A DNA stretch of 39,944 nucleotides. It comes from Candidatus Limnocylindrales bacterium. Lineage in GTDB: Bacteria; Chloroflexota; Limnocylindria; Limnocylindrales; CSP1-4. The notes under the pieces were generated by a model. That model worked only from the letters and a program-made list of their open reading frames with translations. It did no database searches and was not told where the DNA came from. Positions 1 through 39,944 of the stretch are shown in pieces. Every line of letters starts with the position of its first letter. Position 1 is the first letter of the stretch. The DNA lies in the NCBI GenBank assembly GCA_039925225.1, contig JBDSZH010000061.1:1-39944 (forward strand), read 5' to 3'. The translations under genes were made by a program, and so were the position numbers.

Positions 1-596
1 GTTCGGTCCTCGACCTGGCTCGCCAGCGCCTCGCCAACGTCGCCCTGGGTGACCGAGGAGGCGCCGAGCTTCGGGCCGAGCGCCATCGTTCCCGTTGGCT
101 CGCCGTCGATGACGCGAGGCGGCCGGACGAGCGTCCAGTCGAGTTCGGACGCTGTGAAGGCGCGGAACTCGCGCAGCTTGGCCTCGTACACATGCCGCGC
201 GGCAACCTTCACGATGAGCTCCATCACGCGGCCGCCGAGTGGCTTGCGCTCGCCGTCGAGGGTGATCGCCGCGCCGGACAGCGCAACGAGGCGACGGACG
301 CCGTTCGCCTTCATGGCCAGCACCAGGTTCCGCGCCCCAGCCTCGAACACGGCCACCTGGTCGGCGGTGTTGCGGGTAGCACCGACTGCCCAAACCACCG
401 CGTTGGCACCGGCAACCGCGCGGCCCACTGCGTCGGCATCCGTGATGTCTGCAACCGCGACTTCGGAGCCCGCGTCCGCCGCCGCCTCGCTACCGGGGCG
501 GACCACGGTGCGAATGTCCAGGTTGCGCCGCCGAGCCGCGGCTACGGCATGACGGCCAATCCCGCCGGTAGCGCCGAACACGACGATCAACGTCAT
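1..596 (-). CDS. NAD(P)H-binding Rossmann-fold protein (flavin reductase/BVR-B-like atypical SDR), 3' end outside window
   Basis: Not in the ORF track. Manual translation from ATG 596 gives MTLIVVFGATGGIGRHAV...ELDWTLVRPP, with a GxxGxxG motif and the typical WTxVRP motif. ATGA overlap with the stop of 593..997. Confidence 0.85.
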   Translation of the reverse strand, partial: MTLIVVFGATGGIGRHAVAAARRRNLDIRTVVRPGSEAAADAGSEVAVADITDADAVGRAVAGANAVVWAVGATRNTADQVAVFEAGARNLVLAMKANGVRRLVALSGAAITLDGERKPLGGRVMELIVKVAARHVYEAKLREFRAFTASELDWTLVRPPRVIDGEPTGTMALGPKLGASSVTQGDVGEALASQVEDR

Positions 597-997
597 CTGG
601 CGATCCGTGCGTTGGTCGCGGTTCGGCTGAGCATCGTCCCGAGCGTCAGCGCCAGGGCCATGCCGAGGATCATCCCGGCATCGAGCAGCGACGCCTGGCC
701 CTGACCCGCGTTGAACACAGCGTCGTAGGTGTGGTTGAGCGCGTGGAGCCAGGTCGCGGCGAGTCCCAGACCGATGATCGACCCGAAGCGTTGAGGGTTC
801 CCGGCTGCAATCAGCAGCCCGACGCCGATGGGCAGCAGAAATGCCCCGGCGTCGCCGGCGTAGTGACGATTGAATGGCGGAAACTCGCCGATGTTCGCGT
901 AGAACCAATCGGGCGCGACGAGCAACGCAACGCCAGCGCCTGCGTCGAACAGGCCCACGACCCCGATCAGCACCTGGCCCAGTTTCGCTCCGATCAT
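593..997 (-). CDS. Small integral membrane protein (about 4 TM), unknown function
   Basis: 134 aa, four hydrophobic segments, conserved-looking PPFNRHY and HALNH motifs. SD-like GAGGAG/AGGTGA upstream. Coupled to the downstream reductase. Confidence 0.75.
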   Translation of the reverse strand: MIGAKLGQVLIGVVGLFDAGAGVALLVAPDWFYANIGEFPPFNRHYAGDAGAFLLPIGVGLLIAAGNPQRFGSIIGLGLAATWLHALNHTYDAVFNAGQGQASLLDAGMILGMALALTLGTMLSRTATNARIAR

Positions 998-1038
998 CCG
1001 GTCACCTGCTCCTCACGACCTTGCGCGGCGACAGCCCG

Positions 1039-1057
1039 CGTACCAGACGATGGTACG
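1039..1057. promoter_or_regulatory. Palindromic operator overlapping a TACCAT -10 box of the 997-1 operon
   Basis: CGTACCA-gacga-TGGTACG perfect 7-bp inverted repeat. On the minus strand it contains TACCAT. Confidence 0.5.
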
Positions 1058-1116
1058 GAGTCCTCTGGTCGCAGGACGGGCCGGATCATTGGGCCGAGCT
1101 TAGTCGCTGCCGACGG

Positions 1117-2544
1117 TCAGCCGGCGCTCAGTCGCTCGATCACGGGGTCGGCTGACTCGAGAGCGCCCTCGATCCAGGACTGCGCGTGCGAGAAGGTCTC
1201 GCCCGCCAGGTGGATGCCGACGGCCGGATCAGGCTGCGGCGCCACGGCCATGATCTCGTCCGAGATGTAGCCGGGCCGCCAGAAAGTCCACGCGACCTCG
1301 AGCGGGTCAGCGCCCCAGTGCATGAGTGCCGATCCGGCGGGTGCAGGAATGTCACGCCCTTCCGGATGGAGCGTACGGAGCTCCCGCTGGACCTCCGCGA
1401 GCATCGCCTCCGGGGCGGCCATGCCGTCGCTCGCAGACCCGGCAAGCTCGAGCCAGGGATCGACGTTGCGATGATCCGAGTACATCGCGAGCAGCGTGGC
1501 TGGCGCGTCACGGGCCGTGTCGACGTAGAAGACCTTGCTGAGGGGCAGGTCCGTGGTCGTCCGGATGCCGCTCACCTCGGGTCGCCACCAGGGTCGCTCA
1601 TACCAGAGGTAGAGCTTCATCGCGGCGAAGCCCTCGACCGAATCGAGGACGTCCGCAAACTCGGGCGCCCGGAGGACCGGCGAGGCTGCCGCGAGTCGCC
1701 GAAGTGCGGGGATAGGTGCGGTGATGACAGTCCGTTTCACCTCGACGCTCACCCCGTCGGCGAATTGCAGACGCTGCAGGTCGCCGTCGATGTGGATCGC
1801 CTGCAGCTCGCTCCGGAGGTGGACGAAGCCGCCGCGGCCTTCAAAGCGCGCAGTGAGCGCCCTGGGGATGGCATCCATGCCATCGTCGGGCGTCCGCGCC
1901 TCCTCGTTCGGGTCGTTGCCCCCGAGTCGGAACGGAATGTGGTCACCGACGTTGAAGAGCCGACCCCCGGAGTCGTAGCCGAAGGCGTCCGTCGCGAACC
2001 GGACGCCCTCGGGGCTCAGGAGGGTGCTGAGGGCCTCCCCGACCGTCCAATCGATGAGCCGCCGGTCGCGGTACGTGGCGGACGCCCGGGCCAGCACGTA
2101 GGCCTCGGCCGACAGACTGCCCGCCCCGGGAAGGATCTGTTGGAACGCCCTCATGATCAGGTCATCGGCGCTCCGGCCGCGCTCGTGGTCAGTCAGGTCG
2201 TAGCCGTCGCCCGCCCTTGGGTCCGCAGGCCCGTCCCCGAACCGACCGCGCAGATACGAACGCTGCGTGCCGTCGGTTCGGTCGAACAGGTGCGTCGGGA
2301 TATCGAAGGCGTCGATGATCGACTGGACACGCCGCTGGGTCGTGAGGTAGCGCATTCCGCCGAGCTCGATCTTGTGATCGACACCCGGGACGGCGACCGA
2401 CCGTAACCGCCCACCGATCTTGTCCCTGCGCTCGAACAGGGCGATCGACCAGTCAGGTTGGGCTTGCTTGACGGCGTCGGCGATGTACGTGCCTGCGACG
2501 CCTGCCCCGATGATCGCAAGGTCCAGGTGCCTCGGCTCGGTCAT
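1117..2544 (-). CDS. Flavin monoamine oxidase / L-amino-acid oxidase family FAD-dependent oxidoreductase
   Basis: DLAIIGAGVAG dinucleotide motif, ERRDKIGGR, ELGGMRY and C-terminal LAGE...WIEGAL. Start set at MTEPR. Confidence 0.85.
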   Translation of the reverse strand: MTEPRHLDLAIIGAGVAGTYIADAVKQAQPDWSIALFERRDKIGGRLRSVAVPGVDHKIELGGMRYLTTQRRVQSIIDAFDIPTHLFDRTDGTQRSYLRGRFGDGPADPRAGDGYDLTDHERGRSADDLIMRAFQQILPGAGSLSAEAYVLARASATYRDRRLIDWTVGEALSTLLSPEGVRFATDAFGYDSGGRLFNVGDHIPFRLGGNDPNEEARTPDDGMDAIPRALTARFEGRGGFVHLRSELQAIHIDGDLQRLQFADGVSVEVKRTVITAPIPALRRLAAASPVLRAPEFADVLDSVEGFAAMKLYLWYERPWWRPEVSGIRTTTDLPLSKVFYVDTARDAPATLLAMYSDHRNVDPWLELAGSASDGMAAPEAMLAEVQRELRTLHPEGRDIPAPAGSALMHWGADPLEVAWTFWRPGYISDEIMAVAPQPDPAVGIHLAGETFSHAQSWIEGALESADPVIERLSAG

Positions 2545-2619
2545 CCGACTTTGAACGGCGCGGTGCACAGCCGACAGCGCGGGTCGCTCGAGATCGCCGT
2601 GAACATGCTGGTCAGCGGG

Positions 2620-3816
2620 CTATACAAGGTCGAGCGCGACGTTCGCGTAGAGCGCCGCGGCCACGGGCATGCAGCCCTCGTCGAAGACAACCTGGTTGGA
2701 GTGGTTCTGCGGGAAGCCCTGGAGCGGTCGATCCGGTGGCCGAGCCCCGACGAACGCCATGACGCCTGGAATCTGCTGGAGCACGTAGGACCAGTCCTCG
2801 GCACCCATGATGGGTGCTTTCATGGTTACGACCCCGTCGTCGCCGACGAGCGCGGCTGCAATCGTGCGGACCTGCTCGAACACTCCCTCGTCGTTAACCG
2901 TGACGGGGTACAGCGGCTGGAACTCGACCTCGGCGCTGACGCCGTGAGCCGCGCAGATGCCGTCGACCACTCGCTGAACCAGGGGCGCCATCGCTGCGCG
3001 GCCCTCGTCGGACACCGTGCGGTACGTGCCGGACAGCCGCACGGTTTCTGGAATGACGTTGGTGGTCGTCCCGCCTTCGATGTGGGCGATCGTGAGCACC
3101 GCCGGATCGAAGACATCAACCGATCGCGTGACAGCGGTCTGAAGCGCCAGCACGATTTCGGCGGCGACGACGATCGGATCGTGGGCGAGGTGTGGTGAGG
3201 AAGCGTGTCCGCCACTCCCCCTGACCGTCACGGAGACGTTGTCCGCGGAGGCGAGGAGTGATCCCGGTCGGAGGTCCACCTCGCCGGTCGGATATTTGGC
3301 GCTGGTGTGGATCGCGAATCCGCGCGTCGCCACGGGATCGAGGCCATCGAGCAGGCCCTCCTCGAACATCACCCGCGCGCCGAAATAGCCCTCTTCGCCC
3401 GGCTGGAACATCAGGAGCACCGGCCCTGGCAGCGCCTCCGGGTCGGCGTTCCAGGCGTCGACGAGCAGGCTTGCGGCACCGAGGAGCTGCGCGACATGCG
3501 TGTCGTGCCCGCAGGCATGCATCGCTTCGGGAATCTCCGATGCGAATTCCAAGCCCGTCGACTCGGTCAGGGGCAGCGCGTCCATGTCGGCCCGAAGGAT
3601 CACCGTCCTCCCAGGCCGATCCGCCCCGATCAGTGCAGTGACGCTGCTCAAATTCGTACCGCGCTTCGGCTCCAGCCCGAGCCGCTCCAGCTCATCGATG
3701 ATCGTCTGCTGGGTCTGCGGGAGGTGCAATCCCTGCTCGGGATGCCGGTGCAGGCGCCGCCGGATTGCCACCATCTGCGGCATGACCGCCTGCGCTGCCT
3801 TGAGGAACTCACTCAT
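2620..3816 (-). CDS. M20 family amidohydrolase (hippurate hydrolase/AbgA-like)
   Basis: RRLHRHPE, LRADMDALP, MHACGHD, FQPGEEG, GGHAS and GAEDWS motifs. TACCAT lies 6 nt before the ATG at 3816. Confidence 0.92.
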   Translation of the reverse strand: MSEFLKAAQAVMPQMVAIRRRLHRHPEQGLHLPQTQQTIIDELERLGLEPKRGTNLSSVTALIGADRPGRTVILRADMDALPLTESTGLEFASEIPEAMHACGHDTHVAQLLGAASLLVDAWNADPEALPGPVLLMFQPGEEGYFGARVMFEEGLLDGLDPVATRGFAIHTSAKYPTGEVDLRPGSLLASADNVSVTVRGSGGHASSPHLAHDPIVVAAEIVLALQTAVTRSVDVFDPAVLTIAHIEGGTTTNVIPETVRLSGTYRTVSDEGRAAMAPLVQRVVDGICAAHGVSAEVEFQPLYPVTVNDEGVFEQVRTIAAALVGDDGVVTMKAPIMGAEDWSYVLQQIPGVMAFVGARPPDRPLQGFPQNHSNQVVFDEGCMPVAAALYANVALDLV

Positions 3817-3977
3817 GCCCGGATGGTAGTCGCGCCCGACGCGTTGGCCGGCGTGGCGCGTGGCTACTCCGCGGCGATGATGACGCTGGAGCCGCCGGCT
3901 CCGCGGCCCGGATGGCATGCCGACCTCGATGCCGGAGTACCTTTCGCGCCAAGGCGCAGCCACGATGCAGGGGAACG

Positions 3978-6590
3978 ATGAGGCCAGTCAGTCAGATCGA
4001 TCGGGCGTGGCGCTTCTCATTGGGGGCCGTCCTGTTCGCGAGCTGGGTCGCGCTTGGCGAGCCAGCGCGGGGCGGTGGCGAGGCGGGCGGGCCGTTCATG
4101 AGCGCATTCAGCACGGGCGAGGCCGGCTGCTCAGGGAACCCGCCCCTCGGCCCGGGCGACTGCCGCGACTGGGAGGACACCCTCGCAACAGGCGCCGCGA
4201 GTACTTGGGAGCTCGACAGGGAGGTGGGCCTCACGGTCAGTGGCGGCTCGATGGCGGCCAAGGGCGTGGCGCATGCGGTTGAGCTGGACAACGCCGACGG
4301 GACGCTTGGATCGCTCACGTTCACGGCGACCATGGAGGGGACCCTCACGGGCGGCGGCAACGGCGTGGCACGGATCGAATTCACGGCGAACTTCCCTGTC
4401 GCCAGCGAATCCATCAGCGTGGTCGGGACGGCGAGCGTGGAGGGCCACGGGACCGCGATCATCGGCGGGTCCGGCGACATCAACGTGACGGTGGGCTGTG
4501 CGGAGGAGCCCGCCCTCGAGCTGAAGCTACAGGTCCTCGGCGGTGCCCACGGCGGTGAGGCTGGCCGCCTCAACGACGACGCCAAATCCCAGTCGATCAA
4601 TCAGACGATCACGGCCGAGGCGCAATCGAACGGCGTGCGCTTCTGCTCCGTCCGGGTCTTCCTCGACGGAACCGCCGGCACCAACCGGGCGAACCCGGGC
4701 AGCGAGCATGGATCCGGCAAGGCAGAGATCAGCCTCACGATCCTGGCCGGCGGCGCCGCGGCTCCAAGCGCAAGCCCGGATCCAGGCGAGTGTGCCCTGT
4801 CCGGCATCGTCCGCGACGGCGACGTTGTGCTCGTCGACCATGAGAACCCGCTCGCCGACATTCGCGTGGAGCTGCTGCGGAACGGCGCGGTCATTGGCAG
4901 CCCGGCGGCCACCGGCGCGGACGGTCGGTACTGCATTCCGTGGTCGATCGTGCCGCAGCCCGGCCCGCACACCCCCGAGCCCGGGTCCTACGAGCTGCGT
5001 GCCACTTTGATCGACGCCGCCCACGAGCCTCCGGTATTCCACACGGAGCACCAGGACCTCCAGCAGCCAATCTCCGCGCTCTTCGACGTTGACGCAGGCG
5101 ATTGGGGCGTCGCGGCGGTAGAGCTGCCCTTTGCGAATACCGACGAGAAGCCGTGGCTGTCGGACGTCGCGAACATCCACTGGCAGTCCTCGCGGTTCGT
5201 CAACTGGATCATCGAGACGCTGCTGATCCCGCCAGCGGACCTCGCCGGTCTCAAGGTCCGGGCGTACGATCCTGATGGGACGTTCTATTCGGTGGAAGAC
5301 AAGGTGGCCCACCTTTCCGCCGACGATTCGCCGTTCGATACGCGCAGCAACGCGGCTTCGGAAAACCCGGAGAACGGCGAGTGGCACGAGATCTCCCACC
5401 ACCTCGGCATCTTGCTGGGAATTGCCCCATTCGGCAGGGCCGCCGCGTGCCGAGGCCGGACGAGCCATGGCGGCTGGACGAACCCCTCGACCTGCGATTC
5501 GCTCGGAGAGGCGTACGCGATGCTGGTCCCGGTCGTCGCCTCGCTCGATCTCGACGCTGGCCGTGAGGGCGGTTATGCGACGCCCGACTACTCGCTGTTC
5601 GGCAGCGCAGACGACAACAACTATCGACCGTGGACGTCCGAGGAAGCCTCGACCGGCGAGCTCTACTACCGCGAGGACCTCGGCGTACTCCAGCTGCTGT
5701 GGGACCTCGCGGACGACACCCCGGCCGAGACGGCAATCACCATCGCGCGACCTCGCTCCGGGAGTTCGGTTATCGCCGTGTCGGCGCACGATCGGGTCGC
5801 TCTGGGCGGCACGAACCTCCTCAATCTCCTCGCAACCCTGCAGCCCGAAACAGTCGCAGACCTCTACGAGTTCGTGACCACAAACGCGGCTATCGACCCC
5901 TCCGTCCGCACGCCGACCGCCGAGATCGACGGCGACGGATCCGCGGATCTCTCAGCCATCGACGAGATCTTTCTCATGCACGATGTCCGCCCGCTCGGCA
6001 GCACCGGGACGTACGAGGTCGGCAGCCAGCTGGGCCACACGCCGCCGGGGGCCGGGAACCTGACCGATCGACGGAAGACCGTGCCGTTGCCCGGCGCGGT
6101 CGTTCAACTCGTCAACACCGGCACCGGCAGAGCCACCTTCACGATCGGGATCACGTCGGAGAGCGGATCCCGCTCATTTACGGTTCGCGTGGCTCCAGGC
6201 GCAAGCCTGAACCTTCCGCTGTCGCTTGGACCCTACTGGACCCAGCCCCTGGCTGCCGGCGCCGGGCTCCCGGCATGCGGCGCCGAGACCGCGCGGGTGG
6301 CCACCCTCGCGGTCTCCGGGCCAGGCGTGTCCAACGAGTCCGTGGATGCCTGCGCGTACGCCCACCTCGTCCGGGCGGCCAAGGGCGGTGTCGCGCTCAC
6401 AGTGTTGGCCGCCGGTTCCGAGCCCCTGCCGTCCGGCGCCGCGGTACCCGGCACACCTGCGCCGTCTGACGGCTCGGCAATCCCCGTCGTCGTGCTCGTC
6501 AGTCTTGTCGTCGTGGTCGTGCTGGTCGTTGGCGGTCTCGCATGGTTCATGCGACGCCGAGGCGCCACGGGCGCCCCGCCGGCTCGCTAG
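3978..6590 (+). CDS. Large secreted, C-terminally membrane-anchored protein with a putative gluzincin metallopeptidase domain
   Basis: N-terminal signal-like segment; Ig/carboxypeptidase-regulatory-like beta domain (LSGIVRD...TGADGRY); HEISH motif with downstream LGEAYA; IDGDGSAD Ca-loop-like motif; C-terminal TM helix followed by RRR. Confidence 0.7.
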   Translation: MRPVSQIDRAWRFSLGAVLFASWVALGEPARGGGEAGGPFMSAFSTGEAGCSGNPPLGPGDCRDWEDTLATGAASTWELDREVGLTVSGGSMAAKGVAHAVELDNADGTLGSLTFTATMEGTLTGGGNGVARIEFTANFPVASESISVVGTASVEGHGTAIIGGSGDINVTVGCAEEPALELKLQVLGGAHGGEAGRLNDDAKSQSINQTITAEAQSNGVRFCSVRVFLDGTAGTNRANPGSEHGSGKAEISLTILAGGAAAPSASPDPGECALSGIVRDGDVVLVDHENPLADIRVELLRNGAVIGSPAATGADGRYCIPWSIVPQPGPHTPEPGSYELRATLIDAAHEPPVFHTEHQDLQQPISALFDVDAGDWGVAAVELPFANTDEKPWLSDVANIHWQSSRFVNWIIETLLIPPADLAGLKVRAYDPDGTFYSVEDKVAHLSADDSPFDTRSNAASENPENGEWHEISHHLGILLGIAPFGRAAACRGRTSHGGWTNPSTCDSLGEAYAMLVPVVASLDLDAGREGGYATPDYSLFGSADDNNYRPWTSEEASTGELYYREDLGVLQLLWDLADDTPAETAITIARPRSGSSVIAVSAHDRVALGGTNLLNLLATLQPETVADLYEFVTTNAAIDPSVRTPTAEIDGDGSADLSAIDEIFLMHDVRPLGSTGTYEVGSQLGHTPPGAGNLTDRRKTVPLPGAVVQLVNTGTGRATFTIGITSESGSRSFTVRVAPGASLNLPLSLGPYWTQPLAAGAGLPACGAETARVATLAVSGPGVSNESVDACAYAHLVRAAKGGVALTVLAAGSEPLPSGAAVPGTPAPSDGSAIPVVVLVSLVVVVVLVVGGLAWFMRRRGATGAPPAR

Positions 6591-6620
6591 AACGGCGCCG
6601 GACCTCGTAGCATCCCGCCC

Positions 6621-7241
6621 GTGGTGACGCAGGATGAGCCGGATTCGATCGATCGGCGGTACGCCGTGGGCCGCGAGACGGCGGCGGCGATGCTCAGCGA
6701 AGTGGGGCCGATGTTCCGGGGCCGGTCGCTGGCGATCGAGATCGGGTGCGGCGCCGGGCAGGTGCTCCTCGGGCATGCCGGCAGCTTCGACCATGTCCGC
6801 GGCGTCGACTCTGCGCCCGGGAACCTCGCGCTGCTCGAAAGGCGGGCGGCACAAGCCGGCATCGCCAACGTCCAGACGTTCCTGCCGGAGGAGCCATGGG
6901 ACTGGCCGACGGGCAGGGCGGACTTCGTCTACTCCGCTGGGGTCTTCCAGTTCCTTGAGGACCGCGTCGAGGTCGCCACGTACGTCCAGCGGATCAGCAG
7001 CGTCCTGCGGCGCAACGGGGTCGCGCAACTCCAGTTCGATACGCGGCCACGGACCGCCTCCCATCGCGCAGGCCGGCACCTGCCCGACGGCCTGCTCTCG
7101 CAGGGTGCGCGCCGCGGCGTGCGCAGCGTCCGGCGAGAGCCGGGATGGGTCTGGGACCGGCTTCGAGGCGCGGACCTCGAGGTCTTCGGCGAGCGCGATT
7201 GGGGCACTGCCGGCCACTGGTTCTTCGCTCGCCGCCGTTAG
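6621..7241 (+). CDS. Class I SAM-dependent methyltransferase
   Basis: IEIGCGAG motif I, GVD motif II, ADFVYS. TAGCAT lies 7 nt before the GTG. Confidence 0.88.
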   Translation: MVTQDEPDSIDRRYAVGRETAAAMLSEVGPMFRGRSLAIEIGCGAGQVLLGHAGSFDHVRGVDSAPGNLALLERRAAQAGIANVQTFLPEEPWDWPTGRADFVYSAGVFQFLEDRVEVATYVQRISSVLRRNGVAQLQFDTRPRTASHRAGRHLPDGLLSQGARRGVRSVRREPGWVWDRLRGADLEVFGERDWGTAGHWFFARRR

Positions 7242-7305
7242 GCCTGCCGCCCACCCGGAGCCGGTAGGCCCGCCGCCCACCCGGGGCCCAACCCGACCAG
7301 CGCCG

Positions 7306-7505
7306 GACCAAATGTACGTGGCCATGTACCAACTTGACCAGGGTAGGCCGGCAGGCGCCCGAATCAGGCGTATGAACGCTGCCAATCGCCGTGGACCCGG
7401 TCGAAACGGCTCTTGACGGTGCGCATTTCGACGACCCCGGCGGGTCTGGCGTGGCCCAACGGCCTACACCTCGTCGAGTTGGTATACCGCCAGCGACATT
7501 TGGTC
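7306..7505. other. About 200-nt imperfect palindromic element (structured ncRNA or MITE-like)
   Basis: Arms 7306-7350 and 7460-7505 are reverse complementary (GACCAAATGT..TGGC..TACCAACT.GAC.AGG.GTAGGCCG). Inner stems GCCA/CGCC/GACCCG and GTCGAAA/TTTCGAC. Confidence 0.6.
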
Positions 7506-7588
7506 GCGATAGACCTGTCTGCCCCCGCCCCCGCCCCCCGTGCCGAGGCATCCGCGCCCGCCTTCGCCAGCCCCGGCGCGAGCCGCAG

Positions 7589-7693
7589 GATGTCCTGCGC
7601 CCGATCGTCCTGCGCCATATCGTCCTGCGCCAGATCGTGCCGCTCAGATCGTCCGCCTGAGATCGTGCCCCTGAGATCGTCCCGCTCAGATCC
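7589..7693. repeat. Degenerate 14-15 bp tandem repeat (about 7 copies, GATCGTCCTGCGCCA-like)
   Basis: Units gatgtcctgcgccc, gatcgtcctgcgcca, tatcgtcctgcgcca, gatcgtgccgctca, gatcgtccgcctga, gatcgtgcccctga, gatcgtcccgctca. Confidence 0.85.
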
Positions 7694-7703
7694 AACTGGC
7701 CCG

Positions 7704-9107
7704 TCAGATCCAGTCCGTGCGGATGACGTCCTCGTCCTTCATCAAGAAGATGCCGTTGGTGAGGTACTTCTCCAGCAGGTCCTTGTGCGCCTTGCCTTCG
7801 GGCTTGTCCTCGACTGCCTTCATCACTGTGTCGATGTGGAGCTTGACCGCCTTGCGAGTCATCGACGCCCACTCCGGCTGCGCGATGCCCAGGGCGTCGT
7901 AGGCCGGCTGGAGCTTCGCCCTGTAGTCCGCGCCAAAGCGGGTGCGGACAACGGGCCAGAAGCGGAGGCGCAGGAGAAGCTGCATGACCTTCTTGCCGCG
8001 GTCCTTGCGGTCCGCTGGCGTCCCCGGGTGGGCGATCATCTGCTGGATGGGCAGGTACACCGGCATGAGCTGGTCCGACGTGAGGTCAGGCCCGGTCCCG
8101 CCGTACATAGCCCCGGCGACGTCGCGCCACATGCCAAGCGCCTGTGCGTACAGGGGACCCGCTGCCGCGAGGCTCGGGTCGCCCACGATGTAGCCCTTCT
8201 TCCGAGTCCACAAGGCGCTCGACCCGCGACGATCCGATCGAGTGAGGTTGCCGGCCCCCTCGGTCGCCTCCGCGAAGCCCGCGACGTGATCTGCGGATCC
8301 CTGCTTGATGCTCGGCGAGAACGACGTATACGACCACGCGTTCTGGAGGTTCGGGAAGACCTTCACCACGAGTTCCACGGCGGCGATCGAGAAGCAGGCC
8401 GAGAACATGATGTCCTCCACCTGCCCGGCGGCAAGCGGAAAGACGTCGGCGATGGCCTGGAGGTCGCGGTCGATGACCATCTTGCCCGGCTGACTCTCCT
8501 GGCCGGCCTGCGACTCGCCCCACAGCTCCACGCCGTTGCTGTGGCCGGACAGGACGAGACGGTTGAGGATCATGTCGCCCTTCTCGGCCTTGTTGAACCA
8601 GCGCATCATGTCCACGAGCTGCTCGCGCATGTGCACGTTGGCCTTGAGCAGGACGTCGCTCGCCGCGTCCCACCGCGCGAAGTCCCCGACGCTGATCCCC
8701 AGTTCGTCCCAGACGAAAGTCATGATCTCCGGGTCCTTCTGGAAGCGAGCCTCCGCGACCGGGTCGTTGTACGACTCCAGGACATCGTCGCGGGTCGACT
8801 TCTTCAGCTTCGCGGCTTCCTTGTCCGCACCCGGGTTCAGCCCGACGAAACCGGTGGTCTTGCGCGGCGCCGCCTTGTCCGCGCCGGTGATCATGTCGGG
8901 CTTGGTGGCGTCGGGCTTGTCGCTCGGCTTCTTCTCGTCACGCTGAACAGAGGCGATCGCCTGGGCAACGGCGCGGTTCCCCGCGGTGCGCTGAAGGTCC
9001 AGGATCCGGTTCGTCGTCGACGAGTTGGCGGGCGTCCGCATCGCGCGGTGGGGCTCACGGAAGAGACGCTGGGCCCCGGGACGCTCGGCTACCGCAGGCA
9101 CGGGCAC
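7704..9107 (-). CDS. Uncharacterised protein with LQRxxGNxAV/VQR N-terminal motif and caspase/CHAT-like His-Cys dyad
   Basis: Long Lys-rich ORF with native codon usage. ILDLQRTAGNRAVAQ...VQR; LVLSGHSNG and IMFSACFS motifs. TGC-CATGAT lies 6 nt before the GTG at 9107. Confidence 0.75.
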   Translation of the reverse strand: MPVPAVAERPGAQRLFREPHRAMRTPANSSTTNRILDLQRTAGNRAVAQAIASVQRDEKKPSDKPDATKPDMITGADKAAPRKTTGFVGLNPGADKEAAKLKKSTRDDVLESYNDPVAEARFQKDPEIMTFVWDELGISVGDFARWDAASDVLLKANVHMREQLVDMMRWFNKAEKGDMILNRLVLSGHSNGVELWGESQAGQESQPGKMVIDRDLQAIADVFPLAAGQVEDIMFSACFSIAAVELVVKVFPNLQNAWSYTSFSPSIKQGSADHVAGFAEATEGAGNLTRSDRRGSSALWTRKKGYIVGDPSLAAAGPLYAQALGMWRDVAGAMYGGTGPDLTSDQLMPVYLPIQQMIAHPGTPADRKDRGKKVMQLLLRLRFWPVVRTRFGADYRAKLQPAYDALGIAQPEWASMTRKAVKLHIDTVMKAVEDKPEGKAHKDLLEKYLTNGIFLMKDEDVIRTDWI

Positions 9108-9292
9108 GGCCCCATCATGGCAGGCTCGAAGCCCGGATTCCACTCCCTCAGGCGAGTAGCCGCTCCGCGACCGTTTCCGGCCCGCCGCGCCGCCGCCGAT
9201 CACCGCGAGGTCGAGTGGCTCCACACGGCCGATCCCTAGCCAAGTACCGTGTGGGAGATGGCCACCACCGAACTCGCGCATCAGGTGAGCCC

Positions 9293-9778
9293 GTGATCAC
9301 AGTTCGGCGAGCGACCGCTCTGGATGCAGCTGCGATTGCCGAAGTGTTCCTCGGCTCCTTTCGCGCGACGTATGACTTCCCGCTCGCTCATACCGATGAC
9401 GAGGTGCGCGGCTGGTGGCGCGACCGCGTCGTGCCGACGATGGAAACCTGGATCGCGGTCGACGATGCGGCTGACCCAGCCGACGCCCGCGCGCTCGGCG
9501 CCCTCGGCGCCCTCGGCCAGGTTGTGGCGCTGATGGTCGTGGCGCCGGGCCACCTGGAGCAGCTGTACGTGGCGCCGGATCGGTTGGGTGGCGGCATCGG
9601 GCGGCGGCTCCTGGAGCTCGCCAAGGAGCGTTCCCCCGCCGGGTTGAGCCTGTGGACCTTCCAGGTCAACCACCGAGCCCGCCGCTTCTACGAGCGCAAC
9701 GGCTTCGCGGCCGTCGAGTTCACCGACGACGACAACGAGGAGCGCCAGCCCGACGTCCGCTACGAGTGGCGCCCATAG
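9293..9778 (+). CDS. GNAT family N-acetyltransferase
   Basis: LYVAPDRLGGGIG acetyl-CoA loop and NHRARRFYERNGF. AGGTGA upstream of the GTG. Confidence 0.9.
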   Translation: MITVRRATALDAAAIAEVFLGSFRATYDFPLAHTDDEVRGWWRDRVVPTMETWIAVDDAADPADARALGALGALGQVVALMVVAPGHLEQLYVAPDRLGGGIGRRLLELAKERSPAGLSLWTFQVNHRARRFYERNGFAAVEFTDDDNEERQPDVRYEWRP

Positions 9779-9827
9779 GGTGAAAACCCGCAATGGCACG
9801 GCAGGGTCGGGCTGCGATGATGCCGGC

Positions 9828-10487
9828 GTGAATCCCATACGGCTCGCGATCGTGGACGATCATCCGGCGATCGGACTGGCCCTCCAGGCCGCGGTCGCTG
9901 TGGCAACCCTCGAGGGCTCGACCGCGGATAAGGAGCGCGAGATCCGGATCATCGGGACCGCGCGGACGCCCGAGGACGGCATCGCGCTCGTGCAGCGCGA
10001 GAGCGAGGACCGGCCGGACGTCGTCCTGTGCGACATCCAGCTGCGCGCCGGGACGGACGGGCTGCGCGTGATTGAAGCGGCCGGCGTCGCGGGCTGCCGC
10101 GCGATCGTGTTCACGTCCTTCGATCGATCCTCGCTGATGCGCGCCGCATTCGAGCGTGGCGCATCTGGCTTTCTGGACAAGGGCGTGGAGATGGCGGCGA
10201 TCCTCGCTGCGGTCCGCACGGTCGCGGACGGCGGCACAGCGTTCTCTGCTGCGGCGCTCGACGCCGCCCGCTTTGGCCCACGGTCGCCATCGGATCGCGA
10301 GATCGGCGTGCTCACCGAGCTGCACAAGGGCGCGACCAGCGACGAAATCGGTGCGCGACTGGGGATTTCCGCGCGAACGGTAGAGAGCCACCTGCGTCGG
10401 CTGTTCGACCGGTACGGCGTCGTCTCCCGCACGGAACTTGCGGTGCTCGCCCTCCGTGAGGGCTGGATCGAGTCCGGCCCCGGGTGA
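9828..10487 (+). CDS. NarL/LuxR family response regulator
   Basis: IVDDH, VVLCDI phospho-Asp, FTS, FLDK, and LuxR HTH (SDEIGARLGISARTVESHL). Confidence 0.93.
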   Translation: MNPIRLAIVDDHPAIGLALQAAVAVATLEGSTADKEREIRIIGTARTPEDGIALVQRESEDRPDVVLCDIQLRAGTDGLRVIEAAGVAGCRAIVFTSFDRSSLMRAAFERGASGFLDKGVEMAAILAAVRTVADGGTAFSAAALDAARFGPRSPSDREIGVLTELHKGATSDEIGARLGISARTVESHLRRLFDRYGVVSRTELAVLALREGWIESGPG

Positions 10488-11845
10488 TGCCGCGAGCGCG
10501 CTTCCTGCCGGCCGTGCTGGTCGCCGTGGCGCTGGGTGCTGCGGCACTGGGGCTGCGGCTGCTCTCCCCCGGCGACGGCACGGGCGCGGAGGCGACGGAC
10601 CTACTTCGACTTCTCATCGTTGGCGCGAGCCTGTGCATCGCGGCATTGCTCCGGCGGCGTGCGCCGGCCGGCGCGTGGCTGGCAACCGTCGGTGCTGGGG
10701 GCCTCGCAGCGCTCGAGGTCGTGGGCGTCGTCCGAGGCTGGCTGCCGAGCGCGGGCACGGAGCTGTCCTCGTGGCTGGTCCTTCTCGCCGAGGCGGGCCT
10801 CGTTGGCGCCGCGTCAATTGCCGGCGCATACGCGATCCGAGCTCTCAGCGGCTTCGGCACCCCCGGCGCCCCTTGGGCCAGGTGGGCGAGGTCCGCGATT
10901 GTCGCCGGCTGGGTCGCCGTCGTGGCGGTCGCGGTGTGGGCGATCCCGATGCCGCTGGCCGGGGATCCATCGCCACTGCGCGTCAGTGGGCGCCTCGCCG
11001 CAGGCTTCGTGGCAATCGCCGGGCTCATCGGCCTGCGGGGCGATCTCGCGGCGCCGATTCACCGCGCCCGCGCCCGTACAACCAACCTCTTGGAATTGCC
11101 GCGCCTCCTGCTGGAGGAGCTGCTGCCCGGATCGGAGGACATGCGTAGGCGGCTTCGCGAGGAGGAGCGCGCCCAGCTCGCCGCGGACCTGCACGCGCGC
11201 GTCCTGCCGGACCTGCGCCGCGCCGCCGACGCCGCGGACGCCGCAGATGCAGCGGGGGCCGTCGAGGCGAACCGAGCGGCCTCGGATTCTGTTGGCAGCG
11301 GCTTGCGCCAGACGCTCGAGAACGTGGAGCAGCTGATGCATGCGCGGCAGTCCGTGGTGCTTGAGGAGTACGGGCTTGTTGCGGCGCTGGAGTGGCTCGC
11401 CGAGCGCACGCAGGGCCGCAATGAGGGCGGCAATGGGGGCCGGCCACCCCTGGTGGTCGATCTCGAGCTGGACGGCTCCACGATCGATGATCCTGCGAGC
11501 GTCCCCAAGCCGGTAGCCCGTGCCGCCTTTCGTGTGGCGCTGCTCGCACTCGACAACGTGGTCCGCCACGCCGCCGCGTCCCGGGCGGCGCTGCGACTCA
11601 TGGTCGACGCGGGCCGGCTGTGGCTGACGGTCTCGGACGACGGTCGCGGCTTCGATCCCGGTGTCGCCGCCCGCGGCGGTCGGGGCCTGACCGATATGCG
11701 ATCGGCCGCCGCCGAGATCGGCGCCCATGTCAGCGCGTCATCATCCGAGCGCGGCACGGAGATCGAGCTGACGTGGTCCGTTGCGGGAGACCACGCAATG
11801 GGATCGGGTGGTTCTCCGGCTCGCCCAGGCCGCTCCCCTGCCTGA
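10487..11845 (+). CDS. Membrane sensor histidine kinase (HisKA_3/NarX-like)
   Basis: About 6 TM helices; EERAQLAADLH H-box; NVVRHA N-box; VSDDGRGF and GRGL G-boxes. GTGATG overlap with the regulator stop. Confidence 0.88.
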   Translation: MPRARFLPAVLVAVALGAAALGLRLLSPGDGTGAEATDLLRLLIVGASLCIAALLRRRAPAGAWLATVGAGGLAALEVVGVVRGWLPSAGTELSSWLVLLAEAGLVGAASIAGAYAIRALSGFGTPGAPWARWARSAIVAGWVAVVAVAVWAIPMPLAGDPSPLRVSGRLAAGFVAIAGLIGLRGDLAAPIHRARARTTNLLELPRLLLEELLPGSEDMRRRLREEERAQLAADLHARVLPDLRRAADAADAADAAGAVEANRAASDSVGSGLRQTLENVEQLMHARQSVVLEEYGLVAALEWLAERTQGRNEGGNGGRPPLVVDLELDGSTIDDPASVPKPVARAAFRVALLALDNVVRHAAASRAALRLMVDAGRLWLTVSDDGRGFDPGVAARGGRGLTDMRSAAAEIGAHVSASSSERGTEIELTWSVAGDHAMGSGGSPARPGRSPA

Positions 11846-11859
11846 TCCTGCGGGCTAGT

Positions 11860-11898
11860 GGCCCACCTTGGCCGGGCCCACCCTGGCCGGGCCTACCC
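11860..11898. repeat. 15-bp direct repeat (2.6 copies) upstream of the pilin-like gene
   Basis: ggcccaccttggccg / ggcccaccctggccg / ggcctaccc. Confidence 0.7.
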
Positions 11899-11912
11899 AT
11901 CGGAGAACGTCG

Positions 11913-12083
11913 ATGTCGGAGCGATCCCTATCCCTCATCCAACGCGTCAGAAATGTGCTCGATCGCGGGCTCTGGGAGGTCGTCGCGATCCTCGTCCTGA
12001 TCGCCCTGGTCTCGCTCGCTGCGCTGGCGCTTTTGCAGAGCCAGGTCAGCGAGGTCCTGTCGACGGTGAGCCACTCCGTCTAG
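11913..12083 (+). CDS. Flp/type IVb pilin-like small protein (degenerate Flp motif)
   Basis: 56 aa; charged leader, then RG-LWEVVAILVLIALVSLAAL hydrophobic helix and amphipathic tail SQVSEVLSTVSHSV. GGAG SD. Confidence 0.6.
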   Translation: MSERSLSLIQRVRNVLDRGLWEVVAILVLIALVSLAALALLQSQVSEVLSTVSHSV

Positions 12084-12109
12084 CCCGCGCAAACGGGCGC
12101 GAGTTGGCG

Positions 12110-12469
12110 CTAGGTCGTCGCCTCGCCCGCCTCGACATCCTCATCCGCTGCTGCGGGCGCCTCGTGCTCGACCTGGCTGAGGTGGCTGACTTCCACGATG
12201 CGTGGGTCGCCGTCGCGATCCTTCCAGCGGGTCTGGAGTTCCGTCTCGTTCGCCTCACCGACGACGCGCAGGACCACCACGATGGCTGACGCGCCACGCT
12301 CCATGGAGGAGATCGTCGCCTCCGTCGCCGGGAGCGGGAGCATGGCAACGACCTCGCCGAGGTTGCGCTTGAGCTCGTCGCTCAGGTACTCGATGGCCCC
12401 ATCGACATTGCCTGCGACAAGTGCGGCGCATACCTGCTCGGCCGCGGCTCGGACGTCATCTTCATTCAT
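12110..12469 (-). CDS. Hypothetical protein (NTF2/SnoaL-like alpha+beta pattern)
   Basis: MNEDDVRAAAEQVCAALVAGNVDGAIEYLS helix pattern followed by beta strands. TACGAT lies 6 nt before the ATG. Confidence 0.7.
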   Translation of the reverse strand: MNEDDVRAAAEQVCAALVAGNVDGAIEYLSDELKRNLGEVVAMLPLPATEATISSMERGASAIVVVLRVVGEANETELQTRWKDRDGDPRIVEVSHLSQVEHEAPAAADEDVEAGEATT

Positions 12470-12561
12470 GCGCCCATCGTAGACCCGATACGCGGGAGTA
12501 CCCAGATCGGGCACCATTGGGCGACTTCGTTCGGCGCCACCCCGCCAGCCCAGGAGGATCC

Positions 12562-13182
12562 ATGACGGACCAGCCCACACCTCGGACGCCGGAGCCGCCA
12601 CCCATGACCGCGGACCCCTCGATGACCGCGGATCCATCAATGTCTGCGGAGCCCCCGCCGATGGCCCCGCCCGCGGCGATCGACATGCCGGCGCCGCCAC
12701 CGGCCTACGTTCCACCACCCGCTGCTGCCCCAGCCAAGCCCGGTGGCATGCGGGCCGTGATCATCGTCGGGCTCATCGTCGCCTTCCTGGCCGTCGTGCT
12801 GTACGTGGTCAAGGACAGTGGCGCGGCGGACGATCTCAAGGTCGGCGACTGCTTCGACATTCCGACCGCATCCACCATCAAGACGGTCACGCATCACCCC
12901 TGCACGGAACCGCACGGGGCGGAGGTGTTTCACGTCGTCGAGTTCAGCGGCAGCGACATGACCACGCCGCTCACGTTCGTGATCGAGAGTTTCGCGGACG
13001 CGACCTGCACCCCGGTGTTCGCGACCTACACCGGCATCGAATTCGACAACGCGCCGGACCTGAACTTCGGCTGGTTCTACCCGACGGTAGAGAGCTGGCA
13101 GAGCGGCGATCGGACGATCACCTGCTACATCACGAGGGTGGACGAGACTCCGATGACGACGTCGGTGAAGGCGGGCGCGTAA
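12562..13182 (+). CDS. Septum-formation family membrane protein
   Basis: Pro-rich N-terminus, one TM helix, LKVGDCF, PCTEPHGAEV and YPTVESWQSGDRTITC motifs. AGGAGG SD. Confidence 0.8.
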   Translation: MTDQPTPRTPEPPPMTADPSMTADPSMSAEPPPMAPPAAIDMPAPPPAYVPPPAAAPAKPGGMRAVIIVGLIVAFLAVVLYVVKDSGAADDLKVGDCFDIPTASTIKTVTHHPCTEPHGAEVFHVVEFSGSDMTTPLTFVIESFADATCTPVFATYTGIEFDNAPDLNFGWFYPTVESWQSGDRTITCYITRVDETPMTTSVKAGA

Positions 13183-13219
13183 CAGTCCATGTCGCCGACC
13201 TGACGGCGGGCCTCGCCTG

Positions 13220-13789
13220 ATGTCAGCCCTCTCCGACGCGCCCCTGGTGGAGTGGCAGGATCGCACCGCGTGGCGCGCGTGGCTGGAGGCCAATCACGCG
13301 TCCTCGACGGGCGCGTGGCTCGTGATGAACCGGCGGGATGCCCGGGCGAGCCTGTACGAGTCCGCGGTCGAGGAAGCCCTGTGCTTCGGCTGGATCGACA
13401 GCACGGCCGGCCGCGTGGATGACGAGCGCGGCAAGCTGTACTTCGCGCCGCGCAAGGCCGGCAGTGGCTGGGCGGCCACGAACAAGGCACGACTCCAGCG
13501 GTTGCTTGCGGAGGGCCGGATGGCGCCGGCGGGACTTGCCGCGATCGAGCGGGCGAAGGCGAATGGCTCGTGGGCGCTGCTGGACAGCGTGGAGCGCCTG
13601 GAGATACCGGCGGATCTCGCGGAGGCGCTGGCTGACCAACCACCGGCCGCCGCGAATTTCGCCGCGTGGCCCCCGAGCGTTCGAAAGCAGGCCCTGACCT
13701 CACTCGCGTACGCCAAACGCCCCGAGACGCGCCTGGCGCGGATCCGCAAGCTCGCCGATGGTGCCGAACGGAACGTCCGCCCTGTCTAA
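13220..13789 (+). CDS. YdeI/OmpD-associated family protein
   Basis: AWRAWLEANH, EEALCFGWIDS, PRKAGSGW, AKRPETRLARI. Confidence 0.9.
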   Translation: MSALSDAPLVEWQDRTAWRAWLEANHASSTGAWLVMNRRDARASLYESAVEEALCFGWIDSTAGRVDDERGKLYFAPRKAGSGWAATNKARLQRLLAEGRMAPAGLAAIERAKANGSWALLDSVERLEIPADLAEALADQPPAAANFAAWPPSVRKQALTSLAYAKRPETRLARIRKLADGAERNVRPV

Positions 13790-13825
13790 AACCTCTGACC
13801 CCGGCGCGCCGTACCCTGTGGCCCC

Positions 13826-15289
13826 GTGACCACTTCCATCGACCTTTTGGACGTCCTGCGCGGCGGCCTCCCGCGCACTGACGGTGCCGCATCCCGCCAC
13901 GTGGTCATCGTGGGTGCCGGGATCGCCGGCCTCACCGCCGGCCTGCTGCTCAAGGAGGCGGGGCACAAGGTCACCATCCTGGAAGCGCGCAACCGCCTCG
14001 GCGGCCGGATCTATACCTACCGCGGCTTCGCCGGGAAGATGTACGGCGAGTTCGGGGCGATGCGCTTCCCCCGCCAGCACCGGCTGGGGCAGCACCTCAT
14101 CCACGATCGCTTCAAGCTGCCAACCAAGCCATTCGGCATGGACGACCAGGACACGTTCATCTACCTGCACGGGAAGGCGATCCGCCGGAGCGACTTCGGA
14201 GCCGGCAGCTTCGACGTCCCGCTGGCGCCAACGGAGCAGGGCAAGGCCCCCGCCGAGATCCTCAAAGCGGCGATGGCCCCACTCATCGAGTTGGCAGAGC
14301 AGCCGGACGGCTGGAACCAGATCATCGAGCGCTACGACAGGTACTCCCTCCTCGGCTACCTCAACGAGCGCGGCGTCAGCGAGGCGGCACTTTGGCTGCT
14401 GGGGCCGCTGTTCAACATCGAGGGGCGCTTCCACTTCTCGCTCGTCGAGTGGTTTGCCCATTGGCACGATGACATCTTCGGCGACCTCGAGTACATCGAC
14501 GCCGGTGCGGACACCCTGTCCGACGCGTTCTCCCCAGCCCTCATGTCGGACACCCGCCTGGGCGCCGAGGTCCATGCCATCGAGCAGCGAGCCGACGACG
14601 TCACGGTCCACTTCAAGGATTCCGTGGGGACGCAGGGATCGGTGACGGCGGACGAGTGCATCCTCACCGTTCCACTGGTTCTCCTGCGGCACATGGAGAT
14701 CAGCGGCCTCGACGTCGAGAAGTGGTTCACGATCCGCAACGTGTACTACGGCCGGGCGCACAAGATCTTCATGCAGTTCAGCCGGCGCTGGTGGGTCGAC
14801 GACTACGCGATCACCCATGGCATCACGGTCACGGATCTCGCGATCCGGAACGTGGTCTATACCCCAGCGGGGCAGGATCCCTCGATCGACAAGGGCGTGA
14901 TCATCGCGTCCTACGCCTGGGAGCAGGACTCCATGGCGTACTCGATGCTGGACGAGCCGGAGCGCATCGCCCAGGCACTCCAGGACCTGGCCAAGATCCA
15001 CCCCGAGGCGGCCGATACGTTCGAGTTCGGGATCTCGCACGACTGGGCGCTCGACCGTCACGGGGGTGGCATCGGCCCGCTATTCCGGCCGCTGGAGATG
15101 TCGAGTCGCTTCTACGACGACATCGTCCGGCCAGTCGGGCGCTTGTGGTTCGCCAACGACGCCTCCAGCCGGCTCGCCCGCCGCTGGATCGAGGGCGCCA
15201 TCGAGTCGGCGATCACGAATGCCTACGCGATCAACGCCGGCATGCGCAATGCGCTGCCGTCGGTCTCACCGCCTGCCCACGAGACCTGA
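13826..15289 (+). CDS. Flavin monoamine oxidase / L-amino-acid oxidase family protein
   Basis: VVIVGAGIAG, LEARNRLGGR, EFGAMRFP, WIEGAIES. TACCCT lies 8 nt before the GTG. Confidence 0.9.
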   Translation: MTTSIDLLDVLRGGLPRTDGAASRHVVIVGAGIAGLTAGLLLKEAGHKVTILEARNRLGGRIYTYRGFAGKMYGEFGAMRFPRQHRLGQHLIHDRFKLPTKPFGMDDQDTFIYLHGKAIRRSDFGAGSFDVPLAPTEQGKAPAEILKAAMAPLIELAEQPDGWNQIIERYDRYSLLGYLNERGVSEAALWLLGPLFNIEGRFHFSLVEWFAHWHDDIFGDLEYIDAGADTLSDAFSPALMSDTRLGAEVHAIEQRADDVTVHFKDSVGTQGSVTADECILTVPLVLLRHMEISGLDVEKWFTIRNVYYGRAHKIFMQFSRRWWVDDYAITHGITVTDLAIRNVVYTPAGQDPSIDKGVIIASYAWEQDSMAYSMLDEPERIAQALQDLAKIHPEAADTFEFGISHDWALDRHGGGIGPLFRPLEMSSRFYDDIVRPVGRLWFANDASSRLARRWIEGAIESAITNAYAINAGMRNALPSVSPPAHET

Positions 15290-15449
15290 ACGCTAGCCGG
15301 GCGGGCACCGCTGTCAGCCCGGATCGCGGCAGTCCATCTGCTCGGGGTAGCGGGCATCCGGACGGGCGACACCCTGCCTCTGTGCGAAGATGACAGCGCG
15401 TCGGGAGCCGCTCCGTTCAATCTGCCTCCCATCCCCGGGAGCGCCAACC

Positions 15450-16118
15450 ATGCTGTTGCTACGTCGCGCTGCGCCCATCGTCGTCCTGGTCTTGCTGATC
15501 GCCGCCTGTTCGGCGCCGGCGGCAACGTCGAGCGGCAACCCACCGGTGACATCGGCCTCAGTCGGACCGGCCGCGACCGGCGCCGCTCCCACCGCCGCCG
15601 CTCCCACGGCCGCTGCGGCCCTTTCGCTGGCGGACCTCGGCGGGACCTGGACCTTCGTGCCGAGCAACCCGCGCGTCCTTGCGGCGACGGGCGATCAAGT
15701 GGGTGGGACCGTCGTCATCAACGGCGATCGGTATAAATTCTCGTACGGGTCCGGGCTGAATGTCGGCAGCTCCGAGGGACCGATCGACTTCGAGGGGACG
15801 AAGGACGTCACCTGCAAGACATCCTCGTGCAGCTTCGAGGGCGTGCCAATCCACCAGCTCTTCCTCGTGGACGGCGAGCTGGCCATCCTGAACGCGGGAA
15901 CGCTCACGCCACTCGGAACTTTCGGTGACGGTTGTCCTGGCTGGCAGGATCTTCCCGGCGGCGGCACGGTGACCGTCGTATCGACGGGTCTCGTGTCCGG
16001 GCAGGAGGTACCGACCGTCGTCCAGTTCATCGATGGCGATGCGGGCGGCGTCGGGACGGCATGCGAGGGCGGTAGCCACGTCGTGGCCTGGGACGTGACC
16101 GCCACGCGGCAGCCCTAG
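15450..16118 (+). CDS. Putative lipoprotein
   Basis: Signal peptide with lipobox LIAAC, Ala/Pro/Thr linker, beta-rich Cys-containing domain. Confidence 0.7.
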   Translation: MLLLRRAAPIVVLVLLIAACSAPAATSSGNPPVTSASVGPAATGAAPTAAAPTAAAALSLADLGGTWTFVPSNPRVLAATGDQVGGTVVINGDRYKFSYGSGLNVGSSEGPIDFEGTKDVTCKTSSCSFEGVPIHQLFLVDGELAILNAGTLTPLGTFGDGCPGWQDLPGGGTVTVVSTGLVSGQEVPTVVQFIDGDAGGVGTACEGGSHVVAWDVTATRQP

Positions 16119-16161
16119 GACAAGCGACGGGCCCCAGCTCCTGATGCGCAGTTGTCGCATC

Positions 16162-17091
16162 TCAGCGCAGGATCTCCACGACGTCGCCATCTTGAACCTG
16201 GTGATCGCGACCCACGCGCTGACCCTCGAATCGCGCTGACGGGCCCCAGATCCGCGCGCCCACGAAGCTTGCCGCGATGTCCTGGTGGATCCACGTGGCG
16301 ACGTCCTCCACGGTCGCTCCCGGCGTGAGCGCGAGCGGCTCCTCGTCGGTCTCGCCGTTCGTCCGGAGCCGCACCCGGATGAGGCCGGTGAGGCGCCAAG
16401 CAGCTTCCCGGAAGGCATCGAGGCTGGCCTCGTCGATGACCGATACGACCACCATCTCCAGGTCCGGAAAGGCGGCCCGCAGCCGCTCGATTTCCTCGCG
16501 CGACGCCTCATCGGAACGGGTCGATGCCAGGAACGAGGGCTTCTCGATGCCCGCCAGGGCGACCTCGGCCACCACCGCCTGGAGCTCGCGCGGGTCGGCG
16601 TCGGGTCGGGCGCAATAGATGATCGCGTCGGCGGATCTGAGCACCCCGAGGAGCGCCCGTCCCCCACCCCGGTCCTCGGTGGCGCCCTCGATCAGCCCGG
16701 GAATCTCCACGAGCTGCACAAGCACGCCGCCAATTCGCGTTAGTGCCGGAATCGGCCGGAGCGTGGTGAACGGGTAGTCGCCCGTCTTGATCTGGATCTC
16801 GCTGAGCGCCTGGAGCAGCGAGCTCTTGCCGACGTTGGGTGGCCCAACGAGCGCGATCTGCGCGGCCCCCTCGCGCCGGACCGCGATCGAATCGCGATGC
16901 ACCGCGCTGGAGCGAACGCGCGTGTCGTCGATCTCCGCCAGCAGGGACTTGCGAAGGTCCGCGTAGGGACCGTTCTTGTAGTCCGGCAGCTCCGCGAGCA
17001 AGCTATTCACCTCGCGGATCCGTTCTCGTCCTTCTTTTCCTACGAGCCGTCGCTTCGCCACCTGGGCGAAGGTTCGATGCGGCATCGGCAT
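16162..17091 (-). CDS. DRG/OBG-family ribosome-associated GTPase with C-terminal TGS domain
   Basis: G1 GPPNVGKS, G2 YPFTT, G3-like EIPG, G4-like TRSD. TGS domain GATVEDVATWIH...ARIWGPSARFEGQRVGRDHQVQDGDVVEI, typical of DRG/Rbg proteins. Confidence 0.88.
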   Translation of the reverse strand: MPMPHRTFAQVAKRRLVGKEGRERIREVNSLLAELPDYKNGPYADLRKSLLAEIDDTRVRSSAVHRDSIAVRREGAAQIALVGPPNVGKSSLLQALSEIQIKTGDYPFTTLRPIPALTRIGGVLVQLVEIPGLIEGATEDRGGGRALLGVLRSADAIIYCARPDADPRELQAVVAEVALAGIEKPSFLASTRSDEASREEIERLRAAFPDLEMVVVSVIDEASLDAFREAAWRLTGLIRVRLRTNGETDEEPLALTPGATVEDVATWIHQDIAASFVGARIWGPSARFEGQRVGRDHQVQDGDVVEILR

Positions 17092-17199
17092 GTCGATCTC
17101 CCGTTGATCAATGGAGACGACGCGGCGCGCGCAGCCATCGCTGCGGCAGCGGCTCGCGTCCGTCCCGCCCCTTCCTCCGACGCTGGATGTGGAAGGGGC
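17092..17199 (-). promoter_or_regulatory. Attenuator-like 5' leader with three hairpins, the last sequestering the GTPase SD
   Basis: Hairpins at 17167-17199 (GCCCCTTCC/GGAAGGGGC), 17119-17160 (GACGCG/CGCGTC) and 17092-17121 (GTCG-TCTCC/GGAGA-t-CGAC, covering the GGAG SD). Confidence 0.6.
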
Positions 17200-17202
17200 C
17201 GA

Positions 17203-17271
17203 TCAGCCTGCCTGGTGGAAGATCGTGGCAGCCCACGCGTCGATCGGACGCCGGGCGAGGTAGTGGTTCAT
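17203..17271 (-). CDS. Putative leader peptide MNHYLARRPIDAWAATIFHQAG (22 aa)
   Basis: ATG lies 9 nt downstream of a TACCCT -10 box (17281-17286), the same architecture as other leaderless genes here. The stop is 3 nt before the first leader hairpin. Confidence 0.55.
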   Translation of the reverse strand: MNHYLARRPIDAWAATIFHQAG

Positions 17272-17318
17272 CGCGGCCGAAGGGTACACGACGGGCAGCC
17301 GGCTGCGGGCGCGCGGCC

Positions 17319-18701
17319 CTACGTCGCGATGTTGTGGTTGCGGCGGAACACATTGTCCGGATCCCAGGCCCGCTTGAGGGCCGCGAGGCGCGGCAGCTTC
17401 GCGTCGCCGTAGATCTGGCGCGTCTGCTCCGGGCCGTACTCGCACAGCCCATTGAGGTACCGCCCGAGGGTCAGGTCCGGTGCAACCGTGGCCATGACCT
17501 CGCGAACCCAACCCACGTTCAGTTCGTCCTGTCCGGCGTCGTCCCAATCGCTGTCCGCGCTCAGATCGAAGCCGGCGTTCCGGCCCGTGTAGGCCATCGC
17601 GTCGTCCGCCACCCGCGCGATCGCGCCCCCGTGAACCGTTGCGGAGAAGGTGGCGCCATCGGGCGCGCGTGCGGCGAGTTCCACGAGCGCATCGATGGTC
17701 GCGGGACGCAAGTCATCCGCATATGCGCTCTCGATGATGGACCGGTGACCCCAGCCCATGGCCAGGTCGTTGGCGGTCTGGACCTCGAGATACTCGGCCC
17801 CCTTCTCCGATGCAAAGACCGGCTTGGGGCCGGCTCGGAGTGGCGCCGTATCGCGCTCCACCGCATCTGAAGCGCCACTGTGGCTGTACCCCACGATCAC
17901 GATCGGCCGGCCCGCCACCGCGGCCGGATAGTCCGCCGCGGGCACACCACGCCCGATGACCATCCCCATCGAGACAGCGTCGGCGAGCCTGGGAGCCGCG
18001 TCACGAACCATCGACCAGACCTCGTGGGCCTGCGACGCCGGATAGATCTGGACGCCGCGATGGAGGATGCCGTCGAACGGGTGGAGCCCGAATTCGAAGG
18101 CGGTCGCGACGCCGAAGTTGTGGCCTGCGCCACGCATCCCCCAGAAGAGCTCCGGCTCTTCGGTCGCGCTCGCACGAACCTTCCGGCCGTCGGCCGTCAC
18201 GAGCTCGACCGCGATCAGGTTGTCGATGGTCAGCCCGAAGTTGCGCTGCAGCCGCCCGATCCCACCGCCGAGCGTCAGCCCCGCGACCCCCGTGTGGCCG
18301 ATCACCCCCACCGGGCAAACGAGCCCGTGGGCCTGCGCCGCCACGTCCAGCTCGCCCAGGAGCGCGCCGCCGTTCACGCGCGCGACGCGGGCCGACGGAT
18401 CCACGGTGACGCCGCGCATCGCGGACATGTCGATGACGAGGCCGCCGTCGGTGGTCGAGTGGCCTGAGTTGCTGTGCGCGCCCGACCGCACGGCGATCTC
18501 GAGCTCGCTGTAACGCGCGAAGCGGATCGACGCCGCAACATCCGCACCGCTCGCAGGCCGGACGATGATCGCCGGCCGTCGATCGCTGTACCTCGCGTTC
18601 CAGACGCGGCGGGCGAGCTCGTACGCGTCGTCACCCGGTGCGATTACCTCGCCGGTAAGGGATTGCCCAAGTCGCGCGATGGACGAAGGGCTGCTTGTCA
18701 C
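17319..18701 (-). CDS. FAD-binding oxidoreductase, berberine-bridge-enzyme (BBE)/VAO family
   Basis: VRSGAHS covalent-FAD His motif, GLTLGGGIG, LFWGMRGAG.NFG, and C-terminal LKRAWDPDNVF. Confidence 0.92.
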   Translation of the reverse strand: MTSSPSSIARLGQSLTGEVIAPGDDAYELARRVWNARYSDRRPAIIVRPASGADVAASIRFARYSELEIAVRSGAHSNSGHSTTDGGLVIDMSAMRGVTVDPSARVARVNGGALLGELDVAAQAHGLVCPVGVIGHTGVAGLTLGGGIGRLQRNFGLTIDNLIAVELVTADGRKVRASATEEPELFWGMRGAGHNFGVATAFEFGLHPFDGILHRGVQIYPASQAHEVWSMVRDAAPRLADAVSMGMVIGRGVPAADYPAAVAGRPIVIVGYSHSGASDAVERDTAPLRAGPKPVFASEKGAEYLEVQTANDLAMGWGHRSIIESAYADDLRPATIDALVELAARAPDGATFSATVHGGAIARVADDAMAYTGRNAGFDLSADSDWDDAGQDELNVGWVREVMATVAPDLTLGRYLNGLCEYGPEQTRQIYGDAKLPRLAALKRAWDPDNVFRRNHNIAT

Positions 18702-19735
18702 GCGGACGAAGGTACCTCTGCGCGGATGGGTGGCCTCGGTCTTAACGGGTCCTGCATCGTAATCACGACCTTGCCGTTGGCGCGGCCCTCGTCAACCTGG
18801 CGGAGCGCGTCGACCGCCTGCTCCAGCGGGTACGTACGATCGATGCGCGGCTTGACCAGGCCCGCCGCGATGAGCTCCTCGATGTGCGCGATATCGACGA
18901 GGTTGAATGGCTTCCACCAGAGCAGCAGCCCGGACCAGCGATCGCTGAACCGCGAGATCAATGGTCCGGCGATCAGAGAGCGCACGATCGGCCAGGTCGT
19001 GCCGCCCAGGGTCACGTACACCCCGTTCGGTGCGAGGGCGCGGCGGACGGCGAGGATCCCGTGGTGCGAATCCGTGTCGACGATCCAGTCGTAGCGCTCG
19101 CGCTCCTTCGTGTAGTCCGTCGTGGTGTAGTCGATGACGTTGTCAGCGCCGAGCGAGCGCACGAAGTCCATCTTGCCCGGGCTGCACACGCCGGTCACCT
19201 CGGCGCCCAGCGCCTTTGCCAGCTGTACTGCGAACGGCCCGACGTTGCCCGACGCCCCATCGATCAGCACCTTGTCACCGGCCTTGGGCGTCGTGCCGTC
19301 CCGGCGGCGCAGGCCCTGGACCGCGAGCACCGAGGAGTGCGGCAGCGTGGCCGCGTCCTCAAAGGTCATCGTGTCCGGGATCAGTCGGAGCGCCTTCTCG
19401 GGAACGCACGCGTACTCCGCAAACGCACCGGCGCCGAACGCGAAGAGGTCGCCGTACGCGCGAGCCCCCGCCTTGAACCCGACCGCGTTGGGCCCGGTTG
19501 CCTCGACGACGCCCGCGACATCGATGCCCATCCGCTGGTTGCGGGGCGCCCGCAGGCCCACGAACAACCGGATCATCTGCGGGCGTGGCCCGAGGCCGTC
19601 GAGATCCGCCCGGTTCACCGACGCGGCATGCACGCGCAGCAGGATCTGATCCCCCGTGGGCTCCGGCTTGTCCACCTCGCGCAGCTCGACCACGTTCCCA
19701 GGCGGCCCGTAGCGCTCGCAGACTGCGGCCTTCAT
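18698..19735 (-). CDS. NAD(P)-dependent zinc-independent MDR / quinone oxidoreductase-like dehydrogenase
   Basis: MKAAV..YG, VHAASVN, GAFAEY, VLIDGASGNVG, GKVVI. ATGA overlap with the MFS stop. Confidence 0.9.
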   Translation of the reverse strand: MKAAVCERYGPPGNVVELREVDKPEPTGDQILLRVHAASVNRADLDGLGPRPQMIRLFVGLRAPRNQRMGIDVAGVVEATGPNAVGFKAGARAYGDLFAFGAGAFAEYACVPEKALRLIPDTMTFEDAATLPHSSVLAVQGLRRRDGTTPKAGDKVLIDGASGNVGPFAVQLAKALGAEVTGVCSPGKMDFVRSLGADNVIDYTTTDYTKERERYDWIVDTDSHHGILAVRRALAPNGVYVTLGGTTWPIVRSLIAGPLISRFSDRWSGLLLWWKPFNLVDIAHIEELIAAGLVKPRIDRTYPLEQAVDALRQVDEGRANGKVVITMQDPLRPRPPIRAEVPSSA

Positions 19736-21033
19736 TTCGCTGGAATTGTCGCCGCGCGATCGCCGTCGTGTGCGATGTGGGAGAACTGGCGCCAGAGGAC
19801 CGCGACGAGCAATGCCGAACCGATGAAGCCGAACCAGAACGGAGCCGTGATGCCGTAGCCGCTTGCGATCAGCCCGCCGAGCGGGGTGCCGATCACCAAA
19901 CCGCCGATCACTGCCAGCCGGGTCACGCCGCCAACGCGACCGAGCAGCTCGTCCGGCACCGCGCGTTGCCGGATGACCGTGGCCGTCGTCCCCCATACGA
20001 ATCCGTGAATGCCGAATACGACCAGCATCGCGAGCGCGACGGGCGCGGAGGTCGTCAGCGCCAGCACGAGGTGCGTCGCGGTCTCGATCAAGAGGCCGAC
20101 GCGCATGATGTCGCCGAGCGAGAAGCGTCCTTCGAGCCGGCCGTAGGAGAGTGACCCGATGATCCCGCCGACCGCGATCGCCGAGGTCATCAGCCCGAAC
20201 CCGATCTCGTCCATGCCAAGCCGCTCGCCCGCGTACAGCACGAGCACGGACCACGCCGCCCCGAACGTAACGTTGAACAGGAATACGGTGATGGCGAGCG
20301 TGCGCATCGCCGGATGCGCGATGAGCCAGCGGACCCCCTCGACCATCTCCGATCTGAAGCTGGCCCGCTCGCGCAGCTCGTGGGTTGTGCTCGTGACGAC
20401 GCGGGAGATCAATACGGCGCTCAGCGCGAACGCGGCCGCATTCGCCGCGAACGGCAGGGCCATCCCGATCGCGAACAGAAATGCGCCGATCGGTGGCGCG
20501 ATGAGCTGGTTCGTCAGCAGGAATGCGCCCTGCATCCGGGCGTTGGCCACCCCGAGATCCTGGCGCGCCACGAGGCCGGGCAGGAGCGTGCTGCTCGCCG
20601 AGTCCGCGAGAAGCTCCGCCGTGCTCATAATGAACAGTGCGATCAGGACGACGGCGATGTTGACGCTGCCGGTTGCGATCATGACGACGAGCCCGAGAAC
20701 CACGATGGCGCGGACCAGGTTGACGACGACGACCATCCGCTTCCGGTTGATCCGGTCGGCGGCAGCGCCGAAGATCACGCTGAAGAGCAGGGCGGGCACG
20801 TACTGGCTCAGCAGCGCCAGCGAGACGAGGAACGGATCCCGCGTCTGCGACGCCACGAGCAGCGGCCCGGCGGCGAGCGCGATGCCGTCGCCCATGTTCT
20901 CGATGACGGCACCCGACACGAGCCAGCGAAAGCTCCGCCCCAGCCGGGACGGGAAGACGGGCTCTATCAAGCGCGACAGCAGCGTAGGCACAGCGCGGAA
21001 CGATAGCCCGGAGGACGCTTCCGGGTCAGGCAT
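19732..21033 (-). CDS. MFS transporter (MFS_3/H+ antiporter-like)
   Basis: About 12 TM helices, GAAADRINRK motif A, RQRAVPDELLGRV. Confidence 0.92.
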   Translation of the reverse strand: MPDPEASSGLSFRAVPTLLSRLIEPVFPSRLGRSFRWLVSGAVIENMGDGIALAAGPLLVASQTRDPFLVSLALLSQYVPALLFSVIFGAAADRINRKRMVVVVNLVRAIVVLGLVVMIATGSVNIAVVLIALFIMSTAELLADSASSTLLPGLVARQDLGVANARMQGAFLLTNQLIAPPIGAFLFAIGMALPFAANAAAFALSAVLISRVVTSTTHELRERASFRSEMVEGVRWLIAHPAMRTLAITVFLFNVTFGAAWSVLVLYAGERLGMDEIGFGLMTSAIAVGGIIGSLSYGRLEGRFSLGDIMRVGLLIETATHLVLALTTSAPVALAMLVVFGIHGFVWGTTATVIRQRAVPDELLGRVGGVTRLAVIGGLVIGTPLGGLIASGYGITAPFWFGFIGSALLVAVLWRQFSHIAHDGDRAATIPAK

Positions 21034-21045
21034 GCGCCGGGTGTG

Positions 21046-21987
21046 TCAGTCGTGCTCCAGACGGAGCAGTCGGAACGCCCAGTTACAGGTGCTAGCCACC
21101 TTCACCGTGAACGTCGACCACGAGCCCTCGGGCGTTGGCAGCCAGTCCGTGCCGAGATTGGCGCCCGTGAGCGGCCCAACCTTGACTGTCGTCGTCGTGG
21201 TTTGCACGGCGACCTTCGGGTCCGTGTCCGTGTCAGATGGGACGAGCGAAATCTTGAGCGAGCACGATGTCCCGGAGACCGGCGCCGCGGCGGCATATTC
21301 GAAGCTGAACCCGTCGTGGCGCGCCTGCGGCTCGGAGGTGTAGTTGCCGAAGCCAGCCGCGACGACGCCGACCGCCGAGTACGCCTCGATCTCCGAGAGG
21401 ATTGGTCGCTTTTGCAGTGTCAGGTACACGTCACTCCCAACCGATGCGGCCATCCACGCCGGGAGCGGCGAGCCCTCGATCGGCGGGGTCGTGTACCACT
21501 GCGTGCCTTCGGTATGGAGCGCCGTCGCCGTCGCCGGCCAGACGAGGTACCAGATGGTGTCGCCGATCGGGAGGGGGCCAAGCTCCACGCTCACGTAGTC
21601 GCCCTTGTCGAGTCGGATACTGCCCTTGTCCTCCGGCGCCGGCCCGCTGAGGTCGTACCCGTGAACGAGCGCGGACGTGCGTTTGGGCGCGACGCGGGCC
21701 GCGAGCGACTTCACCTGGACCCTGAGGATGTCGCCGAAATGGAGGCCGTCCGCAAGCTGCGCCGTCGGTCCGGGCGTGGGCCCCGGCGTGGCCGTGAGCG
21801 TGAGGGACGGGCCTGCGGGCGGGAGCGACGGAACCGATGCGTCTGTCTCGTCCGTCGCACTGACGACGGCCGTGGCAGCCGGGCTGCCGTCTGCCTGTCC
21901 CCCGCAACCCGTGACGATCACCAGCACGCTGAGCACGCCGAGCACGGCCAGCCAGCGGCGGGGAGTGGGGCTTGCCTGGCCAATCAT
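21046..21987 (-). CDS. Putative lipoprotein
   Basis: Signal with lipobox IVTGC, Pro/Thr linker, SH3-like segment (VELGP..IGDTIWYLV). TATGGT lies 8 nt before the ATG. Confidence 0.7.
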   Translation of the reverse strand: MIGQASPTPRRWLAVLGVLSVLVIVTGCGGQADGSPAATAVVSATDETDASVPSLPPAGPSLTLTATPGPTPGPTAQLADGLHFGDILRVQVKSLAARVAPKRTSALVHGYDLSGPAPEDKGSIRLDKGDYVSVELGPLPIGDTIWYLVWPATATALHTEGTQWYTTPPIEGSPLPAWMAASVGSDVYLTLQKRPILSEIEAYSAVGVVAAGFGNYTSEPQARHDGFSFEYAAAAPVSGTSCSLKISLVPSDTDTDPKVAVQTTTTTVKVGPLTGANLGTDWLPTPEGSWSTFTVKVASTCNWAFRLLRLEHD

Positions 21988-22054
21988 CGCGCCGAACCAT
22001 AGCGCGGGGGAAGGGGGTAGGCTACAGGTCCAGCAATAGCAACGGCGAGGGCAA

Positions 22055-22312
22055 ATGACGAAGCATTCGGCATTCGAGCGGGTCCGACGGGTGGCAGAGC
22101 GCGAGCGCGTGGTCGAGATCGAGCGAGCGTGGCGCGGCAGCATTCCCGCGGACGTGGCCGCCAAGTTCGACGCGCAGGTGCGCGCATCGCGCGAGCGAGG
22201 GCCACGACCGCCCGCCGTGGACATGGCGCCCGGTACGCAGCCCCGACCGCCGCGCCCAGGCCACGAGCCGAAGCCGCCGAAGATCGAAGAACGCCCCCGG
22301 CGCGGTCGCTAG
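22055..22312 (+). CDS. Small basic hypothetical protein
   Basis: 85 aa, GAGG SD and TAGGCT -10 upstream, helical N-half and Pro/Arg-rich tail. Sits 3 nt before the next gene. Confidence 0.65.
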   Translation: MTKHSAFERVRRVAERERVVEIERAWRGSIPADVAAKFDAQVRASRERGPRPPAVDMAPGTQPRPPRPGHEPKPPKIEERPRRGR

Positions 22313-22315
22313 GCA

Positions 22316-22693
22316 GTGCGGCGTCGCAAGGTCACCTATCCACCCGCGAAGACCGCAACCTCCGGCGGCAGTGGCGTCCCTACCGGCGCGGACCTGCGTG
22401 CAGCAGCAGCCGCGAGCCGAACGGTATCGATCAATCTCGACGCGATGAAGGGCCGCGGCAGCGTCCATGAGGGTGCCCGCGTCCAGATCATGAGCGGCAT
22501 CTACGCCGGCGAGTTCGCCATCGTCGAGTCCCTGGTGGGTGGCGTCATCCCCGCGGCTGTCGTTCGCACGGAAGCGGGGCGCACTCGACGCGCCCGCACC
22601 ATCGACCTCGTGCCGTCGCCCGTCACGGCGAACGCGCCGGCTAGCGCGCCCGCGACCGAGGAATCACCTGCAGGGGGATCACCCGCGGGCTGA
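22316..22693 (+). CDS. Hypothetical protein with KOW-like motif
   Basis: EGARVQIMSGIYAGEFAIVESL matches the KOW pattern (G..V.I..G.y.G..g.V). Confidence 0.65.
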   Translation: MRRRKVTYPPAKTATSGGSGVPTGADLRAAAAASRTVSINLDAMKGRGSVHEGARVQIMSGIYAGEFAIVESLVGGVIPAAVVRTEAGRTRRARTIDLVPSPVTANAPASAPATEESPAGGSPAG

Positions 22694-22792
22694 ATGGTCG
22701 CCGAGCATCTGGCTTCGGTGTGTTCTCGCGCGGACAATGCAATTGCGACTCAAGCTGAACTCGACGCCGACGTGTTGTCGCCCTTCGCCACT

Positions 22793-23115
22793 CATTTCAG
22801 ATAGTTCCACTCATGCGGAACCATCGCAAGGAAAGCGCCCAAGTCACCGGCGCATCATCCACCGGTAACGCAGAAGCTGAGCGAGAAGGTGACGTCCCGG
22901 GCCTGAGCTGGCCATGAGGCGGCGGGGTGATGGTCGGCTTTCGTGAAGCACCTGAGCGTCTCGTCGGGTGCCTCATGAGGCGCTTGACGCCGCGGACCCG
23001 GGGGTGGCAGGGCTTCCCGGTCGACAGGGCGTCGCACATCGGAACCCGACGCGGCTCTCGCCGAGTTTGGGAACGAACGCAGATGGTTCCGCGTGGTTGG
23101 AACTATCTGGAAATG
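22793..23115. other. About 320-nt element bounded by 33-bp imperfect inverted repeats (structured ncRNA or MITE-like)
   Basis: CATTTCAGATAGTTCCACTCATGCGGAACCATC (22793-22825) pairs with GATGGTTCCGCGTGGTTGGAACTATCTGGAAATG (23082-23115). Internal stems CATGAGGC/GCCTCATG and GCACCTGA/TCGGGTGC. Confidence 0.6.
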
Positions 23116-23313
23116 GGGCTCCAGGGCAAAGAGGCTCCGGGGAGAGAGGCTCATGGCCGGCTGTGGCTCAGGGGGAGCTCGGTGGCTGGGCAGCCAGGTG
23201 CCTGGGCGCCAAGCACGGTCCAGACATGAGCCTGGGCCGAACCGTCGCCGAGGGACCGCACCCTGGGCTGCGCCGGAGATCGCCTGGCGGCAGCGGCCAC
23301 CGGGGTAGAGGCG

Positions 23314-23619
23314 TTAGGAGCGCGCGGCCTCGCTCTTGAGGCGGCCGGGCTCGGACTTGGCGTGGCCGTTGGCCTTGCCGGCAACGGCGTGCGCTGCACC
23401 CTTGGCGCGAGCCTCCGCGGAGCGGATCGCGCCCCACTTCTTGGCCTCGGCAGAAACCGCGGCACCGTGGGCCCTACCTGTTGCGAACTCGGCCGACTTG
23501 GCGATCTCCGACACGGCCTTCCCGTGTGCGTTGCCGGCGCCTTCGCCGGCGAGGGCGCCTGTGGCCGAAACGGCGAGGACGGTCATACCGATGGCGGCGG
23601 CCTTGGCGATGCGTTTCAT
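23314..23619 (-). CDS. Small secreted Ala/Gly-rich protein with HGxAVS repeats
   Basis: Sec signal MKRIAK...GALA, repeats HGKAVSEIAK and HGAAVSAEAK. GAGGT SD. Confidence 0.7.
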   Translation of the reverse strand: MKRIAKAAAIGMTVLAVSATGALAGEGAGNAHGKAVSEIAKSAEFATGRAHGAAVSAEAKKWGAIRSAEARAKGAAHAVAGKANGHAKSEPGRLKSEAARS

Positions 23620-23708
23620 GTTGGTTCGGTACCTCGAGGGACAACTGGTTCGATACAGACAACGATTGGATGCGCCCGGCGTTCGGGGCGTGACGCCATC
23701 ATATGGTT

Positions 23709-24365
23709 GTGTTGCGCTCACATCCATCGATCCCGCTTGTCGCGCCGCTTGCGTTGCTTGCGCTGCTCGCCTCGGGGTGCCAGCCCGCACCACCGAATTC
23801 GACGGATGTGCCGAACGCAACCCCGCCCGCGGCCGCGACGACTCCCCCATCGCTTGCGATGCCAACCCCGATCGAAACCGTCGTCACGACGCCGACCCCG
23901 ACCGGCTTCGTGTTCCTGGCGGTCGACGTCGTCGCGTATTACCAGTCGATCGGTTACGAATGCGACCCACCGAAGCGGAGCACCATTGCCGCAGGCTACA
24001 CGCTGACCGGGTGCTCACTCGCGGACAAGGCGGGCAGGACGCGGGTCGTCGGCATCGTTACCGATGCGGCCGGCGTGCTGGGCAACGGCTACGCGGGCGT
24101 CTGGGGAAATTCGAACGAGGTGTATCTCAAACCGGACGACGCGCTGGACCCGCTCGCTGCGTTCCTGGGCGCGATGCTTGGCGCGGAGCGCGGCGCAGAA
24201 GCCGCGATCTGGATGAAGGAACACCTCGGCGAGGCCTACGCGACGACGACATCAGGCTCGATCACGATTGCGACGTACACCGGATCCGCGGATGACACGT
24301 CGGAGCTCTACGTCGAGGTCGCGAATGATGCGTACCTGGCCGCGTCTCCCCCGCCGACCACCTGA
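23709..24365 (+). CDS. Putative lipoprotein
   Basis: Lipobox LASGC and Pro/Thr linker. Start is GTG 23709 (CATCAT 6 nt upstream) or ATG 23703. Confidence 0.7.
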   Translation: MLRSHPSIPLVAPLALLALLASGCQPAPPNSTDVPNATPPAAATTPPSLAMPTPIETVVTTPTPTGFVFLAVDVVAYYQSIGYECDPPKRSTIAAGYTLTGCSLADKAGRTRVVGIVTDAAGVLGNGYAGVWGNSNEVYLKPDDALDPLAAFLGAMLGAERGAEAAIWMKEHLGEAYATTTSGSITIATYTGSADDTSELYVEVANDAYLAASPPPTT

Positions 24366-24791
24366 ATGGGCGTGTATCGATTCGAAACCCGAACTGCCGC
24401 GTCGCCTGAGCACGCGTTTGACCTTTGGACGAACCTCGACCGCATGGCTGAGTGGGTCGGTGGCGTCACGAAGGTCACCGATGTCAGCGGTCCCGTCGAC
24501 CGGGCTGGTACGACCTATACGGTCTGGTTCGGTCGGATGAAGAGCCCGACTCAAGTTCTCGAGGCTGCGCGTCCCCGACTCCTGCGAACCAGGTTCGGGA
24601 GCATGATCCTGAAGGGCGAGAACGCGGCGACATTCGAACCGGACGGGACGGGGACGATCATCCGGCAGGAGATGCGCACGCACGGCCTGATCTCGGGACT
24701 GTCCGCGCGGATCTTTGCGAGTGGCTCCTACAAGGGCAGCTTCCAGGGTGAGCTGGATGCATTCGCGAGGCTCGCGGAACAGGAGCCGTAA
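24366..24791 (+). CDS. SRPBCC (polyketide cyclase/dehydrase-like) family protein
   Basis: ASPEHAFDLWTNLDRMAEW pattern and C-terminal helix ELDAFARLAE. Confidence 0.85.
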   Translation: MGVYRFETRTAASPEHAFDLWTNLDRMAEWVGGVTKVTDVSGPVDRAGTTYTVWFGRMKSPTQVLEAARPRLLRTRFGSMILKGENAATFEPDGTGTIIRQEMRTHGLISGLSARIFASGSYKGSFQGELDAFARLAEQEP

Positions 24792-24804
24792 TCGTTCGAG
24801 CGGC

Positions 24805-25170
24805 CTAGTCCTTGGGGAAGCCTTTTCGCGCCGCGTCCTTGTACGCCTCAGCGGCCTCGGCGGCGATCTGGGCGGACTCTTCCAGTGGCCCTTCCGACTG
24901 GAGCTTTTCCTTGCGCGCGACCTTTGCGGCCGCGTCAGCGACCTCGGCGGTGCGCACCGCGGAGTGTTCGGCTCGCTTCGCCGCTGCCGTGCTCAGGCGA
25001 GCGGCCTCGCCGGTCTCCTTAGCAGCCTTGGCGGCTTCCGCGGCGGCATCGGCTGCTGCCTTTGCCGACTCGGCGTCATCGCGGGCTGCCACTACGTCGC
25101 GCTCGGCGGCGCGCCAGTCGCGCAGGAGCTCGGACGCAGACCCCTTCTTGGCAGCGCTGTCTTCATGCAC
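24805..25170 (-). CDS. Ala-rich coiled-coil hypothetical protein
   Basis: 121 aa ELLRDWRAAERD...Ala-rich helix. Starts 5 nt after the helicase stop. Confidence 0.6.
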   Translation of the reverse strand: MHEDSAAKKGSASELLRDWRAAERDVVAARDDAESAKAAADAAAEAAKAAKETGEAARLSTAAAKRAEHSAVRTAEVADAAAKVARKEKLQSEGPLEESAQIAAEAAEAYKDAARKGFPKD

Positions 25171-25175
25171 TGCGC

Positions 25176-26729
25176 TCAGCCAGGATCTGAACGAGCGATA
25201 CGCTCGCCAGGCATGGTCGTGAAATTGCGCTGACCCACGCCACTCGGGGCGGCACCTTGCACGTACGGCCGCTCGTTGAGGCGCGGTGCGCTCGCCGGCC
25301 GAGCGGGGCTCGCCGGCCGATGGCTCGTGGCCGGTCGACTGCCGGAACCAGTTCGAGATGCCGTCGCCGGTCGCCCGGCGTCAGCAGGTCGTCCGGCCGG
25401 ACGTCGACGCGGAGCATCGCGGCCAGGTCCATCACGGCGCGGCGCGGCTCCACCAGAGAAGCCGCGGCTGGGGGCGCCACGCCCACCACCGCGACGAATC
25501 TCGCGGATCGGCTCGGCACGGATGCCACGATCGGGCTCGAAGCCGGGGATGTACTCCCACGGGATCGGCTTGCGCAGGAGCGACTCGATCTCGGCGAGCA
25601 GCTCAGCCTCATCGATGCACACGAGCGAGATCGCGTCACCCTCGAGGCCGGCGCGGCCCGTGCGGCCGATCCGGTGTACATAGTCGGCCGGGGTAGTGGG
25701 CAGCTCGTAGTTGACGACGTGTGGCAGCTCCTCGATGTCGAGGCCGCGCGCCGCGACCTCGGTCGCTACGAGGATCGCCGCGGTGCCGTCCTTGAAGTCG
25801 TCGAGCGCCCGGACCCGCTGGCCCTGGCTCTTGTTGCCGTGGATCGCGGTGGCATCGATGCCGTCCATAACCAGCTGCTCGGCGAGCCGGTTGGCGCCGT
25901 GCTTGGTGCGCGTGAACACCAGCGCGCGATCGATCCGCCCGCTCTTGATGAGGTAGCTGAGCAGCTCACGCTTGCGATGGCGATCGACCGGGTGGACGAT
26001 CTGGCGAACGGCCTCCACGGGCGCGTTGCGGCGCGCGATCTGCACCTGCGCAGGGTCCTTGAGGATCGTGGCCGCGAGCTCGCGAACGTCGTCCGCAAAG
26101 GTGGCAGAGAACATCAGGTTCTGCCGCTTTGCCGGCAGCAAGCCGATGATCTTGCGGATGTCCTTGATGAAACCCATGTCCAGCATGCGGTCCGCCTCGT
26201 CGAGGACGAGGATCTCGACCGAACGAAGGTCGATCTTGCCCTGCTCCTGAATGTCGAGGAGGCGACCCGGGGTCGCGACCACGATCTCCGGGCCGGCATG
26301 GATGGCCTTGAACTGGGCGTCGTAGCCCACGCCACCGTAGATCGTCGTGGAGCGAACGGGCCGCGACCGGCCGTAGTTCTGCACGAACTCCTCGACCTGG
26401 ATCGCGAGCTCCCGCGTCGGCGTGAGCACGAGACACCGGATCGGGAGGCCGCTTGCGATCTGGGGACGGGCACCGAATGATCGACGGCCGGCGCTTCCGC
26501 TGGCGCGGATCGGGTGCCGCGGGGTCGGGCGGTTCTCGTGAAGGAGCTGGAGGATCGGCAGCACGAATGCGGCCGTCTTGCCGGTGCCCGTCTGGGCGCC
26601 TGCGAGAACGTCGCGGCGCGCGAGCACCTGTGGGATGGCCTCGGCCTGGACCGGTGTGGGCTCTGTGTAGCCCTCAGCCGCCACGGCACGGAGGAGCTCG
26701 GGCGCGAGCCCGAGTGTGTCGAACGACAT
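25176..26729 (-). CDS. rhlE: DEAD-box ATP-dependent RNA helicase (RhlE-like)
   Basis: Q motif [39 protein letters not shown] and HRIGRTGR motifs, plus the RhlE-like GFEP tail. AGGAG SD. Confidence 0.93.
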
Positions 26730-26954
26730 GTAGAGACAGTCTCCTGACTTCGTCGGGCCACCCGCTGCGATCTGCAGCCGGGACCGGTCAGGGCGTTCTA
26801 CTGATGGTTCAAATGGGGATGGTGTGTGAGACCTGGGCGCTGACCGGAGCGCCACTACCGCATCTAGGTACGACACGCTAGCAGGTTTTCTGCGATCCGA
26901 CCATCTGTTCGATCCCGGCAGAGGGGCGACAATAGGGGTTCAGGAGGAGTCAGG

Positions 26955-27578
26955 ATGTCGCTCGACCACCACGAACAAGACGAACATGCCGATCACGAGG
27001 GCCACGATCACGCGGGCCATCAGCACGTGTCATACGCGGATGCGATCGCGAACTACCGGGCGGACAAGGACGAGTATTTCCGCGAGGAAGACGGGAGCCC
27101 GGTACCGGAGGCCGAGCGGCCGACGTTCCTCGGGATCCCCTACTTCGCGGTGGACGAGGCGCTCCGCTTCGACGGCCTGACGCTCGAGCCGTACACCGGG
27201 AGCGAGCCGGTCGCCTTCCAGATCCCGACCTCCGACGGCCAGCTGCGTGACGCGGAACGCGCGGGCGTGTTCCGGTTCCAGCTCAATGGGGTCACCCAGG
27301 CGCTCACCGCCTACACGTTCGCGAAGAGCCCCTCGGAATCGCTGTTCGTGCCGTTCCTGGACGTCACGAGTGGCACCGAGTCATACGGCGCCGGGCGCTA
27401 CCTGGACGTCTATCCCGAGCGCGATGGCTCTTACGCCCTGGACTTCAATCTCGCGTACCACCCCTCGTGCGTCTACGACCCCCATCTGTCGTGCCCGCTC
27501 ACCCCGGCCGAAAACCGCTTGCCGCTGCGCATCGAGGCGGGCGAGCGGCTCGCATCCTCCGAATCCTCGGCCCGCTAA
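26955..27578 (+). CDS. DUF1684 family protein with His-rich N-terminus
   Basis: LFVPFLD.TSG.ESYGAGRYLD and LDFNLAYHPSCVY...CP...N.L...IEAGE motifs. AGGAGG SD. Confidence 0.88.
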   Translation: MSLDHHEQDEHADHEGHDHAGHQHVSYADAIANYRADKDEYFREEDGSPVPEAERPTFLGIPYFAVDEALRFDGLTLEPYTGSEPVAFQIPTSDGQLRDAERAGVFRFQLNGVTQALTAYTFAKSPSESLFVPFLDVTSGTESYGAGRYLDVYPERDGSYALDFNLAYHPSCVYDPHLSCPLTPAENRLPLRIEAGERLASSESSAR

Positions 27579-27637
27579 CCGGCCCCTCAGCGCGTCGTGG
27601 CCCATCCGGACCGAGACGCCGGCTACGCTTCGTGGCA

Positions 27638-28438
27638 ATGGCCTCCCCCACCCTGCGCACCGTGACCGCGACCAAGTACCTCACGCCCTTTCGCGAGGGC
27701 GGCTCGCTCCCGGGCCTCGTCGAGGCCGACGACGACGGGCTGTACGTCGTCAAGTTCAAGGGCGCCGCGCAGGGTCCGCGCGCGTTGGTTGCGGAGGTAA
27801 TCGCCGGCGAGCTGGGCCGGGCGCTGGGTCTGCCCGTGCCGGAGCTCGTATTCGTCGAAATCGATCCCGCGCTGGCGGGCGTCGAGCCGGATCCGTGGGT
27901 CGGCGAGCTGCTCCAAGAGAGCCCGGGGATCAATCTCGGGCTGGACTTCCTGCCCGGGTCGATGACCTTCGATCCGCGCGCCGACGGGCGGCCCGACGGC
28001 GACCTCGCCGCGAACATCGTCTGGTTCGACGCCCTCGTCACGAACACCGATCGATCGCCCCGCAACCCCAACATCCTGTCGTGGCATCGGCGACTGTGGC
28101 TGATCGACCACGGTGCGTCGCTGTTCATCCACCACACCTGGCTGGACCCAGATGCCCATGCGCGCCGGCCGCTCGCGACCATCGCGGACCACGTACTCCT
28201 GCCGTATGCGTCTGAGATCAGCGCCGCGCACGAAAGGCTGGCCGACCTGGTGACGCTCGAGACGCTGGAGGGGATCGTGGCCCTTGTGCCCGAAGCGTGG
28301 CTCGCGCCGACCGGTCCGGCGACTACGATCGGCGGGCCCGATGCGCAGCGAGCGGCATACGTCCGCTACCTCCTGACCCGCGTTGCTGCCCGAGACGCGC
28401 TGGTCGACTCAGTGGAGGGTGTTCGACATGCCGCGTGA
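27638..28438 (+). CDS. HipA-like (HipA_2) kinase
   Basis: REGGSLP P-loop, YVVKF, NTDRSPRNPN catalytic loop, LIDHG. TACGCT lies 8 nt before the ATG. Confidence 0.88.
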   Translation: MASPTLRTVTATKYLTPFREGGSLPGLVEADDDGLYVVKFKGAAQGPRALVAEVIAGELGRALGLPVPELVFVEIDPALAGVEPDPWVGELLQESPGINLGLDFLPGSMTFDPRADGRPDGDLAANIVWFDALVTNTDRSPRNPNILSWHRRLWLIDHGASLFIHHTWLDPDAHARRPLATIADHVLLPYASEISAAHERLADLVTLETLEGIVALVPEAWLAPTGPATTIGGPDAQRAAYVRYLLTRVAARDALVDSVEGVRHAA

Positions 28439-28817
28439 CGCGTTCGAGTACGCGGTCCTCCGTGTCGCCCCGCGCGTCGAGCGTGGCGAGCTTGTCAACG
28501 TCGGCGTGGTCCTGTTCTGCCGAACGCGGCGGTTCCTCGGCGTTCGGATCGAGCTCGGCGACCGTCAGGCGGCTGCACTGCGCGCACTTGCGCCGGATGT
28601 CGATCTCGACGCGGTGCGCTCGCACCTGTCTTCCATCCACGCAATCGTTGCCGGCGAGCCGTCGGCAGGCCCGATCGCAGAGCTCGCCGAGCCCGAGCGG
28701 TTCCGCTGGGTGACCTCGCCATCGAGCACGGTCATCCAGCCTTCAGACGTCCACGGCGGCATGACCCAGAACCCCGCTGCGTCGCTCGAGGAGCTCTTCG
28801 AGAAGCTGGCGCGCTAG
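28428..28817 (+). CDS. DUF3037 domain protein
   Basis: FEYAVLRVAPRVERGELVNVGV and RFRWVTSPSSTVIQPS..HGG motifs. Overlaps the kinase stop by 11 nt. Confidence 0.9.
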   Translation: MPRDAFEYAVLRVAPRVERGELVNVGVVLFCRTRRFLGVRIELGDRQAAALRALAPDVDLDAVRSHLSSIHAIVAGEPSAGPIAELAEPERFRWVTSPSSTVIQPSDVHGGMTQNPAASLEELFEKLAR

Positions 28818-28849
28818 CAGGCCGGAGCCTGCGCGAACCCCTCGCAGGT

Positions 28850-29278
28850 TCAGGCGCCGAAGCGGCTCCGGTGCTCCACCGGGATGAGCGGCGTCTCGCC
28901 TCGGACCTTCAGCTCCTGCACGGCCCACGAGTTGCCGTCGGGGTCGCTGAAGCCGAAGAACGTGCCGCCGTCTCGCTCGTCGAAGACCATGATTTCGGTG
29001 GTTGCGACCCCGCGATCCAGGAGCTCCTGGCGAGCCGCTCGCGCATCCTGCACGACCAGCTGGAGTCCCTTGAGCGAGCCGGGCTCCATCTCGTTCTGCG
29101 AAGGCAGGTCACCGATGACGATGGAGCAACCCGAGCCGTTGGGTGTGAGCTGGACGAAGTGCATGTGCTCGTTGCGCGTGTCGTGGTCGAGGTGGAAGCC
29201 AACCTGGTCGCGGTAAAACGCGACCGCGCGATCGATGTCGCTGACGGGAACGATGACGACTTCAAGGGTCCAGTCCAT
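28850..29278 (-). CDS. VOC/glyoxalase family protein
   Basis: VPVSDIDRAVAFY, VQLTP.GS.CSI and FSDPDGNSWAVQE motifs. Confidence 0.92.
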   Translation of the reverse strand: MDWTLEVVIVPVSDIDRAVAFYRDQVGFHLDHDTRNEHMHFVQLTPNGSGCSIVIGDLPSQNEMEPGSLKGLQLVVQDARAARQELLDRGVATTEIMVFDERDGGTFFGFSDPDGNSWAVQELKVRGETPLIPVEHRSRFGA

Positions 29279-29347
29279 GGCCGGATAATCGCACGACTCC
29301 CCGCCCGCGTGCCTCGCAGGCCGGCGCGGCCGCTTCCGACGCGACGA

Positions 29348-29779
29348 CTACCGACTGACCTCGCGCCAGGCGCCGTCGTCCAGCAGCCACGTACCGCCGA
29401 GCACCGTCTGACCCACGAAACCGCCGAACAGCACCAACTGGTGGCGGATCGGATCGAACGCAGCGGCCTGCCCGTTCCGGGCGGGTGGCGCTGTGCCCTC
29501 GAGCCGCGACCATGCTTCGAGGATGTTCGATGCTCCGGAGCTTGTATCGCCGCCGTAGAGGAGGACCTGCTCGTGTGTCGGGTCCCAGGCCATCGAGGCC
29601 GACGTCCGCGGCGTGGGCCGGAGCGCCGGCGTCGCGGTGGGCAACGGTGCGGACGATGGCGCTGCCGTGCTGCCCGCGGTCACCGAACCTGTAGCGATCG
29701 GTGAGGGCGACGGGGTTGAGCCGCCGCAGGCGGCCAGGAGGAACGCGAGCGCGGTGGCACCCGCCGAGATTCGCTGCAT
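29348..29779 (-). CDS. Short lipoprotein with two Kelch-like blades (possibly truncated)
   Basis: Lipobox LLAAC; repeats PRTSASMAWDP....VLLYGG and PARNGQAAAFDP....LVLFGG. Confidence 0.55.
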   Translation of the reverse strand: MQRISAGATALAFLLAACGGSTPSPSPIATGSVTAGSTAAPSSAPLPTATPALRPTPRTSASMAWDPTHEQVLLYGGDTSSGASNILEAWSRLEGTAPPARNGQAAAFDPIRHQLVLFGGFVGQTVLGGTWLLDDGAWREVSR

Positions 29780-29863
29780 GCATCGTGGAGCCGCACCCAC
29801 TCCGTGTTGTGACACGGTCGTGCCCTCCCAGTGGTCCGCGCCTGCGGGCCGTCGGGATCCGCC

Positions 29864-30880
29864 TCAGAGCTGGCGCGCGGCAGCCCCGATTGCCTGCGAT
29901 CCCCACCATGCGAGGTCCCACTCGGCGGCCTTGCCGCTCGGATAGACGACGCCCGCTTCCGTATCGAAGCCCTTTCGCCACCCGCGCAGCAGCAGCCCCG
30001 TAAGGACGGAGAGGTCCCATTGCGCGGCCCACGCGTCGTCAGCGGGCAGGCCCGCCGCCACTCGGTACCGCTCCAGGATCGCCTCGGGTGTCGCTGGCAA
30101 GCTGGCAACGTTGCACACGAGGAACCAGCCGAGCTCCACGGCGATCGGGGCGACGAGGGTCATCTGCCAGTCGATCAGGTAGACGGATCCGTCCGCGGCC
30201 GGGCCAGCATTCCCCAGCTTGAGGTCTCCATGCAGGCCGGCATCCGGCAGCCGATCGAGGGCCGCGAAGAGCGGTGCCGGATCAGCAGTCAGCTCGTCGA
30301 TGAGGTCCCTGACCGGCGGGCGTACCTGGCGATCGAACGCATCCCAGCCGAGGCGGAAGCGTTCGCCCACCGCGAGCCCTGCGGCTTCGTACGCGGCGGC
30401 CGAAGGTCGCGTCAGCAGGAGGACGCGGCGGCGCAGGTCCGTCCACGGAAACGAGGCTGGCAGCTGGACGTGCCACGGCTGTCCATGCAAGGCCGCGAGT
30501 GCGGCGAGCACACGATCCGTCGTCGTGCTGTCGACCGGGTGCTCCCACCGGAGCAGCGTGCCGGTCAGGTCCGGCATCAGCAGGGCCACTCCGTCGCCGT
30601 CGCGGGCGACGCCGAGGTGCGGCAAGCGGACGGGCGCCGGGAGCTCGGGCGCGGCAAGCGCGAGCTGGGCCTCGCGGAGCACGGGCGCGTCGTCGGTGAC
30701 CCGGGCGATCCAGTCGAGGGCAAGGCTGTCGCGCTTGAGCACGAAACGAGCGCCGTCGCTCCCCGTGAGTCGAGTCAGGACGGCCCCGGACCAGCCGTCG
30801 TTCAGGAGCGGTTCCTCCCGGGCGTCGGCAAGGCCGCGCGCCGCCAGCAGGGTCGCGAGATCCGGCAGGTCGTCGATCAC
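29864..30880 (-). CDS. Aminoglycoside/choline kinase-like phosphotransferase (APH family)
   Basis: GWSG loop, FVLK, Brenner motif HGDLKLGN, LIDWQ. Start approximated at GTG 30880. Confidence 0.85.
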   Translation of the reverse strand: MIDDLPDLATLLAARGLADAREEPLLNDGWSGAVLTRLTGSDGARFVLKRDSLALDWIARVTDDAPVLREAQLALAAPELPAPVRLPHLGVARDGDGVALLMPDLTGTLLRWEHPVDSTTTDRVLAALAALHGQPWHVQLPASFPWTDLRRRVLLLTRPSAAAYEAAGLAVGERFRLGWDAFDRQVRPPVRDLIDELTADPAPLFAALDRLPDAGLHGDLKLGNAGPAADGSVYLIDWQMTLVAPIAVELGWFLVCNVASLPATPEAILERYRVAAGLPADDAWAAQWDLSVLTGLLLRGWRKGFDTEAGVVYPSGKAAEWDLAWWGSQAIGAAARQL

Positions 30881-30890
30881 GTGGGCCGCA

Positions 30891-31307
30891 TCAACAGGGA
30901 GCGGGGACGTCGTCGCTCCCGTCCGGCCCATCGTCCATGTACACGACATGCGAATCCGGGCAGTTCCGCGTGAGCACGACGACGAGCTGCTCGTCCAGGG
31001 AGGCGTTCGCCTCGACGTGAATCTCGCCCGCCGGGATGTACACGAAGTCGCCGGCGCCGGCGTCCATCCCGTGCTCCAGCCCAGTAGGGCCCCACGTGTA
31101 GTGCGCCCAACCCGACTGGATGTAGATGCTCGTCTCGCAGGGTCCGTGGTGGTGGATGCGCGTCTTCCCACCGGGTGCGGTGGTGACGATGGACGAGTAC
31201 AGCATCGTGGAGCCTGCGACCGGCGCGGAAACGGCAATCGAGCGGACCATATCCGTGTTCTGCCCCGTCCCGACCAGGAATTCCGAGGGGCTGATCCGCT
31301 TGGCCAT
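30891..31307 (-). CDS. Cupin domain protein
   Basis: HHHGPCETSIY motif 1 and GDFVYIPAGEIH motif 2. TATGAT lies 7 nt before the ATG. Confidence 0.9.
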   Translation of the reverse strand: MAKRISPSEFLVGTGQNTDMVRSIAVSAPVAGSTMLYSSIVTTAPGGKTRIHHHGPCETSIYIQSGWAHYTWGPTGLEHGMDAGAGDFVYIPAGEIHVEANASLDEQLVVVLTRNCPDSHVVYMDDGPDGSDDVPAPC

Positions 31308-31344
31308 CGCGCCGATCATAGCCGCGGCCGGATACGCTCCGGCG
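31308..31344. promoter_or_regulatory. Back-to-back leaderless promoters
   Basis: TATGAT (minus, 31315-31320) and TACGCT (plus, 31333-31338) lie 7 and 6 nt from divergent ATGs in a 37-bp gap with no SD. Confidence 0.65.
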
Positions 31345-32334
31345 ATGAGGTCCCTGCCCGAACTGCCGCGCGTCATCCTGCTCGATGGACCGACGCCGCT
31401 CCAGGCGATGCCACGGTTGTCGGAAGCGCTCGGCGGCCGCGCGGAGCTGTGGATCAAGCGTGAGGACCTGGGGCCACTTGCGTTCTCCGGGAACAAGCTG
31501 CGCAACCTGGAGTTCCTGCTCGGCGCGGCTGTCGCTAACGGCGCGGATACGATCGTCACCTCGGGTCGGCGCTGGTCCAACCACTGCCGCCTCACGGCCG
31601 CCGCGGGCGCCCGCCTCGGCCTGCGCGTGGAGATCGTCGTCAGCGGGCCGCGTGTCGCGCACTCGGCAAACGTGGAGCTGATTGCGCTGCTGGGCGGGAC
31701 AGTCCACCAGGCCTACACGGACGATCGCGCGGAACGGGAAACGATCGTCGAGCAGATCGCCGCCGACGCGCGGGCAGCCGGCCGAGCGGTGCACGTCATT
31801 CCGGTGGGAGGGTCGGATGCAACGGGCGCCTGGGGACAGGTCCTCGGGGCCTTGGAGGTCGCGGACCAGGCGAGCGGGCTGGGCTTCAACCCGGACGTCA
31901 TCGTGCTGCCCAGCGCCACCGGCGGGACGCAGGCCGGGCTGATCGTGGGTGCTGCAATCGTGGCGGAGCGAGAGGGCGCAGTGCCGGCGCGCGTCCTCGG
32001 TGTTGCGGTCGCCCATCCCGAGGCGCAATTGCGCCCCCACGTGGAGGCGCTCACGACGGAGCTTGCTGGCATGGCCGGCCTCACGCCGCTGCGCCACGAG
32101 GTGGAGATCCTCTCGACACAGCTCGGCACCGGCTACGGCATCCCGAGCCCCGCCTCCGAAGAGGCCGCCCGGCTCCTTGCACGCTCCGAGGGACTCCTCG
32201 TGGACCCCGTGTACACGGCCAAAGGCCTCGCCGGAGTCATCGAGATCGTCCGTGCCGGGCAGCTCGATGGGCAGCGCGCGATCTTCTGGCACGGCGGCGG
32301 GCTCCCCGCGCTGTTCGAATCGCTCCGGAGCTGA
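31345..32334 (+). CDS. PLP-dependent D-cysteine desulfhydrase / ACC-deaminase-family enzyme
   Basis: PTPL, IKRED, SGNKLR PLP-Lys, SNH, TGGT, DPVYTAK. Has Thr rather than the Glu of true ACC deaminases. Confidence 0.88.
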   Translation: MRSLPELPRVILLDGPTPLQAMPRLSEALGGRAELWIKREDLGPLAFSGNKLRNLEFLLGAAVANGADTIVTSGRRWSNHCRLTAAAGARLGLRVEIVVSGPRVAHSANVELIALLGGTVHQAYTDDRAERETIVEQIAADARAAGRAVHVIPVGGSDATGAWGQVLGALEVADQASGLGFNPDVIVLPSATGGTQAGLIVGAAIVAEREGAVPARVLGVAVAHPEAQLRPHVEALTTELAGMAGLTPLRHEVEILSTQLGTGYGIPSPASEEAARLLARSEGLLVDPVYTAKGLAGVIEIVRAGQLDGQRAIFWHGGGLPALFESLRS

Positions 32335-32342
32335 TTCGTCGG

Positions 32343-32357
32343 GCCCGAAATTCGGGC
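32343..32357 (+). terminator. Short GC hairpin after the PLP enzyme gene
   Basis: GCCCGA-aat-TCGGGC, no U-tract. Confidence 0.35.
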
Positions 32358-32381
32358 GCTATGCCGTGCTACGGTGTATCG

Positions 32382-33179
32382 ATGGACGACACTCGCACCA
32401 CGCGGACGGCCGGCGTGCTCCGCGACATCGCACGTGGCGGCCTCTCGGGCCTGATTGCCGGGGTCGTCGTGGGCGGCGTCGGCGGACGGATCGTGATGGC
32501 GATCATCGCGCAGCTCAATCCGGACGCGTTCGGGATGGTCACCGAGGCCGGCGAGGTCATCGGCCGGTTCACGGTCCCGGGCACCATCGCACTGATCGTG
32601 TTCGGTGGCATGAGCGCAGGGCTCGTCGGCGCCGTCCTGTGGGTCGTCGTCTCCCCGTGGGTGCGCGGGACCGGTGCGCGGAAGTCGCTGCTGGCGATGC
32701 CGATCGCCGTGGCGCTCGGCACCTTCATCCTCGTCGAATCGACGAATTTCGACTTCGAGATCGTTGGTCCGACGTGGCTCGTGCTCGTCCTGCTGATTGG
32801 TCTGGTGGCATTGACAGGCGCCGCCACCGCCTGGCTGGATGACCGCCTGGATCGTCTGCTTCCAAGACCCGTGCGGCCCGGGCGTGGCGTGGCGCTCTAC
32901 GGGCTGGTCGCCCTGCTCGGGACGCCGGCGCTCTTGATCACCATGCTCGCGTTCTTCGACCCCGGCTTCTCAAACGGTCCGACGCCCTTCGGCGTCGGAC
33001 CGGCACTCCTCGTGCCCGGCGTCGCGACCGCGATCTGGTGGGCACTCCGGATCCGGGACGGCCGAACCATGCCGCCGCGAGCGCTGGTCCTCGCCGGGCA
33101 GATCGGCCTGCTCGTGGCGGTCGCCTTCGGGTTCCTCCACCTGTGGACGGAGATCGGGAAGATCTACGCCGCCCAGTGA
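32382..33179 (+). CDS. Integral membrane protein (about 7 TM), unknown function
   Basis: Multiple hydrophobic helices, GVGGRIVM motif. TACGGT lies 6 nt before the ATG. Confidence 0.75.
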   Translation: MDDTRTTRTAGVLRDIARGGLSGLIAGVVVGGVGGRIVMAIIAQLNPDAFGMVTEAGEVIGRFTVPGTIALIVFGGMSAGLVGAVLWVVVSPWVRGTGARKSLLAMPIAVALGTFILVESTNFDFEIVGPTWLVLVLLIGLVALTGAATAWLDDRLDRLLPRPVRPGRGVALYGLVALLGTPALLITMLAFFDPGFSNGPTPFGVGPALLVPGVATAIWWALRIRDGRTMPPRALVLAGQIGLLVAVAFGFLHLWTEIGKIYAAQ

Positions 33180-33180
33180 G

Positions 33181-33579
33181 CTACATCTGCTCGACGAATG
33201 GCTTCCGCCAGTCGGGCGCAGGGAACGGGTTCGCGAAGTACTCGGTCATCCTGGAGACCTTGCCGTCGCGCATCTCGCCAACCCCGACGTAGCTGACCGG
33301 CACGCCGTCACCGTAGTCCACGGTGCCCTCGATGATGAAGACGTCGTCGCCGCCGAGCATCCGCTTGTAGGTGAACTTGGGGTTCGAGCCGGACATCTCG
33401 CCATAGCTCTCGCTCATCTTCATGATGGCGTCCCTGCGCAGGCGCTCGCCCGACTGCGGCCACTCCGTGACGAAGTCATCGGTGCCCCACTTCTGGGTGA
33501 GCTTGTTCATCGCGCCCATGTCGCCGGTTTGCAGCGCCTCCTCGAAATCTGCGGCCATGGCCATCTTGTCGTCGCCCAT
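33181..33579 (-). CDS. SnoaL/NTF2-like protein
   Basis: EWPQSGER and RDGKVSRMTEYFANPFPAPDWR motifs. GAAGGAG SD. Confidence 0.88.
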   Translation of the reverse strand: MGDDKMAMAADFEEALQTGDMGAMNKLTQKWGTDDFVTEWPQSGERLRRDAIMKMSESYGEMSGSNPKFTYKRMLGGDDVFIIEGTVDYGDGVPVSYVGVGEMRDGKVSRMTEYFANPFPAPDWRKPFVEQM

Positions 33580-33646
33580 TGGTCCTGACTCCTTCTGTCG
33601 TGGACGGCCAGCGTACGCCCACCCGGATCTCCGTATCATCGTGGTC

Positions 33647-33880
33647 ATGTCGACACCGTCCGAGGCGATCCCCGACGTCGCCTATTACGACACCGGCAGC
33701 GTTCGCTACCGCGGTTTGCGGCTCGATGGCGAGATGCACGGCTCCTGGGAGTTCCTGCGCAAGGACGGCAGCACCATGCGCGCCGGCGAGTTCGACCGGG
33801 GCAAGCAGGTCGGCGTCTGGCGGACGTTCGACCGTGGCGGCAAGGTGGTCAAGGAGACCGACTTCTCGACGGGGCATTGA
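33647..33880 (+). CDS. Small MORN-variant repeat (YwqK-like) protein
   Basis: YYDTGSVRYRG..DGEMHGSW...DG..MRAGEFDRGKQVGVW. TATCAT lies 7 nt before the ATG. Confidence 0.8.
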   Translation: MSTPSEAIPDVAYYDTGSVRYRGLRLDGEMHGSWEFLRKDGSTMRAGEFDRGKQVGVWRTFDRGGKVVKETDFSTGH

Positions 33881-34650
33881 ACGTGCTCGAGACGTCCTTC
33901 GATGGGCACGGATCCCTGATCAGATGGGTCGATATCCGGGGCGATCTTCCGGCCCGCGTCTTCATCCACGGACTCGGTGGGAACGGCGAGGCGATTCTCG
34001 GCGCGGTGGCGCGGCACCCATCGATCTCCGGACACCGCTCGATCCTCGTGGACCTCCCGGGCCACGGGGCCACCGATAGGCCGTCCGACTTCTCGTACTC
34101 CCTCGACGCGCATGCGGCGGCCGTCGTCGCTGTGTGCCGGGCCGCGGGTGTCGAGGGGGTCGATCTCGTCGGCCACAGCCTCGGCGCGGACATCTCGGTT
34201 GTGCTCGCCGCGCGCAATCCGGGCCTGGTGCGCCGGATGGTCATCTCCGAGGGCAACCTGGATCCGCTGCCGCCGTCGCCGTCAGGGCGCGCGAGCCAGG
34301 CGATAGCCCTGCAGCAGGAGGAGGAGTTCGTCGCCGGCGGGTATCAGCGGCTCATGGATGAGAACCCGGGCTGGGCGCCGACTCTGCGACGGTGCTCCCC
34401 GCTCGCGATCCATCGAAGCTCGGTTGGGCTGATCACGGGCACGACGCCCACGATGCGCGCCCTGCTCGTCGCCGTGGCGGTCCCGCGGACGTTCATCAAG
34501 GGCGCCCACGGCGAGCCGCTGCTTGACGAGGCGGGCCTGGAGGCCGCGGGCGTGCATGTAGTGACCATCCAGGACGCGGGTCACATGATGATGTTCGATA
34601 ACCCGCCAGCCTTCGTCGACGCCCTGGCGGTCGGCCTCGCCAGGACCTGA
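33877..34650 (+). CDS. Alpha/beta fold hydrolase
   Basis: FIHGLG, DLPGHG, nucleophile GHSLG, AGHMMM. TTG start overlaps the upstream TGA. Confidence 0.9.
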   Translation: MNVLETSFDGHGSLIRWVDIRGDLPARVFIHGLGGNGEAILGAVARHPSISGHRSILVDLPGHGATDRPSDFSYSLDAHAAAVVAVCRAAGVEGVDLVGHSLGADISVVLAARNPGLVRRMVISEGNLDPLPPSPSGRASQAIALQQEEEFVAGGYQRLMDENPGWAPTLRRCSPLAIHRSSVGLITGTTPTMRALLVAVAVPRTFIKGAHGEPLLDEAGLEAAGVHVVTIQDAGHMMMFDNPPAFVDALAVGLART

Positions 34651-34656
34651 CGAGCC

Positions 34657-35154
34657 CTAGAGCCGGGCGAGCCAGGTGCGCACGTCGTCGGCGTGGTCGT
34701 TGAGGTGGCCGGAGAAATCGCTCTCGATCTCCCCTGCGGTGTCGCGCCAGCGGAAGTAGCCCGGGCTCGTCTCGGACTCGGCGAGGAATGCGTCCGGCGA
34801 TAGCGCGGCAACGGCCGCGGCGACGCGATCGAATGAAGCCGCGTAGTCGGCAAGGAGGTCATCGGCCGACCTATCCGCGTCCTGATCCCGGAACCAGGCG
34901 TTGATCGGGTCGTCGTCCGTGAGGGTCGCCGGCCATGGGGCCGGAGGGCGTGGTGCTCCATTGCTCGCTGCGTGCAGCCGCGTGATCGTTCGATTCCGCC
35001 ACGCGAGCAGGTGGCTCACCAGGTCCTTGAATGACCACTCGCCCATCGGTCCGGGCTCGTCAAGCCGAGCTGGCGGAACGTCGGCGACGAGGGCCTGCCA
35101 CGCCGCCTCGTCGGCCTCGATCTTCGCCAGGATCACGTCCTTTGTCGATGCCAC
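34657..35154 (-). CDS. DinB/ClbS/DfsB-like four-helix-bundle protein
   Basis: GEWSFKDLVSHL and C-terminal HLNDH. AGGAGG SD before the GTG. Confidence 0.85.
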   Translation of the reverse strand: MASTKDVILAKIEADEAAWQALVADVPPARLDEPGPMGEWSFKDLVSHLLAWRNRTITRLHAASNGAPRPPAPWPATLTDDDPINAWFRDQDADRSADDLLADYAASFDRVAAAVAALSPDAFLAESETSPGYFRWRDTAGEIESDFSGHLNDHADDVRTWLARL

Positions 35155-35258
35155 CAGAGTAACCTCCTATCGCGCCGTAGGGGGTTATTGTGACACGACT
35201 GGCGCCGACCTGCGTGTCCGCGCCCACCCCCTTGCCAGGCCGCGTCCCCTGTGCAACC

Positions 35259-35930
35259 TCAGCCAGGCGTCAGGCGGTACCCGCCCGCGGCGTGGAGCGT
35301 CGTGACCGACTGGTCCCAGACCTCGACGCGGTACACGCCGGGACCGGATTCCACGACCGGCGCGCCGCTGCACAAAACGGACCACTTCCCGAACGATGCA
35401 TCAGGCGGGACATCCTCTCGATCCACTTGCGTACCGTCCCTGCGCACGATGATCACCACTGACGCGTCCGGTGCCTGCACCGTCGCCAGCTCGGCCGACC
35501 ACCAGATGTCGGTCCCCTCCTGGAACTCGACGCCGACCTGGAGCACGGCGCAGTCGTCGTCGGTATCCGTGCCGAACGTGATCGGCCCCGGCCGGGCGGA
35601 TTCGGTCGGACCGGCGGGAGTCGTGGGCGCGGGAGTCTGGTCGGCCAGCCCATCCACGAATTCGTTCAGCAGCCGGAAGCCAGTGAGCGCGAGGAACCCG
35701 AAGAAGATCAGCGTGCCGAAGGACGGAAGCCGGATGCGCGGCTTGGGCGCGGTCGCTCCGGTCGAAAGCCAGCTCTCGGAGCCCTCCCTCGCGCCGACCT
35801 GGATGTTCGCCGGCCTGGTGACCGTGCCGGAGAGCTCGTTGGGTCTCGCGGCGTCGGAGAGGACGTTCGGCTCCCCAACCCGCCCGACGGCACCACCTCG
35901 GCTCCGGCGTCGACGACGATCCTCGCTCAT
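35259..35930 (-). CDS. Hypothetical single-TM membrane protein
   Basis: Basic N-terminus, TM segment FGTLIFFGFLAL, Pro linker, Ig-like beta domain (PGVYRVEV). Start uncertain. Confidence 0.6.
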   Translation of the reverse strand: MSEDRRRRRSRGGAVGRVGEPNVLSDAARPNELSGTVTRPANIQVGAREGSESWLSTGATAPKPRIRLPSFGTLIFFGFLALTGFRLLNEFVDGLADQTPAPTTPAGPTESARPGPITFGTDTDDDCAVLQVGVEFQEGTDIWWSAELATVQAPDASVVIIVRRDGTQVDREDVPPDASFGKWSVLCSGAPVVESGPGVYRVEVWDQSVTTLHAAGGYRLTPG

Positions 35931-35990
35931 GCGCGCCGCCACCGTACGCCATTTGATCGGGGCTTGACAGGCCTGCGTCCGTGGCGTTCA

Positions 35991-36022
35991 ATAACCACCT
36001 TCTTCCATAACATGGTGGTTAT
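35991..36022. promoter_or_regulatory. ArsR-type operator (9-bp inverted repeat)
   Basis: ATAACCACC-N14-GGTGGTTAT directly before the ArsR gene, spanning a TAACAT -10-like hexamer. Confidence 0.65.
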
Positions 36023-36024
36023 GA

Positions 36025-36354
36025 ATGACGGGTGACCAGCTCAGCTCGGTGTTCGGGGCGCTCGCGGATCCAACCCGACGCGCCATCCTTGCGCGCCTTG
36101 CTGCGGGCGATCTGGCGGTGCGGGACCTCGCGGCCCCCTTCCCCATGTCGCAGCCGGCCATCTCGCGGCATCTCAAGGTGCTCGAGAGCGCGGGCCTGAT
36201 CTCTCGAAGTCGGCGGGCGACGGCCCGGCTGAGCCACCTGGAGCCGGAGCCGCTCCGCGAGGCCACGACGTGGCTCGCTCGATATCAGGCCTTCTGGGAC
36301 GAACGCTTCGATCAGCTCGACGAAGTCCTCGCCTCCCTTCAACCCGCGCCGTAG
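36025..36354 (+). CDS. ArsR/SmtB family transcriptional regulator
   Basis: FGALADPTRRAIL and SQPAISRHLKVLESAGLI. Confidence 0.93.
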   Translation: MTGDQLSSVFGALADPTRRAILARLAAGDLAVRDLAAPFPMSQPAISRHLKVLESAGLISRSRRATARLSHLEPEPLREATTWLARYQAFWDERFDQLDEVLASLQPAP

Positions 36355-36372
36355 CACTGAGGAGAATCGATC

Positions 36373-36861
36373 ATGGGCAAAACGAAGATCACGGCGCCGC
36401 CGGGCGTCCCGTTCATCGACATCGAGCGCGAGTTCGACGCCCCGCGGGAGCTCGTGCATCAGGCCTACCTGGATCCCGAGCTCGTCGTCCAGTGGCTGGG
36501 GCCGCGCCAGTACAGGATGGAGATCGACCGCTGGGACGCCCGCGACGGCGGTGCGTACCGGTACGTCCATAGCAACGAGAGCGGCTCGCACGCGTTCCAT
36601 GGCGTGTTCCACTCGATGGACATGGACAACATGGTCCAGACCTTCGAGTACGAGGGCGCACCCGGGCACGTCTCGCTCGACGCGCAGGTCCTCGAGGACC
36701 TCGGCAACGGGCGCACCCGCGTCAGGTCGCACTCGGTGTTCATGTCCGTCGAGGACCGGGACGTGATGATCGAGAACGGGATGGGCGACGGCGTCGATGA
36801 CGGCTACAACCGCCTCGACGAGCTCATCGCCAGGCTCCAGCCGGTTGGCGCCATCAACTGA
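36373..36861 (+). CDS. SRPBCC/AHSA1-like protein
   Basis: IEREFDAPRELV...QWLGP, VQTFEYE. GAGGAG SD. Common ArsR-SRPBCC pairing. Confidence 0.92.
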   Translation: MGKTKITAPPGVPFIDIEREFDAPRELVHQAYLDPELVVQWLGPRQYRMEIDRWDARDGGAYRYVHSNESGSHAFHGVFHSMDMDNMVQTFEYEGAPGHVSLDAQVLEDLGNGRTRVRSHSVFMSVEDRDVMIENGMGDGVDDGYNRLDELIARLQPVGAIN

Positions 36862-36901
36862 TCTCATTTCCGGCCCCGTCAGGCACTCCTCGCGCGCTCC
36901 A

Positions 36902-36930
36902 GCGCCCCGCCCGGCTTTCGGGCGGGGCGC
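36902..36930 (+). terminator. Strong GC hairpin, probable terminator of the ArsR-SRPBCC operon
   Basis: GCGCCCCGCCCG-gcttt-CGGGCGGGGCGC, 12-bp perfect stem, no U-tract. Confidence 0.6.
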
Positions 36931-36970
36931 ATCCGCTTCGGTCACTTGCGTGGGGTGCGATGATCCGCAC

Positions 36971-37192
36971 ATGGTCGAGTACGGCGGCGGCATCCAGAAC
37001 GGTCCAGCGGGCCAGGTTGGCAGTGGCAGTGGCGGCGGCCCGGACTTCGGGAGCTCGCCAGATCTGTTCACCTCTGTCGGCAACGTGGTCAACGACGCCA
37101 TGTACATGGTCACGTCGGCACCGCCGGAGATGCTCGTCCTGGGGATCGTGATCTTCTTCCTTGGCCTGATCGTCCTGAAGCGAGCGTTCTAG
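36971..37192 (+). CDS. Small Gly-rich protein with C-terminal TM helix
   Basis: 73 aa MVEYGGG...MLVLGIVIFFLGLIVLKRAF. TGC-GATGAT lies 6 nt before the ATG. Confidence 0.65.
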   Translation: MVEYGGGIQNGPAGQVGSGSGGGPDFGSSPDLFTSVGNVVNDAMYMVTSAPPEMLVLGIVIFFLGLIVLKRAF

Positions 37193-37212
37193 CCCGATCC
37201 CCGGCAGCAGGC

Positions 37213-37229
37213 TCTCAGACAACCCTCAG
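37213..37229 (+). promoter_or_regulatory. OmpR/MprA-box-like direct repeat
   Basis: TCTCAG-acaac-CCTCAG with 11-bp period, about 55 nt upstream of the dioxygenase-like gene. Confidence 0.5.
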
Positions 37230-37283
37230 GAATCGGCGTCAGCGTCCCCGAGGACAACGACGCCGATCCAGGAGCCCATCACG

Positions 37284-38183
37284 ATGCCAACGTCCGCGCC
37301 GCCGGTCTTCGAGGGCCGCCCGCTCCCCCACCCCGACGAGCCGGTCTTCGACCAGGGCCTCGCCTTCGACGTCGACACGCTGATCAGCCGCCGGCAGGTG
37401 CTGCGCGCGCTTGGCTACGGCGCGGTGGGTGCGGGGATGGTGTCGATCATCGGGTGCGCGCCGGGAGCTACCAACGCCCCGGGCACCTCGTCACCAACGA
37501 GCGGCGGTGCGAGCACCGGTGCGACATTTGGAGCGACCGCCGAGGCCTGCGACGTCATTCCCGAGGAGACTGCCGGTCCGTTCCCGGGAGACGGCTCCAA
37601 CGGGCCTGATCTGCTGGCGGACAGCGGCGTGGTGCGCTCGGACATCCGGTCCAGCTTTGGCTCCTCGACGACGGCCGCGGGCGGCGTGCCCGTCAACATC
37701 CGACTGGCGATTCTGGACCTTGCGAATGGCTGCGCGCCCATGGCCGGCGCCGCGGTCTACCTGTGGCATTGCGACCAGGAGGGCCGCTACTCGATGTACT
37801 CGCAGGGCGCCCAGAACGAGAACTACCTGCGCGGCGTCCAGGCAGCGGGCGCCGACGGGATCGTCACATTCACGAGCATCTTCCCCGGCTGCTACTCGGG
37901 GCGGTACCCGCACATCCATTTCGAGGTCTACCCGAGCCTCGAGTCGGCCAAGGATGTCGCCAACAAGATCGCGACCTCGCAGATCGCACTGCCGGCAGAC
38001 ACCTGCACGCAGGTCTATGCCACGTCGGGCTATGAGCAGAGCGTCACGAACTTCTCGTCGACCAGCCTCTCGAACGATGGTGTCTTCGGCGAGGACGATG
38101 GCGAGCGCCAGATCGGTACGGCGACGGGCTCGCTCGGCGGCGGACTGACGGTCGACCTCTCGGTCCCCGTGCCCGCCTCGTAG
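37284..38183 (+). CDS. Intradiol ring-cleavage dioxygenase-like protein with Tat/lipoprotein signal
   Basis: SRRQVL twin-arginine motif and IIGC lipobox; ETAGPFP, WHCD..GRYS, YLRG, and PGCYSGRYPHIHF (Tyr/Tyr/His/His Fe ligands). Confidence 0.88.
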   Translation: MPTSAPPVFEGRPLPHPDEPVFDQGLAFDVDTLISRRQVLRALGYGAVGAGMVSIIGCAPGATNAPGTSSPTSGGASTGATFGATAEACDVIPEETAGPFPGDGSNGPDLLADSGVVRSDIRSSFGSSTTAAGGVPVNIRLAILDLANGCAPMAGAAVYLWHCDQEGRYSMYSQGAQNENYLRGVQAAGADGIVTFTSIFPGCYSGRYPHIHFEVYPSLESAKDVANKIATSQIALPADTCTQVYATSGYEQSVTNFSSTSLSNDGVFGEDDGERQIGTATGSLGGGLTVDLSVPVPAS

Positions 38184-38189
38184 GCGAGG

Positions 38190-39416
38190 TCAGACGCGAC
38201 CGCGCGCGAGACCGATCAGCCGATCGAGCAAGCGCTCGCCACCGGCGCGCAGTCCGTTGTGCTCGAACTCGTTCGTGATCCACGGCCGGAGGCCCTTGAT
38301 CGCGGCCGCGGTTTCCTCCGCGAACCGGCGCTCCACGTAGGCGTCGTTCACGTAGATCGTCGCGGCGACGGGTACCTCGTTGTGGGCCAGCCGATCCGGG
38401 TCGTAGAGCCGCGACCACGAATGCTCAGCAAGCGCGTGGGCAGCCTCCCGATGTGAGCGCAGGCCGCCGTAGTCCTCCCACATCCAGGGGTAGATGTGCT
38501 CAGCGGTGAAGTACCGCTCCTGGGCAACCTCGTCCGGCAGGAGCCGCGCGCTGGACCAGCGCGTGGAGCCGCCGTCGGCATAGCAAGCTTCGTGGAGCGT
38601 CGCGTAGATCGGATTGCGATCGAAGGGTCCGGCCCGCACCACGTCTTCGACGAAGGCGCGCGATGCGAACGGGAGCTCGACCACCTGATGGATGCGCTCG
38701 AACCCGTCGCTCATGCCCAGGGCCATGCCGATCTGGAGAAATCGTCGGGACGTCAGCCTGTCGCCGGACGGCAGCCGAACCTCTTCGCCATCCAGTCGCT
38801 CGACTATGTCGCGCACGCGGGCGCGGTCGTCCGGGTAGCGCGCGAAGTAGGCCCGGTTCTTGGCGACGAGGCGCACGTACGTGGCCGAGTACACGTCGTC
38901 CACCGGCCGGCCTATCGGCGAGAGCCCGCCCGTGATGAATGCCTCGCGCAGACCCTCCGGCGCCATCGACAGGTAGGTCATTGCGCAGAAGCCGCCGAAG
39001 CTCTGGCCCAGGATGCTCCACTTCTCTACCCCGAGCTCCTGGCGAACGACCTCGGCGTCGCGCACGATCGAATCGGCACGGAAGTGCGTCAGGTACGCGG
39101 CCTGGGCATCCACGGAGTCGCCCGGGATCTCGCCGACGGGCGTCGACCGGCCCGTCCCCCGCTGGTCGATCAGGAGGAGCCGGTAGTCCTTGAGTGCCCG
39201 CTTCTGCCAGCCGTCGGCCGGTGCATCCGGCCGGGCCGCCTCGAATCCGGGACCACCCTGAAGGAACAGCAGGTACGGCTTTTCCAGGCCGTCGAGGTCC
39301 GCGACTTCGCGCGTGAAGACCATGATCCGCTCGCCGTCGGGCTTCGCGTGATCGAGCGGAACGGAGTGCTCCCGCTCCGTATGGATCGCGCCGGGGACGC
39401 GGTAGGTGACCGCCAT
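38190..39416 (-). CDS. pip: Proline iminopeptidase (alpha/beta hydrolase, S33)
   Basis: LQGGPG, DQRGTGRS, HFRADSIVRD, GQSFGG, NEFEHNGLR. Confidence 0.88.
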   Translation of the reverse strand: MAVTYRVPGAIHTEREHSVPLDHAKPDGERIMVFTREVADLDGLEKPYLLFLQGGPGFEAARPDAPADGWQKRALKDYRLLLIDQRGTGRSTPVGEIPGDSVDAQAAYLTHFRADSIVRDAEVVRQELGVEKWSILGQSFGGFCAMTYLSMAPEGLREAFITGGLSPIGRPVDDVYSATYVRLVAKNRAYFARYPDDRARVRDIVERLDGEEVRLPSGDRLTSRRFLQIGMALGMSDGFERIHQVVELPFASRAFVEDVVRAGPFDRNPIYATLHEACYADGGSTRWSSARLLPDEVAQERYFTAEHIYPWMWEDYGGLRSHREAAHALAEHSWSRLYDPDRLAHNEVPVAATIYVNDAYVERRFAEETAAAIKGLRPWITNEFEHNGLRAGGERLLDRLIGLARGRV

Positions 39417-39865
39417 CAGCGGATCTTCCCCGCGGCGAGCGCGGCGATCGACTTCTCGATGCGCCTGGCGCGTGTCTCCGGCGCCTTCGCAGCCGCGATC
39501 TGGAGCGTGTGCCAGGACTTGTTGGAGTACGACAGGCCGTCGAACGTTCGACGCGCCGCGGGTTCGGCGTCGAGGGCCGCAGCGAGCTCGGGTGGGACGG
39601 TGATCTCACGCGGCGCCGTGTCGAGCTGGAGGTCCACCTCGACCTCCTCGTTCGCGGACACACCGGCGGGGCCGCGATGCTCGCTGCTCACGCCGATCAT
39701 GTACCGACCCTGGAGTACCGCGACCGTGTTGGGATAGGTGTAGCCGTTGATCGTCACGCGAACGGGTGGACGCTTCCCCGCGCCGAGTGCGTCGACGACC
39801 TCCGGCGGGATGACGAAGCCCATCGCGGTAGTCCCGGTTTGCAGAATCGTCGTCCGAAATCGCAT
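39416..39865 (-). CDS. DUF1905 + YdeI/OmpD-associated domain protein
   Basis: KRPPVRVTINGY, LDTAPREITVPPEL, AKAPETRARRI. TATCGT lies 6 nt before the ATG; TGATG coupling to pip. Confidence 0.9.
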   Translation of the reverse strand: MRFRTTILQTGTTAMGFVIPPEVVDALGAGKRPPVRVTINGYTYPNTVAVLQGRYMIGVSSEHRGPAGVSANEEVEVDLQLDTAPREITVPPELAAALDAEPAARRTFDGLSYSNKSWHTLQIAAAKAPETRARRIEKSIAALAAGKIR

Positions 39866-39944
39866 GGTGGAACGATAGCGTCCGCTCGCGGCGGGTGGCA
39901 CAGTTGCGTCGTGACGAAGGTCGTCTGGTCTCCAGGCACGCGAC

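Follow-up and report, generated by a model that had tools for sequence, protein, structure and literature searches.

A conserved leader precedes the gene of a DRG-related GTPase on the minus strand of a stretch of 39 944 nucleotides from Candidatus Limnocylindrales bacterium (the whole stretch analysed is called here the window). Our best reading is a translational attenuator of the toiL/secM kind: a ribosome dwelling near the end of a short uORF probably switches on the GTPase, which would in turn act on stalled ribosomes. That a ribosome on the uORF controls the SD of the GTPase gene in some way, whatever the detail, we consider very probable. Comparison of orthologous sequences supports the proposal by showing a recurrent box upstream of the uORF, a reading frame that is kept, a Trp codon at position -10 from the stop, a fixed spacing of 3 nt between the stop and the next hairpin, covariation in three predicted helices (P0, P1 and P2) and the tie of this leader to this gene.

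Layout of the leader in the window

Read along the minus strand, the end of a FAD-oxidase gene is followed by the hexamer TACCCT, a 9-nt gap, a 22-codon ORF, a GC hairpin, a long second stem, the SD GGGAG and the GTPase gene. The features, with what each assignment is based on, are the following.

17319-18701, minus strand: FAD-binding-4/BBE oxidase gene, directly upstream of the leader on the same strand, with its stop at 17319
17286-17281, minus strand: putative -10 promoter hexamer TACCCT (TAnnnT in orthologues); sequence, and gap statistics in orthologues and in the genome
17271-17203, minus strand: uORF of 22 codons plus TGA (ATG at 17271, TGA at 17205-17203); frame kept in orthologues
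17233-17235, minus strand: Trp codon, ten codons before the stop; candidate tunnel-contact residue
17217-17225, minus strand: 5′ strand of P0, uORF codons -7 to -5, the predicted anti-SD; cognate duplex energy, pairing and covariation
17199-17191 with 17175-17167, minus strand: hairpin P1, 9 bp, starting 3 nt after the uORF stop; covariation
17179-17183, minus strand: P1 loop motif GCGUC, 5′ strand of a predicted H-type pseudoknot; pairs with 17160-17156
17155-17166, minus strand: segments B (GGGAC) and C (GACGC), 5′ strand of P2; C doubles as pseudoknot partner
17125-17154, minus strand: variable inner hairpin of P2, differing in length and sequence between orthologues
17113-17124, minus strand: segment D, 3′ strand of P2 (P2 stem, 17166-17155 with 17124-17114)
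17094-17102, minus strand: SD and spacer, GGGAGAUCG, 3′ strand of P0; sequence, cognate duplex energy and pairing
16162-17091, minus strand: DRG-related GTPase, 309 aa; Pfam, PDB sequence matches, Foldseek and tree

The preliminary description of this locus had reported the TACCCT hexamer with its 9-nt gap and 22-codon ORF, the 9-bp GC hairpin and the second stem; all are present in the window, and in orthologues the hairpin covaries and the stem shows two-sided changes. It had also noted that the second stem shares bases 17119-17121 with a third stem that would bury the SD; the overlap does exist and extends further, over about 8 bases (17121-17114).

The fold of the window leader alone is barely above chance (z of -1.77, with 9 of 200 shuffles equally good) and a sigma-70 promoter scan found no promoter. 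Since these single-window signals are weak, the case against chance rests on the orthologues. Rfam gave no gathering-score match in the window (best E of 3.5 within 17000-17400), no terminator-like hairpin was found on the minus strand between 15000 and 19000, and the aligned leaders carry no U tract after the stems. Two metatranscriptomes contain 5-6% of the sequence words, and RNA-derived contigs of relatives cover 17095-17260 and bridge 16940-17235; because contigs cannot show start, strand or level, they were not used as evidence. Elsewhere in the window, an ORF of 525 aa on the minus strand (7704-9281) has an N-terminal ILDLQRTAGNRAVAQ-type motif, which we take to resemble that of DUF4157/eCIS-associated proteins.

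Conservation of the uORF and of its promoter-like box

After removal of duplicates, 133 loci reach the N-terminus of the GTPase; 108 of them fit a stop-plus-hairpin pattern and one more (L135) was added by hand. Where a TAnnnT box is followed by an ATG at a gap of 5-11 nt, this ATG is in frame with the conserved stop, and the frame is open, in 92 of 97 cases; the uORF is interrupted in three of 109 leaders (L036, L069 and L094). The frame is kept in spite of varying length, with nine classes of 13, 14, 16, 17, 18, 21, 22, 23 and 26 codons. A Trp codon stands at position -10 in 107 of the 108 uORFs (108 of 109 with L135); the search pattern was anchored on the hairpin, with Trp as a tie-break, and an analysis without the Trp criterion gave the same result for Trp. 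The consensus end is W-x-A-T-I-S-[NRK]-[QKR]-[NT]-G-stop. Following Trp, Ala is found in 75, Thr in 70, Ile or Val in 91 and Ser in 70 of the 108 uORFs, and the last four residues are Asn/Arg/Lys (89), Gln/Lys/Arg (95), Asn/Thr (100) and Gly (97), the uORF closing mostly with Q-N-G-stop. A uORF conserved across orthologues, on which the preliminary description had made its proposal depend, is thus borne out by the kept frame, the nearly invariant Trp and the Q-N-G end.

Several properties are counted against selection at the level of the peptide. The three codon positions are equally variable (0.36, 0.36 and 0.35), the A-T-I-S block is accounted for by P0 pairing (see below), and Trp has a single codon. 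The third base of the last codon is C in 107 of 108 uORFs, and where this codon encodes Gly it is GGC in 96 of 97 cases, against a background of 57%; a C fixed at this place suggests a constraint on the RNA. In favour of such selection, the nearly invariant Trp codon shows no signal of cognate pairing with the start region. Nor was a signal detected between the stop region or the Q-N-G codons and the downstream region. Pairing of Q-N-G with the stretch after segment C (-5.5 versus -5.1 in shuffles) was too small for use and was dropped.

The gap between box and ATG is 6-11 nt in 96 orthologues, with a mode of 9. In the genome from which the window comes, TA[CG][ACG][ACG]T boxes precede the ATG of long open frames mostly at gaps of 6-9 nt: these four gaps account for 45, 54, 33 and 25 cases, and every other gap from 0 to 25 nt for at most 11 (1332 boxes). 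TACCCT therefore has the typical signature of a leaderless-type promoter in this organism, and the uORF transcript is predicted to be near-leaderless, starting 0-4 nt before the uORF ATG. The same pattern of gaps gives many genes of this genome the appearance of being leaderless.

A conserved helix predicted to cover the SD

P0 is predicted to pair uORF codons -7 to -5 (17225-17217) with the SD and its spacer (17102-17094). The mean energy of the cognate duplex is -14.57 kcal/mol, against -12.94 with permuted partners (best of 5000 permutations, -13.73) and -11.1 with shuffled uORFs; a control stretch of the uORF gives no cognate gain (-11.5 versus -12.0). The core is paired in 91% and the outer three pairs in 69% of 47 aligned rows. 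Of 37 leaders showing the canonical P0 motif, 32 pair the third, synonymous position of the Thr codon with a base of the SD spacer (16 as G:C and 16 as C:G, leaving 5 unpaired), and switches between G:C and C:G on the protein tree number two that are forced and three to four that are likely. Compared with the partners of its three nearest relatives, the cognate one is better in 56 leaders, worse in 40 and tied in 13; this gain is small, so that much of the P0 signal lies between clades, and related leaders are not independent in any of these statistics. Only 69 of 103 minimum-energy folds contain P0.

The local alternative is the third stem, GTCG-TCTCC / GGAGA-t-CGAC (17121-17113 with 17101-17092), in which segment D pairs with the SD and which the preliminary description had made responsible for burying it. 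This stem is able to form in the window. In its fixed register, however, 52.7% of the cells are paired versus 53.4% in shuffles (47 rows), and a crude duplex test of D with the SD gives a median z of -0.3; as a conserved anti-SD it was rejected. Local folding from D to the start closes the SD more than in shuffles in 81 of 109 leaders, and D:SD pairing was retained, for this reason, only as a variable second lock. Occlusion of the SD before the GTPase gene thus stands, with compensatory changes to back it, and it is the strand that has to be reassigned: comparison of the leaders suggests that the conserved occluding strand is the coding sequence of the uORF itself, acting at long range through P0, rather than the third stem.

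P1, the predicted loop pseudoknot and P2

Covariation, which the preliminary description had named as a check on its stems, is seen in both P1 and P2. In P1, 99.7% of the cells are paired and four of the nine pairs are changed on both sides (79 rows). The 3-nt spacing between the stop and P1 is fixed; none of the 79 rows, which had been picked without any spacing rule, shows a gap on the way from the Trp codon to the 5′ arm of P1. In P2 (B and C with D) 79-81% of the cells are paired and five pairs show two-sided changes. RNAalifold, run unaided on 47 rows, recovers P1 and a small inner helix only, and neither P0 nor P2.

The loop of P1 carries GCGUC, complementary to the downstream GACGC of segment C and paired with it in 94.9%; one of these pairs has a two-sided change and three have one-sided changes. 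The loop is thus predicted to be able to form an H-type pseudoknot with C, the covariation being thin and the loop penalty lying outside the estimate. Neither this pairing nor P0 is part of the preliminary description. The 3′ strand of P2 also overlaps P1: of the two final bases of P1, the first can pair with D in 95 and the second in 102 of 109 leaders, the first of these positions having been unscored in the search. Five leaders (L059, L071, L072, L075 and L178) contain long extra hairpin insertions, which bring the spacer to 150-250 nt; their core and P0 complement are mostly kept.

Computed effect of a ribosome on access to the SD

The energy needed to open the SD was computed for 103 leaders, six with very long spacers being excluded. 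It is 6.3 kcal/mol without a ribosome and 6.4 kcal/mol with the Trp codon in the A site, a position at which the SD is more open in 27 leaders and more closed in 31. It falls to 3.6 with the P site at codon -8, to 3.8-4.0 at codons -5 and -3 and to 3.4 kcal/mol at codon -1; for this last position, the SD is more open than without a ribosome in 68 of 103 leaders and more closed in 7. The modelled shift thus amounts to some 3 kcal/mol, and two thirds of the leaders move in the direction expected.

When the strands of the pseudoknot are engaged, opening costs 4.7 kcal/mol with the ribosome at -5, and moving it from -5 to -1 makes the SD more accessible in 50 leaders and less so in 13. When only the region downstream of the stop is considered, in all 109 leaders, access to the SD decreases in 58 and increases in 6 once the pseudoknot is engaged; if 6-15 nt after the stop are blocked, access increases in 50-56 leaders and decreases in 7-14. 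In direction, these modelled shifts fit a leader that would be OFF by default and ON upon stalling; their size is modest. The model does not single out the stop, codon -8 opening the SD as well as codon -1; what suggests the stop as the site of dwelling is the fixed spacing to P1 together with the overlap of D with the base of P1, not the energy. An earlier version of the switch model, with the whole uORF blocked, was discarded since opening of the SD was then trivial.

The GTPase

The preliminary description had called the product a DRG-type GTPase. It is indeed related to DRGs, to judge from its sequence, without being a canonical member. Pfam recognizes MMR_HSR1 (78-186) and TGS (250-308), no NCBIfam family scores above its cut-off, and the best PDB sequence matches are yeast Rbg2 (3e-28) and Rbg1 (2e-26), with Obg at 1e-14. 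The predicted structure (pLDDT of 92.5) has Rbg1 as its top three fold matches in Foldseek. It shares with DRG/Rbg proteins (Rbg1/Rbg2; PDB 4a9a, 7rr5, 7nrc) the order of N-terminal helices, G domain and C-terminal TGS, the predicted helices (5-16, 21-34 and 42-62) aligning only loosely with DRG N-termini. It differs from them in being bacterial and in the absence of the S5D2L insertion, residues 171-192 standing opposite Rbg2 155-250 across a long alignment gap. Canonical GTPases have DxxG as G3 and NKxD as G4; here G1 and G2 are intact, G3 is EIPG in 100 of 106 and G4 T[RK]xD in 103 of 106 sequences. In a quick tree, whose root is unreliable, 15 sampled leader-bearing proteins form one clade (SH-aLRT 99), on a branch separate from a clade (99) of classical, MPTN and MPANL DRGs (these group names are ours). 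A second DRG-related family of bacteria, with an MPANL start and about 325-338 aa (L144-L156, L167 and L168), was met in Chloroflexota and Actinomycetota; it too lacks most of the S5D2L insertion, and this leader does not precede its genes.

According to PMC8629797, DRGs are absent from bacteria, and the S5D2L of Rbg1 contacts the A-site tRNA, its loss being better tolerated than that of HTH or TGS. The absence here of the very domain that makes this contact counts against a GTPase acting like DRGs. DRG/Obg GTPases relieve stalled ribosomes in yeast and human cells according to the accessible portions of two preprints from one line of work (one of them 10.1101/2024.04.20.590341), which treat Obg as the bacterial counterpart and, in those portions, have no mention of a bacterial DRG, a uORF or a leader.

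Distribution and the tie of leader to gene

The leader is found before 109 of the 114 orthologues (at least 60% identity) with full upstream DNA, which come from Chloroflexota, Actinomycetota and other contigs; L174 and L189, cut by a contig end, were left out of this set. By title, the nearest loci belong to Chloroflexota, with Ca. Limnocylindria frequent among them, and Actinomycetota come next. The five orthologues without it are L015, L204, L018, L024 and L034. In L015 and L204 only a 3′ remnant (segment D and the SD) is retained, as if loss were in progress, and L024 has a -10 box near the gene without a uORF.

With a covariance model trained on 79 rows, 24 additional loci, among them one duplicate of a training row, score 55-98 bits; the model has no match before 15 MPANL-type DRG paralogues or before nine distant short-type genes. 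In 150 genomes of the class it gave 13 matches, of which 12 are strong and all lie directly before the GTPase gene (five are training rows); the thirteenth is weak (32.5 bits) and unrelated to this gene. The genome of the window, which is 63% complete, has one strong match, the next scoring 23.7 bits. The idea of a regulon was given up, no second strong copy being found in this genome, in the 150 genomes of the class or in four Actinomycetota genomes.

The GTPase gene itself is accessory and patchily distributed. It has strong matches in 14 of 36 genomes of the same genus (plus one partial match) and in none of 24 genomes of a second family, these genomes being 58-94% complete. Among 301 Chloroflexota genomes, 26 have a DRG-like gene, 12 of the short type and 14 of the paralogous MPANL type; in a sample of 351 Actinomycetota genomes, there are 6, with 3 of the short type. 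The genes on either side differ between loci: when other frames of the GTPase gene are set aside, each neighbour family recurs at 13 of 108 loci at most, and the FAD-binding-4/BBE oxidase family is nearby in only 10 of 108. DRGs of eukaryotes need a DFRP partner; here no conserved neighbour emerges as a candidate partner of the GTPase.

Possible mechanisms

We would picture the attenuator as follows. By default, the near-leaderless transcript would fold with P0 closing off P1 and P2, and the SD would be shut. During quick passage and termination of a ribosome, P0 would open only briefly, and the loop pseudoknot would free D to act as a weaker second lock on the SD. A ribosome parked at the end of the uORF would instead cover the P0 strand and melt the base of P1; this would break the pseudoknot, and D could then join P2 and pair with the two bases at the foot of P1, so that the SD would be accessible. 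The dwell time may be programmed by the nascent peptide (Trp -10, N-G-stop) and be longer when ribosomes are impaired. The GTPase may act on stalled ribosomes as its DRG relatives do, possibly on its own leader as well, and a feedback loop is conceivable. A more specific version, which we hold only tentatively and rather doubt, is that W-x6-Q-N-G-stop is a termination-arrest peptide which, with the double lock gated by the pseudoknot, times the stalls of the cell's own ribosomes and induces a minimal, partner-free DRG that clears them; this might be one case of a wider habit.

Other explanations have to be weighed against this attenuator. Part of the evidence would fit plain translational coupling, in which each ribosome opens P0 briefly and output follows the rate of leaderless initiation without any sensing of stalls: P0 alone accounts for A-T-I-S, no codon position is more variable than the others, and the uORF ATG mostly lies no more than a few bases from where transcription is predicted to begin. 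Yet this would leave unexplained the Trp at -10, the 3-nt spacing, the pseudoknot motif and the overlap of D with the base of P1, and the uORFs of L135, L138, L140 and L142 have an SD of their own and a longer leader; we find it improbable. Still less likely is that P1 and the pseudoknot form a module that binds the GTPase, through its TGS domain, or another protein, as leaders of ribosomal-protein genes do, the uORF only tuning the response. P1 and GCGUC/GACGC are conserved in sequence as well as in pairing, as such a binding site might be, but their double pairing roles explain this conservation and the register to the stop indicates a ribosome. A stop followed by a pseudoknot also resembles viral readthrough signals, and in the window the GTPase lies in the frame of the uORF stop and no further stop separates the two, so that readthrough, frameshifting or selenocysteine insertion could produce a fusion of the two. 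Across the 108 loci, however, the uORF stop and the GTPase start are in frames 0, 1 and 2 in 39, 35 and 34 cases, all three stops are used (TGA 88, TAG 17, TAA 3) and the GTPase gene has retained an SD of its own. Because of the frames and the stops used, recoding was rejected, and we give it practically no weight. We are just as sceptical of a sensor of tryptophan starvation, which the invariance of TGG might call to mind: there is one such codon only, the target has no link to Trp, and in the model a Trp codon in the A site leaves the SD as shut as it is without a ribosome (6.4 versus 6.3 kcal/mol).

A ribosome-binding antibiotic as the trigger of the same switch, the GTPase being then an inducible protection factor like HflXr or ABC-F proteins, is the alternative that deserves most attention, although we regard it as unlikely. 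In the model the SD opens wherever a ribosome stalls between codon -8 and the stop, and the gene is patchy. In toiL, pairing along the uORF lets several classes of drugs induce, and Ala, Ser and Thr, in which the present uORF is rich, favour chloramphenicol stalls (both from the available part of PMC12121999); MsrDL, as described in part of PMC10314930, stalls at its stop with erythromycin. On the other hand, no conserved R/K-x-R/K motif is present close to the uORF end among orthologous uORFs, the recurrence at no more than 13 of 108 loci holds for every neighbour family (families unannotated), and the peptide end appears to have been kept across two phyla for longer than a single drug would explain.

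Relation to known systems

To judge from sequence, layout and target, the leader is none of those of toiL, msrDL, secM or hflXr, and no intrinsic terminator was found in it. A close system is toiL of E. coli topAI-yjhQ, where the uORF itself pairs with the downstream ribosome-binding site and a stall frees the site; as presented in the accessible sections of PMC12121999, it is one hairpin before a toxin-antitoxin pair, whereas here a long-range helix closes two stems and a loop pseudoknot, the transcript is mostly near-leaderless and the target is a ribosome GTPase. With msrDL-msrD the leader would share a stall at the stop over the next hairpin, and feedback. Yet msrDL, in the part of PMC10314930 at hand, has 6 codons, depends on a drug, prefers UAA and controls an intrinsic terminator; the present uORFs have 13-26 codons and all three stops, no minus-strand terminator was found, and control would be at the SD. 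In secM-secA and its kin (NSP-stop, DGMK-stop, KYxIW), a ribosome parked at the end of the uORF frees an SD, as is proposed here; some of them stall at a stop codon and one class has a Trp motif 7-11 residues from the stall site. These are longer peptides with targeting signals, and what they monitor is Sec or YidC (PMC7897499, PMC10987492), and an ending W-x6-Q-N-G-stop is not among the arrest motifs in the accessible text of these two papers. Finally, rli80-hflXr of Listeria also has a short uORF and alternative RNA structures before an accessory ribosome GTPase of the Obg/HflX superfamily, but the available part of PMC6310831 describes transcription attenuation, an RLR macrolide motif and an HflX paralogue, while here control would be translational and the GTPase is DRG-related. 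In the literature covered, neither this leader nor any uORF preceding a bacterial DRG is described; subscription papers and supplementary motif tables may contain such a description.

For GTPases described as absent from bacteria, and whose exact role on stalled ribosomes is debated, the leader would be a ready-made sensor of the stress in which the cell wants more of its DRG relative, and the 309-aa protein, lacking both S5D2L and any evident partner, would offer a minimal model of how DRGs function. To the known attenuators it adds a candidate arrest motif and a layout of three helices plus a pseudoknot. Should the trigger be an antibiotic, it would point to inducible ribosome protection of a new class among bacteria of soil and sediment.

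Leaders of distant family members

The wider habit mentioned above was considered because distant members of the GTPase family carry other uORF leaders. The loci L172, L175, L177 and L213 are distant, AT-rich members of the short family; the leader model has no match upstream of any of them. By eye, and with no control, each has in the 300 nt upstream a different ORF of 16-30 codons, then hairpins, and two of the four have GGTGA SD motifs, which we take to be archaeal-looking. In L176 (1090-1411), a uORF of 29 codons, rich in Arg and Phe, is followed by a U-tailed, terminator-like hairpin, and upstream of L197/L199 two such terminator-like hairpins stand in tandem (both by eye); judged from their sequence, the upstream regions of L176 and L197/L199 look like transcription attenuators before the same GTPase family.
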